Shown here: positions 1 to 64,000 of the stretch, in pieces | Position numbering within the stretch: the first letter of the stretch is position 1 | Layout: each line of letters begins with the position of its first letter | Virus record (IMG/VR): IMGVR_UViG_3300017527_001400 | Coordinates: 1-64,000 of that record | Reading direction: 5' to 3' (one strand) | Length of the DNA stretch: 64,000 bases | Source: a virus | The notes under the pieces: generated by a model | Databases searched by the model: none | What the model was told of the DNA's origin: nothing | Seen by the model: only the letters and a program-made list of their open reading frames with translations | Program-made: the position numbers and the translations under genes

Positions 1-1
1 G

Positions 2-184
2 GCTGCCTCAATTCTTGCTGATTACAATGTAGACGAGGATGACGGAAGTAAAGAATTATTTTCAGTTAAATATCAACATTTAGCACCGGCCATGTTGAAC
101 GAACTTCAGATCCATGAAACAGAAATCGACAAATTGAAATCAAGAGTAAAAGAACTTGAAGGGAGGATAAAATGCCAGACTTAA
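2..184 (+). CDS. C-terminus of tail fibre/spike with intramolecular chaperone (Peptidase_S74-like), partial
   Basis: Hand translation ...SVKYQHLAPAMLNELQIHETEIDKLKSRVKELEGRIKCQT*; V-x-Y-x-x-L plus coiled-coil end typical of tail chaperone domains; lies just before the lysis genes. Confidence 0.7.
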   Translation, partial: AASILADYNVDEDDGSKELFSVKYQHLAPAMLNELQIHETEIDKLKSRVKELEGRIKCQT

Positions 185-453
185 CAGTAACAATTACAGC
201 AGTTGAAATGGGAGTACTTGAATCTTTTTTTCCGACAGCACAGGAAGGAGCGGAACATGCCATTAGACGCATTGTTCGAGTAAGATCAAAAGATTTAATT
301 TATGACTCGACATCTTTGCTCGATCCGCGTAAGATGACAGATCAAGAGCTTAGAGACGAACTACTGGTAATTCAATCGGAAGTGCCAACATTTTGTGAAC
401 GGCCAGAAAATGCTAACCATCCTGATTGTCAGGATTCAAGCTCTGGTTCTTAA
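172..453 (+). CDS. hypothetical phage protein
   Basis: ORF with GGAGG RBS, coupled to the upstream gene. Confidence 0.6.
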   Translation: MPDLTVTITAVEMGVLESFFPTAQEGAEHAIRRIVRVRSKDLIYDSTSLLDPRKMTDQELRDELLVIQSEVPTFCERPENANHPDCQDSSSGS

Positions 454-482
454 CAATAATCAATAAACGGGGAGAATGAAAA

Positions 483-953
483 ATGAACGAAGTAATTGAC
501 ATTGACGAAAAGAAAAAAGAAAAAAAGAAAAAAGAAATCGAAACCACAGTCGGTGAGGCCGAAGACTTGATGACCAGTCCGATGCTTGACACACTTCTGA
601 AAAGAAGCATGCCATTCAAATTTAACTACTGGTTGAATCGAATCATCAAAAAGGTACGTAAAGAGCTCGAAGACTATTTCGATAAAAAGAAAGAGCTCAT
701 TGATGAACATGTAGAACTGGATGACAAAGGAGAACCGAAAACTGTTGTCAGGGGCAATATTCAGCAGTTTAAATTCAAAACAGCTGAAGACGATGAAGTC
801 TTCAGAAAACGTGTCGCATCTCTCCGGGAAGATCCACTCAAGCTTCCAGGCATCTACAAACTTAAAGTAGATTTAGACGATCATCGTTTCAATGAACTGA
901 ATGGCTATGAAGTACAGCTTCTTATGCCGTTGATTGAGGACATCGATGTATAA
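483..953 (+). CDS. phage protein, DUF1617-like (typical post-tail-fibre gene)
   Basis: MPFKFNYWLNRIIKKVRKELEDYFDKKKELIDEH pattern; GGAG RBS. Confidence 0.55.
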   Translation: MNEVIDIDEKKKEKKKKEIETTVGEAEDLMTSPMLDTLLKRSMPFKFNYWLNRIIKKVRKELEDYFDKKKELIDEHVELDDKGEPKTVVRGNIQQFKFKTAEDDEVFRKRVASLREDPLKLPGIYKLKVDLDDHRFNELNGYEVQLLMPLIEDIDV

Positions 954-1425
954 ATCTAAGTACTTTGGGCTTAAAGAGTTGTTTTCAGAGGATTATTATA
1001 CCTCTCAGCATCCGACTATGGGAGATCTATTGTGGATGGTCTTTGATCAAAAGGGCCTTGAAACAATAGATCTCTTACGGGAGAAGTACGGACCTGCTCT
1101 TATGAATACATGGAGCATGTCACCAGAAAAACAAAGAATGTATGGAACACATAACTGGCGGGGCTATCGTGAAGCAGGCAGCAAATATGTAAAGGGCCGT
1201 AACGGACTGAAGTTCGGTAATGTAAGTCAACACAGATTCGGCAGGGCCTTTGACCTTGCCTTTTTTGATTATACGGCAGAAGAAATCCGCCAGGACATGA
1301 GAAACAATCCAATAAAACCTGAGTTTGAGCACATATCAAGGGTTGAAAACGATGTTAGCTGGCTTCATATTGATTTAGGCAATTACTTACGGGTCGAGCG
1401 TTGGATTAAATTCTTTAATGTGTGA
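946..1425 (+). CDS. endolysin, peptidase M15-like
   Basis: SQHRFGRAFD and WLHID zinc-binding motifs; start chosen after GAGGA RBS. Confidence 0.8.
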   Translation: MYKSKYFGLKELFSEDYYTSQHPTMGDLLWMVFDQKGLETIDLLREKYGPALMNTWSMSPEKQRMYGTHNWRGYREAGSKYVKGRNGLKFGNVSQHRFGRAFDLAFFDYTAEEIRQDMRNNPIKPEFEHISRVENDVSWLHIDLGNYLRVERWIKFFNV

Positions 1426-1432
1426 GGAAGAC

Positions 1433-1894
1433 ATGGAAACCTTGAGACAGAACTGGCCGATCCTAACCTTTCTATTCGGAATACTTTCTTCTGGGCTATT
1501 TACTTTAATTATCTTTGTTTCAAGACGGGAAGCAAAGTTCGAGGCTAACCGTAGGTTGTTTAAAGAAGATGGCACATTGATATACTTGCCATCTGATGAA
1601 TTCGAAAAAGAAATAATCAAGATACACAAAGAAATTGTCAAAAACAAAGACATCATTGATGCAGGCTGTTCTCAACATCGTGAAAACTGTAACAAGCTTA
1701 TATGCATGAAGATTGACGGCGTTCGTAAACAGTTGGACATTATGGACGACATGCGTGAAGATGCTAAAGGTGATACTACTGGCATTCTTCAGGAGCATAC
1801 CAGAACAATAACATCAATTGGACAGTCCGTTGCTGTCATGGCAGCAGCTGTCAAGCGTCTTGAAAAAAAGATAGATAATGGCAAAGGAGGATAA
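1433..1894 (+). CDS. membrane-anchored coiled-coil lysis-cassette protein (holin/spanin-like)
   Basis: One N-terminal TM segment followed by coiled coil; next to endolysin. Confidence 0.5.
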   Translation: METLRQNWPILTFLFGILSSGLFTLIIFVSRREAKFEANRRLFKEDGTLIYLPSDEFEKEIIKIHKEIVKNKDIIDAGCSQHRENCNKLICMKIDGVRKQLDIMDDMREDAKGDTTGILQEHTRTITSIGQSVAVMAAAVKRLEKKIDNGKGG

Positions 1895-2432
1895 CGTGGG
1901 CAAAAATATAATGAATTCAATTTTTGATGGTGTAAAAGCTGTTGCTCCAATGGTAGCCAATGTTGTCTTGCCGGGTTCAGGCAACCTTGTTCACACACTC
2001 ATGCGCGGTGTGGCAGGCGCTGGTCCTGATGTTGAAATCGAAGAAGTAGCCAAAAGGTTTGAACAAGACCCAACGCTCATGGTTGAACTGCAGAGAGTGG
2101 CTGTCGATAAAGAAATTGAGCTGGGTCGACAAGCTGTTGAAAGCCTTCAGATCGTAAACCAAACGATGCAGGTGGAAGCAAAAAGCGAGCATTTCGGACA
2201 ACGCAGCTGGCGTCCATTCAACGGATACATGTTCGGAATAACAATGTTCTGTGTATATTTTCTGCTTCCGGCACTCAAACAGCCTGCACCTGAAATTCCA
2301 CAGTTTGTCTGGGTGGCTTGGGCGTCTGTCCTTGGAGTTACCACCTGGCATCGAGGCAAAGAGAAGCGTGTCAAAGCTGGTGAAAGTGGAGAAGGCATGC
2401 TGAAAGGGTTAATAAAGGCAATTAAAAAATGA
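1878..2432 (+). CDS. holin, 3TM (GTA-holin-like)
   Basis: VNQTMQVEAKSEHFGQRSWRPFNGY motif followed by TM segments. Confidence 0.75.
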   Translation: MAKEDNVGKNIMNSIFDGVKAVAPMVANVVLPGSGNLVHTLMRGVAGAGPDVEIEEVAKRFEQDPTLMVELQRVAVDKEIELGRQAVESLQIVNQTMQVEAKSEHFGQRSWRPFNGYMFGITMFCVYFLLPALKQPAPEIPQFVWVAWASVLGVTTWHRGKEKRVKAGESGEGMLKGLIKAIKK

Positions 2433-2731
2433 AAACATCTAAACGAATCATATCGATTGCATCAGCAATCATTGTTATTGCCAGCATCGTTACTTTGTGT
2501 TTTGGTCTAAACGATTATGTAGCCAAGTCTGCCGATCTGGACTATTGGGTTGGAGACTATCAGCAATATAAAGACTCTCAAAGACTTAAGCTTTTGCAAG
2601 AAAGAGTATGGCAACTCCAGCAGCATTATATGAAGAACCCACCGACACCCCAGTCGGTTCAAGAAGAAATCCTGTTTCTTCAAATGGAAATCGAAGAACT
2701 AAAGATAAAGCTCAACAAAAAAGGAGGATAA
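2429..2731 (+). CDS. membrane-anchored coiled-coil protein (lysis region)
   Basis: N-terminal TM helix, C-terminal coiled coil. Confidence 0.5.
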   Translation: MKTSKRIISIASAIIVIASIVTLCFGLNDYVAKSADLDYWVGDYQQYKDSQRLKLLQERVWQLQQHYMKNPPTPQSVQEEILFLQMEIEELKIKLNKKGG

Positions 2732-2732
2732 T

Positions 2733-3248
2733 ATGTTTAATTTTTTTGAATGGATCAAACAGAGCTCGACAATCAGAGGCATCATAGCCCTTGCTACCGT
2801 GCTTGGATATGGCGGAGCTAAGTGGGCAGATGCTACAACGCTTCAGGCGATCATATTGGCTTTGGGTCCGTTGTTCTATGCCATATATAACATGTTCCGA
2901 AAGGACAGCAATGGCACCGGCAATGGAACGGCAGCTGGTATTGCCATAGTTCTTCTCTTGTTTCCTATAGGGGTTCAAGCGGCAAGCATTAACTTAGCAC
3001 CTATGGCCGGTGTAACAGAATATACTGCAGAAGTAGACGGGAATATACAAGCCCCTCCATTCGTAACGAACGGTGATGGAAGCGCAAGTTATAATCTCGA
3101 GCCTCTAGGCCTACCTGATGGTGTCCATGTTTTCCGATTCATGGTAACCGGAACAGATAATGGTGTACCAACCTGGGGAGGTGGTTGGTCAGCCCCTTTC
3201 GAGGCCGAAAAAGTGGGGGTGCCGACGGTCACTGGACTGTCAAATTAA
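2733..3248 (+). CDS. holin-like N-terminus fused to beta-rich (Ig/FN3-like) domain
   Basis: WIKQSSTIRGIIALA holin-like start, 2-3 TM segments, then GLPDGVHVFRFMV...GWSAPF. Confidence 0.5.
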   Translation: MFNFFEWIKQSSTIRGIIALATVLGYGGAKWADATTLQAIILALGPLFYAIYNMFRKDSNGTGNGTAAGIAIVLLLFPIGVQAASINLAPMAGVTEYTAEVDGNIQAPPFVTNGDGSASYNLEPLGLPDGVHVFRFMVTGTDNGVPTWGGGWSAPFEAEKVGVPTVTGLSN

Positions 3249-3273
3249 AGAAAAAGCCTGACGGAGGTGGCGG

Positions 3274-3663
3274 ATGCTTCATAGAACTTTTGTTTTAGTG
3301 TTGGTTTTTGGCATAATCATCATAACGTTTATGCTAATAGATCAATGTCAAGCTGGCACATGGAAAGTCTCGATGTCTTTCACCCACGACAACCCCCAAG
3401 CTGTGGACTATTTTAATATTTATTGCAAAACAGTTTATCAGACTTGGGAAGAAGGCTATAGGTGGAGTGCTGGCAATGCATTCAAGGAATGGCCCTTCCT
3501 AGAAAAACAAGAATTCACCACACCAAACTTGGCTGACGAAATTTATTATTGTTTTAAAGTAACAGCCGTCTATCCCCATACAGAAACCCGATGCCCAATA
3601 TTAGACCTTGGCTGTTGGGAATGTTTATTTATTAAAGCAGAGTGGATAACTATATCGGAGTAG
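3274..3663 (+). CDS. exported FN3-like protein
   Basis: Signal/TM segment; YFNIY and YCFKVTAV FN3-like strands. Confidence 0.5.
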   Translation: MLHRTFVLVLVFGIIIITFMLIDQCQAGTWKVSMSFTHDNPQAVDYFNIYCKTVYQTWEEGYRWSAGNAFKEWPFLEKQEFTTPNLADEIYYCFKVTAVYPHTETRCPILDLGCWECLFIKAEWITISE

Positions 3664-3666
3664 CTT

Positions 3667-4278
3667 ATGTATTGGATACCTGAACCATGGTGGGAAGGCG
3701 AAACAGCCTTTATTATTGGTGGAGGCCCGAGTGTAAACGACACAGACTTATCTCTTATACACAATCGCAAGGTTATTGGTGTTAACAATGCATTCATGCT
3801 TGGTGACTGGGTCGATGTTGGTTGGTTCGGTGATAAAAAATGGATTACATGGCACGAAAAAGCCTATAAAAAATTCAAAGGCATACCTGCCAGTTGCAAC
3901 CACAACGCAAACATTGTCGGCGTTGAAAGATATAATTGGATCCATTTTATGCGTCGCGGGAAACAGCTTGGAATAGAAACTAACCCCGGGTACATTGCTT
4001 GGAATAAAAGTTCTGGCAACAGTGCCATTAACGTAGCCTATCATTTGGGTGCTGTCAGAATCGTTTTAATCGGTTTTGATTTGCAAGCAATTGGTGGCAA
4101 CAATAATTATCATAAAGACCACAAAAGCGGTGGGAATCCACCGTACAACAGATTTTTGAGCTCCTTAAAACACGTTGAAAAGGATGCTAAAGACCTTGGA
4201 ATCCAGATCTTCAATGCTTCGCCTAAAAGTGCCTGCGAATTCTTTCCAAAAGGAGAGCTCAAGGAGTTCCTGTGGTAA
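3667..4278 (+). CDS. glycosyltransferase-like (DUF115/MAF-like) protein
   Basis: FIIGGGPSV, IGVNNAF, SSGNSAINVAYHLGA, LIGFD motifs. Confidence 0.7.
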   Translation: MYWIPEPWWEGETAFIIGGGPSVNDTDLSLIHNRKVIGVNNAFMLGDWVDVGWFGDKKWITWHEKAYKKFKGIPASCNHNANIVGVERYNWIHFMRRGKQLGIETNPGYIAWNKSSGNSAINVAYHLGAVRIVLIGFDLQAIGGNNNYHKDHKSGGNPPYNRFLSSLKHVEKDAKDLGIQIFNASPKSACEFFPKGELKEFLW

Positions 4279-4814
4279 AATTATTCAGATGGCTCAAATA
4301 TCCTGGCGTTAAGATCGATCCGACTTCAAGGCTTGGAAAGTTTCTTACGATAGAGCCCGGGTGTTCGATCGGAAAGGAATCTTTCATAGGAAACGGATGT
4401 GTTTTAAGGAAAGGTACCTCTATAGGTGATAATACGCTGATAGGTCATCTTACAGTCTTTGAGGGCGGCGGAACCTATGTTGGAAATAATTGCTTGATCC
4501 ATTCACAGTGCCATATTACACGACAAATAATAATAGAAGATTTCGTCTTTATAGCTCCAATGTTCGTAGGCGCCAATGACCCTGTCATGTGCCATGGAAG
4601 GCGTGACATATGTAAGTGGACAGAACGTCCATATCGAATTTGCAGGGGTGCAAGAATAGCTATAAACGTAACTGTGCTACCAGGAATAACAATCGGGGCA
4701 AACTCAGTCATCGGGGCTGGTGCGGTTGTTACAAAAAACATCCCGCCATGTACAAAATGGCGTGGGGTTCCTGCAGTACAATATGGAGAAGTGCCAGAAA
4801 AAGAATGGCTTTAA
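4272..4814 (+). CDS. hexapeptide (LbH) acyltransferase
   Basis: Hexapeptide repeats; VIGAGAVVTKNIP...GVPA. Confidence 0.85.
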   Translation: MVKLFRWLKYPGVKIDPTSRLGKFLTIEPGCSIGKESFIGNGCVLRKGTSIGDNTLIGHLTVFEGGGTYVGNNCLIHSQCHITRQIIIEDFVFIAPMFVGANDPVMCHGRRDICKWTERPYRICRGARIAINVTVLPGITIGANSVIGAGAVVTKNIPPCTKWRGVPAVQYGEVPEKEWL

Positions 4815-4823
4815 GGAGGAGAA

Positions 4824-5585
4824 ATGTTAAATTTCGTTACTATCCTAAGATCAGGCGGTGATTATTCACCCACAGATGTTATCGCTTTAGCTGCTCAAGT
4901 TCGTAAAAACCTGACGATCTCACACGAATTTGTTTGCTATACCGACACACCCATAAACAACGACCTTGTCGTAGAGCTTGAACTGAAAAACCCATGGCCA
5001 AGTAGCTGGGCTGTGCTGGAGATGTGGAAACATGTTGGAACAACGATCGTTACGGGGCTTGATACAATTGTCGTTGATAACATTGACAGGCTCGGAGAGC
5101 TCGCTACCACCTGTCCTGATGATGAAATATACCTATGCAGACCCAGAAACAAAAGAATGCTTAAAATGGGGTTCTGGGCTAACGGAATCACTGTATTTAA
5201 TGGTGATTGGAGCTGGATTTTAAATAATTTTGATCATAGAGAAGCAATAAAGAAGTGGCGATGGGAACAGATGTACATGAGCAACGAAATAAAGAACGCG
5301 AAAAAACGTGTTCACATTGTCCAGGATAACATCGATGGTTGGTACTCATATAAGGTTCTTTTAAAAACTGGCAAGAGTTCAAAAAAACCAAAGGATGCTA
5401 CCATTGTTACCTTTGCTGGAAAGCCTCGTCCAAGCACATGTACTGAAAAATGGGTAATGGATGCTTATAATACACATGAAACGTGGAACTTTACCATTCC
5501 ATTCGAGGAGCTTCACAATGCTAAGTACAATGGCGAAGAACCTGAAGATCAAGAGGACGAGCTCGATAGCGAACCTGAAGAATGA
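4824..5585 (+). CDS. glycosyltransferase (GT-A-like)
   Basis: LRSGGDY, FVCYTD, LDTIVVDNID, FAGKPRP motifs. Confidence 0.7.
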   Translation: MLNFVTILRSGGDYSPTDVIALAAQVRKNLTISHEFVCYTDTPINNDLVVELELKNPWPSSWAVLEMWKHVGTTIVTGLDTIVVDNIDRLGELATTCPDDEIYLCRPRNKRMLKMGFWANGITVFNGDWSWILNNFDHREAIKKWRWEQMYMSNEIKNAKKRVHIVQDNIDGWYSYKVLLKTGKSSKKPKDATIVTFAGKPRPSTCTEKWVMDAYNTHETWNFTIPFEELHNAKYNGEEPEDQEDELDSEPEE

Positions 5586-6252
5586 TTCTGTCGTATGGAT
5601 AAGCAATAATTACTGGCTTCAAGAATTCATAAAGAAAGCTATAACACGATCAAACATAATCGCCATCATGAACAAAAACATGCTCCCAAAGGCTTTTGTT
5701 TATGATGGTTTTACGCCATTCTTTTGTGAAAATCCCCTTGTAGAATTCATCAAATATCACAACAGCATTTACGAAAACAAATCTCCAACAAAAAATAAAA
5801 TACATGGCAGCGCACGTATGCATCCGTCAAGCATCATTGTTTATGGGATGAAATATGCCAGAGAAGACGATGTGATCTACCGAATGTTTCATCAGGGCAA
5901 TGTTGTTATAGAAAAAAACGTTCTAATCGGTCCAATGAATACGATTGTCAGGGCGGAGCTGGATGAAACCAGAATATGCAAATGGGTAAGCATCGGCTCT
6001 CATAATAATATCGGCCATAATTCTTATATTAGCCCCAGAACAATGATCACCACTCATGTTTCTATCGGTGGATCTTCTCGTATAGGTACTGACTGCTGGG
6101 TAGGTATGGGGGCTGTCATCAATGATCATATAAGGATATGCCACAACACGCGAATTGGTGCGGGTTCAGTTGTAACACGAAACATCAATATCCCGGGCAC
6201 ATATTATGGAACCCCTGCCAAAAGAACCGGAGACTACAACGGTGAGCTATGA
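5518..6252 (+). CDS. hexapeptide acyltransferase (LpxD/NeuD-like)
   Basis: IGHN, IGGSSRIG, IGAGSVVTRNI...YYGTPA. Confidence 0.8.
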   Translation: MLSTMAKNLKIKRTSSIANLKNDSVVWISNNYWLQEFIKKAITRSNIIAIMNKNMLPKAFVYDGFTPFFCENPLVEFIKYHNSIYENKSPTKNKIHGSARMHPSSIIVYGMKYAREDDVIYRMFHQGNVVIEKNVLIGPMNTIVRAELDETRICKWVSIGSHNNIGHNSYISPRTMITTHVSIGGSSRIGTDCWVGMGAVINDHIRICHNTRIGAGSVVTRNINIPGTYYGTPAKRTGDYNGEL

Positions 6253-7166
6253 AAATCCTGTGGGTATTCAAAACACGCCGGCACAACCACCTCATGAGCA
6301 GTGCAAAAAGATTACATTATGATTTCATAATGAAGCTTGAAGCATTCGCGGAAATCATAAGAATAGAACCGGAAAAAATATTAAAAAGGGTAAGAGAGCA
6401 CAACCCTGACATCATTCTTGTCTACAGCTATCATTCAATAAAGAAAAGCACAGAGCTCGAAGTCTTTAAGGATATAGATATCCCGAAGCTATGCATCGAG
6501 GTCGATTATTATTCTGTAAAAGATATGGATTGGTATAAGCGAAATGGGTTCTGCCTGGTTCATCGAGGACATATACCAAATGACCCAAACCCATGGCTTC
6601 CATTCTCATGTGATGAACAACTATTAAGATACCAAAGAAACAAGCTTTCTATTCGTGAACACAGAATAGGCTTTACCGGATCATATAAGATAGGCTCAAG
6701 GATCTTGTGGAAAACCAGAGGAAATGCAATACAACAACTTAAAAGAGCTGATCTAATACATATCAACGGAACAAATGGGAACGTTGGGCATAAGTTCTAT
6801 CCTGCCAACCTAGCATCGTCGTTCTGTGCTCTCGCCTGTTCTGGATATGTAGTTAACTCTCCATTTGGCAAGGTGTTTGAGGTAATGGGTTCAGGCACAT
6901 TGCTGATGACGACACCATTAAACGCTTCTAATATTTTATTTGGATGTGATAATTTTTTTTATACATACAAAAAGGATTGCAGCGACGTCGTTGCGGTAGC
7001 CAGAAAAATACTGTCGGACCCAATAAAAAGACAACAGGAGATGGTCGATGAAGCTGCAAACATTATAGGCCAGGCTCACACGGACAGCCACAGGATCGCC
7101 GAACTGCTTGAAATAATATATGCTGTCATGGATAATAGGGAGGTCCCAAGGAGATGGATACCATAG
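6249..7166 (+). CDS. glycosyltransferase GT-B (CgeB-like)
   Basis: IGFTGS, KVFEVMGSGTLLMT, HTDSHRIAEL motifs. Confidence 0.7.
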   Translation: MKILWVFKTRRHNHLMSSAKRLHYDFIMKLEAFAEIIRIEPEKILKRVREHNPDIILVYSYHSIKKSTELEVFKDIDIPKLCIEVDYYSVKDMDWYKRNGFCLVHRGHIPNDPNPWLPFSCDEQLLRYQRNKLSIREHRIGFTGSYKIGSRILWKTRGNAIQQLKRADLIHINGTNGNVGHKFYPANLASSFCALACSGYVVNSPFGKVFEVMGSGTLLMTTPLNASNILFGCDNFFYTYKKDCSDVVAVARKILSDPIKRQQEMVDEAANIIGQAHTDSHRIAELLEIIYAVMDNREVPRRWIP

Positions 7167-7837
7167 ACAAGGTCATAGAAAAAACAACACATAAAGACAG
7201 AAAACAGAGAAACTGGGACTTTTATCGTAATGCATATCTTCGCGGAGACATGACCTTCATGGAGATAAAACGCATAAATGACATATGGTATCCATTATTT
7301 CAGAATCAAGAATTCCATACCACCGAGCAGATCGTAAAAGGTTTTAACATGGTTGGTCCCGCACATCGTCATACTGTTCTCGAGCTTGGATGCTACAGAG
7401 GGGCTCTCGCTGAAAGTATTCTTCAGCAAGTCCCGGACATCGATGCTTGGTTTGGTTATGATATTTGTGATGCAGCACTGGACGAATGCCTTTCTCATCC
7501 AAAATTTGGACCCATCAGGATGGATGATTGGTTTCACAAGCTGGACAATATACCCTCTCATGATATTTTTGTGTCTACACATACTCTAGAACACATGTCA
7601 AACGACGAAGCCATTGCATCATTGGAAAAGGCTATAGAATCTCCACGCTGTAGATACGTAATGCTCGAAATGCCTATCCCAGAAGCAGGTAAGATATGGC
7701 GAGGAGGTGGATCATCGCACGTATTGTCTTTGGGTCGTAAACATTTCAGAAAATTCTTTGACCAGCGGGGCTGGACAAATATGCATGAATATACAAGACA
7801 TATTAATTGGGGGGTAATGTATGGACGTTCATTATAA
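7154..7837 (+). CDS. class I SAM-dependent methyltransferase
   Basis: VLELGCYRGALA, GYDI, HTLEHM. Confidence 0.8.
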   Translation: MDTIDKVIEKTTHKDRKQRNWDFYRNAYLRGDMTFMEIKRINDIWYPLFQNQEFHTTEQIVKGFNMVGPAHRHTVLELGCYRGALAESILQQVPDIDAWFGYDICDAALDECLSHPKFGPIRMDDWFHKLDNIPSHDIFVSTHTLEHMSNDEAIASLEKAIESPRCRYVMLEMPIPEAGKIWRGGGSSHVLSLGRKHFRKFFDQRGWTNMHEYTRHINWGVMYGRSL

Positions 7838-8270
7838 AATCGGATCTTACACTGCGTTAGGAGAAAAATTAATCATTGAAAACAATGTAAAGATAGGAAA
7901 CCACTGTGAGGTAGGCGATGAATCAACAATTAGAGAAGGTGCTTTACTGCAAGGACGCGTTCGTCTTGGACCTTTATGCTATATCGGTCATGATGTTATC
8001 ATCAAGATTGGAGCGATTCTGGCAGATAGAACGCATCTCGAAGAAAACGTATTTATTGGGCCCAATGTTATTACACTTGGAGGTGGGCCCGATCGAACAC
8101 GAGTGAAAGGCGCATACATAGAACGTAATTGTTATATTGGCGCCGGCTCAAAGATTGCTGCTGGGATCAGAATTGTACACGATACAATTATCGGTGCAAA
8201 TTCATTTGTTAACAAGGACATAACCGAACCTGGGACATACGCCGGGACACCTGTAAGGAGACTTAAATGA
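7821..8270 (+). CDS. hexapeptide acyltransferase
   Basis: FIGPNV, IIGANSFVNKDI...YAGTP. Confidence 0.85.
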   Translation: MDVHYKIGSYTALGEKLIIENNVKIGNHCEVGDESTIREGALLQGRVRLGPLCYIGHDVIIKIGAILADRTHLEENVFIGPNVITLGGGPDRTRVKGAYIERNCYIGAGSKIAAGIRIVHDTIIGANSFVNKDITEPGTYAGTPVRRLK

Positions 8271-8938
8271 TCTTTATCACCGGATGTGCACGATCTGGAA
8301 CGAGCATGGTTGCTGGAATTATTGCTAGAAGTGGGGCTTGGGGTGGTAACGTCTGCGATGCTACACGATTCAATCCCAAGGGACAATATGAAAACACCAA
8401 AATCAGGAATACGGTCATTAAGCCCATGTTGAAACTTATGAAATGTGATCCAATGGGCCAAGATCCTCTGCCAACAATGGAACAGTTACTGAAAATGGTT
8501 AATGGTTTCCCGGCAGAGATCCGTGACCATGTTCGCAAGATAATGCGAAATCAAGGTCTTCGTGATGATGGTGAATGGTATTTCAAGGGTGCAAAGGTTT
8601 GTCTTATCTGGCCTATCTGGATGAAAGCTTTCCCAGAAGCACAATACATTATAGTTGAACGTCCAGATGACCTGATCATACAATCCTGCATGCACACATC
8701 ATTCATGAGGAAACGCCAAACGCCTGACGAGTGGCAAAAATGGATCAATATTCATAAAGAACGTTTCGATGAAATGGAAAAACATCTTCCAGAAAATGTA
8801 CATCGTATTGATTCTCTTGAAATCGTAAAGGGAAATTTTGATAACATGAAAAAGCTCGTAGAAAAGATAGGACTTCATTGGGATCAAGCAGCTGTAGAAG
8901 AATTTGTCGACATTGATATATGGAACACTGTAAAATAA
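8267..8938 (+). CDS. sulfotransferase family protein
   Basis: IFITGCARSGTS PAPS-binding loop; FPEAQYIIVER. Confidence 0.8.
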   Translation: MIFITGCARSGTSMVAGIIARSGAWGGNVCDATRFNPKGQYENTKIRNTVIKPMLKLMKCDPMGQDPLPTMEQLLKMVNGFPAEIRDHVRKIMRNQGLRDDGEWYFKGAKVCLIWPIWMKAFPEAQYIIVERPDDLIIQSCMHTSFMRKRQTPDEWQKWINIHKERFDEMEKHLPENVHRIDSLEIVKGNFDNMKKLVEKIGLHWDQAAVEEFVDIDIWNTVK

Positions 8939-9055
8939 ACCAGTATGGGATATGTGGGGCTGAAGGATAATTAACTACTGAAAAATGTAGAGCCTGAGCT
9001 ATTTATCGAAGTAAGCATAATTGATCGGGGCGGGGATCAATAAAACGGAGGCAAT

Positions 9056-9262
9056 ATGTCAGGATTAGAAATGAAGTATTTTGTTTTAAAACCAAAAGGC
9101 AAGGATCGCTATGCCGAAGCATCCAGAAAAGCACTAAGGGCATATGCCCATCATATCGCTATTGAAAATGAAGATTTAGCGAAAGACTTACTAAATTGGG
9201 CAGATAAAGAAACAGATACTATGTCAAAGGTATATGCTGTCAAAAACATAATGAAAGATTAA
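9056..9262 (+). CDS. hypothetical phage protein
   Basis: GGAGG RBS; KYFVLKP...ASRKALRAYA. Confidence 0.6.
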   Translation: MSGLEMKYFVLKPKGKDRYAEASRKALRAYAHHIAIENEDLAKDLLNWADKETDTMSKVYAVKNIMKD

Positions 9263-10029
9263 AAGGTAGGGAATAAGCTGTTTGATTGCGCTAACATAGC
9301 ATCCATTTCTTCATCCATCGGTTTAACATTCATAGGAAAAAATCCATCAGGAGTTAGATGCATCAGCATCATGCGGAAATTCTCTGGTTGAATACCGGGG
9401 AAATAATTCTCCTCTATCATAATTCTTCGGTAGGAATTTAACTGCAATGAGTATTTATTAAAGTCGTGGTCTTGCAAATGAGAAATTGGGCCAAGTCCAT
9501 TCTGGTATGGATTAAAACTTTTAATTTCTTTGTTCTGTTTCCAATCAATGATACAAACGTTTTCATCGTTTTCAGCCAGACAGTCTATAATCCCAGCGAT
9601 ACCAAGCTTCTTAGAGAAGACAATTTTCTCAACCTCTGTCGGAGTATACGTCTCAGCTAACCATTCGATAGCATCTCTTGTACATTCAAATAATAACGAG
9701 CATCTTTTAGATAAAGGCTTTGGTTCTTCGGTCTTGACTCCAAGATACTGAGCCATTATAATATATTCAGCATATGAATGAACGTTATGTCCTTCGTCTC
9801 TACCCTTTTTTGCTTTGGCTGCCCACTCAGCAAGTATCTCTTCGGCAGTGATTTTACGTTCATTCGCTTTTCTCTCAGACCAATACTTAGAATCAAACTT
9901 GCCAAAGAAAGAACTAAGAAATGAGGTAACGCCCTTGAGCTTTAGTCCCGAGTCCTGTAAGGTGAAAGTATGCACATCTTCATCAAACACAACTGTCTGG
10001 CCACTTGGATTGGTCGCTTCTATAGACAT
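9259..10029 (-). CDS. PD-(D/E)XK (Cas4-like) exonuclease
   Basis: GVTSFL, GHNVH, IAGIID, IIDWK, YSLQLNSY; AGGAG RBS before ATG at 10029. Confidence 0.8.
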   Translation of the reverse strand: MSIEATNPSGQTVVFDEDVHTFTLQDSGLKLKGVTSFLSSFFGKFDSKYWSERKANERKITAEEILAEWAAKAKKGRDEGHNVHSYAEYIIMAQYLGVKTEEPKPLSKRCSLLFECTRDAIEWLAETYTPTEVEKIVFSKKLGIAGIIDCLAENDENVCIIDWKQNKEIKSFNPYQNGLGPISHLQDHDFNKYSLQLNSYRRIMIEENYFPGIQPENFRMMLMHLTPDGFFPMNVKPMDEEMDAMLAQSNSLFPTF

Positions 10030-10108
10030 TAATTTCTCCTTGATAGTGTACGAGGTAGGAATGGCAACTGATATAATCAATATAGTGGGAGCTTAAACGT
10101 TTGTCAAT

Positions 10109-10720
10109 ATGAAAGTTCTGGTCGCATGCGAATATAGCGGTAAAGTTAGGGATGCTTTCATCAAGCACAATCATGATGCCATCTCGTGTGATTTTCTACC
10201 CACAGAATCTCCTGGTCCGCATTATCAAGGTGATGTATTTGATATAATAAATGGTGGTTTCGATCTAATGATAGCCCATCCTCCATGCACCTATCTTACG
10301 AACAGTGGAATTAGATGGCTCTATACTGAGAAAGGAAGATGGACAAAGATGTATGATGGTGCATTCTTTTTCAGAAGGCTTCTAGCTGCAGACATAGAGC
10401 TCATAGCAATAGAAAATCCTATTCCACACAACTATGCCTTGGAGATGATCGATGAAAAATATAGTCAAATTATTCAGCCATGGCAATTCGGTCACGGAGA
10501 GACTAAAGCTACATGCTTATGGTTAAAGGGTTTGCCACTATTAAAGCCATCAAATATAGTCGAAGGCAGAGAACAGAAGATGTGGAAACTCCCGCCATCT
10601 GAGGACAGGCAAAAGCTTAGAAGCGAAACTTACGATGGTATAGCTAACGCAATGGCAGTACAATGGGGTAATCTCCGGCCCATGAAATCGAAAAAGTGGA
10701 AAGACGGTAATCTGTTTTAA
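10109..10720 (+). CDS. compact phage DNA cytosine methyltransferase-like protein
   Basis: VLVACEYSG, HPPCTYL, IENP, KATCLWL. Confidence 0.75.
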   Translation: MKVLVACEYSGKVRDAFIKHNHDAISCDFLPTESPGPHYQGDVFDIINGGFDLMIAHPPCTYLTNSGIRWLYTEKGRWTKMYDGAFFFRRLLAADIELIAIENPIPHNYALEMIDEKYSQIIQPWQFGHGETKATCLWLKGLPLLKPSNIVEGREQKMWKLPPSEDRQKLRSETYDGIANAMAVQWGNLRPMKSKKWKDGNLF

Positions 10721-11337
10721 TATTATTTGTCTTTGAATTTATTTTTTCTGGAGGTGGAAATGTCAACAGAATGGAAGGATGGAGTTTTTGTCGATGCAAA
10801 AACATATAAGACAAAAAACCCTAACGCTGCTGCTATTGGGAAAATATTTATGGCCGACTTCAATGCAAACACAATTGAAATCGAAATAAATCTTGTAGGG
10901 ATTCCAGGAATCTTCTGGAGAGGAACAAGTCAAGAGTTTGCATCGATCTGGGAACCAATTGATTAGATGAAAAAAACAATTAAAATCAGTGTAAAGATAA
11001 AAAATTGTGAGCTTGTTTTTAAAGATGGACTAGAGCCCGGAGTAATTGCAACACAAAAGCGGATCTATGATCTTGATGAAGCTGATTATTCCAGCCCTAT
11101 GTTTGCCAAAGAAATAATGGATAAAGGTGAAGAATTTAAAGACAACGTAATCTCTATAAAATATGAAGAGGAGGACTAAAATGAGTCTCGAAGAAGCACT
11201 GGACACTGTCGATGCGTACGTGTTTACTGGAGATATCCTTTACACGGATCCCTCTGCAATCAAATCTATTGAAGAATACATGGGTCGTTGGAAGAGAGAA
11301 ATTGCTACTATCGAACAATCTGAACTAGAAGGAATAA

Positions 11338-12732
11338 ATGAACTATCCACCGAGTAAGACAAAACCGTGGGACCATCAGGTAAAAGCTTGGAACTTAGCC
11401 AAGAATAGAAAGTCCTTCTACTATGCAATGGATATGGGTACGGGTAAAACTAAAGCTGCGATCGATTATTGTAATGGTCTCGGTCTCAGCTCGGTGCTCA
11501 TAGTATGTCCAAAGAACGTCATCGAAGTGTGGCCTGAACAATTCGATTTGCACAGCTACAATAACTACAGCGTGGTATATGATCCAAGCAAATTATCCGT
11601 TGCAAAGAAAACTGAAAACTTCAGAAGACAGATCTCGCATTCGATCATAAAGGGTTTGCCCATCGCATTGGTGGTGAACTATGAATCGTTTTGGCGAGAG
11701 CCTTTGGGTCCCATTAGAAACAAACGCGGCACCATTATCAAGCCCGGATTGCTTATGTCCTATAATTGGGAGGGCTTAATATTAGATGAAGCCCACCGCA
11801 TTAAGTCTCCAGGTGGTAAAGCTTCATGGGGAGCTAAGGCAATCGCTGGCCAAATCGAACACAAGTTGTGGCTATCAGGAACACCTATGCCACACAGTCC
11901 TCTGGACATCTATTCGCAATACCGTGCACTGAGTCCGTATGTATTTGGAACAAATTTCAGCAGATTCAGACAGCACTACTGCATTATGGGTGGTTATGAG
12001 ATGCGACAGGTAATTCAGTGGGTCAATAAACAGGAGATGCATGACAAGATATTCGATCGCATGTACATGGTGAAGAAGCGTGATGTACTTGACCTTCCGC
12101 CGGTACTTCATGTAAACCGTCCAGTGCTCCTATCTCCAAAGATGCAAAAAATATATAACGAATTCGACAAAGAATTTTTTGCAAAAGTTGCTACCGGTGA
12201 AATCACTGCCGATAATGCCCTCGTAAAATTACTGAGGCTGACTCAAATGACCGCAGGAATTGTGCAGCTTGATGATGGGACAAGAACATATCAAGACACT
12301 TCCAAACTTGATGAAATCAAGGAAATCTTGACTGATCTACCAGAAGACGAACCAGTTGTCATCTGTGCAAAATTTACTCCTGAACTCCAGCGTATAAAGG
12401 ATCTATGCAAAAGCCTTAACAGAACATGTGCTGAATTATCTGGTCATGCTAACGAGCTTAAGGAGTGGAAACAAGGAAAATTTAATTCCTTAGCTGTACA
12501 AATTCAGTCTGGAAAAGAGGGCGTAGATTTAACACGAAGCGCGTATGTAATCTTTTCATCTACAGGCTGTAGTCTTGGTGATTATGAACAGTTTTTAGCA
12601 CGTACTGACAGGCCCGGACAGCTAAGATCTGTAACATATTACCATGTAGTCTGCAAAAAAACTGTTGACATTAAAATCTCATATGCGCTAAAGCATAAGA
12701 AAGCTGTCGTACAATCTGTTCTGGGTTATTAA
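11338..12732 (+). CDS. SNF2-family helicase
   Basis: MGTGKT, DEAH, LSGTP, EGVDL, RTDRPGQ. Confidence 0.9.
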   Translation: MNYPPSKTKPWDHQVKAWNLAKNRKSFYYAMDMGTGKTKAAIDYCNGLGLSSVLIVCPKNVIEVWPEQFDLHSYNNYSVVYDPSKLSVAKKTENFRRQISHSIIKGLPIALVVNYESFWREPLGPIRNKRGTIIKPGLLMSYNWEGLILDEAHRIKSPGGKASWGAKAIAGQIEHKLWLSGTPMPHSPLDIYSQYRALSPYVFGTNFSRFRQHYCIMGGYEMRQVIQWVNKQEMHDKIFDRMYMVKKRDVLDLPPVLHVNRPVLLSPKMQKIYNEFDKEFFAKVATGEITADNALVKLLRLTQMTAGIVQLDDGTRTYQDTSKLDEIKEILTDLPEDEPVVICAKFTPELQRIKDLCKSLNRTCAELSGHANELKEWKQGKFNSLAVQIQSGKEGVDLTRSAYVIFSSTGCSLGDYEQFLARTDRPGQLRSVTYYHVVCKKTVDIKISYALKHKKAVVQSVLGY

Positions 12733-12767
12733 TTTTATACCTTTCTGATTTTATTTTTTTGGATATA

Positions 12768-12853
12768 ATCTGGTGGCGTAGATAAAGGGTTACTTCGCTT
12801 ATAATGATACGCATTGCCGAAAGGCAGTCTCCCTTGTCGCCCTTTCCCCAGAT
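12768..12853 (+). ncRNA. Y-RNA-like gene 1
   Basis: ATCTGG...CCAGAT closing stem; TGGCGYAG..GWTACTTCG motif shared with 4 other copies; TATAAT just upstream. Confidence 0.7.
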
Positions 12854-13045
12854 TAACATATATAACAAGGCTCTTGAAAGATGGTTTCGCCTGAGTGACT
12901 AAGCCGTGGAACCCACCTATCGGCAGCAGAGCCTGTAAAGATAAATGAGGGAACTCGGGCTAAGTTAATACTAAGAAATAGAATAGATCAACCAGGCAAA
13001 GATGATGTGCTGGTGGGAATGTCGTCAATGCCTGCAAAAAAACAA

Positions 13046-13195
13046 TTTGCTGATGGCGTAGGAAAGAGATACTTCGCAATAGGATGCCCTAGTCGTGGGT
13101 TCGAGTCCCATCGTTCTCCCCATAATTTTATGGAGAACGTAGCTCAGCTGGTAGAGCAGGTTATAGCTTCTCTCTCCGCCTTTTTCCTCAGCAAA
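13046..13195 (+). ncRNA. YrlA-like Y RNA with circularly permuted tRNA domain
   Basis: TTTGCTGA...TCAGCAAA stem; T-arm GTGGGTTCGAGTCCCAT precedes D-arm GTAGCTCAGCTGGTAGAGCA; upstream of Ro60. Confidence 0.85.
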
Positions 13196-13203
13196 ACTTT
13201 ATA

Positions 13204-13284
13204 TAAGCATTGATGGCGCAGGTCAGAGATACTTCGATACTTCTAATATCACAAAGCTCTCTGCCGTCTCTTCCTCAATGCTTA
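13204..13284 (+). ncRNA. Y-RNA-like gene 3
   Basis: TAAGCATTGA...TCAATGCTTA stem plus shared motif. Confidence 0.75.
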
Positions 13285-13288
13285 CGAT

Positions 13289-13362
13289 TTGCCAGTGGCG
13301 CAGGTCTGGGTTACTTCGCGCAAAACGAAACCATATACCCGAACCACTACTTTCCCTGGCAA
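13289..13362 (+). ncRNA. Y-RNA-like gene 4
   Basis: TTGCCAG...CTGGCAA stem plus shared motif. Confidence 0.75.
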
Positions 13363-13371
13363 GCTCCTTAC

Positions 13372-13437
13372 ATACCGATGGCGTAGACAGGAGATACTTC
13401 GGACATGAAAATACTCCCGTCGCCTGTTCCTCGGTAT
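13372..13437 (+). ncRNA. Y-RNA-like gene 5
   Basis: ATACCGA...TCGGTAT stem plus shared motif. Confidence 0.75.
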
Positions 13438-13474
13438 ACGAGTTTGCCGCAACTTACTTCTAAGGAGAGAAAAA

Positions 13475-14845
13475 ATGAAATTGAATACCGCAACAAAACA
13501 TCGTATCCACACCCACGAAGGCGCTCCTGCCAAAGCAATCAACGCTGAGTTACAACTCGAAAGGTCTATCATGGCTAATATGCTGTGGGAAAACCAGTTC
13601 TATGAGTCCGGTCAGGCAATTGCCGACAGGATCAGCGACCTTTGCAAGCAGGTCTCTCCCGAATTCATCTCTTCCATGGCAGTAAAAGCCCGGCATAAAA
13701 TGTACCTCCGGCATGTTCCTTTGCTGTTGGTTAAAGAGCTTGCAAATCTTTGCAATGCCAACACCGGTAGCGTATGGAGGATGAAGGCTCAGCTCATTCG
13801 CAGAACCCTTGCTTCTGTTATCAATCGCCCCGATGAACTGTCGGAATTTCTGGCTATCTATTGGAAAGACGGCAAGGTACCTCTGTCCAATCAGATCAAA
13901 CGTGGTCTGTCTGATGCCTTCAACAAATTTGATGAATACCAAATTGCGAAATACAATCGCAAAAGCGACATCACGTTGAAGGACGTACTGACGCTATGCC
14001 ATGCGAAGCCTAAAGATCTTGCACAGTCAGGAATCTTTGAACGGCTTTTGAATGACAATCTGGCAACACCCAAGACCTGGGAAGTTGGTCTCTCCGGTGC
14101 AAAGGCTCATGGCGTATCCAAGAAGGATGTCTGGGAAGACCTGCTTCGTGAAAATAAAATGGGTGGCATGGCAGTGCTTCGAAACCTGCGGAACTTTGAC
14201 CGTGATGGTGTCGATCGAAATCTGGTTCGTGAAGCCATAGTGAAAATGAAACCCTATCGCATTTTGCCTTTCAGATTCATTGCAGCTGAAAAGTATGGGC
14301 CCAATTATTCTGATGTCATCGAAGCCAAGATGCTCGAATGTACCGAAAATATGACCAAGCTCACTGGTAGGACCATCTTGCTGGTTGATGTCTCTGGGTC
14401 TATGTTTTCACCTATATCCCAGCGATCTGATATTAATCGGATGAAAGCTGCTGAAGGCCTGGCTATCTTACTTCGGGAAATTTGCACAGAGATCCAGATT
14501 ATATCTTTCTCTTATCATCCTGTGAATGTTCCTAACAGGAGAGGTTTTGCCCTCGGAGAAGCGATCACGAGGTCTCAGGACAACGGTGGAACCAACTTTG
14601 GTGAAGCTGTTTCTCAGGCATATAATATCCCTCATGATCGGTTAATTGCCATCACAGACGAACAATCTCATGATCGTGTGCCTGATCCTAAACATGGCAT
14701 TCCTTCTTATGTGATTAACGTTGCTTCATATCAAAATGGCGTTGGTTACGGGCCTTGGACACATATCGATGGTTGGTCTGAAAATGTTGTTCGATATATC
14801 CAGTCGCTGGAGGGACTCGATGCACATAGTAAAAATGACATGTAG
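13475..14845 (+). CDS. rsr: Ro60/Rsr TROVE-domain RNA-binding protein
   Basis: THEGAPA start, LWENQFYESG, FDEYQIAKY, TWE, AVLRNLRN, LPFRF, VWA VDVSGSM, ITDEQ, IDGWSE. Confidence 0.92.
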   Translation: MKLNTATKHRIHTHEGAPAKAINAELQLERSIMANMLWENQFYESGQAIADRISDLCKQVSPEFISSMAVKARHKMYLRHVPLLLVKELANLCNANTGSVWRMKAQLIRRTLASVINRPDELSEFLAIYWKDGKVPLSNQIKRGLSDAFNKFDEYQIAKYNRKSDITLKDVLTLCHAKPKDLAQSGIFERLLNDNLATPKTWEVGLSGAKAHGVSKKDVWEDLLRENKMGGMAVLRNLRNFDRDGVDRNLVREAIVKMKPYRILPFRFIAAEKYGPNYSDVIEAKMLECTENMTKLTGRTILLVDVSGSMFSPISQRSDINRMKAAEGLAILLREICTEIQIISFSYHPVNVPNRRGFALGEAITRSQDNGGTNFGEAVSQAYNIPHDRLIAITDEQSHDRVPDPKHGIPSYVINVASYQNGVGYGPWTHIDGWSENVVRYIQSLEGLDAHSKNDM

Positions 14846-15037
14846 CAGGAAGACCCTTATTGCTGAGATAGATCATGCTATGATTAAGATTTTTCAACTT
14901 AGAAAGCATGATCCAAACTATAAAAGATACACCAATGCACATAGACAGCTCAAAGCCTTCAACCGGAGGCTGCGAGCTGTGGATAACAACACTGTTGTTT
15001 TATTGTTTCGTGAATAACTTTTTTTTGGAGGAAGATT

Positions 15038-15430
15038 ATGGACACGGATAGGCTTAAGGAGTTCGCGGAACTCGAAGGTGAAAAGGCAGAAATCAAAAAC
15101 CGTCTGAACGAGATCACCAGGCGCCTAGAGGTAATAGGGCCGGAACTACTCGATGACATGATTGATGATGGTATTCAAAATATCAACATCAGCGGCCGGG
15201 CAGTACATATTCGCAAAGACATCTGGGCTAAAGTCGAAAGCACGAAAGAGCAAGTAGTTAAGGCTCTAAAAGAGTCGGGTCTAGAGGAATATGTTACTGT
15301 TGGATTTAATCACCACAGCATTTCGTCTTACATTCGCCATCAGGTTGAAGCTGAAGAACCATTGCCTGATCCTCTTAAAGGCCATCTATCAGCCAATACG
15401 GTTCTGTCTGTTCGCTCAACCAAAGCATAG
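15038..15430 (+). CDS. conserved phage coiled-coil protein
   Basis: GGAGG RBS; N-terminal coiled coil then small globular domain. Confidence 0.6.
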   Translation: MDTDRLKEFAELEGEKAEIKNRLNEITRRLEVIGPELLDDMIDDGIQNINISGRAVHIRKDIWAKVESTKEQVVKALKESGLEEYVTVGFNHHSISSYIRHQVEAEEPLPDPLKGHLSANTVLSVRSTKA

Positions 15431-15577
15431 GCAGGGTGTTGCCATCGACGTCAAATTACCGGACGGTTCTGGAGGTGACAACGGGGTCCCTGCCTATGCT
15501 ATTTGCTTAAAATCGACTGGGTCAGCCTTTGTCGAGAATCATTTATATAAATATCAAGAAAAAGGATTTACGCTGTT

Positions 15578-15853
15578 ATGACATCAAAACAAGTTGATAG
15601 ATTAATTGAAGAAATCGGCAATGTTGCATATAACTTAAAATATTTAGGAAATGGAAATGCTTCAACTCAATTTGGAGCAATTGAAGGCCATTCAATGCAA
15701 GTAAAGGAAGGGCTTGAAACCTTAGCCTCTGCAGTTTCAAGTGCTGGAGGAGAAATAAACATAAGTGATTTACCAACTGCAATCGAGGGTGCTGGTAGAG
15801 ATATTAAAGATGGGCTGCTATCCATAGCGGCTGCGATAAATGATGCGGGGTAA
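15578..15853 (+). CDS. hypothetical protein
   Basis: ORF with LKYLGNGNASTQFGAIE. Confidence 0.55.
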   Translation: MTSKQVDRLIEEIGNVAYNLKYLGNGNASTQFGAIEGHSMQVKEGLETLASAVSSAGGEINISDLPTAIEGAGRDIKDGLLSIAAAINDAG

Positions 15854-15922
15854 GGTAGTCTGGTCTAACCTAGGTGTCTCATAAGCACCTCTTCGCGGGT
15901 TCAAATCCCGCCCCCGCTTCCA
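15844..15922 (+). tRNA. tRNA with CAT anticodon (Met or Ile2)
   Basis: GGTGT-CTCATAA-GCACC anticodon arm, GGTTCAAATCC T-arm, CCA end. Confidence 0.85.
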
Positions 15923-15954
15923 AAATATTAAAAGGAGGCTATATGATGATTCTT

Positions 15955-16230
15955 GTATTCGAATAGTATTCCATATCATGCCTTCAGAAGCGATCAGATC
16001 CGATTTCATTAATAATAGCATGGGATAGCATGCCTTGCCGCATTATCCAGTTTGCTTCGACCCTATCTTATATAATTCAAATTCTATTTGGATTCGGTTC
16101 GATAAAACTCTACGCAATGCACTATCATCAAATGCAAAATCTCATAGGATCCAATAAAATCCTACGTTTATTATTTCAATACTGTACAAACAAGGATTGG
16201 CCTTAACAGTACAATAGTATTGAATGCTTA
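15955..16230 (+). repeat. NNN-AT pentamer array 1 (putative guide RNAs)
   Basis: cgaAT agtAT tccAT atcAT gccTT cagAA gcgAT cagAT ccgAT ttcAT...; continues up to the RBS of the RAMP gene. Confidence 0.8.
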
Positions 16231-16244
16231 TAAGGAGAGAGAAA

Positions 16245-16997
16245 ATGAAAAAGAAAGCACCAGGACCGTACACATTCAGAATTGTTGGACAGGCAGATTC
16301 CGCGTGGCGCGGGGCAGTACCGGACGATTGTGCAGATCTCAAAGTTGCACCCGAGAAAAATGTAAAGGAGCTCCTTTACATGATCGTCAAGGCAGAAGTT
16401 GAAAGACTCACACAAAAGGGTGATACAAAGGGGGCAGCTGAGGCTGTCAAAAAGTATCAAGATCATTCAAAACATCAATATGCGAATCCATTGAATGTTT
16501 TCAAAAAAGACAAGCAAAACGGTGATATCCCATGTATCGGTGCTCATTGTCTTTATGGTGGGTTTCGTGATGCTGCCGTTGAGCTTTTCCCGCAGTATTT
16601 CTATAAAACTGCTGCAGACCGTGGCAAAAAGCCATCGAACAAGCATCTTAGAAAATATGTTCATGTCCGTCCTTATCATGTTTTCTTGCATCGGCCTTCA
16701 ATGAATGGTAATGGTAAGATTATAAAAGAAGTGGATGGTGTTCATGATCAACATCCTACGCCAAAAGTCGGGGCCTTTTGTCGTTATGAATTTATTGATT
16801 CTCCATTTCAATTTGAATATCTTCTAAATGTTTCCATCGAAGGCCCCTTCAAAAAGTTCCTGGAAAATCAACACGAAGTTAAAATGGCAATCGTTCAATC
16901 AGCAAATGCCGGTCAAGGCGGCGGAAGGGCAGCAGGTTATGGAATGTGGAGGATACTCAAGTGCAAGGTTGAAGATGGCCTGTCGTATACGCCGTAA
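16245..16997 (+). CDS. stand-alone Cas7/RAMP-superfamily protein
   Basis: GDIPCIGAHCLYGGFRDAA resembles the RAMP P-x-I-x(4)-L-x-G-x-x-R helix; C-terminal Gly loop GQGGGRAAGYG; no other cas genes in window. Confidence 0.75.
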   Translation: MKKKAPGPYTFRIVGQADSAWRGAVPDDCADLKVAPEKNVKELLYMIVKAEVERLTQKGDTKGAAEAVKKYQDHSKHQYANPLNVFKKDKQNGDIPCIGAHCLYGGFRDAAVELFPQYFYKTAADRGKKPSNKHLRKYVHVRPYHVFLHRPSMNGNGKIIKEVDGVHDQHPTPKVGAFCRYEFIDSPFQFEYLLNVSIEGPFKKFLENQHEVKMAIVQSANAGQGGGRAAGYGMWRILKCKVEDGLSYTP

Positions 16998-17034
16998 AAT
17001 CCCTAAAATCGCAACAAATACGGAAGGAGTAATC

Positions 17035-17229
17035 ATGTCAAAGATCACTGACACGCTAACAGATGCTGCAGATAAGGTTCTCAATGGTGAAATTCCATTG
17101 AAAACCGGTGAAGTCGTTCATAAACTGGGCAATTCGCTTGGAGTCGCAAAAAACTCCGAGTGTCGTGCACAGGAAATTGGACTGGAAGACGACACAAAAG
17201 CCGCACTGGATGCCATCAAAACAGAGTAA
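17035..17229 (+). CDS. small protein downstream of the RAMP gene
   Basis: AAGGAG RBS, 64 aa, followed by hairpin GGGTAAGCGGCAATTGCCGTTTACCC. Confidence 0.6.
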   Translation: MSKITDTLTDAADKVLNGEIPLKTGEVVHKLGNSLGVAKNSECRAQEIGLEDDTKAALDAIKTE

Positions 17230-17271
17230 ACGGAAACCTTGGGTAAGCGGCAATTGCCGTTTACCCATGTC

Positions 17272-18550
17272 TTCCTATCCTGTGTTGTTCGATAGTATGC
17301 ATTTAGATACCATAGACTCGTATTTTATTCATAAGAAATGTCATACGGTTCCGTTCGATCCCTTATCTCAGGATCCGATAATATGCTATGCATTATAGAA
17401 TTTGCCTTGCTTAGGTAGCATATGTTTCTATTTGATCAATGATTGATTCAATACCATCGAATTGAGTCCTCTGTGATACAATGTAATAGAATAAATGTAT
17501 TTAATATCATTGCATGGAGTTCGATAAGCTTCCATCAAATCATATGCATTATTTTATTAACTGGAATTGAAAAAGATCCCTTCGCATGGAATGTATAGTC
17601 CGCTATAGTACCGTTCCATAATACACGATGCTATGCTTTTGAATAAATAATTTGATCTAGTAATATTTGATTCCGTGAGATGCTATCTTATATTATGAAT
17701 TAATCTCATCTCATCAGATATTATGCGTTTCGATTCGATTTGATCCGATCTATAATCTCATGCCATATTATATTAATCGATAACTCAAGGTCCGATCCCA
17801 TTCGATTCGATGAAATAAAATATTATGCAAAATTAAAATACAATAATTTAGAGTGGGACCGTATTTGAACCTATTCTATTTTATATTATCGCTTTAATAC
17901 TCAATACCATCAGACCGTATTATATGCCTTCGCATCTGATCGTATGACATAATCAATTGCATCGCATGCGATCGCGCATAATTGAACCAAATATTATGGA
18001 ATCAATAATTCAATAACATATCATCAGGCTATATGCCATTGAATATGTTCCGATTTTATCCACCAATAGTATGCCATCGGATAGATTGTTTTGTAATGTC
18101 ATAATCTGCCATTCGCAATGTCTTATTTTACAATCGAACATTATGGCTTGGCTTAGTCTTCCATAAAATATATTATTTAATTGGAATTTGATTTTATGCC
18201 TTCAAGAAGTATCCGATCCAATTCATAATTGCATCAGATTTTATACAAATAAATATTGTCTCGTTTAATTCATAAATGTCATCCGTTAATATGGCTTGGA
18301 ATTTGTTGCTATAGCTACTTTACGATTCGATAAACAATTCCATATCATCCAAATACATTGAATTATATGCAATTAATAATCAATTAAAATTGTTCCCAGT
18401 ATTGTTCAATTGGATGCGATCAGTTGAAATAAATCATTCCATTTTATATGACTCATTGATATCGCTTTCTATGACATGGAATATTTCTCTTCATAAAATA
18501 AAATTAATTGGCACATCACGCTTTCTTATGGGATATAATGTTTTACATTA
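17272..18550 (+). repeat. NNN-AT pentamer array 2 (about 20-25 blocks of ~9-11 pentamers)
   Basis: No credible ORF over 1.28 kb; e.g. 17705 ctcAT ctcAT cagAT attAT gcgTT tcgAT tcgAT ttgAT ccgAT; blocks separated by AAT-type phase shifts. Confidence 0.85.
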
Positions 18551-18589
18551 AACTTTACACACACAATAAAATAAAGGAGGAACAAACTC

Positions 18590-18934
18590 GTGGAACTCAT
18601 TAGATTTCACAACGCAATAATCGGCAATAGAAAAAACAACCCAGTTATCACCGAATGTATCATCAAGGACGGCAACAAAATTGCTTCCGGAATTGCTCTC
18701 TGCAGCAAAATGGATAAGTTCAACGAAGTCACCGGTATCAATTTGGCCAGGCGCAGAGCTCTTCGGAAAATCAAAGGTCGCAAGGTCCGTCCAATGGCAA
18801 GACATAAGGCCATCTCTATTTTCATGGAAACCGGATATCCCATACCTGCTGATGGAGCGAAGGCCCTGAACCTGAACCGACAGTGCCTCAGCAAAGTATG
18901 TAAGATCGAAAAAGAAGCTCTCTTTAAGGTCTAA
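18590..18934 (+). CDS. hypothetical phage protein
   Basis: AAGGAGG RBS; GIALCSKMDKFNEVTGINLARRRA. Confidence 0.65.
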   Translation: MELIRFHNAIIGNRKNNPVITECIIKDGNKIASGIALCSKMDKFNEVTGINLARRRALRKIKGRKVRPMARHKAISIFMETGYPIPADGAKALNLNRQCLSKVCKIEKEALFKV

Positions 18935-19243
18935 AATAAAAGCGGGCGTAGCTCAAAGAGGTAATGTCAAAAGGGTGCTTAGCAGAAAGACGTCGACGCT
19001 TGACAGAAGATTAGGACAAGCCAATTTTGGACATTGAGTAGTGGACCAACCAAGACACTGCTGGGTAATACCATCGAGTGCGAGATGGAAATAGTATGCA
19101 TAGAGGTCGAGCTTCGTCAGTCTGGATTAACCAGTGATCCGTTCCACAAGTAACTTGGTGCGCTGACAGTTCCATAATAATAGCTGCCTCTCCTATGTCC
19201 AATAACGTCCGACCACAAAGGTTATCATACTGTGTTAAGCTTT

Positions 19244-19319
19244 GTGGCCGGAGGCATACGGGTACGCCGATAGACTGTGGCTCTATTGCAAGTGGGTTCG
19301 AGCCCCACCGGTCACCCCA
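19244..19319 (+). tRNA. tRNA-His(GTG)
   Basis: ATAGA-CTGTGGC-TCTAT arm, C73, CCA; base at -1 is T, not G. Confidence 0.85.
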
Positions 19320-19323
19320 CAAA

Positions 19324-19402
19324 AGCCCCTTGGTGAAGTGGCTTAACACGACGGGCCTTGGACCCGTAATTTTCCCAGGTTCGAATCCTGGAGGGGCTTC
19401 CA
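19324..19402 (+). tRNA. tRNA-Gln(TTG)
   Basis: ACGGG-CCTTGGA-CCCGT arm (C33), GGTTCGAATCC, CCA. Confidence 0.85.
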
Positions 19403-19420
19403 TCCAAAAAAGGAGTAGGT

Positions 19421-19720
19421 ATGTCAGCTGATTGGTGTGAAACTTGTGGAAACTTTATGCTCTTCCCAAATTCTCATAAATGTCCTCCAATATTCATGGT
19501 TAATGAACCTGAATATGATGAAGAATGGTATAAGATAAGAGCGCGTAGCTTTGAGTCAGCTGCTGAAAAATGGGCTGACAAAACAGATGCCGAAGGTGAT
19601 TATTCAATTATCAGTGGCAACGAAACAGAAGTTATTGTTCGCAATGAAGCCGGCGAAATAAAAAAGTTTAAAGTTTTTGGAGAATCTGTACCCGAATATA
19701 CTGCAACAGAGATCGAATAA
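19421..19720 (+). CDS. hypothetical Cys/His protein
   Basis: AGGAG RBS; CETC...HKC. Confidence 0.6.
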   Translation: MSADWCETCGNFMLFPNSHKCPPIFMVNEPEYDEEWYKIRARSFESAAEKWADKTDAEGDYSIISGNETEVIVRNEAGEIKKFKVFGESVPEYTATEIE

Positions 19721-19721
19721 A

Positions 19722-19817
19722 GCGGGCGTAGCTCAAAGAGGGGTAAGCGCACCCTTACGATAGAGCGCCGTGCCACCAGCACGGAGGTCGGAGGTTTGAC
19801 TCCTCCCGTCCGCTCCA
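19722..19817 (+). tRNA. atypical tRNA-Gly(ACC) with enlarged D-loop
   Basis: GCGGGCG/CGTCCGC-T-CCA Gly acceptor; CCGTG-CCACCAG-CACGG arm; extra GGGT..ACCC hairpin in D-loop. Confidence 0.7.
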
Positions 19818-20018
19818 AGGAAAACCATGCATAAAACAACAAATACAACTACAAAATATATATTCTCTGAGAATGATGTCATTAATATGATTGATGCTTT
19901 CTTGTTGAAACATGAAGAAGGTGGTGAAATTAACTTCATGAATGCGGTTGTTCGGGCAAGAAGTGCCAATTCATCCAATGCATCTGTGCCTGTAGGCCAG
20001 TTGGAACTAACAATCTAC

Positions 20019-20095
20019 GGGTCCCCATGTTCCAAGGCTGGCGAGTCGGGCTCCAAACCCGACTGAGCGAGGTTCAATTCCTCGGGGATTCGCCA
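20019..20095 (+). tRNA. tRNA-Trp(CCA)
   Basis: TCGGG-CTCCAAA-CCCGA arm, G73, CCA. Confidence 0.85.
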
Positions 20096-20505
20096 TAAGG
20101 AGATCTCATGAAACACAAAGAATGTGGAGGAAAATTCGTAAAGGTCCCGATGAAAGACAATCACAACCATTATAGGTGCAATCGTTGCGGCTATAAAATG
20201 GTAAAATATAGGAAGGCTTAACATGCTTCGTAAATACCAAGAGATTCCATCGATGGATTCATATTTAGATGAAGTCTGTGAAAGATGTGGATTCAGATAT
20301 GGGTCTCACCATGGAGGAACATCGCCATGGCCTAGAGACTATTGTCCCGGTCATGAAGACAAAATGGATTGGGATAAAGGCCCTGGGACTGTTTTCAGAG
20401 GTACTGGAAAATATAATAAAAAGTCTTAACCACGTTCGAATCGTGGGCCGAGGGAAGCGAGCCTGAAACAAAGGGCTCTCCCAGAGCAAGCACTCTGGCC
20501 CTTGG

Positions 20506-20606
20506 CATGGACCGAGGGGTCATCCGACAAGCTGAGAGTAAGTGTGATTATTCGGACGCCTGAACACACTGAAACGGGCTTGGCAAAGGGTGGCGTGTGT
20601 AGGCTT
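20506..20606 (+). ncRNA. structured RNA repeat, copy 1
   Basis: ~100-nt near-identical copy at 20925-21026 with a compensatory change. Confidence 0.55.
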
Positions 20607-20694
20607 ACCATTGGTAAGGGGCGCAGGTGAAACAATCTGAGCGTGTGGCAGGTGGCCTTAAACGGGGTGGAGCCTTACCATCAAAATTAAACAT

Positions 20695-20879
20695 GGGCGA
20701 AGTGGCGGAATTGGTATCGAGGGCGAAGTTGGGGTGTAGGGAAGTTCCAAATACGTGTAGATACCATTGATAAGTTTAGATAGACGCAAGGGTATCGGAT
20801 ATATGAGCCGATGAGAGTCAAATCACCTTGAGTACTTTAAAATGACATCGTGCAGGTTCAAATCCTGCCTCGCCCACAC
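20695..20879 (+). ncRNA. tRNA-Leu-like scaffold with insertions in D-loop and anticodon region
   Basis: GGGCGAAGTGGCGGAATTGGTA...TAGACGC...CGTGCAGGTTCAAATCCTGCCTCGCCCA. Confidence 0.6.
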
Positions 20880-20924
20880 AATAAATGAATTTTCGATTAG
20901 TTATTTTTAGGGGGCAACACAAAA

Positions 20925-21026
20925 CATGGACCGAGGGGTCATCCGACAAGCTGAGAGTAAGTGTGATTATCCGGACGCCTGGACACACTGATACGGGATT
21001 GGCAAAGGGTGGCGTGTGTAAGCTTG
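20925..21026 (+). ncRNA. structured RNA repeat, copy 2
   Basis: Repeat of 20506-20606. Confidence 0.55.
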
Positions 21027-21324
21027 TCACTATAACTAGAGGTGCTATCGATGCAAACGATTAAAATGTCAACCAACGGTGTTGCTCGACTGATATCAAT
21101 CAAGTCCAGTCTCGAGAACAAAGATTTCACCGATACATGTCCACGATGGACAGTTTATACCGAACCAAATCCAAAGATCAGCAACTGGTGTGAGGTTTGT
21201 GCTAAATTATTTGACCGGGTCAAAGGATTCAGTGATTGTCCCTGCAATTTATATAAAAGAGAAACATTAATCAAACGATTGGATAAAATTATTCAATACA
21301 ATCTAAAAGTCAAAGGAGGATATC

Positions 21325-22101
21325 ATGGCAGGAAAGCTACACGAGCTCTTGGCGGTAGAAGGGGACCTCGAAGGAATCTGGAGGAAGGTTCTCGCTGAAG
21401 CACTCAACACATTCACCAAGAAGAAGAACCATTTCATCGGCTTTGTTCGTCCGCTCGTTATGTTTGCTGATGAACGGCAGAAAGAAAATACCACGGAGCA
21501 AGTTGCTCGGACTACTACTGTCCGTGAAAAACTTGCTTATGTCTGGGTCTCTACCATTCGCTACTTCAATGCGATCGCTCAAAAAGAAAGCACAAATCAA
21601 ACAGCCTGTGCTGATCTCGTGGTTGGTGGAAAGGTTCTGCTCCCACAGATGCCGGCTACTTTATTGCTTGGTTTGGAAAGCCGCTTGCGTCAAGTCCGCG
21701 AAGTATATGCAGGAATTCCTACGCTTCCACCGGGTATCGAATGGAAATTAGATCCTTCGGTGGCAGATGATGTCTATAAATCTGAGGTTCCAGAGGAAGC
21801 TTTCAAAACTGAAAAGGTTTTCAGGGCTCAGGTTTTATACGAAGCTAAGTTCCCCAAGGATGGGGAAGGTGGGTCTTCGTTGCCGGCTCAGGTCGAGAAA
21901 ATCGCTGAGACGGTAAACATCGGTTTGTATAAAAAGACGTATTGGGCTGGCATGCTGTCGACAGCAGAGAAGTCTGAGTTGCTTGAAAAAGTTGACGAAT
22001 TACTTCGCTCTGTCAAACAGGCCCGGCAGCGTGCCAACTCAACAAAGATCGTGAAGCTTGACATTGGCCAAGTTTTATACGATTATATCCATAAGCCCTA
22101 A
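21325..22101 (+). CDS. conserved phage coiled-coil protein (KLHELLAVE family)
   Basis: AAGGAGG RBS; PATLLLGLESRL, GIPTLPP, VKQARQRAN. Confidence 0.7.
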   Translation: MAGKLHELLAVEGDLEGIWRKVLAEALNTFTKKKNHFIGFVRPLVMFADERQKENTTEQVARTTTVREKLAYVWVSTIRYFNAIAQKESTNQTACADLVVGGKVLLPQMPATLLLGLESRLRQVREVYAGIPTLPPGIEWKLDPSVADDVYKSEVPEEAFKTEKVFRAQVLYEAKFPKDGEGGSSLPAQVEKIAETVNIGLYKKTYWAGMLSTAEKSELLEKVDELLRSVKQARQRANSTKIVKLDIGQVLYDYIHKP

Positions 22102-22220
22102 CCTTCGAAGAAACCCTTACGAGGCAAGGCTGTAACCACTGCTTAACGAAAGGAGTACATGATGTTCTATTGCATAGGAGGTGGCCCATTCTGGTAACTA
22201 TCTAAAGGAGGTGATCCAGA

Positions 22221-22400
22221 ATGCCCAAGTCACGAAAGAAAAGCAGTGGAGACAAGAAACATGGACGTCTTATGAAAAGTCCATCCCATCAACGTTACAA
22301 CGCTGAACGCCGATGGGAAAAGAATAAAGCAAAGCGTGCAAAAAAACAAAATAAAATTGAGGCAAAACACCGTCTCAAAAAAGCTAAGGACTCAGTTTAA
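22221..22400 (+). CDS. small very basic protein (59 aa)
   Basis: AAGGAGGTG RBS; MPKSRKKSSGDKKHGR...; below the ORF-track length cutoff. Confidence 0.55.
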   Translation: MPKSRKKSSGDKKHGRLMKSPSHQRYNAERRWEKNKAKRAKKQNKIEAKHRLKKAKDSV

Positions 22401-22735
22401 TTGCTTAGTGTTAGTGTTAGAAGCCTCAAGCGGCCTCATGGCTTAATCTGTGCTTGTCGCATAGTAACAGTTTATTGAGTCCTCAGTTTTGTCCGGTCTC
22501 TCCTTAAAGCGATTGGCAGTGTAGACTTTAACCATCAAGGTCGCCGGTTCGGATCCGGCCTGGCCCTCCATAAAAAAACTTATGGGCCAGTAGCTCAGCG
22601 GTAGAGCGTGATGAAATTAGTTTTACTACCACTGTTCATGAAGCAATGGAGCGTCCCATTTAGCTCTGTACTTGTAATACAGAAAGCAAATAAAATGGAA
22701 AGGGCGGGTCGAAAGGATATTCGGCCCGTCCATAT
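22385..22735 (+). ncRNA. structured RNA containing a permuted tRNA-like domain
   Basis: T-arm GCCGGTTCGGATCCGGC-CTGGCCC then GGGCCAG-TAGCTCAGCGGTAGAGC; ends in GGGCGGGTCGAA..TTCGGCCCGTCC hairpin. Confidence 0.6.
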
Positions 22736-24826
22736 CACAATCTGAATCCAACTATATCTTCCGGTGCTCGATGATCCGAGCTGTAAACTACTTGGTAATT
22801 ATTTGCAGGCAATCATTATTTATGGACAAAACTTAGCTCTAACGCTGGTTGTCAAGCCAGATCGAGCAGGGTAAAGTTGACTTTTTGTTTAGCATTCGAA
22901 TAGTCAAATGCATTTGTAATCGGTTGAGAAAGACCTGAAGGATCAAATAGGTTGCAAGTAGACCGGATATAAAATGGGATGTTGGGGTGAATAGCACAGG
23001 GAGGATGACCGATGCCCTTATGCATGGTCCAGGCCTCAGCATCCCATCTCAAAAGGATAAAAATGGCAGAATTCATGTTCACTCGCGCGACTAAAAGAAG
23101 GCTGGATGCAGGAAGGAGAATAACTATGGAGCCATGTGTAAATTCAATGTGTACGTTTTGGGATCCTGATCTTTTGTATCAGTGTAATGCTGATTTCTTC
23201 ATTGAAAGCTGCGATTCATATATGGTGTCGCCTGACGTGGAGAAGATGAATTGGTTGAACAGGACAAAAAAGCAAGAGCCAGACTGTGAGCTCATTGACA
23301 GGGCAAAACCAGCAACAAACTATCGCCAGGATATCTTCCATTTTTTAACTGATAATATTCAATCTATTGTAACAGATAAGAACATTATTTACGTCATGGA
23401 TTCAGGGGACTTGCATAAGCTCGTCAATAAATTAAATGATAGGTATAAAGGGAAAATTTTACAAAAGAATTTGCTGAAACACACCATTACATCAGATGTA
23501 TAGATAAGGAAGCCGTGAAAGTATTATGTTTAGATCCTGTCAGTGTCTTCGAAGAAGGCAGACTATATAAATGCGATAATATCAACTCGAGCCTCATTGC
23601 TATTTGGCACCCTGTTGAGTCAGTTAAACCAACACATGAAAAAGATATCATATCTAAATATTATAGCATAAAAGGTCCAGTAAGATATACCATGTCGACC
23701 AAAGTATTTAAAAAACATTTTATTGAATTTGTAAAATAGGAGAAGCAAATGCCATACGATATTACTGGATGGAACGGTAAACCTGATGGAGGACTAAGCT
23801 TAGCATTAAGGAACATATTGTCGATGCCAGACCTTGTCTTCACTACTAATACTTTTGGAAATATCACTATTAGCGGCCCTCTGCATGGATTCCATATAGA
23901 AGGTCTATATAATCCGGAAGCTTTTGAGATTCTTATTGATAAGATAGAGCTCAAAGGCTTGGATAGTGGAAACTATCTTGATAAAATGAAAACTATTTTG
24001 ACTGAAACTACTGGCAAGTATTCAGCTACTCTTATCTGGAACGATGGAGAAAGCATCTCAAAAATCACAGCCGATGACGGCGTGGTTGGGCACATAGAAA
24101 TCGAAATTTGACCAAAATAATTTTTCAAAAAAGGACGCGTAAATTATGCCCTACGATTACAAAAAAGATTTTCAAGATCCATATGAAAAGCTCATGTCTG
24201 ATCTGTTGGGTCACTCTGGTAAGATGATGATCTTTGAAACAATTGGCTGGACACATGCCTATTTTTGTTCTGAGCTCGATAAGGGCAATGATCCAAGGAA
24301 GATCGATGTTTCTGAATTAATTGCAAAGGCACAAAAGGATTTGATTGATGAAAGGCCGGAGACCACGCCGGTTGACTCGGGATAGACGCTTCTATTGTTA
24401 CGGATGTTATTTCCCTGAAAGAAGATCTGGTATTGATAGAAGAGATCAACCCGATCGACGGAAATAAAAGGAGAAATATGAAACCAGCTCGTGTTTTATT
24501 CTGGATAATTGCGGCTATATTTTGCGGAACCTTGTACTGGCAGATGGTTTCTGATATGCTTGCCTCTGAAAACGGCAAGGTTGTTGCCTTTGGAGTCATA
24601 TCTCTTATTGGAATAGCCGCAGGTCTTGTAGGTTATTATGACAGAATATTTAAATGCAAATAATTAGAGATATGGTATTTAAGCTGACGAAAATCTCACA
24701 CGAGATGCATCTTCTTGTTTGCAGATACAATATAGAGCCAACACCAGAACTAATGTTTCAAATCAAAACCTGTTCTAACGCCATGGCAGAGCTCAGCGAC
24801 GAAATAAACGATCTTGTGAGGATGAA

Positions 24827-25225
24827 ATGAAATTAAGAAAACACGCTAAACAGGAACTCGATATCCTGGGATGGTCTCACTCCGATTACAAAGACCTTCT
24901 TAACCTGCTAGACTCCCTTGAAAAGCAAAGTCACTCTGTTCAAGAACTACCCTTCTTTCTTGGTGTATTTGCCAAGCTCGCCCAATTCGAACCACTCGCT
25001 CCATTACAAGGAACCAAAGAAGAATGGATGAATGTGGATCTCGAAACCCTCCAAAACAAAAGATGTTTCCATGTCTTCAAGAACATAAAGACCGGCCAGG
25101 CTTATGATGCTAGAGGCTGTGTGTTCAGGAAGCCCAACGGCGCCTGTTATGTCGACAAGCGAAGCCATGTGAAAATAGTTTTCCCATATACTCCAAAAAC
25201 CAAATATATAGATGTGCTCAAATGA
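24827..25225 (+). CDS. conserved phage hypothetical protein
   Basis: PLAPLQGTKEEW, QNKRCFHVFK, FPYTP motifs. Confidence 0.65.
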   Translation: MKLRKHAKQELDILGWSHSDYKDLLNLLDSLEKQSHSVQELPFFLGVFAKLAQFEPLAPLQGTKEEWMNVDLETLQNKRCFHVFKNIKTGQAYDARGCVFRKPNGACYVDKRSHVKIVFPYTPKTKYIDVLK

Positions 25226-26486
25226 AAGACACTGCAAGAAGCTATTATGACCAAGTTAAAGACCAATATCCAGAATCTGGGATATTTAGAGCTTGCACCG
25301 GACTAACACATTTCTTGGTTGGCGGTGTCATGCATACCACTGTTAAGGAAAGTCGAAAAATAAAAGGTTTGTGGAATGCATGCAAAAAGGCAAAACGAAT
25401 GGCCATATGGCGAGATTTTTGGGCACCACACGAAGAAGAAACTGGAATAGCGTTTTGGGTAGAAAGACAATGAATAATTGTGTTTGTATAAAAGCTCGAG
25501 ATCCATTTCGCCTACTTCGTGTTTATGAGTATATACAGTCCGATGATATCATGCATGTTTATCATAAAACAGTTCATTTTGTAAGAACCCCGCCAAATTC
25601 GCAACGATGGGGATTGGCGTATGCTCCAAACGATGACAGTGGATATCACTTTGAAATTGAAATGAACGCATTTTACCATTATTTTAGGAAATTATGAATC
25701 TCTGGTGGGGATATATACACACTAATGATTCAAAGCAGGTGAAGAGGTTTTTCGATTGGCGAGACATCTCTGAAGCCGAGTGCAGTCCTTTTGTTTCCAA
25801 GGTTGTGAAGAAACCCTACTATGCCGAGAATAGGGCTGACGCGTTAATTAAACTCGAGGAGGAATTATGCTAAAACTTGTACTTTACACAATGCCAAAAT
25901 CAGGACGTTGGCGATGGAAGCTCATGCGGGCCGATAAATGTCTTGCCCGGGCTGATTATCACTGGGCCAATAAGTCGGCAGCCAAGACAGCCTTCAATGG
26001 TCTGGTGAAAAACATACAAAAGCTAGAAGGTAAGCCCGTCGCAATTGCAGAATAAACCGGGCCACCGTAAATAAAATCGACGTAAGCCAAATCACTCAAT
26101 TTTGAGTAAAATTACTCATTATTGAGTGATTTTTTGTTTTTGGAGGTACAAAACATGAATGTTGTCATAAAATTCCTTGCTGTAATAGGTGTTCTTGCAA
26201 TTATTTTCGCTGTTTATGCATATCATATGCCGACAGACAGCACAGATAAAGGTAGATGGAAAAGGTCCGGAATGCGTCTTCATGTGGACCAGGATACTGG
26301 CATAAACTATCTATCTACTCTTAGAGGTGGTCTCGTTCCAAGGCTCCACCCTGACGGCTCCTTGTACATCAGTACAACAAAGTAGTACACCTTCCATAGA
26401 CGAACCCGAATATCAGCCACAACATCTTGTATCTATTAGTTATTTCATTATAGATCTTATTTTTTTCTGGACTAACACGGAGAGAC

Positions 26487-27017
26487 ATGCTACTATCCAA
26501 TACACGATCAAAGTTGGCTGCCATCGCAACGATCTTGTCAATTATGGGGCTCATAACGTTTGCATTGTTCATACTTGAAGAGGCTATGCAAACGATAATG
26601 TTTGGCACTTGGGCTGCTCAAGATGCTGGCGATTGGGCTTTGGTTTTGGCTGGTTGCGAGACAAATCGCAAAATCAACAGAACATTAAAAATTGTGAACT
26701 ATTCCGTCGGGTGGATTCAACCATTCGCATTCATAGCTTATCGAAGTTATGGAGAAGCAATGGATTTTTACATTGAAGCGCTCGAACGTAAAATTCTGAG
26801 GCGGGAGCCAGGATTATTTATCGGCAAAGAATTAACTTTAACCGTACAGCCCGTGAACCACAAGAAACTTGCCGGTGAATACCTTATCAGAACAAAGTCG
26901 AACCTATTGGTACTGTCAACTGAACAGCTGAGACGGGGTCAAGAAGTCAGCGGAATAATAACAAAGTACAAGAACACTGTGGCATTGACCATAGAGACAT
27001 CCAAGAAAGACAACTGA
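26487..27017 (+). CDS. membrane-anchored protein, paralog of 43005-43358
   Basis: GLITFALFILEEAMQT...WIQPFAFIAYRSY vs GLVTFSMFIMQEAQQT...WINPYAHFAYRSY. Confidence 0.6.
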   Translation: MLLSNTRSKLAAIATILSIMGLITFALFILEEAMQTIMFGTWAAQDAGDWALVLAGCETNRKINRTLKIVNYSVGWIQPFAFIAYRSYGEAMDFYIEALERKILRREPGLFIGKELTLTVQPVNHKKLAGEYLIRTKSNLLVLSTEQLRRGQEVSGIITKYKNTVALTIETSKKDN

Positions 27018-27044
27018 ACGGGTTGTAAAATGCAAGGAGACGCT

Positions 27045-27749
27045 ATGACAGGAAAAGATGTTGCTGTAAAGGAGAAGTACGCAATCATGAACCCGGAACA
27101 AAACGTCATGGAAATCATTCAGTTGAACTTGGGTGGAGAGGCTCTGTCAATTTCAGATCTCGACACAATCAAGACGCCAGCTGGTGGTTCTACGATGTGG
27201 ACGATTCCAACGGCTGGAGATGACGAGATCGTAAAGGAATTCTCTGGTGTAATTATTCACTCCCAGATTCAACGAACATATTGGGAAGATGAATATTCCG
27301 GCAAGGGTCAACCGCCCGATTGTTTTTCAAACGATGCCGTAGTTGGTACTGGCATCCCCGGCGGTGATTGCTGTGACTGTCCGAATGATGAATTCGGATC
27401 TGCACGAAAAGGCAAAGGCAAGGCTTGCTCAACGAAACGTATCATGTTCATCCTCCGAGAAGATAGTCTGTTGCCGACGGTTCTTCGGGTTCCAGTTGGA
27501 TCCTTGAAAAACAGTCGAAACTATCTCAGCTCACTTTCCAACAAAGTCCAAGCGATGCACGGTGTTTTCACCGAGTTTGGTCTGGAGAAGGCTACGAATA
27601 CCGGCGGAATCGAATATGCCAAAATCACGTTCAAAAGGACGGGGGTTCTGACACCTGAAGAGGTCAAGGCAGTTGTGGCCTACAAGGAAAAGATCCTGCC
27701 TTATATTGACCAGGCCGCATCAGTTTTCATACCGGAAGAGGCTAAATAA
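27045..27749 (+). CDS. putative ssDNA-binding replication protein with Cys motif
   Basis: PPDCFSND...CCDCPNDEFGSARKGKGKAC; directly upstream of primase. Confidence 0.55.
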   Translation: MTGKDVAVKEKYAIMNPEQNVMEIIQLNLGGEALSISDLDTIKTPAGGSTMWTIPTAGDDEIVKEFSGVIIHSQIQRTYWEDEYSGKGQPPDCFSNDAVVGTGIPGGDCCDCPNDEFGSARKGKGKACSTKRIMFILREDSLLPTVLRVPVGSLKNSRNYLSSLSNKVQAMHGVFTEFGLEKATNTGGIEYAKITFKRTGVLTPEEVKAVVAYKEKILPYIDQAASVFIPEEAK

Positions 27750-27758
27750 GGAGCTACC

Positions 27759-29423
27759 ATGACAACATTTCTTCAGGATCTATACAAAGGTAAACCAAAC
27801 GATCATCACATCTTAATATGGACTCTGAAAGGAAAACGCTCCAAATGGTTTAAGACGGTAAAGGAAGCGGAGGACTTCATAAGTGCCAACCCTGATGATA
27901 CATACTTCGGGGTTGGCACAAGTATTAAGGACTTCGGACCTTCGAAACGATGCACAAAAAGTAAAATTTCAGGAATTCCCGGGCTATATGTTGACATCGA
28001 TATAAAGCCCGATGGCGAAGACAGCAAAGCCCACAAGGGTAAGAAGTATCCCAAAAGTATGAAGGAAGCTCTGTCACTGGTCGAAGGACAGGGCATGGAT
28101 CCAAGCATTATCATAAATAGCGGTTATGGATTACACTGCTATTGGCTATTCGATGATTTCTGGTCATTTGATAATAACGCTGAACGCCAACAAGCTGCAG
28201 AGCTCGAACAACGTATGAACGCCACGATCTTGAACCGTGCGAAACGCAACGGCATGGCGATAGACAGCGTGTTCGACTTGTCTCGGGTTTTGCGGCCTGC
28301 GGGAAGCAATAATTGCAAACGCAAAAAGCCTGCTGCAGTGACTGTACAATCAGACAGTGGTAAAAGATATGATCCTCTTGACCTCGAACGTGACCTCGAC
28401 AAACTCCCTGACAAAAAAATAAAAGATACACATAGAACTTTCTCAGACATAAAGATAGATCCGGGATTAAAGGTCAATCCAAAGGTAGAGATCAAGGCGG
28501 ACGATTTATTCGAGCTATCAGCACAGCAAGATCAATTCAATGCTACATGGGCAGGTAAACGAGGCTTCAAAAGCCCATCAGAATACGATTTAAGTCTGGC
28601 GAATATGGCTGTAGAAGCCGGATGGAGTGATCAAAAGGTCGTCAACCTGATTATCCATCATCGACGCAAAACCGGAGAGCTTGATCCGGTCAAAATGACT
28701 AGAAAAGATTATTTTGATCGAACAATAAGACTTGCAAAAGAAGCTGCTAAAAAAAACGAGTTTGAACGGCTTACAGACAAAATCGTGGCAAGCGGGACGA
28801 TTTTTGATCAAAAAACTATTCAAGATGTTACAAATCACATAAATAAGCTGCTAAAACCTCTCAAGTTTGTAGAAATCAGAAAGCATATCAACGAACCAAA
28901 AGTAGATTATTTTATAGACGTCATTGCACCTGATGGAACGGCTTGGGAGATAAAACTTGAAGGTAGCTTACAAACTAGACTGCTGTTTATAAAAAACCTT
29001 CAAGACAGAACAAATGTACGCCCCAGAATCGGCGTCAAGCAATGGGATGCCTTGTCTCAGGCATTCAGCATCGTTGTTGTAGAGGTTGAGCGATCTCTCC
29101 GGATGGAGCAGATACAAGATGCAACAGTTATCTATGTTGAAAAGTTCATTGCAAATAAAAACGTCAAGCTTAAAGAAGTCTGGTCTTCGGGTCAGCCATT
29201 CAAGCATAAAGGTGAATGGGTCTTAAATGTCAAAAAGTTCCACACATGGTTCACCCTTGCAAACAATGAAGGCGATTACGATCAGAAAAGCCTCAGAGCC
29301 GATCTCAAGGAGGCCGGCTTCAAAGGCATTAACATCTGGCTGGTAGAACATCAAGCAGATGGAAGCTATCTTCGAAAGAAGAAGGCTTATATGAAGATCC
29401 CCAAAAGCTGGCCACTGCCTTAA
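27759..29423 (+). CDS. RepB-type (AEP) DNA primase
   Basis: YVDID, INSGYGLHCYWLF, DLSRVLRPAGSNNCK, SPSEYDLSLA. Confidence 0.85.
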   Translation: MTTFLQDLYKGKPNDHHILIWTLKGKRSKWFKTVKEAEDFISANPDDTYFGVGTSIKDFGPSKRCTKSKISGIPGLYVDIDIKPDGEDSKAHKGKKYPKSMKEALSLVEGQGMDPSIIINSGYGLHCYWLFDDFWSFDNNAERQQAAELEQRMNATILNRAKRNGMAIDSVFDLSRVLRPAGSNNCKRKKPAAVTVQSDSGKRYDPLDLERDLDKLPDKKIKDTHRTFSDIKIDPGLKVNPKVEIKADDLFELSAQQDQFNATWAGKRGFKSPSEYDLSLANMAVEAGWSDQKVVNLIIHHRRKTGELDPVKMTRKDYFDRTIRLAKEAAKKNEFERLTDKIVASGTIFDQKTIQDVTNHINKLLKPLKFVEIRKHINEPKVDYFIDVIAPDGTAWEIKLEGSLQTRLLFIKNLQDRTNVRPRIGVKQWDALSQAFSIVVVEVERSLRMEQIQDATVIYVEKFIANKNVKLKEVWSSGQPFKHKGEWVLNVKKFHTWFTLANNEGDYDQKSLRADLKEAGFKGINIWLVEHQADGSYLRKKKAYMKIPKSWPLP

Positions 29424-30469
29424 TTAAATAATACAAAAAGAGGAATCATGGACAAAGCCTTCGAAAGCACAGCAGAACTGTTTCTGCACATCGCTACCCT
29501 GGCCATCGCAAAGAAGTCTTCGCCAAAGGATTGGCTGGAGACAGATGACAAGATGTTTATACAGCTATTAGTTCCCCGGGCGGTGCAAGATGAACTTGGC
29601 AGAGTGTTCAGATCCGCCAAGGACTCTGGGCTTTTCAAAGAGGACGTTGTACAAACCGATATCGAAACAGACCTGTTTATGGGATACCTCATAACAGGCT
29701 TGTGGCAAAGCATTGAAGAAGAGGAAGAAAAATGGAAGAAGATATCAAAGAAATTAGATATATATTAAGCCGAACAGAATCACACCTTGGCGAGATGTTG
29801 ATGACCTTCAAGACGGCCCTAGAACCAAGGCCAGCTCCAGTCGAGGATGGTCTTCTTCCGTCGGACTTCCATGAAGGCGGCACCAGCGGCCGGATCGGAT
29901 GGCTCCGTGTGGAAAAGGCGTTATCTATTATCAAACAGTCTTTGGCCAGAATGAATAGGATGGATGGTAGTATTAACATAGAACCAGTATTTCAGGAGCT
30001 AATCGAGACGCTAACCAAGTACCAAGAATAGGATAAAAGGAGAGAATTATGAAATTCGAAGGATTTAAACATCAAGAACACGAATCGGCAGCAATTCAAC
30101 TGGGTCAAGCAATCAAAACCATATCAGGCATGACCATGCAGATATTGGCCAAATACGGTCGAAGTTCACTGGCCTACAAGAAAGCCGTTGTTGCGCAGCG
30201 ACGGGCCTTTGGGTTACAGGATGAAATGAACGACCAATATATGTTCGAACGAGCGGAAATCTTAAAGCAGGTTCCGGAAGTAATGCACAACGGTTTTCCG
30301 GTCGATTTGTACCTGAATTGGGATGACCACAATGTGGTGGGCGCAGGCGGCAATGACGCTATGGCGGATACCCACAAAGTAGTACCCATCGATTCTGGCA
30401 AATTCGGCGAATCTCAGTCCGTGTAAGGTGCTACATTGTAGTGTTTTTCTCTGGGTTTTGTGAAAAAGC

Positions 30470-30815
30470 GAAGAAAAAAACATGAAAAAAACGACCGAAA
30501 AAAAGGTTGAATTAGTGGAAAAAAAAGTTGAATTTTCGGGAAAAAAGGTTGAATCAACCAAAAACTTTTTTGGGCTATGCTGAATGATATCACAGACTTA
30601 ACCCAAATTAGGCGTTATTCTATATAGGGTAATAAAACAAGTCATATGGTAGGTGGGTGGAGAAAAGGTTGACAATGAATGATATCAGTAGGTTATGAAG
30701 AATATTCAACTAAAAACACGTATTATTCAACCAAAAAGCAATGAATATTCAACCAAAAAAAGAAAATAATCAACTAAAAAGACATGAAAAAAGAAAAATT
30801 CAACCTTTTTTTATT
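30470..30815. repeat. putative replication origin with GTTGA/TCAAC iteron-like repeats
   Basis: Four AAAARGTTGA and about six TCAACYAAAAA/TCAACCTTTT copies in an A-rich intergenic region between primase and helicase. Confidence 0.6.
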
Positions 30816-30850
30816 GTGGCGCATAAAAAGAGAAAAAATGGAGAAAATAT

Positions 30851-32509
30851 ATGCTAAATGAATACCGACTTTTTGGGCCTCCGGGGACTGGAAAAACGAC
30901 AAGACTTGCAAAAGTGTCAATTCCAAAAGCTGTAAAGAAATACGGGTCTGATGGAGTTGTGGTAACGTCCTTTACAAAAGCTGCAGCAAAGCAAATAATC
31001 AGTAAAGGATTAGAGGTTGACGATAATTGTGTGGGGACTCTTCATTCTCTGTGCTACAGGGCTTTGGGTTTTCCAAAATTGACCGCCCAGGATAACTTCT
31101 CTGAAAAATGGAACACGGCATATCCGAGACTTCGGGTCTTTGGGTCTAAACTCGGATCCTTAGATGAAGGTGGTGTGAATGAGCGTGGTGATACTGATGG
31201 AGACTCGTTGCTGTATAAGATGGACATCGCAAGGGCGAAGATGATTCCAAAAGAAAAATGGTTTCAGCCTGTTGCCAGCTTTTATAACAAGTGGACGGCA
31301 TTCAAAAATCTTCATGCTGTAATGGATTTTACAGATCTTATAGAAGAAGTTGTTAAACAGGGCATACCGCCACCCGGAAAGGCGAAGGTAATGTTTGTGG
31401 ATGAAGCCCAAGACCTGACGCCTCTTCAATTAAGTTTAATCCGAGGTTGGGGAGAAAATATGGACTGGATCATGCTGGTTGGAGATGATGACCAAACCAT
31501 CTATTCTTTCACCGGTGCCAGTCCAGATGCCTTTCTGCAACCAGAAATACCAGACGACAGGAAAATGGTCCTTGATCAATCATATAGAGTGCCCATCTCT
31601 GTGCATAACGTTGCCAAGACTATTACGAATCGTATTAGATATCGTGAGGCCAAGGAATACAAGCCCAGACCTGAGAACGGAGCTGTTAGATCGATCGAAG
31701 AGACATATTCTGGCCCAGACGAAATAATCGATGACATCGAAAAGCAGTTGAAATTGAAAAGAACTGTTATGGTTTTGGCATCGTGTTCATATATGATTGA
31801 ACCGGTAAGGAAGGCACTGGTCGAAAACAACATGCCTTTCGGCAATAAATACAGGTCTACGAGAGGTGACTGGAATCCGCTCGCAAGAGGCGGTGAATCA
31901 AGGACATCCGCAAGAGACCTGCTATTTACATTCCTATCGAGTGGTTCGGATAATAAATATTGGAATGTACCACAGTTTGTAGCTTGGGCTTCACATATAG
32001 GAGTAGGGAAAAACGGCCTAAAGCGTGTTGTTGGTAAAAAGGTCCTGACTAAACTTAAAGAAGAGATCGAAAAGAACTCAAAAGGTCTCAACAGCACAGA
32101 GAACGTTTTAAGCTTGGCTCTTTCTGATGATGCTATAGAGCCGGCATTGGCCAGAGACGTAGACTGGCTGATGACAAGCCTGCTTCAGAAAAGAAGAAAG
32201 CCTCTTGAATATCCAATCAAGTTATATAAGAAATTCAAAACAAAAGACATTCTTGAAGGTCATCCGCCAATAACCATAGGAACGATCCATTCGGTAAAAG
32301 GAGGAGAATCTGATGTGGTTTATCTTTACCCAGATATATCAGCAGCTGCTGCAAGAGAGCAGGCAAATGGCGATATTTCTGAAGATTCTCTGTTTCGATT
32401 ATTTTATGTTGGTGTAACTCGAGCAAAACATGAGCTTGTTCTAATGTCACCATTAATGAAGAGATCTGGTAGAGGAAAGCAAAAATTAGCTTATTTTGTA
32501 GACATATAG
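30851..32509 (+). CDS. UvrD/Rep-family SF1 helicase
   Basis: GPPGTGKT, VDEAQD, VGDDDQTIY, QSYR, TIHSVKGGE, YVGVTRAK. Confidence 0.9.
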   Translation: MLNEYRLFGPPGTGKTTRLAKVSIPKAVKKYGSDGVVVTSFTKAAAKQIISKGLEVDDNCVGTLHSLCYRALGFPKLTAQDNFSEKWNTAYPRLRVFGSKLGSLDEGGVNERGDTDGDSLLYKMDIARAKMIPKEKWFQPVASFYNKWTAFKNLHAVMDFTDLIEEVVKQGIPPPGKAKVMFVDEAQDLTPLQLSLIRGWGENMDWIMLVGDDDQTIYSFTGASPDAFLQPEIPDDRKMVLDQSYRVPISVHNVAKTITNRIRYREAKEYKPRPENGAVRSIEETYSGPDEIIDDIEKQLKLKRTVMVLASCSYMIEPVRKALVENNMPFGNKYRSTRGDWNPLARGGESRTSARDLLFTFLSSGSDNKYWNVPQFVAWASHIGVGKNGLKRVVGKKVLTKLKEEIEKNSKGLNSTENVLSLALSDDAIEPALARDVDWLMTSLLQKRRKPLEYPIKLYKKFKTKDILEGHPPITIGTIHSVKGGESDVVYLYPDISAAAAREQANGDISEDSLFRLFYVGVTRAKHELVLMSPLMKRSGRGKQKLAYFVDI

Positions 32510-32585
32510 CGCCGACATGTTATATTAACCCTTTGGTGATAAGCGCCTATGTATACAATAAACTCGGTAGCAAAAAGCGCAGATA

Positions 32586-32617
32586 CCCGGCTCGTCTAGC
32601 AACCCATGGGAAACGAG
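32586..32617 (+). repeat. single TIGR-like unit
   Basis: CCC-ggctcgtct-AG-caac-CCA-tgggaaacg-AG just before ATG 32619. Confidence 0.55.
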
Positions 32618-32618
32618 T

Positions 32619-32840
32619 ATGAATTTAAGAAGAGAAAGATGCGGATTATGTATTCATTTTCGCCATCATGAAGACTTTAAACAGTTCAGGTTGGCTTATC
32701 AGTGTCAATACTATTATCTTTCATTTCAGCAAAGAAAATATGTGAATTGGAATACAAATAGATGCGAACGTTTTGAACGAAGCTTTAAGAGAATGATTAA
32801 ATACATTGCAAGGAATAGTAAATGTCGCCAATTACGCTAG
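32619..32840 (+). CDS. Cys-rich small protein (RCGLCxH family)
   Basis: RCGLCIH...C...CERF; paralogs at 34735 and 35124. Confidence 0.55.
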   Translation: MNLRRERCGLCIHFRHHEDFKQFRLAYQCQYYYLSFQQRKYVNWNTNRCERFERSFKRMIKYIARNSKCRQLR

Positions 32841-33122
32841 ACGTCGATGAAACAGGCGAAGTAGTACGAACAGATAGACCCAAGCAAGAAGTCGCTGAAA
32901 AAGAGCAATCAGATGCAATTCCGAAGTGTTTTAACACATTTCCGTGCGACCAGTTGACAAAAACGGATGATAAGTGCTACTGTAACGTCTCAAACGGGGC
33001 AATATACTCTCTGGATGAATGTCCAAGAGGATATTGGTATATACCAGAGAGACGAAAACCAAAGATTCAAAATCGAACTTCCTGGTATGAGGAAAATCAT
33101 AGGTTACGCCAGGAGGAAATCA

Positions 33123-33722
33123 ATGGGAAAAATCCTATGGACCGACACGGAGACGACGGGACTGGACTCAAAGAAAAACTCAGCGATTGAAATAGCTGCC
33201 ATTGTTGAAATCGATGAAGAAGTAAAAGATCAATTTTCAATCCAAATCAAACCACTTGAAAATAAAGAAATCAGCGATAGGGCTCTTGAAATAAATGGCC
33301 GCACCCGGGAGGAGATCGCCGAATTCACTCCAGTTGATCTTGCGATATTAAGCTTTAAGAAAAGGCTGGAAAAACATGTCAACAAATTCGACTCGTCAGA
33401 CAAATTTATTGTTGCAGGATATAATATTGGTTTCGACATAAACTTTATTCGAGCTCTTTTCCATGACGTCGGTGATAAGTATTATGGCAGTTACTTCTTT
33501 AATTGTCCTCTTGACGTCTACTCCGACGTTGCAAAGCTCGTGTCAAAAACAGATCTCAGACTCCCTAATTATAAGCTTAGCACAGTCTGTAACCATATTG
33601 GAATCGAGATTGATGCGCACGATCCAGTAAGCGACATAACTGCCACCCGGGAGCTTTATTATCGATTGCAAACAATGACTCCGAAATATGTTCGAAGAAA
33701 AAATCCAGTGACGGCCCAGTAG
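33123..33722 (+). CDS. DEDDh 3'-5' exonuclease (DnaQ-like)
   Basis: DTETTG, AGYNIGFD, AHDPVSDITAT; AGGAGG RBS before ATG 33123. Confidence 0.9.
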   Translation: MGKILWTDTETTGLDSKKNSAIEIAAIVEIDEEVKDQFSIQIKPLENKEISDRALEINGRTREEIAEFTPVDLAILSFKKRLEKHVNKFDSSDKFIVAGYNIGFDINFIRALFHDVGDKYYGSYFFNCPLDVYSDVAKLVSKTDLRLPNYKLSTVCNHIGIEIDAHDPVSDITATRELYYRLQTMTPKYVRRKNPVTAQ

Positions 33723-33831
33723 CTCCCAGAAAACCAACGCGCCAGAGGCCCTTAAAAGGGAAGGTACCCATTAGAGAAAAAGGCCCGCGCTAACCAAGTT
33801 ACCCAAAGAACGCTTGGCCATAAAGGAGTAG
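33713..33831 (+). repeat. TIGR-like array segment A (3.5 units, ~34-nt period)
   Basis: GGC-CCN-N9-AG-N4-CCA-N9-AG at 33713, 33747, 33782, 33816. Confidence 0.7.
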
Positions 33832-33834
33832 ACA

Positions 33835-34050
33835 ATGGAAGGATGGAAATGTCCAGTATGCGGAAGGGGTCTTGCACCATTTGTTAATGAATGCCCATGC
33901 TATAAAGTAGATACTGTACAAGATGGGATCTCATGTATAGATTATTATTGGGAAACTTGTCCATTATGTTGGGTTTCTCATAGAAGAGGTGAGCCATGTA
34001 ATTGCGGATCGGTTTATAGTAGTGGTTCAGCCCCCATGCCGGCCCATTGA
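33835..34050 (+). CDS. small Zn-ribbon protein lying inside the TIGR-like array
   Basis: GWKCPVCGRGLAPFVNECPC; its RBS lies within a repeat spacer. Confidence 0.65.
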   Translation: MEGWKCPVCGRGLAPFVNECPCYKVDTVQDGISCIDYYWETCPLCWVSHRRGEPCNCGSVYSSGSAPMPAH

Positions 34051-34264
34051 AAGAGAGCAATCCAAAGGATAGAAGGCCCTCGGAAACCAAGCAATCCATA
34101 AGACCCTAGGCCAGGAAGTTATATTAACACGGTACGCTGAAGCCTCAAGGGTCAAGTAATCCATAGGATAGTAGCTAAAATAGGCCCTCGGGAACCGAGC
34201 AATCCATAAGACCCTAGGCCACTATTTCGAAGCCATTGTTTAAGAGTAACCCTAAAGGAGGGAG
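34041..34264 (+). repeat. TIGR-like array segment B (5 units)
   Basis: CCN-N9-AG-YAAY-CCW-N9-AG; unit at 34075 is nearly duplicated at 34183. Confidence 0.75.
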
Positions 34265-34267
34265 CTT

Positions 34268-34591
34268 ATCCCAAGAAGAACCGAAAAGGCAGTTGTTAAG
34301 ACCATCAAAGATGCTCTGAATAGTCTCGATCATTGCATGATTAGAAAGCGAAGATTGTATATTAGAGGCGATCCCGACTTAACAGGTTGTTATCTTGGGA
34401 CACGGCTCGAGCTTGAAGTAAAAACAATCGGCGGTAGCCCGACATCACTACAACTCAAGCGAATTGACGACTGGCAAAAGCTCGGATGTGTCTCAGCAGT
34501 TGTCTGGTCATTAAGTGACGTTATTAAAGCGATGGATTCGATTCTTTTAAGTAAAGACAAGAAATTGCTTGCAAATATGATCGAAGACTGA
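34268..34591 (+). CDS. VRR-NUC nuclease
   Basis: GDPDLTGCYLG, LEVK, TSLQ, VVWS; the frame extends upstream (TEKAVVKTIKDAL) to an ATC after an RBS, so the start is uncertain. Confidence 0.75.
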   Translation: MPRRTEKAVVKTIKDALNSLDHCMIRKRRLYIRGDPDLTGCYLGTRLELEVKTIGGSPTSLQLKRIDDWQKLGCVSAVVWSLSDVIKAMDSILLSKDKKLLANMIED

Positions 34592-34696
34592 TATCTTCAA
34601 ATCTCTAACACGGAAAATTTAACATTTCCGCCTCTGATTCATTTCCTCGAAGCCCGTTTGCGTGGCAGCCGCAAGCGGGTTTCCCTCGTTATGGGC

Positions 34697-34732
34697 CCTA
34701 TTCAGGCTAGCAACCCTTATATATACAGGCCA
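34697..34732 (+). repeat. single TIGR-like unit
   Basis: CCT-attcaggct-AG-caac-CCT-tatatatac-AG-g-CCA before ATG 34735. Confidence 0.6.
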
Positions 34733-34734
34733 TT

Positions 34735-35010
34735 ATGAAAAAACCAAATATAAAAGTAAAAAGATGCGGATTCTGTAAACATTACAGGAAACTTCGCATT
34801 TCTATAAATGGAGTCACAAGCGGATACGGCCCAATCATAACATTCTGCAACTTCTATGGAGACGAGCCAGCCCTCGACATAAACCATAACAAGTCGGCAT
34901 GTGAAAACTTCAAACGAGATTTTAAGAAAACTGCTATATATATAATCAACACAAGGAGAAGCCGTTATGACAACCAAAAGAAACGAAGAAAACATCGAAA
35001 GGTTAGCTGA
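34735..35010 (+). CDS. Cys-rich basic protein (RCGxC family)
   Basis: RCGFCKH...FC...SACENFKRD. Confidence 0.55.
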   Translation: MKKPNIKVKRCGFCKHYRKLRISINGVTSGYGPIITFCNFYGDEPALDINHNKSACENFKRDFKKTAIYIINTRRSRYDNQKKRRKHRKVS

Positions 35011-35123
35011 TGAGGTGTTAGATAGCTGGGATATGGAGGCAACGCTTCATTATGCAAGAGAGCGCTTGATCTCCAATTATAAAGCTAACGAATCTTCATT
35101 CCAAGAGGATTGGAAAGCGATGA

Positions 35124-35570
35124 TTGGTTGATATGGATAAATATAAAAAAAGATGCGGCCTGTGTTCTCATTCTATAAAAAAATATTACATAGAAGACGA
35201 TCGAACCTATACTATAAGAGAATCTAATACATGCGACCTCTCTTTAACTCGAACCCGATATGTTGGCGATACAAAAGCTTCATGTAATAATTTTGCAATA
35301 GACATAAGGAAGCTCGCAAAATACCTGCATCGCATCGAAACGGATTCAAGATATAAGCTTATGAATAAGCGAGTCATAGGTCCAGACCCAATGCGAAGGC
35401 GATGTGGACTATGTTGTTCTTTTGTCAAACAATATAGCGGCTTCCATTATTATATAAAAGGGAAATGCAGAAGAAACATTAGAGGTCTTGTCGACCACAA
35501 CGAAGACGCATGTCGAAAATTCAGAAGAAGTAAAAAAAGAGTTGATGCATATATGAAAAAATGCCGTTAG
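35124..35570 (+). CDS. Cys-rich protein with two tandem RCGLC repeats
   Basis: RCGLCSH..ASCNNF and RCGLCCS..DACRKF. Confidence 0.55.
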   Translation: MVDMDKYKKRCGLCSHSIKKYYIEDDRTYTIRESNTCDLSLTRTRYVGDTKASCNNFAIDIRKLAKYLHRIETDSRYKLMNKRVIGPDPMRRRCGLCCSFVKQYSGFHYYIKGKCRRNIRGLVDHNEDACRKFRRSKKRVDAYMKKCR

Positions 35571-35638
35571 AAGTAAGTAACCCATGGCTAAAGAGCATTA
35601 TAAATACCATCCGGAATTAGCAATCCATCACAAACAAG
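35564..35638 (+). repeat. two TIGR-like units
   Basis: CCG-ttagaagta-AG-taac-CCA-tggctaaag-AG and CCA-tccggaatt-AG-caat-CCA-tcacaaaca-AG. Confidence 0.65.
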
Positions 35639-35884
35639 TATAACAAAAAGTCATAGTAACCATAACAAGCGGTAATACCACCCCAAAGAGTGCGGTGACG
35701 ACGAATCGCGGATTTTAAGCCCGAAGATCGTTGTTTTGGCGTAAAAATGCCCGAAAATCCGGTGTTTTTGCGCCTTTTTTTGCTAATTTTGGATGAAAAC
35801 GATGGACGAGGCCAGGGGAACGCAGGGTGAAGGGGTCTTTCTCGTGCAAACTCGGCGTAGTCAGACATAAAGTGGCTCGTAAAT

Positions 35885-35911
35885 TAAGGGGGGCGCCAGG
35901 GTAGGGGGGTT
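35885..35911 (+). repeat. 27-bp G-rich direct repeat, copy 1
   Basis: TAAGGGGGGCGCCAGGGTAGGGGGGTT, identical at 40130-40156. Confidence 0.85.
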
Positions 35912-36165
35912 AAATCTCGTTAAGCGAGAAAAGAGCCTTTGGAAATCGAACAAATACACATTGTAGACACAACTGAAACCTACTGACCCAACAAAACCAA
36001 GAAACACAGCACAAAGAAAGCCTCTCAAAGCCTATTGCTCTAATATTATTATGAATTCTTTTTTCGTTTCAGAGAATCTCAGGTAAAAAGGAGGGATAGA
36101 CATAAAAACCTACTCTGAAACTCAAAAAGAGCAACCCAAAACAATCAAATTCAAAGGAGTTAACA

Positions 36166-36555
36166 ATGGAAATCACAAGCGCACAGAAAGCCGGTCAGCA
36201 GTACTCATTCTACCCCAACGGCCCCGAACGCTCGAGAAGCTTCGTCGTGATCCCCCGTGAAATGATCGACATGACAGACATGGGTCACGTAAAAGCGAAG
36301 TGGAGCCGCGTGGTAGCCTTCGGTGATCTCGCGGAAGCCATCAACAAACTCATGGATGACGGAGTAACGTTGTTCAAAATTGGAAAGGGTCGCATCCGCA
36401 AGAACGATCTGGAGCTGGACGATGGAGAAATCCTGAAATCCAAAGAGATCGTTGCCAAAACCCTGGACATGAAGGGATTCACCAAACTGATGAACTCCAA
36501 GGCTATCAAAGGCTCTGGAATTTACTCAGGCGACGAAGTCCCTGACGCTGGCTAA
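36166..36555 (+). CDS. SSB-like OB-fold protein
   Basis: KWSRVVAFGDLAEAI...GRIR...SKEIVA resembles the SSB core. Confidence 0.6.
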   Translation: MEITSAQKAGQQYSFYPNGPERSRSFVVIPREMIDMTDMGHVKAKWSRVVAFGDLAEAINKLMDDGVTLFKIGKGRIRKNDLELDDGEILKSKEIVAKTLDMKGFTKLMNSKAIKGSGIYSGDEVPDAG

Positions 36556-36650
36556 AATCTGATCCTTAACAATAACCTTGGTAGGGGCGATCGAAGCCCC
36601 TGCCAACAACCCGATTGCAACAAACAAGAAACCCAAACGGAGGAATCACC

Positions 36651-36998
36651 ATGAACTATGCAACGAAACGCATTCTGTCTATCATCACCTTGTCAGTCTC
36701 TCTGGTAATGCTCATATCCTTTGGCATCGCCTTTGGAGCTGAGGAAGTTGTCACTGGAGAAATCACGGACGTTGTCCAAGCCGTCGACAAAAACGGTGAG
36801 AGCTACACTCGCCTCATCGTCACCGTTGAAAGAACCCTCGAAGGCTCTGACTACCAAGTTGGATTACCCTTTATGGCATTCGGAAGCCAAGCGGAACCTG
36901 CTGCAGCACTGCAAGCCGGCGACGTTCTGAAAGCAATCTGTCAAACACGATTGTATCAGGGCAGGGAATCCTTCACCATCGTCAAGATCCTTGAATAA
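36651..36998 (+). CDS. signal-peptide-bearing OB-fold (SSB-like) protein
   Basis: MNYATKRILSIITLSVSLVMLISFGIAFG signal; MAFGSQAEPAAALQAGDVLKA. Confidence 0.55.
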   Translation: MNYATKRILSIITLSVSLVMLISFGIAFGAEEVVTGEITDVVQAVDKNGESYTRLIVTVERTLEGSDYQVGLPFMAFGSQAEPAAALQAGDVLKAICQTRLYQGRESFTIVKILE

Positions 36999-38890
36999 CC
37001 TCACCATGGCGGTGGTAGTGACGTTCACGTTGCTATCACTGCCCGCCGATCTTAGGCACTATGTATCGGAATACTGGTATGACCCGAAAATTGAACTGGT
37101 AACTATCAGGCTCACCGAAGATTTCGAAGGTGGCTCGGATTTCGATGGATACACAGCAGCCAGACTCTTTCATTCAATCTGTAAGCAAGGCTATCTCTTG
37201 AAAGTTTTGCCATACAAGATAGGTGGCTGGGTGCCTAGCGAGGTTAACCCGATGAGGCGGGAATGGACGCAGAAACTGATCGAACAATAACATCTTGCTG
37301 AGCACCTACCGACTGGGCGCTGCCCGGGGCTCGGAAATATAGGGACCATCGGCTTAATGGTGAAAGGCTCCCACTCAGCAATGAACGATGCACTGTGCTC
37401 CCCATACAAGGGACTGCAACCCTCTCTCCGGGAGCATAGTCATTATTTTCACGTTATTTTATTCTAAATTTATTTTTATTTTACGAAGGGGGCACCATGT
37501 ACGACTTGTTCACAATAATAGGTATAGGCACGGTTGCCTTCCTACTGGCTAAAGCAGTTTGCAAATTAATGACATGGAACTCGAAACGAGTTGGGAAACT
37601 CTCAAAATCCTGGAGGTCAAAATGAAACACTGCGGAACTTGTAAGTTTTGGGAAAATGAAGGCACCCCTGACGAAGGCGTATGCACCGAAACAAAGACAG
37701 GCATACCAACATTCAAAATCCCAGTCGGAGGGATGTCTACCCAGGCCTTTATATACACGCATGCCATCTTTGGATGCGTGAACCATAAACTCTCGGAAGA
37801 AGGGGAATAACCATGAATTTCGTAACGATTCCAATGGAAATGATCGATCAAAGCAAAATCGAACGAGCAGGAATGGCTGATCTAATGATATTCGACGAGC
37901 CGCTGGAGCTTGATGAACTCACTTTTCAGCGAGGCATTGCCTTTGGACGCGTTGCGAGCTCTGTTAAATACCTGGTAAGCGAAGGCAAAATGATAACCCC
38001 TAAAATCATCTCGGTGAAATTAAGGGAATTCAATGATCATCCGCCGGTATGGGATATGATTATCGAGAAGTTACACTAACATTCACCCAGGAGGTGTATC
38101 ATGACACTGACCTGGCAACAGGCTAAAGGGAAAACGGCAAGATACATGTAGAGAGCATTTGCCGTTTACCCGGAAAGCTAAGGAGATGTTATGGATAACT
38201 ATCAATACACGCATTTCATGAAGTATTCGCGGATTAAAGGGGAAATCAGGGCAAGGGGTTTGGATCGGCAAACAGCCGAAGGACCTCGCGGAAAGATTAA
38301 CCATTTAACTAAGAGGGGCACGGATCATGGGAAAACTCAAATTCTATCGATCAAAAAACAATCCCACAGTCATTCTTGACAGGGAATGGGCAGAGGAAGC
38401 CGAGGAAATCGATCAGCTGCTGAAAGAGCACTGTGGAGAGAACGCTCGCTGGTCTCAGATATTTGCCTACGGAGACGTTGCGAATTACATCTATTACCTC
38501 TTCAAAAATGGACACACTAAATTCGCATTCGACAAGCTCAGATTCCGACACAACAGGGGCAACACATACACCATCGAGTTGCAAAACAACGTTGTTTTCG
38601 TGGAGGAAGGAAATTCGCCTACATAGCGATTCACAGGTAGGAAAACCACTGCGACATATAACGGCACACAGGGGTCTTCCTCCCAGCGTACGCAAAGAGT
38701 TCTTTTCAGTTTCCATTATATAGTCCGCGATTTTCATTTTGAAAGAAAATTCGGGCACCTCAAAATCTGCGCCAACGGTAAAGATGTTGGCACAGATTTA
38801 TGCATTTACGAAGTTTTCTTGCAAAATGAAAATCGCAGCTATCTTATTCTTTGTAAAAGAACACAAACAATAACAAAGGGAGAGAAAACA

Positions 38891-39970
38891 ATGCAAAAAC
38901 AATTAAAACTTGACGCAGTGGTTGATTTCGAAGAATTCTTGATTACAGAGAAAGTAGCACAGGTTGCCCTGGAAACAGCAAGAAACCTCGCAGACAGACC
39001 CGACGACAAACCCACAGTAACTTACATTAAAAACGGACCTCGAAGAATCATCCATTGGGTCAAAAACATGGAGAAACAATGGGTCCGCAGAGAAAGCATC
39101 ACACACGACAGCTACTGGGCACCAACCGAACTTGTGGAATTCCACGATCTACGCCAAGCCAACAGAGAAGCCCTCCCGGAAGACCGAAGCGTTTCACAGG
39201 GGACAGAGCACCCAAAAACCCCGAAATTCCCATCAGACAAATCCATCTCAGTCGAATGCAAGGTAGGCGATCACAAACGCTTACTTGCTTTCGAAATCAA
39301 AAACAAAGAAGCTCAACCTTTCTGGAAGACGCTCACATGGCTCATGGAACAAACCAACCTATCAAGAAACCGCTGCATCCGGCTGCGAGACGCATTCACC
39401 GCTCTAAGCTTCGATCGAAAATGTATTCTCGGAATCATCGATGACATAGACAAACAATACGTATCCTACCTGGAAGCACTTGTGGAAGACCTGCCAATCC
39501 CACCTCCAATACATTATGACCCAGAATTATACTCCGACCATGGCATCATTGACACAGATTCTCTCATAGCAACCATTTCCGAAGAGACACTGGGCGCCTC
39601 ACTCCCACAGGAATCAATCAGGAAACTCAGAACATTGATCGAACCAGAATTCGAAACTGAGGAAGAAAAGGAAGAAACGCCGGCACAGGTCTTCGGATTA
39701 CGAAAGCTTTACTACGAAGAAGATGGATGTTCTCACGAATTCCTGTCATTTCTGAGATTCGCCACAGTAAGCGAAATCAAAGGCGTTATGAGATCACTCT
39801 TTCCACAGAAAAACTCAAAAGGCTATCTAATCAGAGCAAGATTCTGGTATCTCACAGCATCTCAAAGATCACAAGCTTGGACATACATCAATTGCCGAAG
39901 AGAGGAACTGGGAATGATAAGCGAAGAATCTCAAGATCTCGATTTCACAGCCGACAAAGGAGGAAAATAG
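38891..39970 (+). CDS. hypothetical protein (359 aa)
   Basis: Long ORF with GGAG RBS; no motif recognised. Confidence 0.65.
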   Translation: MQKQLKLDAVVDFEEFLITEKVAQVALETARNLADRPDDKPTVTYIKNGPRRIIHWVKNMEKQWVRRESITHDSYWAPTELVEFHDLRQANREALPEDRSVSQGTEHPKTPKFPSDKSISVECKVGDHKRLLAFEIKNKEAQPFWKTLTWLMEQTNLSRNRCIRLRDAFTALSFDRKCILGIIDDIDKQYVSYLEALVEDLPIPPPIHYDPELYSDHGIIDTDSLIATISEETLGASLPQESIRKLRTLIEPEFETEEEKEETPAQVFGLRKLYYEEDGCSHEFLSFLRFATVSEIKGVMRSLFPQKNSKGYLIRARFWYLTASQRSQAWTYINCRREELGMISEESQDLDFTADKGGK

Positions 39971-40129
39971 AATGTATTACGCATGGATCGAAGATTTATT
40001 CGAAGTCTCAGGAATGAAATTCCATTTATTCCCAATACTGGAATACGCAGCCATCGCAGGGACCAGGATCTCATACAACGACTACTTCCTCGATTACACA
40101 GGAATTAACTGGAGGGCTTACCTATAGCA

Positions 40130-40156
40130 TAAGGGGGGCGCCAGGGTAGGGGGGTT
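40130..40156 (+). repeat. 27-bp G-rich direct repeat, copy 2
   Basis: Identical to 35885-35911. Confidence 0.85.
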
Positions 40157-40224
40157 TGCTCGACCGAGCGGTCGAAGGGACTTCCCTGCAGACAATCCGG
40201 CTTCTTCAGTACAAACAGGCTTTT

Positions 40225-40335
40225 CCCACCATCGAACGACCCAGTAACCAACCCAACCTTTCGATCACGCAGGCACTACCCACCATCGGACTTCCCAGTC
40301 ACCAACCCGGCTGTTCGATTACGCAGGCATCACTC
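40225..40335 (+). repeat. 54-bp tandem repeat (2 copies)
   Basis: CCCACCATCG..CCCAGT.ACCAACCC..TTCGATYACGCAGGCA at 40225 and 40279. Confidence 0.7.
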
Positions 40336-40442
40336 ACCCAAAGATCAAGACCAACCTCGCATGATTAGAGCGACCGGCTAAAAGACCGCCGTCGCTCTCA
40401 AAGCTCGGTACTTGCAGGATAACACAACTCAATTGAGCAGGT

Positions 40443-40863
40443 GATTCTCTCTACCGTTTCGATTTTCGATTTTTTCTGCAAGCTTTTTTTTCTCTCCTTG
40501 TTGAAGACAGGTTTTTGGTGACTACATTAGATTCCGGGAAGAACCGTGCCAGCCGGCGACAAGGCGAGCCCAGCGATGCACCGGTATATGAGGGTGTAAA
40601 ATCTAAGGATGTAAACAGAACATCCTTAGATTTTACACCCTCATATACCTGTCCCTTTGCGGGGGATAAGACATCGCCTTCGCATGCAACTTGCAAACAG
40701 AGCAAGTTGCACGCCAAGCCGATATCCCCCGCAAAGGCACTGCCCTGCTGGATCGCCGCCTGGCACGGTTCTTCCCTAGTGGGTTGATGTTAGTCACCAT
40801 AAACCTTCAACAAGGAGAGAAAAAATGCAGAAAAAATCGAAAATCGAAACGGTAGAGGGAATC
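40443..40863. repeat. ~420-bp branched (T-shaped) inverted repeat
   Basis: Outer arms pair; two inner hairpins each carry an AAACAGA loop. Confidence 0.85.
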
Positions 40864-41250
40864 GTGGATTGGGCGGGAGAGCATAACTGGAAATCCGGCA
40901 AAGGCTGGCACTACAGAGTGAAGCTTGTGTCGAAGCGTGTCGATCAGGTGATCCAAATAGACTGCTACAAAATGGCTCGACAGTCTGCAGCTGGCATGGT
41001 GCGTTCTAAGGCTGGATGGGATCACCGTCCGGAGTTGGCGATTCAGCAGGGCGATCGGGTGAGAGTACGAACGCCTCATTACAAAAGGGAGATGGACACC
41101 AACAAGAACAGCCAGAAATATACTCGCCACATCTACTCGGTCAACTATACCCGAGAAATTGAGGTGTTGGAGAGGTTGGAAGCCTGCTTACCTCCATCCG
41201 CCTACGCAAACCCCAGTAATCAATCGGGTTCAGCACCGAAGCCTGCCTAA
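40825..41250 (+). CDS. possible OB-fold protein embedded in palindromes
   Basis: AAGGAG RBS; beta-rich; IQQGDRVRV motif. Confidence 0.5.
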   Translation: MQKKSKIETVEGIVDWAGEHNWKSGKGWHYRVKLVSKRVDQVIQIDCYKMARQSAAGMVRSKAGWDHRPELAIQQGDRVRVRTPHYKREMDTNKNSQKYTRHIYSVNYTREIEVLERLEACLPPSAYANPSNQSGSAPKPA

Positions 41251-41907
41251 GTCCAATGGATGGTTGGGGTGCGAGCCTCAACCATCCAATCCTCCTAAGC
41301 CAAGCGATTCTCTGACCCAGAAAGAAATCTCAGCGATTCACTACATTTCGACAAGACTCAGCGATGCAATGAATTTGGTGGAAAAGCACCACCAAATCCG
41401 TTGCCCTGCTAAGTCTTGACGAAAAGCAGCTCTCTGCTGTGATTTCTTTCTGGATCAGTTCTCTGCTTGGCTTAGGAGGATTGGATGGTTGAGGCTCGCA
41501 CCCCAGCCATCCATGGGGACTTAGGCAGGCTTCGGTGCTGAACCCGTTGATTACTGGGGTTTGCGTAGGCGGATGGAGGTAAGCAGGCTTCCAACCTCTC
41601 CAACACCTCACTTTCGCGGGTATAGTTGACCGAGTAGATGTGACTCGGTATTTCTGGGCTGTTCTTGTTGGTGTCCATCTCCCTTTTGTAATGATGCGTT
41701 CGTACTCTCACCCGATAGCCATGCTGAAGTCGCCAACTCCGGACGGTGATCCCATCCAGCCTAAGAATGCACTATGCCATCTGCAGACTGTCGAGCCATT
41801 TTATAGCAAAGATGTCTATTTGGATCACCTGATCGACTCGACACAAGCTACACTCTGTAGTGCCAGCCTTTGCCGGATTTCCAGTTATGCTCTCCCGCCC
41901 AATCCAC
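40864..41907. repeat. ~1.04-kb imperfect palindrome centred at 41385
   Basis: GTGGATTGGGCGGGAGAGC.../...GCTCTCCCGCCCAATCCAC; apex ATTTGGTGG-aaaagca-CCACCAAAT; right arm is a frameshifted antisense copy of the ORF. Confidence 0.9.
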
Positions 41908-43550
41908 CCTAGTGCCCAGGCCGTGCGGGTAAAAATATATCACCCGCCCCCTTCTGAGGACGTCGGACAAAATTAGCATGGCTGAAAGTCGACCCTAAAA
42001 AATATTTTTACATTTTTCTGAACTTTTAATTTTTTAAGGAAACCCAAAGCCAATGCGAAAAGCGATCTGCATCAGCCCAACCCAAAGATTCGAGGTCAAC
42101 CAGCTATATAGCTACGAAGTCACGATGGAATTCGAGGACTTATATGAACTTGGCAGACCGATGCCCATAAAGATAGAAACTAAAAAAATTTATATTGTTA
42201 ACGGGTTTCATTTTTCGCAATACGAATTTGACAAGACATTCAGGAAATTCATATGAAACGAGTCTTATGCTTTCAGCGATCGTTGCCATTCAAGGTAGGC
42301 GGATTATATAGATTCATAATAGAAGAATATCAGGACAGAACCTACTATTTAGTTTACATCGGCAAAAGCTATCATGCTTATTCCAAACAATACTTCAAAG
42401 ACCATTTCGTACCATTCATCCAATAGCCATCGGAGATAATATGCCAAGTTACAATGACACAGTAAACATCTTAAAGGACCGCATCAAGGTTCTAATCAAC
42501 GACAACCCGGAGATCCTACAAATCGACGATCCATGGAAGCTGTTCGATTTCGAGGCGCTCGTCGTCTCGGATCTCGACCCGTCCCTTTTCCAAGCACAGT
42601 GGGCCCTATCACGAGCCAAGCAAGAGTGGCGACAAACTCACGGATGAAGGCCCTCTGTATTCAATCGATCATACCGTTTCAAGTCGGCAACCTGTACAGG
42701 TGCACCAAGTTTTTGACACCGCTCGGAACAGCAGAAGCATGGTCGGTGTGGAATATCAGGCAACCAAATACTAAGGTAGGCGGATTATATAGATTCATAA
42801 TAGAAGAATATACAGATGGCGGATATAATTATATTATGTCCGTGAATACCTTCAACCAGTATTTCAGGAGATTCATATGAAAGACTACGATCAGGGCCGC
42901 AGAGACGGCTATGACAAAACAGTCGACGAATCTAAAGAAGCCAAAAACCCAAAGTACAAAGAGGGTGTCATCAAAGGTATACTGGAACGATTAAAGGAGG
43001 AAAAATGAAGACTATATTATCGATTGCCTTCATATATTTGTCTTTGATAGGCTTGGTAACCTTCTCCATGTTCATTATGCAGGAGGCACAGCAAACAACT
43101 CAATGGGCTCTGAGAATATCGGAGCCTGACTTATATATGAAAGGCCAGCAGCTGAACGAAACCTTGTTCAAGCGAATGCGCTTTCTAAACCACATAGCAT
43201 GGATAAATCCTTATGCCCACTTCGCATACAGATCGTACATCGAGAATCGGGGTCCTCATACCAAAAGTGTCAATGTTAATACGTCGACCGACACCACCGG
43301 ACCCTTATGTTCAATTAAGCAAAAGAGAAGCCAAACTTTTGACGTCCTTCTTAATTGAAGAGGGACGGCCATATAATTTCACACCCGCGGGCCACTCTCG
43401 CATAAAGCTTGTGGCTGCACGCAACATGCCTGACAATGTGGAGCCTATTCAAGGCTTCAAATGGAATATCACAGACAAACGCAAGATTATTGTACAGGTA
43501 ACCCAGTTTTTCAGGGATAACGTAATCATCTTTCACGGAAGGCTACCATA

Positions 43551-43850
43551 ATGTTAAAAGTTTTCAAATATCCACTAGAGATTCTGTCTTATCACCAAGT
43601 CGAGCTGCCAGTCGGCGCCAAGGTCTTGAAGTTCGAAAACCAGAACAACGTCCCAACGATCTGGGCCCTGGTTGACCCTTCCCCCTCAGTCCCAAAAGAA
43701 ACCCGGCTCTTTCGGTTGGCCGGCACAGGCCATGAAATCGACGAAGAGCATCTCAAATTCATCGATACCGTCTTCATCAATCAATTTGTCCTCCATTTCT
43801 TTGAAGTCCTGACCGAGAGGGCCGCCCCTCGTGAATCCTGCAATCTGTAA
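43551..43850 (+). CDS. conserved phage protein (FKYPL...LPVGAKVL...IWALVD...GTGH family)
   Basis: Recognisable motif pattern; function unknown. Confidence 0.7.
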   Translation: MLKVFKYPLEILSYHQVELPVGAKVLKFENQNNVPTIWALVDPSPSVPKETRLFRLAGTGHEIDEEHLKFIDTVFINQFVLHFFEVLTERAAPRESCNL

Positions 43851-44449
43851 TGGCCATCATCATACCCAAAAGAAACATCCAGGCACTGGATCTCTACCTG
43901 CTTAAAAAAGGCAAGCCCTACAAAGTGGTAAAACACTCAAAATATTTAAATCTGGTATCTGCTGACTACATACACTCGGCAGGGAAAATGACAATACCAT
44001 TGGGATTCTTTCATTTATCCTCTTCTGATATTATTGTTTTTTCTGGACAAATAAATGCAAAGGGCTTTTGAAAGGCTCAACCAAAAGAATGTAAAGAAAA
44101 TGGTAATTTGATTGATGTTGATACATTACCAATGAAAGCACTTTTGGACATGGTGTTGTGTTGGTTTGTATTAAAAATAAATGTATTTGTAGTTCAAAAG
44201 TATGTAAAGATGAAAGGATTTAATAATGAAAGAAATTAAATATGTATGGGTTGTTGAAGGAGAAGAAGGAGAAGATGTAAGTTGGATAGATACTATATTT
44301 GCTGATGAAAAAGATGCACAGATAGAAATGGATAGACTTAATAAAGAATACAAACAGCATAGTACTGTTTATTTTGTAGAAAAATATCCAATAAAATGAA
44401 AATAATATAGTAAAGATTTAAAATTAGTCCGATTCGATTAACCCAATTA

Positions 44450-44481
44450 CCACAAAAGAGGAGAAACCCATGAGCATCGTG
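44450..44481 (+). promoter_or_regulatory. TIGR-like unit overlapping the RBS and start codon of the Nop-domain gene
   Basis: CCA-caaaagagg-AG-aaac-CCA-tgagcatcg-TG; ATG at 44470. Confidence 0.6.
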
Positions 44482-45264
44482 CTGAAAGCTATCGTCAGAG
44501 GCCATTACGACTTACAAAAACTAAGAATTCAGGCTGGGAATCGAATTATTGCGAATTTTCGGTCAAAATTGGACATTGCGCCGTCCGATAAGGCTGAAAA
44601 AGCTGCCTTATCGTCAATAAAGACCGAATTTGCGGCTCTACCAGCCATAAAGTCCAAGAAACACTTCAAAGGCACGCCAATAATTGCCGAATATCCGGAA
44701 TATGTGCTGGTTAAGAGCTACGTTGCCCTGTTGGAAAGCGAAAAACAAGTCATCAAAGAAATCACCCAGATCGTCAACGAACATCCGCTGTACATCTCGT
44801 TCCTATCCTCCATCAAGGGTATTGGTCCACTCATGACCGGGATCCTCCTGACAGAAATCGATATCTCCAAGGCCGATACGCCGGCAGCCCTGTGGAAATA
44901 TGCTGGACTTGACGTCACCTCAAAAGGTGAGGGCCGCTCCCGCCGGGCAGAGCATCTAGTCGACCGAGAATATACCAAGGCCGACGGAACTGTCGCCACA
45001 AAGAAATCCATTACCTATAATCCACGCCTGAAGACCAAACTTATGGGAGTCCTGGCACCATCCCTTATCAAACAGCAGTCTCCGGACTATGCTCCAGTTT
45101 ATTACGAATACAAAACCCGTCTCGAAACCAGTCGACCGGAAATGGTCAAAGGCCATATGCACATGATGGCCCTGCGATACATGACGAAGCGCTTCCTGAA
45201 GCATCTGTATTTGAATTGGAGGAAACTCGAAAATCTGTCGGTGACTGAACGATGGACATCGTAG
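44470..45264 (+). CDS. Nop-domain / IS110-C-terminal-like RNA-binding protein without nuclease (TasA-like)
   Basis: YDLQKLRIQAGNR coiled coil; FLSSIKGIGP, ALWKYAGL, YNPRLKT, KGHMHMMALRYMTKRFLKHLY; no N-terminal DEDD/RuvC or HNH domain. Confidence 0.75.
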   Translation: MSIVLKAIVRGHYDLQKLRIQAGNRIIANFRSKLDIAPSDKAEKAALSSIKTEFAALPAIKSKKHFKGTPIIAEYPEYVLVKSYVALLESEKQVIKEITQIVNEHPLYISFLSSIKGIGPLMTGILLTEIDISKADTPAALWKYAGLDVTSKGEGRSRRAEHLVDREYTKADGTVATKKSITYNPRLKTKLMGVLAPSLIKQQSPDYAPVYYEYKTRLETSRPEMVKGHMHMMALRYMTKRFLKHLYLNWRKLENLSVTERWTS

Positions 45265-47268
45265 ATGTCCTACATAAAGGAATGGTAATGGGGGCAATAT
45301 CAAAATCAAAAGCTTATGCAGGCGCAGCAGTGCACCAGCCCGAAGTCACAATAAAAGCTGTATGCTTGGAACCGGTCTTTATCTTCGAATTACACAGGCT
45401 TTATAAATTCAAAGTGTTGATACAATCTGACTCCGACGGATACCTAACTGAAGAGAAAACATACAGGCACAACGAAGAAATTGACGACGGCCTCTGCTGG
45501 ATAGCCCTTGGAGAAGAAGCCTTCAAAAAGCATTTCAGAAAGTTTCAATAATGATACTGATAGCAAAAAGAACGATAAAATTACAAGATATAAAGAAATT
45601 GATCCCGGACTCTCATAAGTTCAAGTTGCCACCGAAACGGGAACATTATGAAGGAACGGTCATCTTTACTGAAGGTAAGCCCTACAAAGTCACCATCAGC
45701 GAGACCGGTGTGGGCTCTATCCAAACAGATGCTGGAATATTCTTTATATACGCCAAGGGTGACGGAGAAGTCATTCCAACAGAGTTCTTCAGGATCTTCA
45801 CGAGATGATCCTGATTGCCAGATTTGATATTATGCTCGGCAAAAACATTATCTTTAAAAAAGGCGAAGTATCAAAAGCATGGTTTGATGGAAAAGACATG
45901 GCATATTTTGATGATCCAAAGTGCCATATACGTGTTGATAGAATCGGCTACTATTTCATAATATTTAAAGGTGATAATGGTCATAATAGCTAAAAAAGAC
46001 ATATTGATAAACAAACAGATAGTCTTCAAGAAGGGCCAAGTCATCAATGCCTGGAGAGGAGGCGATAAATTCGTCTATTACAAAGGCGGTCGAATGGGAG
46101 AGACTGTCATGAGAGAGCTTTTCGTAGTCTTTAAGGATGATCCAATATGATCTTGATCTGCAAAAAAACCATATCAAGTAAAACGTTCAAAAAAATAATA
46201 CTCGGCTTTAATTCAAAAATGGGTGATGACTTAAAAAAAGACCTCGAGTCTGACAAAGCTGTATTTATAGAAGGCAAACATTATAAAATGAACGTTAATA
46301 AAGATAGAAGAATCATGAGCAGTGAAATTGGCACAATAACCATGTTTCACTCCAGCAAAATAATGGAAGCTCTATTACAAGAATGCTTCATAATCTTTTC
46401 AAAAGGAGAAAAAGAATGACAACACAAGGCCAACGAAACTATGCAGTAGAAAGAATAAGAGGGAAAGTCGGTGAAAAATTGGAAGCAGCCAAGCATGAGT
46501 TCCATATCGAAGGAAAAGGACTTACAAACATGCAACGGCTGGATCTTATCCGAAAAGGAAAGGTTACGCTTCTCCCAAAGAAAGAATTGAGTTTACTGCG
46601 GAATTGGGACCGTACCAACATCAAAGACGTCTTTGATTTCAGTGAATATGCATGGGAATCCGGCGTAGACAAGAAAAAATACGGCAAACGCGAAAAAGCC
46701 ATTCTCACAGAATCCAACCGGATTATTGACGAAGTTATGCTTGGCGATGCCAAAGAAGCCATGAAACTTCTCAAAGCCTTCGAAACCTTCTAATGAAGTT
46801 TATTTGCCTGAAATCTGTCCATATATTTGTAGAAAACCATTTATATACGCTAACAAGCTGCGAAACAGCTTATGACCTAAAAACAGGCAGAGCAATGGTC
46901 AGATTTAAGTTTTTAGACAATAATACGTTTTATACGGCAAAAGAGAAAGAATTCAAAAAAATGTTCAGGAGATTCGACTAATATGAAGCCCAACGTCAAA
47001 AAGTACATAAAAGACGATACAAGTTGCCCATTTTGCGAATCCATAAAGATCGTACCTGAAGATGCCATCTCAACTGACCTTAAAGGCGCATCCCAGCATA
47101 TCGCATGCCATAACTGCGGAGCTGAATGGTATGATCAGTACACGCTCACGGGGATCAGTGTATGCGTCGAGCCATCTGCATAAAAGATATCTACCCTTAT
47201 TTCAAAGACAATCACCTGAAATTTTTATTATCTTCTGAATTTATTTATTAACCCAAAGGAGAGAGCTT

Positions 47269-48282
47269 ATGAAACCGTCGGAGTTGGTAGAATTGCTGCG
47301 AATAGCCATCAGGAATAAAATTAATGTCCTTATCAAAGGCAAACCCGGGCTTGGTAAAACAGACATTGTCCTCCAGTCCTGTGCACTAGAAGATTTCGAT
47401 GTCGTGCTTTCACATCCGGTTGTGGATGATCCAACTGACTATAAAGGCATGCCGTGTATCATCAAAGACAAAGAAGGTAACGAGAAAGCCCAGTTCATGC
47501 CGTTTGGGAACTTGAACAAGTTGATTGAAGCCACGCGGCCGACAGCCTATTTCATGGATGATCTGGGGCAGGCGCTGCCGGCTGTACAAGCGGCTGCTAT
47601 GCAGTTGCTGCTTGCTCGGGAAATCAACGGCCATGTAATCAGTGACCAAGTGACCTTCATTGCGGCCACCAACAGAAAAGCTGACAAAGCTGGAGTATCT
47701 GGAATCCTTGAACCGGTTAAGTCGAGATTCGGATCTATCGTCGAACTGGAAACCGATCTTGAAGACTGGGTTACCTGGGGATTAACCTCCAAGAAGATCC
47801 CGGTTGATTTAGTGGCCTTCATACGTTTCAGGCCAGAACAGCTCGACACATTCGAAGCGACCTCTGATCTGACGAACTCTTCCTGTCCAAGGACTGTGGA
47901 AAACGTTGCCAAGTGGATGAAAGCTAAAATACCTCGGGACTTGGAATTTGAAACATACGAAGGTGCAGCAGGTAAAGCCTTTGCCTCTGAATTGATATCC
48001 TTCCTGAAAATCTTCAGACAACTTCCGGATCCGATTAAAATTATCAAGGATCCAATGAACGCCAACATCCCCGATGAACCAGCAGCTCTATATGCGACAT
48101 GCGGTGCACTGGCTGCCAGGGCAACAATGAAGAATTTCGAGAACATCTGCCAGTATGCTTACAGGATGCCGAAAGAATTCTCTGTCTTCATGGTCAAGGA
48201 TTGTGTTCGTCAAAATGAAGATGTCGCCCAAACGGACTCGTTCATCGAATGGGTTACCAAGCACAAAAGCTCAATGATATGA
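47269..48282 (+). CDS. MoxR-like AAA+ ATPase
   Basis: GKPGLGKT, FMDDLGQA, AATNR, SRF, CPRT. Confidence 0.85.
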   Translation: MKPSELVELLRIAIRNKINVLIKGKPGLGKTDIVLQSCALEDFDVVLSHPVVDDPTDYKGMPCIIKDKEGNEKAQFMPFGNLNKLIEATRPTAYFMDDLGQALPAVQAAAMQLLLAREINGHVISDQVTFIAATNRKADKAGVSGILEPVKSRFGSIVELETDLEDWVTWGLTSKKIPVDLVAFIRFRPEQLDTFEATSDLTNSSCPRTVENVAKWMKAKIPRDLEFETYEGAAGKAFASELISFLKIFRQLPDPIKIIKDPMNANIPDEPAALYATCGALAARATMKNFENICQYAYRMPKEFSVFMVKDCVRQNEDVAQTDSFIEWVTKHKSSMI

Positions 48283-49061
48283 AAAACGAAGAGACATATA
48301 ACTTAGGGTTCAATGTTAGATACTTAGCTGACTCTTGTGTATCAGTTACCATTGCTGATTTCACGGGCTACTTCTCTTTTGCTATGCCATTCGCATTTAA
48401 AATAAAAGGCAATCCACCAATTGTCGCAGAAGACCGGATGTGGCCAGAAGAAACACTAGGCCATGTCAATATTGTAAAAGTTGGTAAAAGAGCCGTAACA
48501 TATGTTGATATCAAAGCTTTCAAAATCATATGGAAAGAAGAGCTGAACAAAAGCATTCTAAAAGCTGCAGCTTCAATTGCTACGTTCAGGATGAAACTAA
48601 AAAAGCAGCCGGAGGTACAGGAAGATGGGAAAGTACGAATACGACGAAAGCAAAGACCAAGCTCTATCAATAATGGATTCGCTCGTGGGCCATTACCAGG
48701 GAAAAGTTGATGACGAATATATCTTTAAAATGAAAGACAAGAAAATAGTGTCTTTTACATACAGGCCATATGGAATTTTCATAATAAAGGTCAAAACGGA
48801 TAAAGGCGAAAAGACCGTCGAGTTTGGATACGGATCGTCAGGAAGGGATCGAATAGATGGCGGAATTGCCATAATCACTGATATAGGAAGATTCCGGCCG
48901 CAGGCTTTGAAGCTTAACGACGAAACCAAAAGAAGAAAGGTTTCGAGCTTCAGGAGTCTCTCTATTCGCCAATTATGGGAAATTGCAGAAATGGCCCTGG
49001 ATGAATACCGCGAACTTCTCAAGGAAATGTATTCATAAAAAAACAACAAAAGGAGTAAGCC

Positions 49062-49925
49062 ATGAGTATTACACAGAAAGCGATGATAGTCAAACTCCAC
49101 GTTTCGTCATGGAAGGGGCAACAGCATGACGGCGTGGTAACCAGCAAAACCCAGACAGCCCATGGAGCTAAACACGGTTCAGGCGTCTACAACAAATTCC
49201 TGATTGCGAAAAAGCATGTACAGGACATCCAGCGGGCTGAGAACGAAGCACGTAAATTCCACATTGCCATGACCTTACCCTGGAATGACGGTGGAGACAG
49301 GCTTCTGCCATCGAAAAACTATCTGAAATATTCAAAAGGGATGCGCGGTCTGAAACAGAAATTCGAAGTGGCTGCCGGCAAATTTGCCCAGCAATATCCA
49401 GCAATGATTACAGAAGCCAAGAACCTGCTTGGAAGCATGTACAACAAGAACGACTATCCGGCGCCAAGCTATATCGGAGACAAATTTGCCTTCTTCACAG
49501 ACATCACACCGGTTCCGAGTTCCGGGGACTTCAGAGTCGATATGGAAAAAGCCGATCGAGATCAGATCAAACAAGAACTCGATGAAAAGAGCGAAAGAAG
49601 CCACGAGCAGGCGATGGCGGATCTGTGGGAACGACTTTTCAATGTTGTTAAGCCCATGGCGGAAGGTATGGCTGGAAGCAAAGGCAAGGTCTACGACTCA
49701 TATGTCAAGAACATTGAGGAGCTCACAGACATTTTGCCAGACCTGAATATTGCCAATGATCAATCCTTGAATGAGATGTCGGACGAGGTAAGAGATCTTC
49801 TTACAGCCAATACTCCGGGACAGCTCAGAAAAGACAAAAAGCTCAAGGCCAGCACAGCAGCGACTGCTGCAAAAATGATGGACAAGATCGGCATAATGTC
49901 TGGAGGTGGCGGTGTTACTAAATAA
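49062..49925 (+). CDS. DUF3150-like protein of the AAA/VWA module
   Basis: TLPWNDGGDRLLP, LGSMYNKNDYP, DFRV; lies between ATPase and VWA genes. Confidence 0.65.
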   Translation: MSITQKAMIVKLHVSSWKGQQHDGVVTSKTQTAHGAKHGSGVYNKFLIAKKHVQDIQRAENEARKFHIAMTLPWNDGGDRLLPSKNYLKYSKGMRGLKQKFEVAAGKFAQQYPAMITEAKNLLGSMYNKNDYPAPSYIGDKFAFFTDITPVPSSGDFRVDMEKADRDQIKQELDEKSERSHEQAMADLWERLFNVVKPMAEGMAGSKGKVYDSYVKNIEELTDILPDLNIANDQSLNEMSDEVRDLLTANTPGQLRKDKKLKASTAATAAKMMDKIGIMSGGGGVTK

Positions 49926-50295
49926 GAAGGATATCGAGTTCATGTGGAATGAGTTGGTTCTGTTTTTACATCTGTTCCTGATTGCTGCCTTCTTATTTAT
50001 AGGGATTTATGCTTGGGATTTCAATCAGAAATTGGCTTTCATTATCTTTGGAGCAGATATAATCTTTATCTTATCCGTCATGAGCGCTGTCATAAGAAGA
50101 ACAGCCATGTCAAAGATAAAAAATCCGTATAAAACGAAAGAATTCATAGCCGAAACAAATAGATTTGTTAAAACCTTCAAAAGAGCGACGGAAGCGGATA
50201 TAGCAAAGACCTTGCAATCAATAATGTGTTCGGCTTATGAAAAAGGATTAAGTGACGGTAAGAGAAAAGGATAAATAAAAAGAAAGGATTAAGCG

Positions 50296-51501
50296 ATGGC
50301 AAGTGAAATGAGAGAAAAAATCAGTAATGCAATGACAAAGCTTGTTCTGGATCATGCCTTCTTTGCGGCTTTGGCGTTGAGACTAAAGGTTGTCGAAAAC
50401 AAGGCTGTAGAAACCGGTTATGTAAACAGCAAAGAAATCGGATACAATCCGGATTGGGTAGCCAAACTGTCTCTTGAACAGACAAAAGGCTTTATTGCCC
50501 ATGAGGTTATGCACTTGGCCATGTGTCATCATACGAGAATAGAAGATAGAGACCATGGTTGGTGGAACATCGCTGGTGACTTTGCTATCAATGGTATCCT
50601 AGATGAAGCAGGTCTCGAGCTTCCAGATACACAGTGCCTGGATCGAGCATATGACGGAAAGTCTGCTGAAGAGATCTATGAAAAGGTTTATGATCCAACA
50701 AAATCCCCGGGAAACCAAAGTGGTACTCAAGGAGGAGGCTCTGGAGATGGTACCCCGTCACAGGATCCGGGCGGCTGCGGTGGAGTGGAAAAACATACAG
50801 GCCCTGACGGAAACACCGCTTCGAAGAGCGATATCAAGAAAGAAGAAGAAAACTGGAAAATGGCTGCCATTGCCGCGGCGAATGCTGCCAAACAGCAAGG
50901 TGATCTTCCCGGGCATTTAAAGGCCCTAATAGAAGACATGAAACGTGCAAAACTCGATTGGAGAATCTTGCTCAGAGAATTCGTTGAAACCTCTTCGAAG
51001 AACGATTACAACTGGGCCATCCCAAATAGACGATATGCTCAAAGCCGTGTAATCCTGCCGTCACTTCTGTCAAAGGAATTGGGAACGGCCGTAATTGCAG
51101 TGGATACATCAGGTAGTGTGTCGATCGATGAACTCCAGCAATTCGCTGGTGAAATCAGTTCTATCCTTGAAGAATATCAGGACATAACAATCCAAGTACT
51201 ATATTGTGACACCCGGGTTGCAAAAACCAAAGAATTCCATTCCTCAGACCTGCCGATCAATCTCGAGCTTCATGGTGGTGGCGGTACAGATTTCAAACCT
51301 CCATTTGCCTGGGTAAAGAAGCACCTTGATGGAGATCCAACATGTTTGATTTACTTTACGGATCTTGAATGCAACAGCTACCCTAAAGACCCGGGATACC
51401 CAACCATCTGGGTATGGACAAAAACTCAATGGACCAGCTCATATTGGAAGGCGCCTCCATTTGGCCAGATCGTTGCGATGGACATGACGAAAGACGACTG
51501 A
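50296..51501 (+). CDS. metallopeptidase-VWA protein (DUF2201-like)
   Basis: HEVMH, WNIAGDFAIN, VDTSGS, GGGGTDF, YFTD. Confidence 0.85.
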   Translation: MASEMREKISNAMTKLVLDHAFFAALALRLKVVENKAVETGYVNSKEIGYNPDWVAKLSLEQTKGFIAHEVMHLAMCHHTRIEDRDHGWWNIAGDFAINGILDEAGLELPDTQCLDRAYDGKSAEEIYEKVYDPTKSPGNQSGTQGGGSGDGTPSQDPGGCGGVEKHTGPDGNTASKSDIKKEEENWKMAAIAAANAAKQQGDLPGHLKALIEDMKRAKLDWRILLREFVETSSKNDYNWAIPNRRYAQSRVILPSLLSKELGTAVIAVDTSGSVSIDELQQFAGEISSILEEYQDITIQVLYCDTRVAKTKEFHSSDLPINLELHGGGGTDFKPPFAWVKKHLDGDPTCLIYFTDLECNSYPKDPGYPTIWVWTKTQWTSSYWKAPPFGQIVAMDMTKDD

Positions 51502-52009
51502 TGGGCGAATATAAAAGACCGGGGTTCCAAACGTTTGTCGTTAAGATACCACACTCAAACTATCTTGACACTCACATTTGCAGAAATATGAGCGTCAAGC
51601 CTCTGCTTGTCGAAAATAAAAGAGGTAAAGCTGCAGACATTGCCTGGACTATGCATTGTGATGTTGAATACCTTATCGAAGAAATGAACAGCAAATCGAT
51701 AACCTTTCAAAAGCATATGATTGACATGATGCTAAAACATATTCATAGAGAATCTTATGATATCTGGACCTTAATCAATCAACACCTTGAGGAAAAAGAT
51801 GAATAAAGTCTACATAGAAATAATGCTGACCTTTATTGCAGGATTTTTGATATTCATATTGATTGAGCTTTACAGTTTCCACGATGATTTCAGTCATGAA
51901 TATCGTCCTGAAAAACACTATCACAGTACGATCGATGCTCCGGTGGCTGCCGGCGGAAAGATCGTCTTCATCGATCAAGACTGTGACCAACCAGACGAAC
52001 TCGGAGATC

Positions 52010-52474
52010 ATGATGAATGAAAAAGATCCAGATGGCCTAAACCCAAGCGACCCGGGAGCAAAATTAGATGCAGATAAACCCATGGCATCCCTACTGCAAT
52101 TATTTTCAAGAGCACTCATCGAAATTGCCAAGGTGGGGACATTCGGAGCTAATAAGTATAGTCGAGGTGGCTGGCAACACGTTGCTGACGGTGAAGTCAG
52201 ATATTCAGACGCACTCTGGAGACACTTACTTGCGGAAAATCTTGAAGAACGCGACCTTGATTCCGGGCAGCTGCATATGGCTCAGGTAGCATGGAACGCT
52301 TTGGCAAGACTTGAACTTAATTTAAGGAGGAAAGATGGAACATTATCTAGTACAGAACAGCTCTCAGGGAAGGATCAAATTCCTGCACCTATCACTGGTG
52401 GGGGAAGACATGCAGTCAGTTTGGGGTCTCATCGGGGGAAAGACCCAGACCAAGATGACTTCTTACCAACCTAA
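52010..52474 (+). CDS. dATP/dGTP diphosphohydrolase domain protein (DUF5664-like)
   Basis: GAKLDADK, VGTFGANKY, RYSDALWRH, DSGQLHMAQVAWNAL. Confidence 0.8.
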   Translation: MMNEKDPDGLNPSDPGAKLDADKPMASLLQLFSRALIEIAKVGTFGANKYSRGGWQHVADGEVRYSDALWRHLLAENLEERDLDSGQLHMAQVAWNALARLELNLRRKDGTLSSTEQLSGKDQIPAPITGGGRHAVSLGSHRGKDPDQDDFLPT

Positions 52475-53615
52475 AAATGTTGGGCGATCAAATGAAATGT
52501 CAATAATGGACGTTGCAATAGCTGACATCGAACGAAAGGTAGCCAGAAAGGTGAAAAACGGTTATCGAATCGTACCCGATCTGGACAACATTGGCACAGC
52601 TGCTGAGCCAGACAAAATGGACTTTGATAACCCGCCAACGTCATTCTGCCCGTCCAAACCAATCTCACAACCGACGGCCAAGCACATTGAAAAAGCAACT
52701 GCTGGAACACACATATATCAGGTTAAAGAAAACGGCATGTGCCATTATGCCTTTTTTGGCAGCACGGGTAAGGTTCGAATCTTTACCCGAAGAATGAATG
52801 ATCATACAGCTAAATACCCAGGCATCGCTTTGAATCTGAAACAAGCATGCATACCAAAGAACAGCGTCCTTGGAATCGAGCTCGTCGTTTCTCCAGGGAT
52901 TGGCAACCATCAAGAAAATCATAAATATATGCAACAGATCTCAAAGGTCGATACACATAAAGGCGAGCTCAAAGATGATCTTACAGAATCGTTTGCCAGA
53001 CAGCAGAAAAATCAAGTCAGAGGTTGTGTGTTCTCGATTTATTACTGGGATAGTGAAGAGATCTGGAAAAAGAAATCCAATGAATCTCTCATCTTGATTG
53101 AAACGAAGTTTCATAGCAGGGACAACGGAAATCGATTGTATGCTCCAAAATCTATTCCATTGAGAGGAATCGAACAAGCAAGGACATGGTTAAAGCAACA
53201 AAAAGGTATGATCGAAGGACTGGTGCTGTGGGATCTTGATGATAAGGTTGACGTTGGATTCTCTGGCAAACCCAAACGCCGGGCATCATACAAGATAAAG
53301 ATCGTGCTTGAAACAGATGTCATCGCTTATGGTTGGGAAGAAGGAAAGACAAAGGGTGAGATAGGATCCTTACTCATTGGAAAACTTAATAAAGACCATG
53401 GATTACCAGTGGGCGTTTTTGATGCAAGCCAGCTTATTGAGATGGGCAAGGTCGGCTCAGGTTTAAAAGGCGACCTGCTTGATCCAGCCAACTGGGACTT
53501 CCCACAAGTCATAGAGATCAAGTATGACGTTCAAAATCCAAATGGCAGCTTTATTTTCCCACGCTTCAGTAAGGTCCACGAAGACAAGGTGCCGGCCGAA
53601 TGTATCCAAGAATAG
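52335..53615 (+). CDS. ATP-dependent DNA ligase with WGR-like N-terminus
   Basis: KENG (motif I), IEGLVL, YKIK, VGSG, IEIKY, FPRF..HEDK. Confidence 0.8.
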   Translation: MEHYLVQNSSQGRIKFLHLSLVGEDMQSVWGLIGGKTQTKMTSYQPKNVGRSNEMSIMDVAIADIERKVARKVKNGYRIVPDLDNIGTAAEPDKMDFDNPPTSFCPSKPISQPTAKHIEKATAGTHIYQVKENGMCHYAFFGSTGKVRIFTRRMNDHTAKYPGIALNLKQACIPKNSVLGIELVVSPGIGNHQENHKYMQQISKVDTHKGELKDDLTESFARQQKNQVRGCVFSIYYWDSEEIWKKKSNESLILIETKFHSRDNGNRLYAPKSIPLRGIEQARTWLKQQKGMIEGLVLWDLDDKVDVGFSGKPKRRASYKIKIVLETDVIAYGWEEGKTKGEIGSLLIGKLNKDHGLPVGVFDASQLIEMGKVGSGLKGDLLDPANWDFPQVIEIKYDVQNPNGSFIFPRFSKVHEDKVPAECIQE

Positions 53616-54638
53616 AAATAGGGCAAACGCACTATGTATGGATGATAGGTGTAAGCACTGGCATAGTGATTGGATATACGGATAATGCTAAAGAAAAATA
53701 CAAGATAGGAATAGGACACAAGCTAGCTACATGGTCTCCAAGTGTATTTAAAATACCAACAAAAATTCCTGATCGAATTTTAAGGGTCTTTGGTAAAATG
53801 AAATTATTAGGGAAAATATAATGGGATACATATATCAAGCATGGAGGGGTAATGTTAAGAAAGGTAAAATCTTGGTTCTTGGGCATTTTGAAACCTGGGA
53901 AGAAGCCAACAGAAAGCTCAAAAAAACAACCCGACTCTACCCACAACAAGGCGTCGACAGCATCAACCTCGTCACAAACGAACGGAACGAAAATACTCGG
54001 GGGCCCGAGCCGGAAAGCGTTCGGAAAGAAAGACATAATCCCAATGAACTTTACAGACGGAACAGACCCGTTCTGGGATCTCGCCCCAAAGTTAAACGAA
54101 GTCGAAAAGGAAGCAAGAAACGGAAAAACAAACGTGTTAATAATAATCCAAAGAAGTGATGAAGGAATATCTACGTATTGGAGAGGAACAAAGCCACTTA
54201 CAGCTGCACTCGGCTCTTTAGAATTTGGAAAACTCCAATTATACGAAAATGGAGGAGAATAAATGAATAGCCGCAGATTATTCCCAACATACAAAAAAGC
54301 CAAGAAATTCCTGCAACTTCAGCGAATAATGCATCCTATGAAAACTGAAAACTGGAATATCTATGACATGAAGAAATCTCACCCACGAATGACAAAGAAT
54401 CGATATTTTGTTGGAAGCTATTTTGAATGGCTTCAATGCTAATTAAGGCAAGCTTAATGGCAGCTGGTAATGGAGATAACAATGGAAAAAGAAATTTGTC
54501 CACTATTTACAGCAGCCAGCATAGCAGCTGGCGTAATAGGAAAGTCTTATAGAGTTTGTGTTGAAGAATGCAAATGGTATAACAAAAAAGAAAAGACATG
54601 TATTGTTGAGGAATTAGATAGAAGTCTTATGGATATTT

Positions 54639-56099
54639 CTAAGAATCTTCCTTAACTCCGCTACTGTCTAAATCTTCCTCCTCAACTTCAAGCTCAAGTT
54701 TGGCATTAATCAGGATCTCCTCTTCAATGATTTCATAGTCTTCATCAGTTAGATCCGGCAGAACCATCTTGGTCATGTGTTTCTGAGCTTTCTGTTTAAA
54801 GGTCGTACTGCTCACCTCACTAATGCTCTTGATAATATTGTCAAGGCTAAGGCTTAGATCATCGATAGAAAAGTGCGGAGAACGAGTGATGCCAACATCT
54901 TCAAATTGGTCTTCCATGTTTTGCCATTTACACCATAAACGGATTATGTTTTCCTCTGATTCAAGCAGATTGGCATTTTTCTGAATCAAAACACTGTTCA
55001 ACTGTTGAAACTCGTATCGGAGAGCAAGACCCGACGACACTTCGTTGTTACTTTTCCGTTGGCCATGCACACCGGAAAGGTGGGCGATCCGATACGTTTC
55101 ATCGGTCTTTCGGTCAATCCATCTCAATACAGCCTCAATAGGCTCAGCAATGGCCGCCTCCATCCAATCGGGTCTCGCCTGTGGATTGTCTGGCGGGAAC
55201 TCCTGCACAGCACGAACACCTACCGTCTCACCTGCTGGTTCATCACCTTCTTTTTGCATAGGCAATCTCAACATCGGAAACCCAGCGAACTTAATTACCT
55301 CTTCGCCATGAGATAGATTCCTCACGATACTGGCTGTTATATAAGATATTTCACGTATGTCTGATATACCAATGTATGGTGTATAGATATTCTTGATGTT
55401 CGGCAACCATACAAATGGAATCTCATCTAATGGATTTACCCCGGCGCTAACAAGTATTGCCTGGCCTTTATTTACGAATGATGCTTGGGCCATCTCTTTA
55501 TCATTCATGATCCTCCAGATCTCCCATCTATCTTTTCTCCAGATCGTAAAGGTATCTTTATCTTTTTCCCTAAGCTTGAGATATACCAATTCGGGACGAT
55601 GTGTATCTGGATTAGTCTTCCACTCCCAATCATAGATATTAGAAAGGGTATACATACTGCAGTAAGGATACACACCTGCTGATATCTCCTGAGCTTTTGT
55701 CTTCATGTCACCGGCCTTGTTAACCAGGACGCCGGCTGAGCCGTAGACAGAGGCAATCTTCTGTGAATTGTTCAGGAACATATCGAGATCTGTGCCAGAA
55801 AGATCAGCATCTTTTTCAAACATCTTCCATTGCTTATCCTGCTCAACACCACCCATATGACGAACAGGTGCTCTTTCAGTCAGATAAAAATTAAAAAGAT
55901 CAACAATAGCAGCAGAATAGTTAAAGCAGATGCCCTCTTCAATTCGACTTTTCCAATTCTTGAATGATTCCAGTGGATGCTGCGTTAAGGCATTCTCAAT
56001 GAAAGGACGACCACCATCATACGCTAATCTATAAAAATTCCATGAAGTTTCGTTAGCTATATGAATGTCATGTTTTTTTTCTAGCTCTTGCTTATCCAT
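54639..56099 (-). CDS. portal protein
   Basis: AYDGG, FNYSAAIVD, LDEIPFV, SGLALRYEFQQLN; follows TerL. Confidence 0.85.
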   Translation of the reverse strand: MDKQELEKKHDIHIANETSWNFYRLAYDGGRPFIENALTQHPLESFKNWKSRIEEGICFNYSAAIVDLFNFYLTERAPVRHMGGVEQDKQWKMFEKDADLSGTDLDMFLNNSQKIASVYGSAGVLVNKAGDMKTKAQEISAGVYPYCSMYTLSNIYDWEWKTNPDTHRPELVYLKLREKDKDTFTIWRKDRWEIWRIMNDKEMAQASFVNKGQAILVSAGVNPLDEIPFVWLPNIKNIYTPYIGISDIREISYITASIVRNLSHGEEVIKFAGFPMLRLPMQKEGDEPAGETVGVRAVQEFPPDNPQARPDWMEAAIAEPIEAVLRWIDRKTDETYRIAHLSGVHGQRKSNNEVSSGLALRYEFQQLNSVLIQKNANLLESEENIIRLWCKWQNMEDQFEDVGITRSPHFSIDDLSLSLDNIIKSISEVSSTTFKQKAQKHMTKMVLPDLTDEDYEIIEEEILINAKLELEVEEEDLDSSGVKEDS

Positions 56100-56115
56100 T
56101 TTGATTTCCTTTTTT

Positions 56116-57615
56116 TTACTTCCAGAATAACCTTCGTGATCGTTTGTATTGTGGCCGGGCAGCCCACCTAAGATATTGGGATGTCGAATCGACTATATCA
56201 TCAAACTTGCCATATGGAAATTGTGCGATCTGCGTTTCAAATTCTACCCTCCATGAAGCCTTTTCAGGAATAAATAGATTTCCAGCCTCTATGATTGGAG
56301 AAGTTTCGCTCATACGAATTTTTTTGTTCACATCTGCCTTAATTGGCAGAACAGTAAGATCGGGATGCTTTTCACGTAAATCCTGGATAAGGCTTTGTCC
56401 ACTGGCCTTGTCCTCTATTAATATAGGTATAGGACCAAATCCATAAGCCTTCCATTTATCATGAAGACGAATAACGGCCCGTTTAAGTCTTGGATATGTT
56501 AGACGTTTATTGACGAGATCGAGAAGATAATGTTTACCGTTTTTACCAAGACCCCAAACGGTACCTGCTGATGGATCATTAAGCTGAGCCTCTTTGAAGG
56601 CTGTATCCCAGGAACAGACGACCTTTACCAGTTTTGGGAGGATGCCATCGTTGATGTGCTTCCGCCACTTGTTTGATAATCGATCAAGACTGAATAAGGC
56701 TTCGCAGTTAGGGAACATGAAGTACTGCCATTCGTGTAACGGATAATGTTGAAGCCAGTTGATATCAACGATACCTTCACCCTCGGGGATGGGTCGCTGT
56801 TGGTAGAGGGATGACCACTCACGGGTTCCGATGGTAGCTCTGGTGGCTTCAAGTCTCTCCTTGTCATATCTTGATGGCCACAACGGATCGCCTGACTTTC
56901 TGCCAATAATATCCCCATCTTCTTCCGCGATTGCTGGAAGCTCAAGTACCTTCCAATTCTCATGTGCCGCTTCATCTTGTAAGAACCCCGCCAAATCATA
57001 ATAACTCCATCTTGTCATAATTAAAATAATTGCATGTTTATCCATGAGACGAGTATAAGCAACAGCACGAAACCAATTACGTAGATCGGCTTGTGAAGCT
57101 TCCGAATCAGCGTCCTTACGTCCTTTAATTGGGTCATCAATAATAAAAAGATGAGCACCACGCCCAGTAACAGCGCCACCAACGCCTGTGGAAAAGTATG
57201 CTCCGTCTTTTTCTGTGCTGAACTTGTTTGCGCCTTTACTGTCTGTTGAAATCGCAGATCCTGGAAAAATTTCATTGTATGCCGGGTCCGTTAGTTGATT
57301 TCTGACCTTTCTTCCAATGTCTGTTGATCGATCGAAAGAATAGGTAGCTGATATAATTTCTCGTTCTGGATGTCTGCCAAGGTACCAAGCTGGAAAGAAC
57401 TCCGAAACAAGCATTGTTTTTCCGTGTCTCGGAGGCATAAAAATCATTAATCGTTCAATTTTGCCTTGCTCAACCTTTTCAAGATGGGACGCGATAAGAC
57501 GATGGTGAGGAGCTATCTCGTACTTGGGGTATTGTAATTTGACATAGGAAAGAAGTTTGGCATGTGCGTAAGCCCGAACTTTCTGTATAGGATCACTAAA
57601 CAGGCTCTGAGGCAT
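56116..57615 (-). CDS. terL: terminase large subunit
   Basis: MPPRHGKT, TGRGA, IIDDP, MTRW, YQQRP, SWDTAFK, IEDKASG, DDIVDSTSQ. Confidence 0.95.
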   Translation of the reverse strand: MPQSLFSDPIQKVRAYAHAKLLSYVKLQYPKYEIAPHHRLIASHLEKVEQGKIERLMIFMPPRHGKTMLVSEFFPAWYLGRHPEREIISATYSFDRSTDIGRKVRNQLTDPAYNEIFPGSAISTDSKGANKFSTEKDGAYFSTGVGGAVTGRGAHLFIIDDPIKGRKDADSEASQADLRNWFRAVAYTRLMDKHAIILIMTRWSYYDLAGFLQDEAAHENWKVLELPAIAEEDGDIIGRKSGDPLWPSRYDKERLEATRATIGTREWSSLYQQRPIPEGEGIVDINWLQHYPLHEWQYFMFPNCEALFSLDRLSNKWRKHINDGILPKLVKVVCSWDTAFKEAQLNDPSAGTVWGLGKNGKHYLLDLVNKRLTYPRLKRAVIRLHDKWKAYGFGPIPILIEDKASGQSLIQDLREKHPDLTVLPIKADVNKKIRMSETSPIIEAGNLFIPEKASWRVEFETQIAQFPYGKFDDIVDSTSQYLRWAARPQYKRSRRLFWK

Positions 57616-58156
57616 CTATAATATCTCCACCAACGTCTGCTAGCCGTTTAAGGCCATCAAACTCATTGTTAGAAGCATTCACAATTTCATCTATTTGGGC
57701 TGTTGTCAGATTGGCAGTAACACTTTGAACGCGAATATTCCTCGTATTCATCTGACCTGCACCAACAAGTTTGGTTTCAAGCTCTATGATCTTCCGTATT
57801 TCTTCAACAAGCTTTCCTCCAGTAGCATTCTTGGGTAAAGACCTTAGCTTTTCCCAAGCCCACCTATGAAGAACCTCAAGTCTTGCCATACTCCGTGTAA
57901 GCACAATCCCAGCATCAACAAGAGGACTGCTCAAAAGCCTATGCGTTACAACCTTTACATCACGCTTTATAGTGTCGAGACTTACGCTATGATGTGTCGC
58001 CATGTCTTTTTGAGTCCATCCATCAAGCCATTGTCTTTGAACATCTGCACGACGACTTATAATCTGTCTTGACCTAAATTTGTAGTTTTTAACAGCGCGG
58101 GAACTTGCATTAAATTCCTTGCCATAACCAACTGGATTGTTAAGATTAATAGCCAT
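57596..58156 (-). CDS. probable terminase small subunit (HTH)
   Basis: GWTQKDMATHHSVSLDTIKRDV HTH; overlaps the TerL start. Confidence 0.65.
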   Translation of the reverse strand: MAINLNNPVGYGKEFNASSRAVKNYKFRSRQIISRRADVQRQWLDGWTQKDMATHHSVSLDTIKRDVKVVTHRLLSSPLVDAGIVLTRSMARLEVLHRWAWEKLRSLPKNATGGKLVEEIRKIIELETKLVGAGQMNTRNIRVQSVTANLTTAQIDEIVNASNNEFDGLKRLADVGGDIIDASEPV

Positions 58157-58216
58157 ATAGGGTGTCCTTAATAATAGGAATATACAAGATATAGTAGTGA
58201 ATAAAGAAGAAATATG

Positions 58217-58252
58217 TTGACATTTAATAAAATATAAATTAAAAATTGTCAA
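58217..58252. promoter_or_regulatory. candidate overlapping divergent sigma70-type promoters
   Basis: TTGACA on + (58217) and on - (58252) flanking an AT-rich core, between packaging and head operons. Confidence 0.5.
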
Positions 58253-58431
58253 CAATAATATGGTATTGAACCATAGCTTGTGAAGGGGCCATTTAACAAA
58301 TACGGAAGCAAAGAGCGATGGGAAAGCCAAAAGATGCGAGAGGCGTCGGAGGCGGCGGGATGCCCGATTCAATCTAACCTTCTAAGATGGCATTAACGCA
58401 GCGATAGGCTGCACGACGGGAGGTCAAAGCC

Positions 58432-59244
58432 ATGAAACTGAAGCTTAATGAAGATGGAAACGTTGTTGTACAGGATGGAATGCCGGTTTATGTTGATGAC
58501 AAAAACAATGATATCGTTCATGATGCACCAAAATTATTGTTTAAAGTCAATGCGTTAACCCAGGAGAAAGATCGTCACTTCGAAACAGCCAATGGTTTGC
58601 AGAAAAAGCTGGACGTTTTCGACGGTATCGATCCTAAAAAAGCTGCAGATGCGCTTGCGGTTGTCGAAAAACTTGATGGGAAAGAAATGATTGAAGCTGG
58701 TGAATTCGACAAGCTAAAAGGGCAGATGCAGGACATCTCAGACCAGAAACTTGATGAACAAAAGCAAGTATTCGAGGCAAAGATAAGCGACTTATCAGCC
58801 CTGTCTGAAACCCAAAAAGGGACAATAGAACACTTGATTGTCACTAACCACTTCGCTCAAAGCCCATACTTTTCCGGCTCAAAACCAAAGACCGTTTTAA
58901 GTCCGGACCTCGCAGCCAATGTATTCAAAGATTTTTTCAAAGTTGAAGGTGAGGGTCAAACGACAAAGCTCGTCGGGTATATTGACGGAGAAAAAATTCC
59001 ATCCAGAAAAAATGTCGGTGAACCGGCGAATTTCAATGAAGCGATATCCACAATCATTGAGCATCATCCAGAGAAAGATCGTTTTCTTTCCTCCTCAGTA
59101 GGAGGGGGCCCTGGATCAGGGAGCAACTTTAACGTAGACGATGGAGTCGTTATGATCTCTGCAGCTGATGCAAAAGTTCCCGCAAAATATCGAGCAGCGC
59201 GAGAAAAAGCAGAAAAAGCAGGGGTTTTGATAAAGATCGTCTAA
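58432..59244 (+). CDS. head scaffolding protein
   Basis: MKLKLNEDGNVVVQDGMPVYV start, coiled coil, GEPANFNEAI, GGGPGSG; precedes capsid gene. Confidence 0.75.
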   Translation: MKLKLNEDGNVVVQDGMPVYVDDKNNDIVHDAPKLLFKVNALTQEKDRHFETANGLQKKLDVFDGIDPKKAADALAVVEKLDGKEMIEAGEFDKLKGQMQDISDQKLDEQKQVFEAKISDLSALSETQKGTIEHLIVTNHFAQSPYFSGSKPKTVLSPDLAANVFKDFFKVEGEGQTTKLVGYIDGEKIPSRKNVGEPANFNEAISTIIEHHPEKDRFLSSSVGGGPGSGSNFNVDDGVVMISAADAKVPAKYRAAREKAEKAGVLIKIV

Positions 59245-59267
59245 TTTCCTAATAAAGGAGATTTAAA

Positions 59268-60473
59268 ATGCCGAACACAATCGACCCTTATAATCCTATT
59301 TTTTATGCTCAAGAAGCGCTTATCGTTCTGGAAGATGCCCTTGGCATGGCTGCTCGCGTTCATCGTGGATACGATGCAGAACGCAAATCAGCCAACAAAG
59401 GCGATACAATTCAGATCAGTAAACCCGGTACCTTCACAACCGCTGTTGGTGGTAATGGATCCACAGTACAGGATCTCGAACCTACCAGCATCGACATGAC
59501 GCTGGACAATTGGCGTGAGGTGAAGTTTGGCTTGACCGATAAGGAACTGGCCTACACCACAGAAAAAATCATTTCCGATCACCTTTCCCCGGCCACATAT
59601 GCACTGGCCCATTACATCGAAACAACCCTTACAAACCTTTATCAGAAGGTACCGTGGTCTTTCGACATCGCAGCATCTCCTGGTGCTGATGACATCGTCG
59701 ATGCCAGAAAAGTCCTGCGGGACAATGCTGGAACCATTGTTGACTCCGATATGATCCATTTCGGAATCGACTCCACCATGGAAGCAGCCTTCCTGAAAAG
59801 TGAAGTATTTCATGCAGCTCGCATTGCTGGCGCCGATGCCAACAAACAGGCTCTGCTGAATGGTTCCCTCGGGGAACGGTTTGGCTGTGAGCATTTTGTA
59901 CAGCAAACATTGGCTCAGCATACATCTGGTACAGTCGTATCAGTTGCAAGCGATCTGGTAGGTGTTGTAACCGGTGCTCATGCAAAAGGCGTATCATCTC
60001 TGTTAGTTGGATCCCTTGAAGCTGGTGACAGTTCCAGCGTTACCAAGACTCTCAAGGCTGGCGACAGTTTTGTTATTGCTGGCGATACCCAGCGCTACAC
60101 AGTGACAGAAGACGTTGTCCTGTCAGCTGGTGTTGCTACCTTGGCTATTTGGCCCAAACTGGCTGTAGCGATGTCTGGTTCTGAGGTAATTACCTTTGAA
60201 ACAGCCGATTCAACAAATTACGCTGACAGTTATTATCCAAACCTGATGTTCCACAGAAATGCTTTCGCATTGGCTCTTGCCCCTCTCCCCGATCTGGGCA
60301 ACAACGCCGGAGCGCGCATGGCTGTGGCAACCGATCCGAGAACCGGACTCTCGATCAGATCACGCCTTGCATATGATGATTCCTATGCAAAGGTACTGAT
60401 TACCCTTGATGTTCTGTTTGGTGTCAAATGTCTTGACCCGAACTTGGCGGTTGTAGCTCGAAGAAACGCTTAA
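59268..60473 (+). CDS. major capsid protein (P22 coat-like, with insertion domain)
   Basis: KGDTIQISKP, LKAGDSFVIAG, NLMFHRNAFALA, LDVLFGVKCLDP. Confidence 0.9.
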   Translation: MPNTIDPYNPIFYAQEALIVLEDALGMAARVHRGYDAERKSANKGDTIQISKPGTFTTAVGGNGSTVQDLEPTSIDMTLDNWREVKFGLTDKELAYTTEKIISDHLSPATYALAHYIETTLTNLYQKVPWSFDIAASPGADDIVDARKVLRDNAGTIVDSDMIHFGIDSTMEAAFLKSEVFHAARIAGADANKQALLNGSLGERFGCEHFVQQTLAQHTSGTVVSVASDLVGVVTGAHAKGVSSLLVGSLEAGDSSSVTKTLKAGDSFVIAGDTQRYTVTEDVVLSAGVATLAIWPKLAVAMSGSEVITFETADSTNYADSYYPNLMFHRNAFALALAPLPDLGNNAGARMAVATDPRTGLSIRSRLAYDDSYAKVLITLDVLFGVKCLDPNLAVVARRNA

Positions 60474-60501
60474 TCCATAACATTCAGTCTTCAACCTGAT
60501 A

Positions 60502-60540
60502 TAAAAAAGGCGGGTGGATTTAATCCGCTCGCCTTTTTTT
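60502..60540 (+). terminator. intrinsic terminator (possibly bidirectional)
   Basis: AAAAAAGGCGGGTGGA-tttaa-TCCGCTCGCCTTTTTTT. Confidence 0.8.
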
Positions 60541-60574
60541 CTATACCAAAATTTTAACCAAATGGGGGCAAAGA

Positions 60575-60958
60575 ATGAGACTCGAGACAGTTGAGTGTGT
60601 ACATCCTGCGAATAGCACGCAGAAAATGATTATCAATAAGTCGGACTATAACCCACTCGTTCATGTTTTGTGGGAAGACCGTGTCAATGAAGCCTTAAAA
60701 GAAAAGGCCATTAAAGAAAAAAAGGCCGAAGAAAGAAAGGCAGCTAAAAAAGAGAAAGATCGAAAAGAAGCTGAGCTGAAAAAGGCTGCTGAAAACGAAA
60801 AGAAAAAGGCTGACAAAGAGAAGGCCGACAAAGAGGCCAAAGAAAAGGCTGACGAAGAAGCCAAGGCTGAAAAAGAAGCCAAGGAAAAGGCCGACAAAGA
60901 GGCCAAGGCTGAAAAAGAAGCCAAAGACAAGAAAAAAACGTCCGGGGCAAAACGATAA
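60575..60958 (+). CDS. small head-region protein with K/A/E-rich repeat tail
   Basis: MIINKSDYNPLVHVLW then EKADKEAKAEKEAK repeats. Confidence 0.65.
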   Translation: MRLETVECVHPANSTQKMIINKSDYNPLVHVLWEDRVNEALKEKAIKEKKAEERKAAKKEKDRKEAELKKAAENEKKKADKEKADKEAKEKADEEAKAEKEAKEKADKEAKAEKEAKDKKKTSGAKR

Positions 60959-60983
60959 CTTTTAATAGACAGGAGATATTCCC

Positions 60984-62687
60984 ATGGCAATTACAGCAGC
61001 GGACGTATCCGTAGCCACGAACGGTGATATCCGATGGGAGGATGGTGGGGCGGGAGATGGCCCCTACACCGTTCTTGAACTCCATAGGTATCTGCAGAGC
61101 TTGGCTGATGACCAGCAAGCGTCTGGTGATGATCTGCTCGACATCACCAGTCCAACCCCTTCCGAGCGTTCAACCGATAACATTATTACCCTGAATGGAA
61201 CTTACAATATTGATGCTGAAATGGCTCAGCATCTTTATGACGGCTCCATCACGCAGGGTTCTGGGGACGAAGTTTATTCGGGTCTGGTAGTTGTGGGCGC
61301 GGTAAACTTATCTACCACCCTGATGATTGTTCAAGACAATGCCCTTTACGATGATGGTGTTCATACACCTTCTTCACCCTTCTGGGGCACTGGTTTAAAC
61401 AGTGATGCAACGGCAAATATTCTGATGCGCTGTATGATTCTCACCAGATCAGGTGGTACAGATGTTGATGGAAAAAAGATCCGTGTTCAGGCTCGAGAGT
61501 ATTTGGACACCTATGCTGAGTTCTCTGTAACACTTGGTCTTGGAAATTCCACGGCAGCTATTTTTACCAGTGACGATCTCAATAACACAACTGCTGCCGG
61601 TACAGTGGCAACATGGGATACCATTGTCAACAACACAGAAGGATACGTTGCGATTGATCTGGGTGGTGGTGATGGTGATAAGTATTACTATTCAGAATGG
61701 GACCGTGCAGCTTATACGATCAATCAGCTCTATGAACGGGCCAAGTGGCTGCAGAGAAGAGGAGCGACCTCAGATTCGTCAGGCGACCTTGAAGATCTCT
61801 ATGGCATGGATGGTGAGTTGTTTCGAGGTATTACCCATCAGATTGCTGTAGATAATCCAGGCGGCACCTTCGATGCTTTTGAGCCCGTGTCGTGGAGTGG
61901 CGGGACCGGATATATGCTTGCCATCAACAGTCCTGGGGCAGCCACAGCAATGTGGATTCAGTTAACCAGTGGGGCTATTGTTACCGAAGATCAGGAAATC
62001 ACAGGGACAAATTCATCAGCGACCTGTGACGCGGACGCAACCATTACTTCTCGGCTGCTTTCGCCTTGTTTCCTTGGGCAGTCAACTGGTACAGCTATCA
62101 TCGGTGGTTACGGTGTTGGCATTGAGTCAGCTGATTTGACCAGTTCGGACCTTCTTTTTGACCTTGCAAATGCAAGCCAGCAGCCTCCAAACAATGTGAC
62201 ATTCACTGTGTCCGGTTTGGTGGCTGGTGAAGATTATGTCTTGGTTACCAATGATGAGTCCACTGATATTGATTATGACCAATTGACTCTTGATACGGAT
62301 TTGACCGCTTCTGGTCAGGTAGCCATTGTCTGTTCCGGCGCAATCCCTGTAGATACCCCAGCAGCAGGAACGGTGCGAGTTAATTTGGACTCCGGTATTT
62401 ACCGGAGAGTAGCGTATACGTCTTATTCCGGTGTGACGTTTACCACGGCATCCACAGACTGGACCGATCCATTGGATGCTCAAGGAGCCAAGAACATCTT
62501 TATCAGTTACATTGATAAATTGGCTGGCGCCACCTCTGAGGAGTTCACCACAATCTACAATGCGCCGAGAACACTGTTTATTCGGGTGCGCGACGGCGGT
62601 GGTTCTCCGATCAAGACTTACGAGACCACTGGTACCCTTGGGACTGCAGGCGGCTCAGCTACAGCAACAAGAACGCCTGACGCCTAA
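60984..62687 (+). CDS. virion structural protein (acidic, T/G/D-rich)
   Basis: 567 aa, beta-rich; AGGAG RBS; within the structural operon. Confidence 0.65.
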   Translation: MAITAADVSVATNGDIRWEDGGAGDGPYTVLELHRYLQSLADDQQASGDDLLDITSPTPSERSTDNIITLNGTYNIDAEMAQHLYDGSITQGSGDEVYSGLVVVGAVNLSTTLMIVQDNALYDDGVHTPSSPFWGTGLNSDATANILMRCMILTRSGGTDVDGKKIRVQAREYLDTYAEFSVTLGLGNSTAAIFTSDDLNNTTAAGTVATWDTIVNNTEGYVAIDLGGGDGDKYYYSEWDRAAYTINQLYERAKWLQRRGATSDSSGDLEDLYGMDGELFRGITHQIAVDNPGGTFDAFEPVSWSGGTGYMLAINSPGAATAMWIQLTSGAIVTEDQEITGTNSSATCDADATITSRLLSPCFLGQSTGTAIIGGYGVGIESADLTSSDLLFDLANASQQPPNNVTFTVSGLVAGEDYVLVTNDESTDIDYDQLTLDTDLTASGQVAIVCSGAIPVDTPAAGTVRVNLDSGIYRRVAYTSYSGVTFTTASTDWTDPLDAQGAKNIFISYIDKLAGATSEEFTTIYNAPRTLFIRVRDGGGSPIKTYETTGTLGTAGGSATATRTPDA

Positions 62688-62698
62688 AGAGGTGGTTT

Positions 62699-64000
62699 GT
62701 GGCTTATTCAGACGATATATCCACTCTGGGGGCGGATCATCATTGGGACTTCGATGGTGATTCGCTCGACCAGATTGGTTCTATAGATGGCACAGATACG
62801 ACCATGGACTATACCCATTCTGCCATAGCCAAGGATGCCACATTCTGTGCTACTATAGATGCAAGGTCGGATAAAGTCTTATTATCCACGGCCACCACAA
62901 TTGAGAATGCAGCGAATGCCAGAAAAGCTGTGGGTGGATGGTTCGCAGTAGATTCTGTAGAGCTCCCTATGTGTGTTATTTATTCCGAAGGAACCTATCT
63001 AATCGGTTGTCACATGTATTTAATGCCTGGGAATAGTGTCGTTGCTGAAATACGTGATGGTGCAAATTTTCAGGTTCAAGTCTATTCTGACATGATTCTT
63101 GCGCCCGACCGATCATACCATCTTTGTTTAATATTTGAAGGAACAGGATATGCAAATGAAGTTCGCTTTTATATAGATGGAATATCTCAATTAGACGCTG
63201 ATCCTTCAGATCGACAACCCGATGTGGCCACCATAACTGCAAGAGCTCAAGTAGGCGTATTTGGAGATCCTACGCATACTGATGTTGGGATGGGTGGTAC
63301 CGACTTTGCTGATGATATTCAAAGTCCCGGAGACAACAGATCAACTGAACAAGTTATTGATGCTTACTATCAGCACTGGTGTTGCTGGGGGGATGAAGCC
63401 GATGCAGTTCTAACGACTACTGAAGTAAGAGAAACATTGTTTGAACGTGGAGCCTTAGCGGATGTTACAATTAGCACCGGAACTGAATCCGCAATGCAAA
63501 CTGCTTTAGATGTTTATGCCGATACAGTAAGAGGAAATGCGGCTTGCTGTATAGAAGTCGAAGCTGTTTCTGGCGGCGGCGATTTTACATTGGATTTAGA
63601 TAATATCACATTTAACAGCTTGGCATCGATTCATATCAGATATAATGGCACGGCTGATACATTAACTCTTATAAACAAAAACGGAGCTAATTGCTCCATT
63701 GTAGCCAATCCCTTTGGTGGTAGTACTCAGGTCTTTACTGAAGTGGATATTGATGTTGCGATTCTGGACATTACTGATTCTGCTGGAATAGATGATGCAA
63801 GAGTTCTTGTCGAGGCTGATTCAGGAGGTGCCTTGCCTTCAGATGATGTTGTTACGATTACAAGATCAGTAAGAACCGCCACGGTATCGCATACAGCTCA
63901 TGGGTTATCCACTGGAGATTACATTGGCATCCGAAATGCGAATCAAGGAGACTATAACGGCATAAAACAAATCACAGTGACCACAGTTGATGCTTATACC
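62699..64000 (+). CDS. LamG/concanavalin-like virion protein, partial (runs off window)
   Basis: GTG start after GAGGTG; MAYSDDISTLGADHHWDFDGDSLD...YHLCLIFEG...RFYIDG. Confidence 0.7.
   Translation, partial: MAYSDDISTLGADHHWDFDGDSLDQIGSIDGTDTTMDYTHSAIAKDATFCATIDARSDKVLLSTATTIENAANARKAVGGWFAVDSVELPMCVIYSEGTYLIGCHMYLMPGNSVVAEIRDGANFQVQVYSDMILAPDRSYHLCLIFEGTGYANEVRFYIDGISQLDADPSDRQPDVATITARAQVGVFGDPTHTDVGMGGTDFADDIQSPGDNRSTEQVIDAYYQHWCCWGDEADAVLTTTEVRETLFERGALADVTISTGTESAMQTALDVYADTVRGNAACCIEVEAVSGGGDFTLDLDNITFNSLASIHIRYNGTADTLTLINKNGANCSIVANPFGGSTQVFTEVDIDVAILDITDSAGIDDARVLVEADSGGALPSDDVVTITRSVRTATVSHTAHGLSTGDYIGIRNANQGDYNGIKQITVTTVDAYT

What the first reader, a model, noticed from the sequence alone, without database searches (positions are those of the whole stretch)
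15955..18550. Stand-alone Cas7/RAMP gene flanked by NNN-AT pentamer arrays: candidate phage RNA-guided system with an interleaved guide code
Seen: a lone RAMP-like gene (GQGGGRAAGYG loop) with no other cas genes or CRISPR. On both sides lie ~1.6 kb of non-coding DNA with 5-nt periodicity: 3 variable nt plus a mostly AT dinucleotide (e.g. 17652 ttgAT ctaGT aatAT ttgAT tccGT gagAT gctAT cttAT attAT). Pentamers form blocks of ~9-11 separated by short AAT-type phase-shifting linkers. Known: Cas7 subunits polymerise along guide RNA with a fixed step. Inference: one subunit binds each pentamer via the AU and displays NNN, so each block is a 27-33-nt guide. It recalls the phage RAMP plus GGY/NN pentamer (VIPR-type) concept as I remember it, but here the constant motif is AT and all three variable bases appear informative.
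Basis: partly seen in the sequence, partly recalled or inferred. Interest (0 to 1): 0.97.

Follow-up and report, generated by a model that had tools for sequence, protein, structure and literature searches.

The report
Phage VIPR system, A/U-type guides
This uncultured phage carries a divergent member of the VIPR RNA-guided systems first described in 2026: a lone Cas7-like protein flanked by about 28 guide units written in five-base steps, with only two fixed bases (purine-T) per step instead of the published three.

Summary
The window's only 5-nt-periodic DNA flanks the gene at 16245-16997 (z 5.4 and 12.9). The unit on the gene strand is NNN-R-T. Blocks of about 9-12 units are separated by a 7-nt phase-shifting junction.

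The protein folds as a Cas7/Csm3-type RAMP with a helical insertion. Every homologous locus with downstream sequence (10 distinct ones) carries the same arrays. Nine also have a conserved ~65-aa partner gene.

This is a divergent VIPR system, a kind published in 2026 with GGY/NN repeats, so it is a new variant and not a new kind.

What I add concerns the code. Concatenated NNN triplets read as the reverse complement of protein-coding sequence, in codon register. The first two bases behave as strict complements of codon positions 2 and 1. The third tracks the wobble base significantly but imperfectly.

Two guides were checked against IMG/VR. All 11 and all 6 hits fall in frame on catalytic motifs: a primase (window guide 18010) and an ImmA/IrrE protease (relative L014).

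Expression, binding, the transcribed strand and DNA-versus-mRNA targeting remain untested.

This scan has already reported such A/T-type VIPR arrays on other phage DNA.

The parts
15955..16240 (+). Upstream guide array: about 4 blocks of NNN-R-T pentamers. It starts just after tRNA-Met (15844-15922) and runs into the ribosome-binding site of the RAMP gene.
   Evidence: Periodicity z 5.4; segmentation.
16245..16997 (+). vipr-like gene: a 250-aa lone RAMP. Layout is beta1, helical bundle (about residues 30-78), helix-1, thumb hairpins, and the G-loop GQGGGRAAGYGMW at residues 223-235.
   Evidence: AF2 pLDDT 91. Foldseek PDB top hits are Csm3/Cas7, E 1e-6. BFVD top hits are viral RAMP-like proteins, E 3e-12 to 6e-7. 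The family profile hits Csm3/Csm4 G-loops. 7 of 40 members weakly match Pfam RAMPs.
17035..17229 (+). Small accessory gene (64 aa, three predicted helices; motif G..P.KT.E.VH). It plays the role of a vap but is unrelated to SUSP1 vap1.
   Evidence: Conserved in 9 of 9 distinct loci with enough sequence. Model pLDDT 77. No similarity to SUSP1 vap1.
17240..17267 (+). Strong hairpin between the accessory gene and the array; likely operon end or processing mark.
   Evidence: Free energy -26.7 kcal/mol, z -6.95, 0 of 200 shuffles fold as well.
17264..18560 (+). Downstream guide array: about 24 back-to-back guide units with no long conserved tail between them.
   Evidence: Periodicity z 12.9. Segmentation. 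Not more structured than shuffles, z -1.27. No Rfam family.
18003..18009 (+). Example of the 7-nt junction unit (caaTAAT) that shifts the pentamer phase by +2 between guides.
   Evidence: Among the 26 junctions of the commonest class, A at -5 and Y at -4 are nearly invariant. One 21-nt junction word is identical between the window and L005.
18010..18062 (+). Guide unit whose triplets are antisense to the primase motif II, G-N-G-I-(H)-A-Y-W-M-F.
   Evidence: The pattern of codon positions 1-2 gave 11 IMG/VR hits, all in frame on SGNGIHAYW[MI][FL] of primase-helicase genes.
18381..18433 (+). Guide unit whose triplets read, antisense and in the preferred frame, S-C-A-H-E-I-G-H-F (an HExxH metalloprotease motif).
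   Evidence: Decoding. No exact database hit for this guide. The sister guide in L014 (TVAHELGHL) hit 6 of 6 ImmA/IrrE genes in frame.

Best explanation
This is a phage-borne VIPR-type RNA-guided system.

The arrays are most likely transcribed on the gene strand and cut, or punctuated, at the 7-nt junctions into guides of about 45-60 nt.

By analogy with the solved VIPR filament, one RAMP protomer sits on each pentamer. It holds the fixed R-U dinucleotide and presents the variable bases.

Shown here by sequence statistics and database hits: the variable triplets, read together, are the reverse complement of protein-coding sequence in codon register. Bases 1 and 2 of a unit complement codon positions 2 and 1. 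Base 3 of the preceding unit tracks the wobble base.

Shown for two guides: they sit on conserved catalytic motifs (a primase; an ImmA/IrrE protease) of genes found in other viral contigs. No guide matches the phage's own genome.

Inferred: the complex binds such genes in rival phages, prophages or satellites and silences them, as published VIPRs do. A third, often-complementary base per step would make recognition contiguous or nearly so, instead of gapped.
For: Fold and family.

Conserved gene-array linkage: all 10 distinct homologous loci with downstream sequence carry the arrays, always in the same orientation.

Mutual information: p1-p2 0.044, p3-to-next-p1 0.026 (z about 7), p3-to-next-p2 0.016, p1-p3 not significant. 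This is the pattern of antisense codons.

Base composition of p1, p2, p3 equals the complement of codon positions 2, 1, 3 of the phage's own genes.

Stop codons are depleted only in the antisense-aligned frame: 23 of 1112 against 40 +/- 4.5 when p3 is shuffled. 92 of 110 guides are open in that frame.

p3, given the next unit, follows the codon table (z 5.0; z 3.7 without TA/TG boxes). This is reproduced in the window alone (2 stops against 7.4 expected; 22 of 24 guides open), in L005 and in the other loci.

A likelihood ratio using p1 and p2 only equals a simulation in which all guides are antisense.

Targets: 11 of 11 and 6 of 6 in-frame hits on the primase and Peptidase_M78 motifs. By my reading of the alignments, 7 of the 8 wobble positions constrained by the conserved residue agree with the guide.

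No self targets.

Published mechanism: bioRxiv 10.64898/2026.04.26.720920 and .720927.
Against: There is no expression or binding data; no sequencing run was listed.

No database sequence matches a guide at all 30 positions. The best is 26 of 30, and wobble agreement with hits is only 2-6 of 10.

Guide 18010 has CAG where every primase hit has the catalytic His codon CAY, so the third base is not always matched.

Four other guide patterns gave no true hit.

Sequence similarity to SUSP1-type Vipr is not significant (hhalign probability 0.3% with the single sequence, 9% profile to profile).

The GGY motif that defines published vrRNAs is absent.

The transcribed strand is inferred only from gene orientation and from SUSP1.
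Confidence: 0.8

Rival explanations
1. The code is the canonical gapped VIPR code. Only two bases per unit (p1, p2) pair with the target, and the wobble base is skipped. The third variable base sits where G1 sits in GGY and is simply not read. Its codon-like signal would then be a passenger, inherited from however guides are made and decaying since.
For: p1 and p2 behave as strict codon complements, whereas p3 is only partly faithful: 45 of 58 TA? codons are Tyr-compatible against 53% expected. Guide 18010 mismatches the invariant His wobble base. In the published system the skip base falls on wobble positions (10.64898/2026.04.26.720920). hhalign places Gly opposite SUSP1 D177, the residue that reads G1 (weak alignment).
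Against: A base that is not read should drift to the local A+T-rich background. Instead it keeps the codon-specific signal in three independent locus sets and agrees at 7 of 8 amino-acid-determining wobble positions. No templated guide-writing mechanism is known for VIPR.
Confidence: 0.3
2. The complex acts on mRNA, not on double-stranded DNA. The guides would be antisense RNAs that block translation or mark transcripts of rival elements, much as type III CRISPR backbones bind RNA.
For: Essentially all guides are antisense to coding sequence, whereas published VIPR targets lie on both strands. The closest solved folds are Csm3 subunits of RNA-targeting type III complexes. The published Vipr filament can pair with RNA (10.64898/2026.04.26.720927).
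Against: The same polarity fits DNA silencing with a preference for the coding strand. In the published structures RNA targets give incomplete filaments, and silencing needs the DNA triplex. No nuclease motif was identified here.
Confidence: 0.3
3. The arrays are transcribed from the opposite strand. The guides would then be A-Y-NNN, sense to the target genes, pairing with the template strand.
For: A fixed purine followed by a degenerate pyrimidine (A, then T or C) resembles the G-Y part of GGY. Nothing here measures transcription.
Against: In all loci the arrays keep one orientation relative to the RAMP gene. In several they lie between two plus-strand genes. Long ORFs in this genome are mostly on the plus strand: 71 against 25. 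SUSP1 vrRNAs are co-directional with vipr.
Confidence: 0.12
4. The periodic DNA is not a guide store. It would be a structural or protein-binding DNA element (curved DNA, an origin, a packaging or partition site) that merely lies beside a RAMP-like gene.
For: A+T-rich periodic DNA can be structural. No RNA evidence exists.
Against: The period is 5, not 10-11. The variable positions carry codon-phased antisense information and spell catalytic motifs confirmed by in-frame database hits. Linkage to a RAMP is conserved at 39-49% protein identity across otherwise unrelated phages.
Confidence: 0.03

Closest known systems
Type II VIPR systems of Escherichia phage SUSP1 and a Pseudomonas fulva prophage (Vipr + vap1 + vrRNAs; bioRxiv 10.64898/2026.04.26.720920, .720927, 2026.10.15.759431)
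   Same: Phage-borne. Lone minimal RAMP with helical bundle, thumb and G-loop. One small accessory gene. Non-coding arrays on both sides, co-oriented with the gene. 5-nt repeat of fixed plus variable bases, about 10 units per guide. Targets are genes of rival mobile elements, in codon register with the least-read position on the wobble base. No self targets.
   Different: The fixed part is R-U, not GGY, and three positions vary. The third tracks the wobble base. No ~40-nt tail or per-guide promoter; guides abut and are separated by a 7-nt junction. All guides are antisense to coding sequence. The protein is 55 aa longer and shows no significant sequence similarity. The accessory protein is unrelated to vap1.
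Non-canonical VIPR-like arrays found by the Evo-PIN language model (GAC/NN, CAC/NN, WGT/NN, TGH/NN; bioRxiv 10.64898/2026.10.21.760802)
   Same: 5-nt period, about 10 repeats, a Vipr-like fold next to the array, and a purine-pyrimidine core in the fixed part.
   Different: Those motifs are described as three constrained plus two free positions. Here only two positions are constrained. The full motif list is in a figure I could not read, so I cannot tell whether this family is one of their 21 clusters.
Cas7-family backbone subunits of class 1 CRISPR effectors (Csm3/Cmr4 of type III, Cas7 of types IV and VII)
   Same: Best solved structural matches (E 1e-6 to 1e-5, TM 0.5-0.6), the G-loop sequence, and polymerisation along a guide with periodic base flipping (established for Cas7).
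   Different: No cas partners and no CRISPR repeats. The step is 5 nt, not 6. The guides are hard-wired in the genome.

Membership tests
VIPR (Vipr + vrRNA) | Lone minimal RAMP: single RRM core with G-loop, thumb and helical bundle | tested here: met
   AF2 model pLDDT 91 with the order beta1, bundle, helix-1, thumb, G-loop. Csm3/Cas7 are the top PDB hits. Viral RAMP-like proteins are the top BFVD hits.
VIPR (Vipr + vrRNA) | Detectable sequence homology to published Vipr proteins | tested here: inconclusive
   hhalign of family profile A2 against SUSP1 Vipr: probability 0.3%. Against a 24-sequence SUSP1-type profile: probability 9%, E 0.0036, co-linear over 120 columns.
VIPR (Vipr + vrRNA) | Long non-coding flanks holding tandem 5-nt repeats, conserved next to the gene | tested here: met
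VIPR (Vipr + vrRNA) | Repeat consensus GGY/NN (YNNGG) | tested here: not met
   The consensus is NNN-R-T over 1222 units. The paper allows 'a related consensus' in some types, and a later preprint reports other cores.
VIPR (Vipr + vrRNA) | Conserved structured 3' tail after each repeat tract (type II) | tested here: not met
   Guides abut, with only a 7-nt junction between them. No excess structure in the array. The paper also describes tail-less 'staggered' arrays.
VIPR (Vipr + vrRNA) | Viral genome context with a small accessory (vap) gene and no cas genes or CRISPR array | tested here: met
   IMG/VR virus record. Accessory gene conserved in 9 loci. No CRISPR repeats. Neighbouring genes have no Cas domains.
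VIPR (Vipr + vrRNA) | Variable bases specify targets in rival mobile elements, codon-phased, with no self targeting | tested here: met
VIPR (Vipr + vrRNA) | vrRNAs expressed, bound by the protein, and able to silence dsDNA targets | not testable with these tools
   No sequencing run was listed. This needs bench work.
CRISPR-Cas class 1 | CRISPR repeat-spacer array and further cas genes (Cas5/Cas6, large subunit, adaptation genes) | tested here: not met
   No such repeats in the 64 kb. No Cas domains in neighbouring ORFs.

The most novel reading that the evidence does not exclude
This branch of VIPR has moved from the gapped 2-of-3 code to a 3-plus-2 code. Only R-U is flipped out, and three guide bases per protomer read three consecutive target bases. 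It works strictly antisense to coding sequence, possibly on mRNA rather than on double-stranded DNA. That would make it an intermediate between the VIPR code and the near-contiguous pairing of CRISPR Cas7 filaments.
Probability: 0.3. Interest if true: 0.8.

Novelty: new variant of a known kind. Interest (0 to 1): 0.6.

Why it matters
VIPR was published in 2026 as the first non-contiguous RNA-guided code and as a proposed ancestor of CRISPR RAMPs.

A natural branch with only two fixed bases per step would show how far the code can be relaxed. Here a third base also tracks the target, the guides have a single polarity, and the arrays have no tails. Such a branch would give a denser guide: 3 informative bases in 5.

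It may also bear on how gapped pairing relates to the 5-of-6 pairing of CRISPR backbones.

The decoded guides also serve as a readout of phage-phage conflict. They point at replication (primase) and lysogeny-switch (ImmA/IrrE) genes of rival elements in uncultured communities.

Tried and rejected
Two gave nothing and one gave 2 chance hits containing stop codons. The reading is also in the non-preferred frame, so I reject it.

Guide patterns for 16084 (WIAADFDDH) and 18381 (SCAHEIGHF) had no exact hits in viral or genome collections.

Local searches of 85 guides under nine pairing rules, against the phage's own genome and related loci, gave nothing above shuffled guides.

All-against-all comparison of decoded guides found no overlaps above chance.

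Guide peptides compared with the phage's own proteome were mostly at null level.

Primase relatives were not found in IMG/VR or in the five homolog records.

No family member turned up in the 185,579-species genome collection or in GenBank phages.

A consensus promoter/terminator scan found no more sites than in shuffles.

L001, L002 and L003 are identical, so they give no substitution data.

The look-up of sequencing runs: no run was listed and no RNA holder was listed.

Complex prediction for the RAMP plus the small protein returned no verdict.

Full report
**1. Observation**

Region 15955-18550 holds the only 5-nt-periodic DNA in the 78-kb virus record.
- Lag-5 identity is 0.41-0.45 against about 0.25, with echoes up to lag 30.
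- Against dinucleotide shuffles, z is 5.4 for the upstream stretch and 12.9 for the downstream stretch.
- No other 300-nt window of the genome reaches the threshold.

An EM/Viterbi fit gives the unit NNN-R-T on the gene strand. T at position 5 is 88-92% in the five regions first fitted and 91% in the pooled units. Position 4 is mainly A, then G or T, almost never C.

Units come in in-phase blocks of about 9-12. Most blocks are separated by one 7-nt unit (W-M-A-Y-R-A-T), which shifts the phase by +2.

The array is not more structured than shuffles and matches no Rfam family. A strong hairpin (-26.7 kcal/mol, z -6.95) separates the protein genes from the downstream array.

**2. The protein**

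ORF 16245-16997 has no Pfam, PHROG or NCBIfam match.

It belongs to a small family: 49 cluster representatives among 1.8 billion.

A model built on a 40-sequence alignment has pLDDT 91.
- Its best solved matches are all Cas7-type subunits: Csm3, and Cas7 of types VII and IV, at E 1e-6 to 1e-5 and TM 0.5-0.6.
- Its best viral matches are three RAMP-like proteins, E 3e-12 to 6e-7.
- The family profile finds Csm3/Csm4 G-loops in PDB sequences.
- 7 of 40 members weakly hit Pfam RAMPs.

The order beta1, helical bundle, helix-1, thumb, G-loop is the order described for Vipr (10.64898/2026.04.26.720927).

Sequence similarity to SUSP1-type Vipr is not significant. The weak co-linear alignment puts glycines opposite the SUSP1 residues that read G1 and G2. 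It puts the invariant R228 opposite R179, which holds the pyrimidine. This is suggestive only.

**3. Comparative evidence**

Five viral and ten metagenome loci encode homologs at 39-49% identity.

Every distinct locus with downstream sequence (10) has NNN-R-T arrays right after the gene, always in the same orientation.

Nine have a conserved ~65-aa helical accessory protein. It is unrelated to SUSP1 vap1.

The host phages are otherwise unrelated.

No member was found in isolate phages or in prokaryote genomes.

**4. What is known**

VIPR systems were described in 2026: a Vipr RAMP plus vrRNAs of 9-16 YNNGG repeats, a 1-nt skip rule, and silencing of rival phages and satellites. I confirmed the SUSP1 locus layout directly.

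A later preprint reports 21 clusters with other three-base cores and about 10 repeats.

The present locus is therefore a VIPR-type system with a further reduced core.

**5. The code**

An earlier first-reader note gave me the lead of translating the decoded triplets. I tested the code on 110 guides (1222 units) from the window and nine relatives.

- *Mutual information.* It is high between p1 and p2 (0.044), between p3 and the next unit's p1 (0.026, z about 7) and p2 (0.016), and between p2 and p3 (0.016). It is absent between p1 and p3. That asymmetry is what antisense codons predict.
- *Composition.* The composition of p1, p2, p3 matches the complement of codon positions 2, 1, 3 of the phage's own genes.
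- *Stop codons.* They are depleted only in the antisense-aligned frame: 23 of 1112, against 40 +/- 4.5 when p3 is shuffled. 92 of 110 guides are open in that frame.
- *Codon table.* p3, given the next unit, follows the codon table (z 5.0; z 3.7 without the stop-prone boxes). The sense assignment gives z 0.3.
- *Reproducibility.* The effect repeats in the window alone, in L005 and in the rest.
- *Polarity.* A likelihood ratio using p1 and p2 only equals a simulation in which every guide is antisense.

The first two bases therefore behave as strict complements of codon positions 2 and 1. The third is a significant but imperfect complement of the wobble base.

**6. Targets**

The codon-position-1-2 pattern of window guide 18010-18062 gave 11 IMG/VR hits. 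All are in frame on SGNGIHAYW[MI][FL] of primase-helicase genes.

The pattern of L014's first guide gave 6 hits. All are in frame on the FTVAHELGHL motif; the two genes scanned (L033, L035) match Peptidase_M78 (ImmA/IrrE).

For scale, an 18-base and a 20-base pattern from other guides found nothing in the same collection.

By my reading of those alignments, 7 of the 8 wobble positions whose class is fixed by the conserved residue agree with the guide. I estimate the chance of that at about 0.03. The exception is the catalytic His codon.

No hit matches all 30 positions, so the true targets are not in the collections searched.

The integrase reading of guide 17896 failed.

No self targets were found.

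**7. Mechanism and limits**

*Shown:* the fold, the conserved linkage of gene and arrays, the unit and junction structure, the codon-phased antisense information, and the motif-level targets.

*Inferred from the published structures:* one protomer per pentamer, R-U held by the protein, and silencing of rival elements.

*Open:*
- which strand is transcribed;
- how the junctions are processed;
- whether p3 pairs with the target;
- whether DNA or mRNA is bound;
- how guides are written.

**8. Verdict**

The kind is known, so this is a new variant.

The same scan has already reported A/T-type VIPR arrays, including an antisense reading, on other phage DNA.

Noticed in passing
window 13475-14845 (and 13000-13470): A Ro60/TROVE plus vWA protein is encoded by the phage (Pfam TROVE E 4e-19). 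It follows about 450 nt without a convincing ORF, which might hold a Y-RNA-like partner.
   Followed up: no
window 18941-19240 and 19723-19820: The 20-nt word GCGGGCGTAGCTCAAAGAGG, which looks like a tRNA 5' half, occurs twice next to called tRNAs. ARAGORN did not call either copy. They may be tRNAs with long inserts or introns.
   Followed up: no
window 34040-34221 and 44470-45264: Direct repeats spaced 34 nt apart, and an ORF with an IS110-type Transposase_20 domain. Other first-reader notes call this pair TIGR/Tas-like. If that holds, the phage would carry two unrelated RNA-guided systems.
   Followed up: no
window 17538-17558 and L005 7527-7547: A 21-nt junction word, AATCATATGCATTATTTTATT, is identical in two arrays whose RAMP proteins are only 39% identical. 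It may be a conserved processing or promoter signal.
   Followed up: partly
L001 about 3064-3126; also L004, L011 and L016 upstream of the small gene: A conserved hairpin-bearing leader (TGCTTACA...TGTAAGCA) and a strong ribosome-binding site precede the accessory gene in loci where an array separates it from the RAMP gene. This leader is absent in the window.
   Followed up: no
L005 9022-9069 and 9544-9591: A 48-nt A+T-rich element containing TATAAT is repeated inside the 2.6-kb array of a jumbo-phage relative. It may be an internal promoter that subdivides the array.
   Followed up: no
window 60777-60923: A 42-nt tandem coding repeat rich in Lys, Ala and Glu.
   Followed up: no

Follow-up and report, generated by a model that had tools for sequence, protein, structure and literature searches.

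A phage-borne VIPR variant with an A/U scaffold carries a guide that likely addresses the primase gene of rival phages

Introduction

In this work, we describe a phage-borne locus in which two non-coding arrays of five-base repeats, about 27 blocks together, flank the gene of a RAMP protein and a gene of 64 codons. It lies in a window of 64,000 nucleotides (positions 1 to 64,000 of the IMG/VR virus record IMGVR_UViG_3300017527_001400), the whole stretch of DNA that was analysed. We conclude that the locus is a variant of VIPR, with an A/U scaffold, a divergent RAMP family and a long tail-less array, and that it is not categorically new. One block of the downstream array matches, at all of its 22 read bases, the codons of the catalytic motif in primase-helicase genes of other phages. 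We consider it likely that this block is a vrRNA unit of the phage-carried VIPR and that it silences a replication gene of rival phages, co-infecting or resident, while sparing the carrier's own.

VIPR, a CRISPR-like RNA-guided DNA silencer, was first described in 2026 (bioRxiv 10.64898/2026.04.26.720920). Its loci are phage-borne and combine one RAMP (Vipr) with an accessory gene (vap) and with vrRNAs, the published vrRNA being made of 9-16 five-base repeats G1-G2-Y3-N4-N5 (bioRxiv 10.64898/2026.04.26.720920). Each repeat is bound by one Vipr protomer, in which GGY is buried, while N4N5 pair with dsDNA in such a way that every third target base is skipped; the skipped base is mostly the codon wobble, and the natural targets are competing phages and satellites (10.64898/2026.04.26.720920). 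The published scaffold variants (NNNGG, YNNNG, NNNNG) all contain G, the RAMPs share little sequence similarity according to the preprint, and tail-less staggered arrays are described in other VIPR types (bioRxiv 10.64898/2026.04.26.720920). The studied example is the type II system of Escherichia phage SUSP1; in type II, the conserved structured 3' tail that comes behind each repeat tract is a pseudoknot (10.64898/2026.04.26.720920). Further sources are a structural companion (bioRxiv 10.64898/2026.04.26.720927) and bioRxiv 10.64898/2026.10.15.759431.

The RAMP gene and its partner

The coordinates of the features discussed in this article are collected in Table 1.

Table 1. Coordinates of the locus, of the carrier's primase and of the sites compared with them (positions are those of the window unless another record is given)
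Feature	Position	Strand	Basis or remark
Upstream array, about 4 blocks	15957..16200	+	same weight matrix as downstream array; flanked by tRNA-Met on one side and the RAMP gene's ribosome-binding site on the other
Vipr-like RAMP gene, 250 aa (P0002)	16246..16997	+	Cas7 fold, AF2 model and fold searches
Candidate vap (VIPR accessory protein), conserved 64-aa gene	17035..17229	+	adjoins the RAMP gene across lineages
Hairpin downstream of the 64-aa gene	17234-17266		
Downstream array, about 23 guide-like blocks	17267..18550	+	FFT, pentamer weight matrix, Viterbi segmentation
Guide block, eleven n-R-U-N-N units	18008..18062	+	layout by segmentation; 55 bases
Own primase gene, 554 aa, AEP/prim-pol type	27759..29423	+	phrog_2478 'DNA polymerase/primase', E 1.3e-17
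Own primase motif GYGLHCYWLFD, look-alike self site	28122..28154	+	17/22 read bases
SUSP1 GGY-NN arrays	NC_028808 27621-27674, 27744-27985, 29152-29250	minus	flank two hypothetical genes, 195 aa and 146 aa
FixG/CcoG-like 22/22 sites	L143:3726-3757; L151:2291-2322; L153 near 7568-7596, minus		Gaetbulibacter, Yeosuana, Flaviramulus

The RAMP assignment comes from the predicted fold. An AF2 model built on an alignment of the relatives of the protein (pLDDT 91) displays a thumb hairpin, an insert of two helices and a glycine loop with the sequence GQGGGRAAGYG; residues 38-57 and 61-76 are helical, and residues 145-168 form a hairpin. When this model was compared with known structures, Foldseek matched it to Csm3 with an E of 2e-6, and VIA-align placed Csm3 (Z 12.6) and Cmr4 (Z 12.3) first, followed by gRAMP and the type IV and type VII Cas7 proteins, so that the best 42 rows were all CRISPR RAMP or Cas7-family entries. 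At the sequence level, no Pfam or PHROG match was found for the 250-aa protein, and a profile search of the PDB sequences with the family returned weak matches only, the top seven being glycine loops of Csm4 or Csm3. A library of 1.8 billion cluster representatives holds 48 relatives, and the genome contig collection yielded none. Locus searches with the single proteins P0013 and P0021 found nothing, and a hand-made RAMP motif pattern retrieved three loci, all of them by chance.

To place the locus among its relatives, 16 related loci were fetched, which together with the window make up nine lineages with a protein identity of 41-49%. The 64-aa protein has no Pfam family, and its homologues (about 65 aa) adjoin the RAMP gene in all 8 of the 8 lineages that have downstream sequence. 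Arrays with a periodic purine-T pair lie directly beside the RAMP gene and on its strand in all 9 lineages (16 loci), and they are found almost nowhere else within the fetched loci. Their scaffold is the same throughout: the place of Y is a T in 81-97% of the repeats, the second position is A in 44-83% and G in 9-33%, and the first base is free. The arrays themselves do not align between lineages, though the genes are 70-75% identical in DNA; no variable bases common to the arrays of different lineages were found, nor was any copy of the anti-primase guide in the related arrays. Among the neighbouring ORFs that were scanned there are no cas genes, and in particular no Cas10, Cas5 or Cas6 was seen.

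A Ro60/TROVE RNA-binding protein gene (13475-14845; Pfam TROVE 4e-19, phrog_850) lies just upstream of the locus, and a cluster of tRNA genes (Met, His, Gln and Trp; 15844-15922 and 19244-20095) is found nearby, with an additional 93-nt tRNA-like match at 19722-19814 that appears in the sensitive Rfam search only.

The arrays

The guide block sits in a 1.3-kb non-coding, AT-rich tract, and a blastn search of positions 16000-20000 against phages gave no match. The five-base periodicity of the array is real: its FFT power is 9.3, and shuffled sequences reach 5.4 at most. Among 247 pentamers, 71% have A at position 1 and 86% have T at position 2, while positions 3-5 are near random with a roughly genome-like GC content; the same weight matrix gives 70% and 83% for the upstream array. 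Each block of the downstream array comprises 8-12 pentamers and closes with a unit of 7 or 8 nt that shifts the register; most blocks are 47, 52, 53, 57 or 58 nt long. These shifts are not random: in most cases the extra unit consists of R-U with five or six free bases behind it, and it recurs every 47-58 nt. In other lineages, 4-nt register-shift units are also common. No conserved 3' tail or pseudoknot was seen behind the block, and the blocks abut via the 7- or 8-nt unit. These regular units may mark the guide boundaries in a tail-less, 'staggered' array.

In two lineages, the arrays are adjacent to tRNA genes: the upstream array of the window starts about 35 nt past tRNA-Met (15922-15957), and the array of L011 stops 2 nt short of a tRNA-Lys (L011:5664-5667). 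The processing of the tRNAs might set the ends of the array RNA.

Several other accounts of the arrays were considered and set aside. A structured RNA was rejected, as the folding was no better than that of shuffles (z -0.75 and +0.47) and the Rfam search found no family. DNA helical phasing would suit the 52.5-bp blocks of the window, but not the L001 blocks of 54 nt and 44 nt. A binding site for a ring protein like TRAP (trp RNA-binding attenuation protein) resembles the blocks in having about 11 short motifs at a five-base spacing over about 53 nt; However, the TRAP ring protein is unrelated, its ligands are GAG/UAG triplets and it serves no guide function, and this candidate was dropped after the Cas7 fold and the targets were found. 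No CRISPR repeat-spacer array, long direct repeat or tandem repeat is present at the locus.

The code of the guide block

The initial annotation had divided positions 18010-18064 into eleven pentamers, had dropped the last two bases of each and had read the reverse complement of the resulting 33-mer as one contiguous coding sequence. The quoted pentamers are indeed those of the window and yield the 33-mer of the annotation, whose reverse complement does translate to GNGIQAYWMF in frame 2, so the arithmetic of this decoding is correct. We use a frame that spans 18008-18062, in which each pentamer on the strand of the gene reads n-R-U-N-N, with a pyrimidine at the place of Y3, a purine at that of G2 and any base at that of G1. 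The dinucleotides that remain to be read are TC AA AT CA TA GC TG AT CC TT CC, and their reverse complement is GG AA GG AT CA GC TA TG AT TT GA. If one target base is skipped after each of them, the block becomes GGx AAx GGx ATx CAx GCx TAx TGx ATx TTx GAx, which translates to G, N/K, G, I/M, H/Q, A, Y, W/C, I/M, F/L, D/E. The 22 read bases are thus codon positions 1 and 2 of G-N-G-I-H-A-Y-W-M/I-F/L-D with the wobble left free, and this sequence is the catalytic prim-pol motif of the primase-helicase genes of other phages. Under the skip rule, the catalytic His is back in the motif and the match runs on to the next Asp.

Three variable bases had been assigned to each pentamer, of which the first two would be those that are read. 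The third is a scaffold position, which coincidentally aligns with the skipped wobble. This means that the 33-mer is not a contiguous target, and that a blastn search with it fails for the wrong reason, since one variable base in each pentamer goes unread. The initial annotation was right that the variable bases spell a primase motif, and the motif in its peptide stands; the contiguous three-base code has to give way to two bases read and one skipped, and the Gln of the peptide arises only from translating the unread third base; at this place, the targets have His (CAY).

The literal code would use every one of the three variable bases and would address a contiguous 33-mer that encodes GNGIQAYWMF; it is in our view very improbable. 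Gln does occur naturally at this position of the motif in the homologues P0062, P0066, P0072 and P0074, and at the target sites described below the skipped bases agree with the 33-mer at 4.4 of 11 on average, where 2.75 are expected; this excess is probably due to codon usage and to the invariant G of TGG and ATG. Against it, the back-translated GNGIQAYWMF pattern has 0 matches in IMG/VR, and a near-exact copy of the 33-mer in primase genes was looked for by blastn against 50,697 phages, which returned 17-nt chance matches, none of them in a primase. The decoded 30-mer, with up to 3 mismatches, is absent from the own genome, in which the matches of the decoded block, contiguous or five-spaced, are the same as those of shuffles; two five-spaced patterns also gave 0 matches in IMG/VR. 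In the control with shuffled triplets under the contiguous decoding, 30% of the shuffled sets scored 38 or more against the proteome of the window, and an open frame is uninformative, as 99% of the shuffled blocks have one too. The match of the contiguous three-base decoding is not beyond chance, and that of the skip-rule decoding is far beyond it.

The targets in rival primases

The skip rule was turned into a scan pattern, GGNAANGGNATNCANGCNTANTGNNNNTT, with 18 fixed bases, which was run on IMG/VR and on a 596-Gb prokaryote collection. In IMG/VR, it has at least 120 matches, and among the 120 matches listed, 118 lie in frame on SGNGIHAYW; the only two listed that are not primase motifs are L056:5156 and L083:1570, which read AGKGIQAYCFL. 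In the prokaryote collection, 17 matches were found, about the chance number for its size, and 9 of these 17 are the SGNGIHAYW motif. All 22 read bases are matched in seven IMG/VR viral contigs (L048, L077, L084, L085, L106, L119 and L136) and in a contig of a Flavobacteriaceae MAG (L146), and at 82% or better the guide covers more than 100 IMG/VR contigs. The perfect sites in target genes are codons of SGNGIHAYWM(F/L)D or SGNGIHAYWIFD, with the skipped base on the wobble. At these eight sites, all the mismatches to the contiguous 33-mer fall on the third base, where 4-6 of 11 bases agree, against 22/22 for the other two, which is what the skip rule calls for and the literal code does not. The proposal that the guide is directed against the primase of a rival is borne out by these skip-rule matches in eight contigs.

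The target ORFs are primase-helicases of about 950 aa with a DUF927 and match phrog_8841 'DNA primase/helicase'; phrog_25314 matches both of the targets that were scanned, and phrog_2478 one of them (L085). Five target records were examined whole, two of which are complete genomes of 59-60 kb. These records come from distant relatives of this phage and contain no pentamer arrays, and seven of their genes are homologous to genes of this phage at 20-31% amino acid identity; the distant homologues in common include the terminase, an SNF2 helicase and the primase.

The controls bear on a further explanation, namely that the resemblance is due to chance. The array would then be no more than a periodic scaffold on which the RAMP sits, or a tract of protein-binding DNA, in which the variable bases drift and for which many decodings are possible. 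The variable bases do differ between lineages, the contiguous decoding is equalled by the 30% of shuffled sets that match the own proteome as well, a single 22/22 match in IMG/VR would not be very rare for 27 guides by a rough estimate from database size, and there is a 22/22 match in an unrelated host gene as well (see below). Here the chance level for IMG/VR is an estimate from the size of the database and from the scan of the prokaryote collection. The matches listed from IMG/VR are, however, all but two in one frame and on one catalytic motif, which had been named beforehand by the initial annotation, and the mismatches occur only at skipped bases. Moreover, the best match of any shuffled guide is 17/22 in 1.2 Mb of rival loci and 18/22 in the five whole rival records, and when random 11-unit guides drawn from the array were compared with 26 primase homologues, at least 9/11 codon units were matched by only 3 in 20,000 (P = 1.5e-4). 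We therefore regard chance as improbable, and a guide against rival primases remains our preferred reading of the block.

This target is shown for one guide of the 27, the other 26 blocks having no match above shuffles in the rival DNA that was searched. The block at 17899-17950, in which an integrase motif had been read, matches 17/18 read bases at L069:3415-3440; this site adjoins the primase motif and is out of codon register, and as about 0.5 such matches are expected, it is taken as chance.

A match in a host gene

Perfect matches are not unique to primases, since a FixG/CcoG-like gene (Pfam Fer4_18 and FixG_C) of three Flavobacteriaceae genomes, of Gaetbulibacter, Yeosuana and Flaviramulus, contains a 22/22 match to the guide too. 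In this gene the skipped base is codon position 2 and not the wobble, and the three matches are one homologous locus, for which the chance expectation is about 0.07. The match is probably a coincidence, and it may be a hint at a Flavobacteriaceae host.

One could suppose on this basis that the block is a real VIPR guide with another target, either this host gene or, by way of a weak regulation, the carrier's own primase, which falls just below the cut-off for target calls. The primase matches in rivals are far more numerous and are in codon register, which the FixG/CcoG-like match is not, and the published natural targets are competing mobile elements (10.64898/2026.04.26.720920). We hold a host or self target to be highly unlikely.

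The carrier's own primase

The phage encodes an AEP/prim-pol primase of its own, which matches phrog_25314 and phrog_2478, families also found in the scanned targets, and which Pfam DNA_primase_S and RepB_primase_C match only below their cut-offs. It carries SGYGLHCYWLFD at 28119-28154. Counted from the codons, this site has five differences from the guide at the read positions, so that it agrees at 77%, below the 80% that the preprint uses as its cut-off for target calls (bioRxiv 10.64898/2026.04.26.720920). That the own primase has the same motif in different DNA, as had been noticed at the outset, is correct (16/30 bases identical to the decoded 30-mer over the ten common codons), and so is the proposal that the guide spares self. 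For all guides, the best matches in the own genome equal those of shuffles. Natural variants of the motif occur among the homologues of the own primase, for instance SGNGIHAYWCF (P0073).

Relation to known systems

The likeness to VIPR extends from the genes to the code. Indeed, the locus is minimal and phage-borne, with one single-RRM RAMP that has a G-loop, a thumb and a helical bundle, a single small accessory gene, no further cas genes among the neighbouring ORFs scanned, and flanking non-coding arrays of five-base repeats on the strand of the gene. The guide has 11 repeats, within the published 9-16. Each repeat contributes two read bases, with a skip of one target base that coincides with the codon wobble. 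The guide addresses an essential gene of other phages, and it has no self target at 80% or more. With the same detector, the VIPR architecture was also found in the SUSP1 locus (L157, NC_028808, minus strand, 27621-29250; 27.6-29.3 kb).

The differences concern the scaffold, the proteins and the array. Instead of GGY, the scaffold here reads n-R-U, with A in 71%, U in 86% and a free first base, and it is not among the variants of the preprint. The RAMP has 250 aa, against 195 aa for the SUSP1 Vipr, and the partner has 64 aa and no known family. Unlike in SUSP1, about 27 guides abut with register shifts of 2-3 nt and without a conserved 3' tail or pseudoknot; this tail-less array seems to come closest to the 'staggered arrays' of fig. 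S18 of the preprint (10.64898/2026.04.26.720920). A primase catalytic motif as target also sets this system apart from published VIPR, the word 'primase' being absent from the first preprint (10.64898/2026.04.26.720920). In sequence, hhalign of the RAMP family profile A1 against the SUSP1 Vipr gave an E of 0.3 with only a D-x-Q-x-G segment aligned, and a tblastn search of 50,697 phages for SUSP1-Vipr-like similarity gave no match. As there is no detectable sequence similarity to the SUSP1 Vipr, the membership in VIPR rests on the fold, the architecture of the locus and the code. The inference of a guide in the initial annotation stands; the system to which it belongs is not an unknown one, but a VIPR variant.

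The best structural matches are the Cas7-family proteins Csm3 and Cmr4 of type III, with which the RAMP shares the RRM core, the C-terminal glycine loop and the thumb hairpin and, judging from the predicted fold, would share the assembly of a filament on a guide RNA. The position of the catalytic Asp of Csm3 is presumably not conserved in the RAMP. In contrast to type III CRISPR-Cas, there is no CRISPR array here, the period is five bases and not six, the guide has sequence-specific scaffold bases, and the pairing of guide and target is gapped.

A proposed mechanism and its meaning

By extension from the published system, the functioning of the locus would be as follows. The arrays would be transcribed together with the RAMP gene, as in SUSP1 by analogy. 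Each five-base repeat would then be bound by one Vipr-like protomer, which would bury the scaffold (any base, purine, U) and present the next two bases. The 11 presented dinucleotides would pair with double-stranded DNA, in a triplex or an R-loop, with every third target base skipped, and the bound complex would block the transcription of the target gene. The target data fit either strand of the array as the transcribed one; the strand of the gene fits on account of the purine-pyrimidine order of GGY and of the arrangement in SUSP1.

More tentatively, and with somewhat less than an even chance in our estimation, the n-R-U/NN RAMP family could be a further VIPR type, with a protein that reads two scaffold bases, of which only the pyrimidine is common to GGY. 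The tail-less array of about 27 guides would then be a standing panel against the catalytic-site codons of replication and other essential genes in many rival phages.

What the locus offers in practice is a rule for finding more such arrays, namely a purine-U pair every five bases beside a lone RAMP gene, together with the caution that a search with contiguous sequence wrongly rejects guides written in the skip code. For the biology of the phage, the guide points to a concrete natural target, the catalytic His motif of prim-pol primases, and the carrier's primase would be protected by its five differences at read positions. Synonymous changes would offer a rival phage no escape, since the guide covers codon positions 1 and 2. 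Finally, the skip code is here extended to an A/U-scaffold family without sequence similarity to the studied Vipr, which suggests that this code belongs to the protein class as a whole rather than to the GGY repeat.

Follow-up and report, generated by a model that had tools for sequence, protein, structure and literature searches.

A candidate VIPR-type guide aimed at the integrase catalytic-tyrosine box within a pentamer array of an uncultured phage

The window considered here is a stretch of 64,000 nucleotides, positions 1 to 64,000 of the IMG/VR record IMGVR_UViG_3300017527_001400, which represents an uncultured phage. The whole record measures 78,408 bp and is 86% complete as judged by CheckV. 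The features of interest all lie on the plus strand. They begin with a gene for tRNA-Met (CAT) at 15844–15922, found by ARAGORN and by the Rfam tRNA model with 49.5 bits. Just downstream is a first tract of pentameric units, array 1 (15930–16235), which ends at the ribosome-binding site of a gene for a 250-residue protein (16245–16997). This gene is followed by an open reading frame of 64 codons (17035–17229) and then by a second and longer tract, array 2 (17264–18560). A near-perfect palindrome of about 26 nucleotides around CAATTG occupies 17241–17266, between the small open reading frame and array 2; it has no T-run and was not called as a terminator. Right after array 2 is an open reading frame for 114 residues (18590–18934), whose sole match is a marginal one to the PADLOC HerA model (E 0.0024), and some 1 kb upstream of the locus 13475–14845 encodes a Ro60/TROVE protein with a vWA domain (Pfam TROVE 4e-19; PHROG 850, RNA-binding protein).

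The arrays are recognised by their periodicity. Between 17240 and 18560, bases five positions apart are identical with a frequency of 0.406 and bases ten positions apart with 0.359, against about 0.25–0.28 at other lags, an excess that places the five-nucleotide periodicity beyond chance. When the 64-kb window was scanned, the lag-5 signal was prominent in two non-coding tracts, at about 15850–16250 and 17200–18550, and no such periodicity was found in the rest of the 78-kb record bar a weak signal near 41250. The latter (about 41250–41500, excess 0.08) is G+C-rich and is probably coding. Tandem Repeats Finder reported no repeat in the array, because three of the five bases in every unit are variable. 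A cyclic hidden Markov model (HMM) describes the unit as N-N-N-[A 0.70, T 0.16, G 0.09]-[T 0.89], the frequency of T at the fifth position ranging from 0.82 to 0.89 across tracts. The same model divides the tracts into blocks of 7–16 in-phase pentamers, mostly 8–13, that are joined through phase shifts of 1–3 nucleotides. On the basis of lag-5 periodicity and this segmentation, array 1 consists of around four blocks of N-N-N-R-T pentamers, and array 2, a 1.3-kb non-coding and A+T-rich tract, of around 23 abutting blocks of 7–16 pentamers that lack long invariant tails. The junctions are loose, no conserved 5' handle or 3' tail of the blocks could be defined, and promoter and terminator scans at the locus returned signals at chance level.

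The 250-residue protein has no match in Pfam, PHROG or PADLOC, and a search of the 'phages' collection, both with 8 kb of DNA and with the protein, also found no match. Its predicted structure is that of a Cas7-like RAMP protein. The AlphaFold (AF2) model, made from an alignment of 40 sequences, has a pLDDT of 91.7; a version made from three sequences reached only 56. Foldseek pairs the model with Csm3 at E 5e-7, and in VIA-align the best match is likewise Csm3 (6ae2_B; Z 12.6, rmsd 3.8, 163 residues aligned), followed by Cmr4, the Cas7 domains of gRAMP/Cas7-11, type IV Csf2 and type VII Cas7. Matches to the Cas7 backbones of Class 1 systems have Z scores of 10–12.6. The weak sequence matches to solved structures are nearly all to RAMPs, and the C-terminal G-loop, GQGGGRAAGYG, fits the pattern GxGxxxxxGxG. 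The family comprises 48 representatives after clustering at 50%, and the ten members that were checked all come from metagenome sources only.

The pairing of this gene with a pentamer array is conserved. All five viral contigs that carry a homologue with 39–49% identity also carry a five-nucleotide periodic array adjoining the gene. In one of these (L005, a viral contig of 31% G+C) the array extends over approximately 2.4 kb, from 7040 to 9639, contains about 42 blocks and runs to the end of the contig. In two others about 0.3 of the units (maximum 0.33) have G as their fixed purine, such that N-G-T units occur beside N-A-T units (L001, 2589–3150; L004, 6700–7450). The 64-residue product has no family in Pfam, PHROG or PADLOC, and L005 encodes a homologue of it at the equivalent place (tblastn, 1.6e-10). 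Similar small open reading frames come after the arrays in L004 and L001, the sizes ranging from 64 to 75 residues.

Arrays of this kind have a precedent in the VIPR systems, CRISPR-like RNA-guided DNA silencers that were first described in 2026 (bioRxiv 10.64898/2026.04.26.720920, PMC13142463; structures in 10.64898/2026.04.26.720927). VIPR is made up of a phage-borne ancestral RAMP protein, Vipr, an accessory gene, vap, and vrRNAs of 9–16 tandem five-nucleotide units; in every unit the protein binds a GGY trinucleotide and leaves two bases to pair with DNA, and the pairing passes over one base of the target (10.64898/2026.04.26.720920). The skipped base usually corresponds to the wobble position of a codon, and the effect is transcriptional silencing of rival mobile elements (10.64898/2026.04.26.720920). 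In the structures, the skipped slot holds a flipped-out base, and the target base opposite goes unread (10.64898/2026.04.26.720927). By its layout of array, gene, small open reading frame and array, together with a lone Cas7-like RAMP, the present locus fits a VIPR system, in which the 64-residue product would be a candidate for the vap-like accessory protein. Two other ideas about the arrays, a TRAP-like ring protein wrapped by blocks of about 52 nucleotides and an element that bends DNA by having AT once per half turn of the helix, were dropped in view of the Cas7 fold and the VIPR papers.

The likeness is closest in outline to the type II system of the Escherichia phage SUSP1. The SUSP1 locus was located and its GGYNN tracts were confirmed; one vrRNA is found upstream of vipr, giving the same order of array, gene, small open reading frame and array. 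Common to both are a lone RAMP, carried by a phage, that has a G-loop, a thumb and a helical insert, a small gene close by, and five-nucleotide arrays on both sides of the gene in runs of about 9–16 units. Both also appear to read two bases and skip one, on either target strand, with the skip aligned to the wobble position, without self-targeting and with targets in rival elements. They differ in the scaffold, which is N-R-U (mostly A-U) with only two fixed positions here as opposed to G-G-Y in SUSP1, and in the protein, which has 250 rather than 195 residues and no significant sequence similarity. Comparison of single sequences with published Vipr gave nothing, and hhalign of the family against the SUSP1 / X1U2U4 Vipr profile gave a probability of 4% (E 0.0098), which is not significant, for a colinear alignment of 122 columns that includes the G-loop. 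The arrays differ as well, since about 27 blocks abut one another here, whereas SUSP1 has about four vrRNAs, each with an invariant pseudoknot tail of around 40 nucleotides. In type II VIPR every repeat tract is followed by a structured 3' tail of constant sequence; this is absent here, and in this respect the tail-less abutting blocks are nearer to the 'staggered arrays' that have been reported for other VIPR types (10.64898/2026.04.26.720920).

The unit itself is none of the published motifs, which include GGY/NN, NNNGG, YNNNG, NNNNG and the GAC, CAC, WGT and TGH cores. Written in the published register as n3-R-U/n1-n2, it has a purine at G2, a pyrimidine at Y3 and a free base at G1, and this register fits transcription on the plus strand, the strand of the RAMP gene. 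Family-wide, the unit in that register is N-[A 0.5–0.7, G 0.09–0.33]-[T 0.82–0.89]-N-N. Non-canonical VIPR arrays of the types GAC/NN, CAC/NN, WGT/NN and TGH/NN have been found through entropy periodicity (bioRxiv 10.64898/2026.10.21.760802). Like the present arrays, these have a fixed trinucleotide other than GGY and an adjoining Vipr-like fold, and WGT/NN resembles N-[A/G]-T; the N-G-T units of L001 and L004 form a bridge to the WGT/NN motif of that language-model preprint. Nevertheless, its text names no example with an A-T core, and its arrays have about ten repeats in comparison with tracts of 1.3–2.4 kb in the present family.

With the Cas7 backbones of Class 1 CRISPR systems (Csm3, Cmr4, Csf2 and type VII Cas7) the protein shares an RRM core, a G-rich loop, a thumb and, presumably, periodic base flipping. 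In contrast to those systems, the locus has no CRISPR repeats or spacers and no further cas genes, and the period is five nucleotides rather than six, with an asymmetric code. Class 1 CRISPR-Cas was rejected as an identity for the locus, in which there are no tandem or long direct repeats and no protein matches a cas model.

The reading code was explored with patterns in which bases 1 and 2 of each unit were specified and base 3 was left free. An informative guide is a block of ten units on the plus strand of array 2, at 18010–18059; its counterpart, on the opposite strand, is the AEP primase motif (V)DSGNGIHAYWM[LF]D. The first-pass annotation of this DNA had already called the block primase-like, and this was borne out. 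Units 2–10 returned 14 viral matches, 11 of which fall in the AEP primase motif with the skipped base on the wobble position. Eight viral contigs, against an expectation of about 0.1–2, match at 20 of 20 read bases, with unit 1 included even though it was absent from the pattern, and the third bases, those of the skipped slot, agree with the targets at merely 3–6 of 10 positions. Perfect agreement at the read bases alongside such poor agreement at the third validates, in silico, a two-read/one-skip code for this A-U clade and makes contiguous reading unnecessary.

The genes matched by the primase guide are prim-pol/DUF927 primase-helicases, which lie in phage replication modules like that of the present phage and on contigs of similar G+C. 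The phage's own primase (27759–29423, motif SGYGLHCYWLF) agrees with the guide at 15 of 20 read bases, so that 18010–18059 gives the impression of a guide directed at related phages that spares its bearer. Searches of all the guides against the phage's own genome gave no matches above shuffled controls. Other skip rules (xNN, NxN, NNN, NN, NNxx, NNxxx and NNNxx) gave no signal in the phage's own genome and the homologous loci, a low-power set. Exact viral scans with three further guides, as patterns of equal information, yielded zero, one and zero matches without clustering, and most targets are evidently unsampled. The guides from the arrays of L001, L003, L004 and L005 include none that matches an integrase or a primase motif.

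The block that drew attention to the locus is found within array 2 at 17895–17952, as delimited by the HMM. It overlaps no open reading frame of 50 or more codons, and the first three bases of its 11 units are aat tca acc cag cgt tat gcc cgc ctg cgt gac. The first-pass annotation had taken it as nine units; these 45 bases stand at 17906–17950, and their decoding by the first three bases of each unit, as ACC CAG CGT TAT GCC CGC CTG CGT GAC or TQRYARLRD, is correct. The nine are the units (3–11) that match integrases, but the block has 11, among them an extra unit, tcaAT, at 17901–17905, and units 1 and 2 mismatch. Within the nine, position 4 is A in eight units and position 5 is T in eight. Bases 1 and 2 of these units equal codon positions 1 and 2 of T-Q-R-Y-A-H-L-R-D in the sense of the coding strand, with the skip on the wobble base. 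As the third slot is skipped, the guide specifies T-[H/Q]-R-[Y/stop]-A-R-L-R-[D/E] rather than TQRYARLRD. The block is very probably a VIPR-type guide.

TQRYAHLRD is, as had been proposed, a real motif that recurs in PF00589 integrases, and its tyrosine is one that we take, from what is established for that family, to be the catalytic nucleophile. A pattern of units 3–11, with A or G allowed at base 2 of codon 6, gave six matches in viral contigs, five of them within LLTHKSPxMTQRYAHLRD at the C-terminal end of an integrase. For one of these contigs (L010), the open reading frame at 3182–4351 matches PF00589 with E 6.8e-29, and the site covers residues 349–357 at the end of the domain match. 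Among bacterial genomes, taken as one per prokaryotic species, at least 87 TQRYAHLRD integrases from many phyla are present in the 127 matches listed. Integrase matches are always in the wobble-aligned frame, and, among the matches listed, they all carry CA at the histidine codon where the guide has CG. The guide consequently agrees at 17 of 18 read bases and would place a G opposite a template-strand T at the eighteenth, the single difference, CGC for CAC or CAT, that the first-pass annotation had pointed out. Its proposal of a guide against an integrase is upheld as regards a guide-type element, of the VIPR kind, and a 17/18 integrase match; no particular prophage, satellite or ICE is singled out. 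Nor did the match offer the hoped-for route to the host, because a motif common to integrases of so many phyla names neither an element nor a host. The phage's own record, at its 86% completeness, contains no PF00589 gene.

A close parallel is found in SUSP1, where vrRNA4 targets the excision recombinase of the F5 satellite through a wobble-aligned match to active-site codons (bioRxiv 10.64898/2026.10.15.759431). Both would be phage guides with wobble-aligned skips on the catalytic region of a recombinase, such that escape requires damage to the enzyme, and in both the footprint is partial, covering six units in vrRNA4 and 9 of 11 in the present block. The two differ in that vrRNA4 is directed at a serine recombinase from one defined satellite family and its effect has been shown in infection experiments, whereas the present block matches the catalytic-tyrosine box of tyrosine recombinases, involves one G.T position and is known from sequence alone.

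We consider it likely that a tyrosine-integrase gene is the natural target of the block. Against this stands the view that the guide is genuine but that its resemblance to integrases is a coincidence, the true target residing in a competitor that has yet to be sampled. Units 1 and 2 (AAx TCx) agree with integrases at only 0–2 of 4 read bases, bringing the whole block to 17–20 of 22, and exact targets of 10 or 11 units have no match in the metagenome collection. One mismatch has to be allowed. Exact 18/18 matches with CG number 21 among the bacterial matches listed, all outside integrases and at about the chance number; seven of these represent one conserved dinB-type polymerase gene of Duganella, which was rejected as a target since exact matches occur at around the expected number. 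Three other guides are likewise without a target. Moreover, no other guide of the array matches the three complete integrase contigs, hence there is no convergence on one element, and none was found on the primase contigs either. Some 27 guides, two strands and a motif-seeking reader also inflate the chance of a single 17/18 coincidence. On the other side, one homologous site accounts for five viral matches, which are diverged, and for at least 87 bacterial ones, a unit-permuted control of equal information produced just two scattered matches, and the neighbouring primase guide shows the array aiming at catalytic motifs. One would hardly expect a chance resemblance to fall in the wobble-aligned frame and in a class of genes that is already a proven VIPR target. 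We therefore regard coincidence as unlikely, though as an alternative to be taken seriously.

Two further views concern the code and the nature of the arrays. If all three variable bases were read, as the first-pass annotation had supposed in decoding a contiguous 27-mer, then targets would be contiguous stretches of 27–33 nucleotides. That annotation had looked for an integrase of about 24/27 identity, and three integrases, the best found, have exactly this over contiguous bases. At two-fold degenerate codons the unread third base mostly gives the motif's residue, in 3 of 3 cases for the integrase (p about 0.11) and 6 of 7 for the primase (p about 0.04), a weak hint that target triplets may be the source of the guides, or else that base 3 may be read to a slight extent. 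Literal reading is nonetheless very improbable in the light of the primase guide, perfect at bases 1 and 2 alongside poor agreement at base 3, of third bases that agree at a mean of 3.8 of 9 in the 87 integrase matches listed, and of the published structures with their flipped-out slot base (10.64898/2026.04.26.720927). More improbable still is that the pentamer tracts have no guide function and instead form a protein-binding scaffold, a decoy RNA or a structural element in DNA, the decoded motifs being artefacts. The chance-level promoter and terminator scans, the loose block limits and the lack of a conserved handle or tail would agree with such a role. It would leave unexplained how an entire ten-unit block attains 20/20 to a primase motif in eight independent viral contigs, with the phage's own primase spared, and it is opposed by the conserved pairing with a Cas7-like protein and by the experimentally established VIPR precedent (10.64898/2026.04.26.720920).

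Our preferred reading, to which we give a probability of roughly two in three, is that the block is the gene for one vrRNA-type guide, belongs to a VIPR-like system carried by an uncultured phage and is aimed at the integrase catalytic-tyrosine box. By analogy with VIPR, the arrays would be transcribed and processed, and the Cas7-like protomers encoded at 16245–16997 would polymerise on the transcript into a filament, one per five-nucleotide unit. Each protomer would sequester the scaffold trinucleotide n3-R-U, the counterpart of G-G-Y, and present the next two bases to double-stranded DNA, with one target base skipped per unit. In this manner, units 3–11 would give the first two bases of every codon in the catalytic-tyrosine box, passing over the wobble bases and tolerating one guide-G/target-T pair at the histidine codon. 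The most likely function would be to bind and transcriptionally silence the integrase of a competing temperate phage, a satellite or another integrative element in the same host. Mutational escape would be costly, because the guide reads only those positions of the catalytic motif that determine the amino acids. As for expression, it can be conjectured that processing of the tRNA-Met frees the first guide of array 1, and the RAMP protein might regulate its own leader, since array 1 reaches its ribosome-binding site.

The 2026 preprints already describe systems of this kind and their code, report units that depart from the canonical one, and place a guide on the active site of a recombinase. 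What is new is the N-R-U/NN unit, whose code could be validated in silico, the great length and lack of tails of the arrays in this clade of proteins, and the likely tyrosine-integrase target. A clade so far encountered in metagenomic phages alone uses an A-U scaffold in place of G-G-Y and appears to have retained the two-read/one-skip code. With arrays so long and devoid of tails, one may ask how individual guides are released. More speculatively, and in our view improbably, the long arrays, with about 27 guides here and about 42 in L005, could act as a panel against the catalytic motifs of whole gene families, such as the integrase tyrosine box and AEP primase motif II, so that a single guide would be able to silence many rivals unrelated to one another. 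In the same vein, the unread third base may still reflect the codon in the target, which would hint that guides are copied triplet by triplet from their targets with the scaffold inserted. The integrase guide would be for tyrosine recombinases what the published guide is for the active site of a serine recombinase (10.64898/2026.10.15.759431). If the preferred reading is true, wobble-skipping guides would be selected for catalytic motifs that are unable to mutate away, and the A-U clade would supply a second scaffold for programmable DNA binding.

Follow-up and report, generated by a model that had tools for sequence, protein, structure and literature searches.

A probable divergent VIPR system in a phage genome and the decoding of one of its ten-unit blocks

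VIPR systems

The systems called Viral Interference Programmable Repeat (VIPR), which are RNA-guided DNA silencers related to CRISPR, were described in 2026 (10.64898/2026.04.26.720920; 10.64898/2026.04.26.720927; 10.64898/2026.10.15.759431). According to these three papers, they consist of a lone ancestral RAMP protein (Vipr), an accessory vap gene, and vrRNAs of 9–16 five-nucleotide units, each unit being composed of a GGY scaffold and two further letters (NN). Vipr assembles into a filament with one protomer per unit, in which the GGY letters are sequestered, the NN letters pair with double-stranded DNA, and every third target base is skipped. The natural targets lie in rival mobile elements, usually in coding sequence, where the skipped base is the wobble position (same three papers). 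Guides against conserved coding motifs of rival elements have been reported (10.64898/2026.04.26.720920), and VIPR complexes silence by way of genes or their regulatory sequences (10.64898/2026.10.15.759431).

Several repeat types deviate from the GGY/NN form. The methods and the legend to fig. S18 of one paper name the non-canonical repeats NNNGG, YNNNG, and NNNNG as well as staggered arrays without a tail (10.64898/2026.04.26.720920), and the accessible part of another lists GAC/NN, CAC/NN, WGT/NN, and TGH/NN (10.64898/2026.10.21.760802). The available portions of both papers give 9–16 repeats for vrRNAs and 10 for the non-canonical ones (10.64898/2026.04.26.720920; 10.64898/2026.10.21.760802). 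A targeting rule was tested for one type (GGY/NN), and the published text accessible to us contains none for types with three free letters. The discoverers of VIPR stated that the RAMPs share little sequence similarity.

In the Escherichia phage SUSP1, whose type II VIPR is the experimental exemplar, the Vipr gene was located at NC_028808.2 28474–29061. Its product is identical to PDB 36pp, and the GGTNN arrays lie on the same strand.

A lone RAMP gene between two pentamer arrays

The window (the whole stretch of 64,000 nt that was analysed, positions 1 to 64,000 of the IMG/VR virus record IMGVR_UViG_3300017527_001400) contains a comparable arrangement of a gene, a small ORF, and flanking arrays:

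15959..16164, plus strand: upstream pentamer array of the NNN-R-T type, between tRNA-Met and the RAMP gene (HMM)
16224..16997, plus strand: Vipr-like Cas7/RAMP gene, 257 aa (AF2 model, Foldseek, VIA)
17035..17229, plus strand: conserved small ORF, 64 aa, candidate vap-like accessory gene (blastp homologues)
17232..17275, no strand assigned: palindromic hairpin between the small ORF and the downstream array (inverted repeat I2; minus-strand self-match)
17267..18539, plus strand: downstream pentamer array of the same NNN-R-T type, about 25 in-phase blocks (HMM)

The two arrays, on either side of the 257-aa gene, together hold about 26 blocks and are the only such tracts that a phase-tracking HMM detected in the 78,408-nt virus record. 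The same HMM found no pentamer tracts in 595 kb of unrelated control phage loci, save for one 21-nt edge artefact. Between 17230 and 18400, the AT autocorrelation reaches 0.30 at lag 5, 0.24 at lag 10, and 0.20 at lag 15, where coding DNA gives about 0. The 5-nt rhythm far exceeds chance. Within the units of the window, T makes up 90% of position 5, where G never occurs, and A makes up 75% of position 4. The most frequent block length, taken from in-phase runs, is 10 units. Successive blocks are separated by phase slips or linkers of 1–4 nt (2 nt being the commonest) that have no conserved sequence, and a comparison of the linkers revealed neither a conserved non-periodic element nor a structured 3′ tail between blocks. 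An Rfam search detected no ribozyme or Rfam family inside the arrays, the locus has no long direct repeats or CRISPR repeats, and a promoter and terminator scan gave signals that did not exceed those of shuffled sequences.

The 257-aa protein has no match in Pfam, PHROG, or NCBIfam, and family searches returned no Cas7 sequence family. An exhaustive HMMER search of 1.8 billion cluster representatives yielded 47 homologues, while no relatives were found in GenBank phages (tblastn) or in GTDB genomes (pattern scan). The identical protein is also present on a second contig. A single-sequence AlphaFold (AF2) model was too poor for use, and the model built with alignment A1 (the 47 relatives; pLDDT 90.9) was taken instead. 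Foldseek ranked Csm3/Cmr4 best for this model (E 4e-6, probability 1.0), and VIA returned Z scores of 12.4–13.1 over about 165–175 residues against Csm3, gRAMP, and Cmr4. Two long helices (residues 45–85) are inserted after strand 1 in the model, and the sequence shows a conserved C-terminal G-rich loop (G.G..R.AGYG.W) as well as an N-terminal helix-1 motif of the GAxxxGAFRD type. Judged by the model, the protein is a lone RAMP/Cas7 fold comprising an RRM core, a G-loop, a thumb, and a helical insertion.

In its best structural matches, its G-rich loop, and its helix-1 motif, the protein resembles the Cas7 backbones of class 1 CRISPR effectors (Csm3, Cmr4, type VII, and type IV Cas7). Unlike class 1 CRISPR, the locus has no other cas genes, CRISPR repeats, Cas6, Cas10, or Cas5, and the guide period is 5 nt here and 6 nt there. 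An identity as a class 1 CRISPR-Cas (type III-like) system was rejected because of the missing repeats and partner cas genes and the 5-nt period.

The 64-aa ORF has no family match and no predicted DNA-binding domain. Its homologues (blastp) adjoin the arrays or sit between them in L047, L053, L054, L055, and L056, which brings the count to six of the ten loci; examples lie at 3064–3318 in L047, 1090–1362 in L054, and 6133–6399 in L056, with sizes ranging from 64 to 90 aa. The small ORF is a candidate for a new vap-type accessory protein.

The genes around the locus include Ro60, tRNAs, and small ORFs. A Ro60/TROVE-vWA protein (Pfam TROVE, 4e-19) is encoded near the VIPR locus at 13475–14845, and a YrlA-like Y RNA match at 22516–22638 scores 41.3 bits, which is under the Rfam gathering score of 69. 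The tRNA cluster (Met, His, Gln, Trp) occupies 15844–15922, 19244–19402, 19722–19814, and 20019–20095; the tRNA at 19722–19814 was called by Rfam and not by ARAGORN, and about 37 nt separate the tRNA-Met from the start of the upstream array. Two proteins of unknown function are encoded at 21325–22101 (DUF7873, Pfam 4e-61) and at 15038–15430 (DUF7307, Pam3 gp33-like).

Conservation of gene and arrays

The comparison set consisted of nine distinct loci from IMG/VR and JGI metagenomes whose RAMP relatives share 41–49% identity, giving ten loci with the window. Pentamer tracts lie directly beside the RAMP gene in all nine homologous loci (10/10 with the window). Position 5 is T in 83–100% of the units in the eight homologous loci whose arrays exceed 300 nt and in 76% in the short, truncated L059 (122 nt of array), and G accounts for 0–5% at this position across the ten loci. 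Position 4 is A in 52–83% and G in 8–30% of the units across the same ten loci, and C stays at 8% or less there in the nine homologous ones. Since the R-T signature is asymmetric in loci that were oriented by the gene, the arrays lie on the strand of the RAMP gene. In 44 loci of Ro60-linked relative phages no arrays were found, which indicates that the arrays follow the RAMP gene rather than the phage lineage.

Comparison with described VIPR types

The locus resembles the type II VIPR of SUSP1 in several respects. Both are phage-encoded and comprise a lone single-RRM RAMP gene and a small partner gene. Arrays flank the gene in each, with 5-nt units that form blocks of about 10 on the strand of the gene. 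The units of either system consist of fixed scaffold letters in alternation with hypervariable ones, and the decoded letters appear coding-like with a wobble register. Differences are found in the scaffold, which is R-U here (two letters, leaving three free) and G-G-Y in SUSP1 (leaving two free), and in the reading of the target, as statistics favor a contiguous reading here whereas the published rule involves a 1-nt skip. Moreover, a conserved pseudoknot tail is lacking here and the blocks abut with linkers of 1–4 nt, about 26 blocks are present compared with 4 in SUSP1, and the protein has 257 aa compared with 195 aa. An hhalign comparison of alignment A1 with the SUSP1 Vipr gave an E value of 0.32, that is, no sequence similarity, which is expected as RAMPs diverge in sequence. 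The link to bona fide Vipr proteins is made through fold class and locus architecture.

Tandem tracts of 5-nt units beside the vipr gene and on its strand, one of the criteria for VIPR, were found at 10 of the 10 loci. The arrays do not follow the canonical GGY/NN consensus, their unit being NNN-R-T; as the published definition allows a "related consensus" and non-GGY variants, this departure concerns the canonical form only. A conserved structured 3′ tail, another criterion, was not found here, and tail-less staggered arrays are mentioned in the accessible part of the literature. Written as U-NNN-R, the unit is similar to the YNNNG variant named there, as both have a pyrimidine, three free letters, and a purine, although the purine is mostly A here (52–83%) and not G. 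The ten repeats per block are likewise shared with the non-canonical vrRNAs, and the blocks abut as in the staggered arrays, as far as these are described in the accessible text. R-U with three free letters is not among the repeat patterns named in the parts of the published VIPR text available to us. A reading of U-NNN-R as an anticodon-loop mimic (U33-anticodon-R37) was dropped, since the RAMP fold and the VIPR literature explain the pattern.

Periodic arrays that occur only beside the RAMP gene, the RAMP/Cas7 fold, the presence of arrays in nine of nine homologous loci, the ten-unit blocks, and the small partner ORF together point to a VIPR-type system. The locus is probably a divergent VIPR system, the architecture itself being already known as VIPR.

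Family-wide decoding of the free letters

For the decoding, 71 non-redundant guides of 8–16 units were pooled across all ten loci, the window included, and the three free letters of successive units were joined. The joined triplets have on average 4.18 open frames, compared with 3.58 after base shuffles and 3.77 after shuffles of the unit order (z 4.4–4.6; 71 guides); real coding 30-mers have 4.06 on average. Stops that span unit junctions are depleted relative to unit-order shuffles (z 4.5). The depletion recurs, at z 3.2 each, when the window and the other loci are taken separately, and it is abolished when the unit order is reversed. Frame −1 (the reverse complement at offset one) is open in 60 of the 71 guides (47±3 expected), which leaves about 11 with a stop in that frame. 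With stops excluded, codon usage gives a z of 5.2 for frame −1 and of 0.34 for frame +1; the latter frame is weakly enriched for openness family-wide (z 1.3–2.7).

In a register scan, codons were composed of c(N1)c(N0) of one unit and c(N2) of a unit at varied offset. Stops are few (1.8%, compared with 3.6–4.7% at all other offsets) only when c(N2) comes from the unit directly before, with 2 of 244 codons being stops in the window and 11 of 469 in the other loci. When the N2 column was permuted, 28.0±3.8 stops were obtained compared with the 13 observed (p<1/5000). In base composition, moreover, the complements of N1, N0, and N2 correspond to codon positions 1, 2, and 3. A position-only model of codon phase and composition did not discriminate between skip rules, and the junction dinucleotide profiles were ambiguous in this regard.

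The results on junctions, frames, codon usage, and register together indicate that each unit, through its three free letters, covers three successive bases of the target and that the guide runs antisense to the coding strand, its third free letter facing the wobble base. The joined triplets do seem to be contiguous natural sequence that is mostly protein-coding. An earlier note on this DNA had argued from a single block that the triplets join into contiguous natural DNA with a codon frame offset from the triplets, and the depletion of junction stops, the openness of frame −1, and the register scan bear this out. The codon information in the free letters supports DNA targeting, but with a 0-skip rule. 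The 71 pooled guides, decoded along the lines of a check that the note had proposed, form a set that is gene-like beyond shuffles, and no database target was found for any guide.

The probable guide block at 17953–18002

The stretch that the note had singled out (45 bases, 17958–18002) belongs to one block of the downstream array:

17953..18002, plus strand: guide block of ten five-base units, eight of which end in AT (phase segmentation); the 45 bases are units 2–10

The units are TCAAT, TGCAT, CGCAT, GCGAT, CGCGC, ATAAT, TGAAC, CAAAT, ATTAT, and GGAAT. Thus, the 45 bases are indeed nine pentamers of one block, whereas the block as such has ten units and starts at 17953 with TCAAT. It is bounded by 2-nt linkers (aa and ca), and equally built blocks lie on both sides. 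Recomputed, the triplet decoding of 17958–18002 yields TGCCGCGCGCGCATATGACAAATTGGA, with AARAYDKL at offset 1, exactly as it had been given. Five of the six frames of the decoded block are open, among them frame −1, which spells PICHMRARH. The residues AARA come from a GC-alternating run, GCCGCGCGCGCA, which produces Ala and Arg in every frame, and the decoded core, CATATGCGCGCGCGGCA, is of low complexity and partly palindromic. Taken singly, the block is compatible with frame −1 as well as with frame +1.

On balance, the 45 bases probably belong to a single guide (vrRNA) block of ten units in a VIPR-type system of a phage, with contiguous antisense reading, and the AP2 resemblance is probably a coincidence. 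Following the family-wide signal, the block would most likely read PICHMRARH on the reverse complement, or else a non-coding site, and its target may lie in a rival mobile element that is absent from the databases searched.

Searches for targets covered IMG/VR, GenBank phages, plasmids, GTDB genomes, and local phage DNA, and none was found for any guide. A scan with 61 guides under skip rules of 0–3 nt, run on 728 kb of local phage DNA with the vipr genes of rivals among it, gave no matches of at least 80% beyond those of shuffled guides. For the block at 17953–18002, the exact decoded 27-mer does not occur in IMG/VR, and a degenerate scan of the same database for PICHMRARH found nothing. The N2-masked pattern has one match in GTDB genomes, with about one random match expected; it agrees at two of nine wobble positions and lies in the wrong frame. 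The peptides of the block show no similarity to the phage's own proteins in either frame.

A guide directed at a non-coding site of a rival element, such as an operator or a promoter, to which no reading frame would apply, is unlikely for this block. Silencing through regulatory sequences has been published for VIPR (10.64898/2026.10.15.759431), the core CATATGCGCGCGCGGCA with its partial palindrome and low complexity would suit such a site, and the roughly 11 of 71 guides with a stop in frame −1 leave room for targets that are not coding in that frame. However, the majority of the family's guides appear to be coding in frame −1, the block at 17953–18002 is itself open there, and no non-coding site was found by exact search of IMG/VR or by blastn against phages and plasmids.

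It is quite improbable that the arrays are not guides at all and instead give rise to an RNA that serves the RAMP protein as a scaffold or decoy, or act as phased sites for DNA binding or bending, with variable letters that hold no target information. The arrays are AT-rich and have no conserved tail, and the lack of a target for any guide would fit with such a role. A pure scaffold, however, does not need codon structure across unit junctions in one register, the asymmetric R-T signature follows the strand of the gene in ten loci, and the irregular phase slips between blocks leave no long-range helical phasing.

A reading built on the AP2 motif of the note, namely a guide in sense orientation (frame +1) to the HNH-AP2 gene of a competing phage that spells (H)AARAYDKL, fared less well. 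AARAYD is what we take to be a hallmark of AP2 domains, frame +1 of the block is open and spells it, and an AP2-like gene context (...EEAAARAYDKF...) exists in L062 from IMG/VR. The weak enrichment of open +1 frames (z 1.3–2.7) and the reported guides against conserved coding motifs of rivals (10.64898/2026.04.26.720920) are also in line with it. Against this, the codon signal of the family is in frame −1, with codon usage in frame +1 at the null level (z 0.34) and no special offset for that frame in the register scan, and no matching AP2 gene was found. The blastn check that had been suggested, run with the decoded 30-mer, returned chance-level matches only from phages and plasmids (E 2–8), in helicase and other genes and none in AP2/HNH genes. 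A degenerate scan of IMG/VR for DNA encoding AARAYDK[LF] gave six loci, which are identical to the guide at 18–19 of 30 bases; this is what the peptide constraint alone forces and therefore lends no support to an AP2 target. Searched with the Pfam AP2 profile, the genome of the phage itself gave nothing, but the controls were silent as well, so that the search is uninformative. With five open frames and AARA, half of the motif, stemming from GCCGCGCGCGCA, the AP2 resemblance is probably a matter of chance, and a guide to an HNH-AP2 gene is very improbable.

Other probable guide blocks

Frame −1 of the neighbouring block at 18005–18059 spells NGIQAYWMFD, which resembles YGLHCYWLFD in the phage's own primase (28125–28154). 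Among 59 guide-frame peptides compared with the phage proteins, it is the best match and the only one that stands out (z 3.7). The guide shares 17 of 30 bases with the primase DNA of the phage itself, with 2 of 10 shared at wobble positions, and the N2-masked guide has no match in IMG/VR. By its sequence, the block looks like a guide against the primase allele of a rival, which would spare the phage's own copy, and as such it lends side support to frame −1.

In the block at 18376–18430, frame −1 spells SCAHEIGHFC, whose HExxH we take to be a zinc-protease-like motif. The block at 17896–17950 gives NSTQRYARLRD in frame +0, similar to the catalytic-Tyr motif of integrases. Its frame −1 is interrupted by a stop, and a blastn search of phages returned a chance match only.

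Proposed mechanism and meaning

By analogy with the SUSP1 structures, the lone Cas7-like RAMP (16224–16997) may polymerise on RNA from the flanking arrays, with one protomer per 5-nt unit. This presumes that the arrays are transcribed, from the strand of the gene, and processed. A purine-U pair at positions 4–5 would form the fixed scaffold and leave three letters per unit free. As suggested by the statistics of the joined triplets rather than by biochemistry, the free letters of successive units would read contiguous target DNA, three bases per unit and with no skip. The guide would usually be antisense to the coding strand. Of a unit's free letters, the first would pair with codon position 2 and the second with position 1; opposite the wobble base would stand the third free letter of the unit before it. 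There is about an even chance that this clade of uncultivated phages uses a VIPR code of its own, in which a gapped guide with a purine-U scaffold and three free letters is laid antisense on a contiguous target, the third letter being opposed to the wobble position.

For the block examined here, the decoding method is sound, but a single short open frame is no sound basis for naming a target. The clade differs from the tested VIPR type in that it has another scaffold, three free letters, and codon information that extends across unit junctions in one fixed register. The decoding predicts targets that are contiguous, antisense, and in wobble register. If true, this would constitute a second recognition geometry for Vipr filaments, placed between the 2+1 code of VIPR and the 5+1 code of CRISPR Cas7. 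It would also enlarge the range of designs open to programmable Vipr filaments and would bear on how the gapped guide codes of such systems compare with those of CRISPR.

What the first reader, a model, noticed from the sequence alone, without database searches (positions are those of the whole stretch)
32586..35638. Dispersed TIGR-like dual-spacer array interleaved with protein genes
Seen: about 12 units of CCN-N9-AG-(yaay)-CCW-N9-AG, 34-nt period where tandem, at 32586, 33713-33831, 34041-34264, 34697, 35564 and 35607, with variable 9-nt spacers. Known: TIGR arrays have two ~9-nt spacers bounded by box C/D-like motifs and are bound by Nop-domain Tas proteins. Unusual here: box D reads AG, the units are split among intergenic gaps of a replication/accessory operon, and they lie 9-12 kb from the Tas-like gene.
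Basis: partly seen in the sequence, partly recalled or inferred. Interest (0 to 1): 0.85.

Follow-up and report, generated by a model that had tools for sequence, protein, structure and literature searches.

The report
Scattered TIGR guide units in phage
A phage that encodes a nuclease-free TasA protein has no ordinary guide-RNA array; instead, about 13 dual-spacer TIGR-type units sit singly or in short runs between the genes of its replication operon, 9-22 kb from tasA, which may explain why many tas genes seem to lack an array.

Summary
Twelve units lie at exactly the stated places (32582-35642, + strand). I found a 13th at 22093 and a half-unit over the tasA start codon.

Each unit reads box C (CCN), 9 nt, loop repeat AG-N4-CCA, 9 nt, box D (AG). 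Each is closed by a covarying 3-bp helix. Tandem units have a 34-nt period.

- **Enrichment:** the strict pattern gives 6 forward hits and 0 reverse or control hits in the 78-kb record. A half-unit pattern gives 12 hits against 1.0 expected.
- **The protein:** ORF 44470-45264 is a true Tas protein without a nuclease. It matches the TasR structure 9MTY at E 1e-14, and the top fold matches are TasR and TasH.
- **Relatives:** TasA relatives (33-49% identity) carry canonical 36-nt arrays beside tasA with the same AG/CCA boxes and near-identical loop repeats. AG as box D is therefore the clade norm, not an oddity.

What is unusual is the layout: no array, only intercistronic units that overlap stop codons and ribosome-binding sites. 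Related phages show the same habit (L041, L030, L038, and an in-frame array inside a primase gene).

No self-target was found, and no RNA data exist. My verdict is dispersed, mRNA-embedded tigRNA genes: a new variant of a known kind.

The parts
22093..22132 (+). U12: solitary unit. Closing helix AGC/GCT, box C CCT, spacer A AACCTTCGA, loop AGAAACCCT, spacer B TACGAGGCA, box D AG. It overlaps the stop codon of ORF 21325-22101.
32499..32526 (+). Sigma-70-like promoter match (TAGACA, 16 nt, TATATT, with TG) about 55 nt upstream of U0. A possible start of the unit-bearing transcript; this is a consensus match only.
32582..32621 (+). U0: solitary unit. Helix ATA/TAT, box C CCC, loop AGCAACCCA, box D AG. 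The 3' helix arm overlaps the ATG of ORF 32619.
32619..32840 (+). Embedded gene: 73-aa Cys-rich protein (KRCGxC...). Paralogue of ORFs 34735 and 35124.
33123..33722 (+). Embedded gene: DnaQ-like 3'-5' exonuclease (PF00929 E 1e-18; phrog_192). Its stop codon lies inside spacer A of U1. The overlapping ORF 32822-33190 upstream has no known family.
33712..33820 (+). U1-U3: run of three tandem units with six different spacers. Loops are AGAAAACCA, AGGTACCCA and AGTTACCCA, with shared edges AGGCCCN. U2 has a 10-nt spacer B and U3 has TG as box D. The run ends 3 nt before the ribosome-binding site of ORF 33835.
33835..34050 (+). Embedded gene: 71-aa zinc-ribbon-like protein. Its stop codon lies inside spacer A of U4.
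34040..34113 (+). U4-U5: two tandem units with loop AGCAATCCA.
34139..34221 (+). U6-U7: diverged duplicate of the U4-U5 block, 108 nt downstream. U7 differs from U5 at 2 spacer positions. U6 has a degenerate edge and a weak closing helix (two standard pairs, A-U and G-C, in the helix columns).
34229..34268 (+). U8: unit with helix AAG/CTT, box C CCA and loop AGTAACCCT. Its spacer B, AAAGGAGGG, is the Shine-Dalgarno sequence of the next gene.
34268..34591 (+). Embedded gene: endonuclease (phrog_93 E 1e-12, matched from residue 5). The frame therefore starts upstream of the first ATG (34337), probably at ATC 34268.
34693..34732 (+). U9: solitary unit. Helix GGC/GCC, loop AGCAACCCT. It ends 3 nt before the ATG of ORF 34735.
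34735..35570 (+). Embedded genes: Cys-rich paralogues 34735-35010 and 35124-35570, and small ORF 34967-35131.
35560..35642 (+). U10 (helix AATG/CATT, loop AGTAACCCA) and U11 (helix ATA/TAT, loop AGCAATCCA). U10 overlaps the stop codon of ORF 35124-35570.
35761..35784 (+). Terminator-like hairpin plus T run, 120 nt after the last unit. Consensus match only.
44450..44481 (+). U13: variant unit over the tasA translation start. It reads CCA, CAAAAGAGG, AGAAACCCA (the last A is the A of the ATG), TGAGCATCG, TG. It has no closing helix.
44470..45264 (+). tasA: 264-aa coiled-coil plus Nop-type domain with no nuclease domain.

Best explanation
These are dispersed genes for dual-spacer TIGR guide RNAs (tigRNAs) that belong to the phage's nuclease-free TasA.

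The 13 units are not gathered in an array beside tasA. They sit in the sense orientation in the intercistronic gaps of the replication/nuclease operon, singly or in runs of 2-5. Each unit is box C (CCN), 9-nt spacer A, 9-nt loop repeat (AG-N4-CCA), 9-nt spacer B, box D (AG). The two ends are brought together by a 3-4 bp helix. In tandem runs the two helix arms collapse into the palindrome GGCC, which gives a 7-nt edge (AGGCCCN) and a 34-nt period instead of 36.

Inferred mechanism:
1. The units are co-transcribed with the mRNA.
2. A TasA dimer binds the box C/D pairs.
3. The units are cut out, either by TasA's own C-terminal loop or by a host RNase.
4. The resulting 34-40-nt RNAs guide TasA to DNA sites that pair with spacer A on one strand and spacer B on the other.
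5. TasA has no nuclease, so it blocks transcription or replication rather than cutting.

Several units overlap a stop codon, a Shine-Dalgarno sequence or a start codon. Excision or TasA binding probably also sets the fate of the flanking cistrons.

Shown: the anatomy, the enrichment, the helix covariation, the identity of TasA, and the same boxes and loops in relatives' canonical arrays. Inferred: transcription, processing, binding and DNA targeting.
For: **Anatomy and enrichment**
- Strict pattern: 6 forward, 0 reverse, 0 in controls, in 78 kb.
- Half-unit pattern: 12 hits against 1.03 expected, all on the + strand.
- Boxes are invariant and spacers variable in a gap-free alignment.

**Closing helix**
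- 35 of 36 cells are paired at the three inner pairs.
- 5 of 12 units carry both-side changes at each of those pairs (helix arms GGC/GCC, AGC/GCT, ATA/TAT, ATG/CAT, AAG/CTT).
- The covariation score is 0.848 against 0.241 in shuffles (0 of 500 reach it). Slid controls score 0.144 or less.

**TasA identity**
- PF02371, E 7e-6.
- phmmer: TasR 9MTY at E 1.2e-14 and TasH at E 7e-6. 9MTY is the TasR-tigRNA-DNA complex.
- AlphaFold2 model with mean pLDDT 88.
- Foldseek top hits: TasR (E 6e-9, TM 0.64), then TasH, then the IS621 recombinase.

**Relatives (33-49% identity)**
- They carry canonical 36-nt arrays beside tasA, on the tasA strand, with AG/CCA boxes and loops AGACAACCA, AGAAACCCA and AGAAATCCA.

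**Dispersal recurs in relatives**
- L041 has eight solitary units in successive intercistronic gaps, each with a 5-8 bp covarying stem.
- L030 has a solitary unit 9.6 kb from tasA with the same loop as its proximal units.
- L038's array lies about 6 kb from tasA.
- The L009 phage has a homologous primase (38% identity). It holds a 3-unit array in frame in the primase linker and a solitary unit after the primase stop codon, 13-15 kb upstream of tasA.

**Negative control**
- The only helicase relative (L065) has no tasA in its record and no units.

**Published function**
- TasA proteins are reported to act as RNA-guided transcriptional repressors (bioRxiv 10.64898/2026.09.09.750476).
Against: - There is no RNA evidence of any kind for transcription, processing or TasA binding.
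- No target was found. All 13 spacer pairs were searched as 18-mers in both possible geometries, with up to 3 mismatches, in the 64-kb window. This gave 0 hits plus one 3-mismatch hit at chance level.
- U5 and U7 are near-duplicates, and U6 is degenerate, so some units may be decaying.
- The closing helix is only 3 bp and would not be stable without protein.
- The 7-nt edge differs from every characterised 8-12-nt edge repeat.
- Correspondence of TasA's conserved Tyr and His residues to the published Y/H processing dyad is not established.
- The record is only 86% complete, so a canonical array could lie in the missing part.
Confidence: 0.7

Rival explanations
1. The units are cis-acting TasA operators rather than guides. 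TasA binds or cuts them in the polycistronic mRNA to control stability and translation of the neighbouring cistrons, and of its own mRNA. The 'spacers' are then merely unconstrained filler or translation signals. This can coexist with the guide role.
For: - Units overlap translation signals. The 3' helix arm of U0 contains the ATG of ORF 32619. Spacer B of U8 is the Shine-Dalgarno sequence of the endonuclease gene. U9 ends 3 nt before an ATG, and U3 ends 3 nt before a ribosome-binding site.
- U13 covers the tasA ribosome-binding site and ATG.
- The same layout occurs in L031, and the arrays of L007 and L024 run right up to the tasA ATG.
- No DNA target was found.
Against: - Runs of 2-5 units (U1-U3, U4-U8) are more than an operator needs.
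- Spacer lengths are held at exactly 9 nt, as in guide-bearing arrays.
- Relatives with the same boxes have long canonical arrays, which are established guide sources.
- U11 and U12 are not next to a start site.
Confidence: 0.15
2. The units are decaying relics of a once-contiguous TIGR array that was broken up by gene insertions and rearrangements. They are no longer functional.
For: - U6 has a degenerate edge.
- U13 lacks a helix and has TG for box D.
- U5 and U7 are duplicates.
- There is no array beside tasA.
Against: - Box positions are invariant in 12 of 12 aligned units.
- The closing helix is kept through compensatory changes, which requires selection.
- tasA is intact with a confident fold.
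- The same scattered layout, with longer covarying stems, occurs in an independent, 100%-complete phage genome.
Confidence: 0.07
3. The units are DNA-level elements: protein-binding iterons of the replication module, or single-strand-folding recombination sites that bound gene cassettes, integron-like. They are unrelated to RNA guiding.
For: - They lie in a replication module (helicase, exonuclease, endonuclease, SSB).
- A small gene followed by a structured repeat recalls cassette arrays, both here and in L041.
Against: - The match to the clade-specific tigRNA boxes and loop repeats would be a coincidence.
- The units are strictly in the sense orientation and co-occur with tasA.
- TasA lacks any recombinase or nuclease domain.
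- No integrase lies next to the region, as far as the Pfam scans of neighbouring ORFs show.
Confidence: 0.05

Closest known systems
Dual-repeat TIGR-TasA systems of phages (Faure et al. 2025, PMC12045711), as seen in related loci L007, L011 and L032
   Same: Nuclease-free Nop-domain TasA. Unit of edge, 9-nt spacer A, 9-nt loop repeat, 9-nt spacer B. Box D and box C are the same in edge and loop (AG ... CCA). Loop repeats are nearly identical. Units lie on the tasA strand. A terminal unit runs into the tasA start.
   Different: Here there is no long tandem array and no array beside tasA. Runs have 1-5 units, lie 9-22 kb upstream and are separated by protein genes. The edge is 7 nt (AGGCCCN) or is replaced by unique 3-4 bp helices. 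The period is 34 nt, not 36.
Stem-loop TIGR arrays (Faure 2025; Xu et al. 2026, bioRxiv 10.64898/2026.09.09.750476)
   Same: Each unit is closed by complementary flanks that vary between units. Units can stand apart from each other. Sub-arrays separated by non-array DNA are known, as are units inside the tas coding sequence.
   Different: Stems here are only 3-4 bp, against 5-8 bp in L041's solitary units. The loop repeat is conserved, as in dual-repeat arrays. No general CUU motif is present at the stem base. The TasA belongs by sequence to a clade whose other members have dual-repeat arrays. The units lie between unrelated genes, not around or inside tas.
Archaeal and eukaryotic box C/D s(no)RNA genes (from my own knowledge of the field; the comparison is also drawn in PMC12045711)
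   Same: Two short guides bounded by box C/D-type motifs and bound by a Nop-domain protein dimer. Genes are dispersed through the genome and embedded in, or overlapping, host transcripts, from which they are excised.
   Different: No K-turn boxes (RUGAUGA/CUGA), no L7Ae or fibrillarin partner, and the expected target is DNA rather than RNA. A functional analogy in genomic layout only.
IS110/IS621 bridge RNA recombinases
   Same: Homologous RNA-binding domain (PF02371 hit; Foldseek hit to 8WT6). Split guides pair with both DNA strands.
   Different: No RuvC-like or Tnp catalytic domains, no transposon ends, and many small units instead of one bridge RNA.

Membership tests
TIGR-Tas (general) | A Tas protein with a Nop-type RNA-binding domain and a coiled-coil dimerisation region | tested here: met
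   PF02371, E 7e-6. phmmer to TasR 9MTY at E 1.2e-14 and to TasH at E 7e-6. AlphaFold2 model with pLDDT 88, with a long N-terminal helix (2-34) and further helices at 40-56 and 75-102. Foldseek top hits are TasR and TasH, probability 1.00. No nuclease domain, so it is TasA.
TIGR-Tas (general) | RNA units with two 8-12-nt spacers, each bounded by a box C upstream and a box D downstream, with the same boxes at both spacers | tested here: met
   CCN, 9 nt, AG ... CCA, 9 nt, AG in 12 aligned units, with the box columns invariant. The boxes are identical to those of relatives' arrays.
TIGR-Tas, dual-repeat class | Alternating conserved edge and loop repeats of 8-12 nt in a long tandem array (typically 5-15 or more units) | tested here: not met
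   The loop repeat is conserved at 9 nt. The edge is 7 nt, or is replaced by unique flanks. The longest strictly tandem run is 3 units, and 5 units lie within the 230-nt gap 34040-34268.
TIGR-Tas, dual-repeat class | Array located directly upstream or downstream of tas | tested here: not met
   Only a half-unit lies at the tasA start (44450-44481). All other units are 8.8-22 kb upstream. No further cluster exists anywhere in the 78-kb record. Caveat: the record is 86% complete.
TIGR-Tas, dual-repeat class | C-terminal Y/H loop of Tas that cuts the edge repeat | tested here: inconclusive
   Y207, Y211 and Y214 are invariant and H229 is nearly invariant in 12 clade members. Equivalence to SpTasH Y289/H296 could not be established by alignment.
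TIGR-Tas, stem-loop class | Variable palindromic flanks that close each unit into a stem-loop | tested here: met
   A 3-bp helix with 35 of 36 cells paired and compensatory changes in 5 of 12 units; 0 of 500 shuffles reach the score. It is much shorter than the published stems and than L041's.
TIGR-Tas, stem-loop class | Conserved CUU at the stem base that marks the processing site | tested here: not met
   Only U8 has CTT directly after box D.
TIGR-Tas (general) | Units are transcribed, processed to about 36-nt RNAs and bound by Tas | not testable with these tools
   There is no expression data for this metagenomic virus.
TIGR-Tas (general) | DNA targets that pair with spacer A on one strand and spacer B on the other | tested here: inconclusive
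   No match with up to 3 mismatches in the 64-kb window in either geometry, apart from one chance-level hit. The host genome is unknown.
Box C/D sRNA | K-turn-forming boxes C (RUGAUGA) and D (CUGA) | tested here: not met
   The boxes are CCN and AG. No Rfam family reaches its gathering score in the region.

The most novel reading that the evidence does not exclude
In a sizeable fraction of the many tas loci that seem to lack an array, the guides are not missing. They are scattered as solitary, mRNA-embedded units between (or in frame within) unrelated genes many kb from tas. These units do double duty. TasA-dependent excision yields guide RNAs and, at the same time, cuts the polycistronic mRNA at defined points next to start codons, coupling guide supply to expression of the replication genes and of tasA itself. 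This would be a viral counterpart of host-gene-embedded snoRNAs, and a plausible organisational bridge between TIGR arrays and dispersed box C/D RNAs.
Probability: 0.3. Interest if true: 0.8.

Novelty: new variant of a known kind. Interest (0 to 1): 0.68.

Why it matters
**Array detection.** TIGR-Tas was described only in 2025. Arrays are currently sought within a few kb of tas, and were found at only 6,685 of 20,096 tas loci. The authors call apparently arrayless systems an open question. This phage shows concretely that a TasA can be served by units scattered over 22 kb, inside an operon of unrelated genes. Array finders should therefore scan whole genomes and accept solitary units.

**Unit architecture.** The units are a natural hybrid of the two known classes: a conserved loop repeat, with a 3-bp helix or palindromic mini-edge. 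This bears on how one class turns into the other.

**Link to gene expression.** Units that overlap stop codons, Shine-Dalgarno sequences and start codons suggest a link between guide biogenesis and mRNA processing or translation. That link has not been examined.

**Array growth.** The diverged duplicate block (U4-U5 and U6-U7) gives a hint of how arrays grow without any adaptation machinery.

Tried and rejected
- **Self-targets.** Each of 13 spacer pairs was searched in the window as an 18-mer with up to 3 mismatches. I inferred the first geometry, spacer A + rc(spacer B), from the published 8-nt 3' overhangs. It gave 0 hits. The opposite geometry gave one 3-mismatch hit at 43123, and 9 of 100 shuffles do as well. 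I reject self-regulation within the first 64 kb. The last 14 kb and the host were not searched for targets.
- **Megablast against phage records.** The 17 kb around the region gave no match.
- **Sequencing runs.** None was listed for 32500-36200, and no RNA holder was listed.
- **Rfam.** Only three tRNAs in the window; nothing in the region.
- **Tandem Repeats Finder.** It does not see the units, because too little of each unit is conserved.
- **The 54-nt tandem hairpins at 40225-40329.** I considered them as stem-loop tigRNAs and rejected them: the loops are too short for two spacers and lack the boxes.
- **The hit at 25797.** It has all the boxes but lies inside a small ORF. About one such chance hit is expected, so I left it open.
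- **The lone loop-like motif at 36130.** It lacks both boxes and was rejected.
- **U5/U6 complementarity.** The 6-nt complementarity between spacer B of U5 and spacer A of U6 is at chance level.
- **Scripts.** The Python machine was lost. All statistics therefore come from the tools' own shuffles and controls.


Full report
**What is there**

The window is the first 64 kb of a 78,408-b linear IMG/VR virus record, estimated 86% complete. Genes from about 26 to 53 kb all run on the + strand.

Between 32.5 and 35.7 kb lies a replication/nuclease module. It holds:
- a UvrD-type helicase (30851-32509);
- a DnaQ-like exonuclease (33123-33722);
- a phrog_93 endonuclease (about 34268-34591);
- several tiny zinc-ribbon or Cys-rich proteins.

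An SSB gene follows at 36166.

**Anatomy of a unit**

The clade's canonical arrays guided the parsing. A unit is box C (CCN), a 9-nt spacer A, a 9-nt loop repeat AG-N4-CC(A/T), a 9-nt spacer B, then box D (AG; TG in U3).

A gap-free alignment of 12 units (40 columns including 4-nt flanks) has 8 invariant columns. These are exactly the box positions, and the spacer columns are variable.

The three flank positions next to the boxes pair across the unit. Seven units use GGC/GCC. The others use AGC/GCT, ATA/TAT (twice), ATG/CAT and AAG/CTT, and U6 has only a weak helix (two standard pairs). The numbers:
- 35 of 36 cells are paired.
- 5 of 12 units carry changes on both sides at each pair.
- The covariation score is 0.848 against 0.241 in shuffles (0 of 500 reach it).
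- Sliding the partner by 1-3 columns gives 0.144 or less.

In tandem runs the two arms overlap in the palindrome GGCC. This explains the short 7-nt edge AGGCCCN and the 34-nt period.

**More than chance**

- The strict pattern gives 6 forward hits, and none on the reverse strand or in either reversed-pattern control, in the whole record.
- The relaxed pattern finds 12 distinct units within 3.05 kb. It leaves about ten further forward hits in the other 75 kb. One of these is the additional unit U12 and another is the unresolved hit at 25797; the rest are comparable to the controls.
- A half-unit pattern gives 12 hits, all on the + strand, against 1.03 expected.

These scans added U12 (22093-22132), which overlaps the stop codon of ORF 21325-22101. 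They also added a variant unit over the tasA translation start (44450-44481).

**The protein**

ORF 44470-45264 (264 aa) is a Tas protein:
- It hits Pfam Transposase_20 (the IS110 C-terminal domain), one of the profiles used to discover Tas proteins.
- It matches the TasR chain of 9MTY at E 1.2e-14 and TasH at E 7e-6. 9MTY is the TasR-tigRNA-DNA complex.
- An AlphaFold2 model built on 12 clade members has mean pLDDT 88.
- Its best PDB fold matches are TasR, then TasH, then the IS621 bridge-RNA recombinase.

The model consists of the long helices and the Nop-type domain only. It is therefore a TasA.

**The test from relatives**

Fifty-seven IMG/VR loci encode relatives at 33-49% identity. Most have long canonical 36-nt dual-repeat arrays directly beside tasA, on its strand. 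Examples:
- L007: edge AGCGAGCCA, loop AGACAACCA.
- L011: edge AGTGAACCA, loop AGAAACCCA.

The pattern CCA-N9-AG-N4-CCA-N9-AG hits about 45 of the 57 loci. So box D = AG and box C = CCA are the rule in this clade. The window's loops (AGCAATCCA, AGCAACCCA, AGTAACCCA, AGAAAACCA) fall within the clade's loop consensus.

This is independent support that the window's units are cognate to its TasA.

**Dispersal is a recurring habit of the clade**

- **L041** (contig 100% complete). Besides large arrays on both sides of tasA, eight solitary units each occupy the gap between one stop codon and the next ribosome-binding site, over ±6 kb. They are closed by 5-8-bp stems with compensatory changes: 93.8% of cells paired, 5 of 8 pairs with changes on both sides.
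- **L030.** A solitary unit lies 9.6 kb from tasA with the same loop as its two proximal units.
- **L038.** The array lies about 6 kb from tasA.
- **The L009 phage.** Its TasA is 47% identical, and its primase is homologous to the window's (38% identity, E 7e-37). It has a three-unit array read in frame as (SEP)xxx(SNP)xxx inside the primase interdomain linker. It also has a solitary unit immediately after the primase stop codon. Both lie 13-15 kb upstream of tasA.
- **Negative control.** The only detectable relative of the window's helicase lies in a record without tasA, and there are no units in 13.7 kb around that gene. This is one incomplete datapoint.

**Relation to translation signals**

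- Units overlap the stop codons of the upstream genes (U1, U4, U10, U12).
- Units overlap or abut downstream start sites. The 3' helix arm of U0 contains the ATG of ORF 32619. Spacer B of U8 is the Shine-Dalgarno sequence of the endonuclease gene. The PHROG match for that gene begins at residue 5 of a frame opened at ATC 34268. U9 ends 3 nt before an ATG.
- At tasA, the Shine-Dalgarno sequence lies across spacer A and the loop repeat, and the ATG begins with the last base of the loop repeat.
- L031 has the same layout, and the upstream arrays of L007 and L024 end at the tasA ATG.
- A promoter-like site (32499-32526) and a terminator-like site (35761-35784) bracket the 12 units. These are consensus matches only.

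**Mechanism**

Most likely (about 0.7), the units are genuine TasA-cognate RNA elements that yield dual-spacer guides. They would be co-transcribed with the operon, bound by a TasA dimer at the box pairs and excised. They would then direct DNA binding without cleavage, as shown for other TasA proteins.

A cis-regulatory role on the flanking cistrons is a serious rival and may well coexist. The relic and DNA-site readings fit the selection signatures poorly.

Not shown: transcription, processing, binding and targets.
- No self-target exists in the window in either geometry.
- The TasA keeps conserved Tyr and His residues in its C-terminal region. I could not equate them with the SpTasH Y289/H296 dyad.

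**Comparison and novelty**

The system works like a TIGR-TasA system. It meets the family's general criteria: the protein, the dual spacers and the shared boxes. It fails two criteria of the dual-repeat class, namely a long tandem array and an array adjacent to tas. It meets the stem-loop criterion only in miniature.

The papers I read describe arrays upstream, downstream or inside tas, and sub-arrays about 450 nt apart. They do not describe solitary units between unrelated genes many kb away. They leave the loci without a detected array as an open question.

I rate this a new variant of a known kind, with interest 0.68.

**Caveats**

- The script machine failed, so no custom statistics were possible.
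- The record is incomplete.
- The host is unknown.

Noticed in passing
window 32619-32840, 34735-35010, 35124-35570: A family of small Cys-rich paralogues (N-terminal K-R-C-G-x-C-x-H, later C..F.R). There are four copies in three ORFs, all lying between TIGR units, with no Pfam or PHROG match. Their 5' ends share a conserved DNA stretch (repeat families D2 and D4).
   Followed up: partly
window 35888-35909 and 40133-40154: An identical 22-nt G-rich element (GGGGGGCGCCAGGGTAGGGGGG) occurs twice on the + strand, in two long non-coding stretches (35640-36165 and 40020-40825). No shuffle gives a match. Its function is unknown.
   Followed up: partly
window 40225-40329: Two tandem 54-nt copies, each able to form a 6-7-bp hairpin (ATCGAA.../...TTCGAT) with a G-U change in the second copy. 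These are not TIGR units.
   Followed up: partly
window 25797-25828: A sequence with all the unit features (CCA, 9 nt, AGAAACCCT, 9 nt, AG) lies inside a small ORF (about 25695-25870). It is either the one chance hit expected or an intragenic unit like those in the L009 phage's primase.
   Followed up: partly
L064 2814-2917 (minus strand), i.e. G005:C1:53313-53416: In a related phage, a three-unit dual-repeat TIGR array is translated in frame as a Ser/Pro-rich linker (SEP xxx SNP xxx) inside a 639-aa primase-like protein. The linker is about 58 aa longer than in the window's homologous primase. Intragenic arrays have been reported inside tas genes, but I found none reported inside another gene.
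   Followed up: partly
L041 alignment row in A3 (columns about 329-334): The TasA of L041, the phage with long-stemmed solitary units, has PGRINN where the rest of the clade has KGHRHN. It therefore lacks the nearly invariant His. [quoted passage not shown]
   Followed up: no
window 34268: The endonuclease gene appears to start at a non-canonical codon (ATC), 6 nt after a strong Shine-Dalgarno sequence. The first ATG is 69 nt further in, but homology begins upstream of it.
   Followed up: partly
window 15844-15919, 19244-19316, 19324-19399: Three tRNA genes on the + strand.
   Followed up: no
window 34040-34221: The block U4-U5 plus its linker is duplicated 108 nt downstream as U6-U7. There are 2-nt differences in some spacers, and one spacer is wholly replaced. 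Similar near-duplicate units occur in L011's array (11260/11332, 11007/11404). This suggests arrays grow by local duplication and then diverge.
   Followed up: partly
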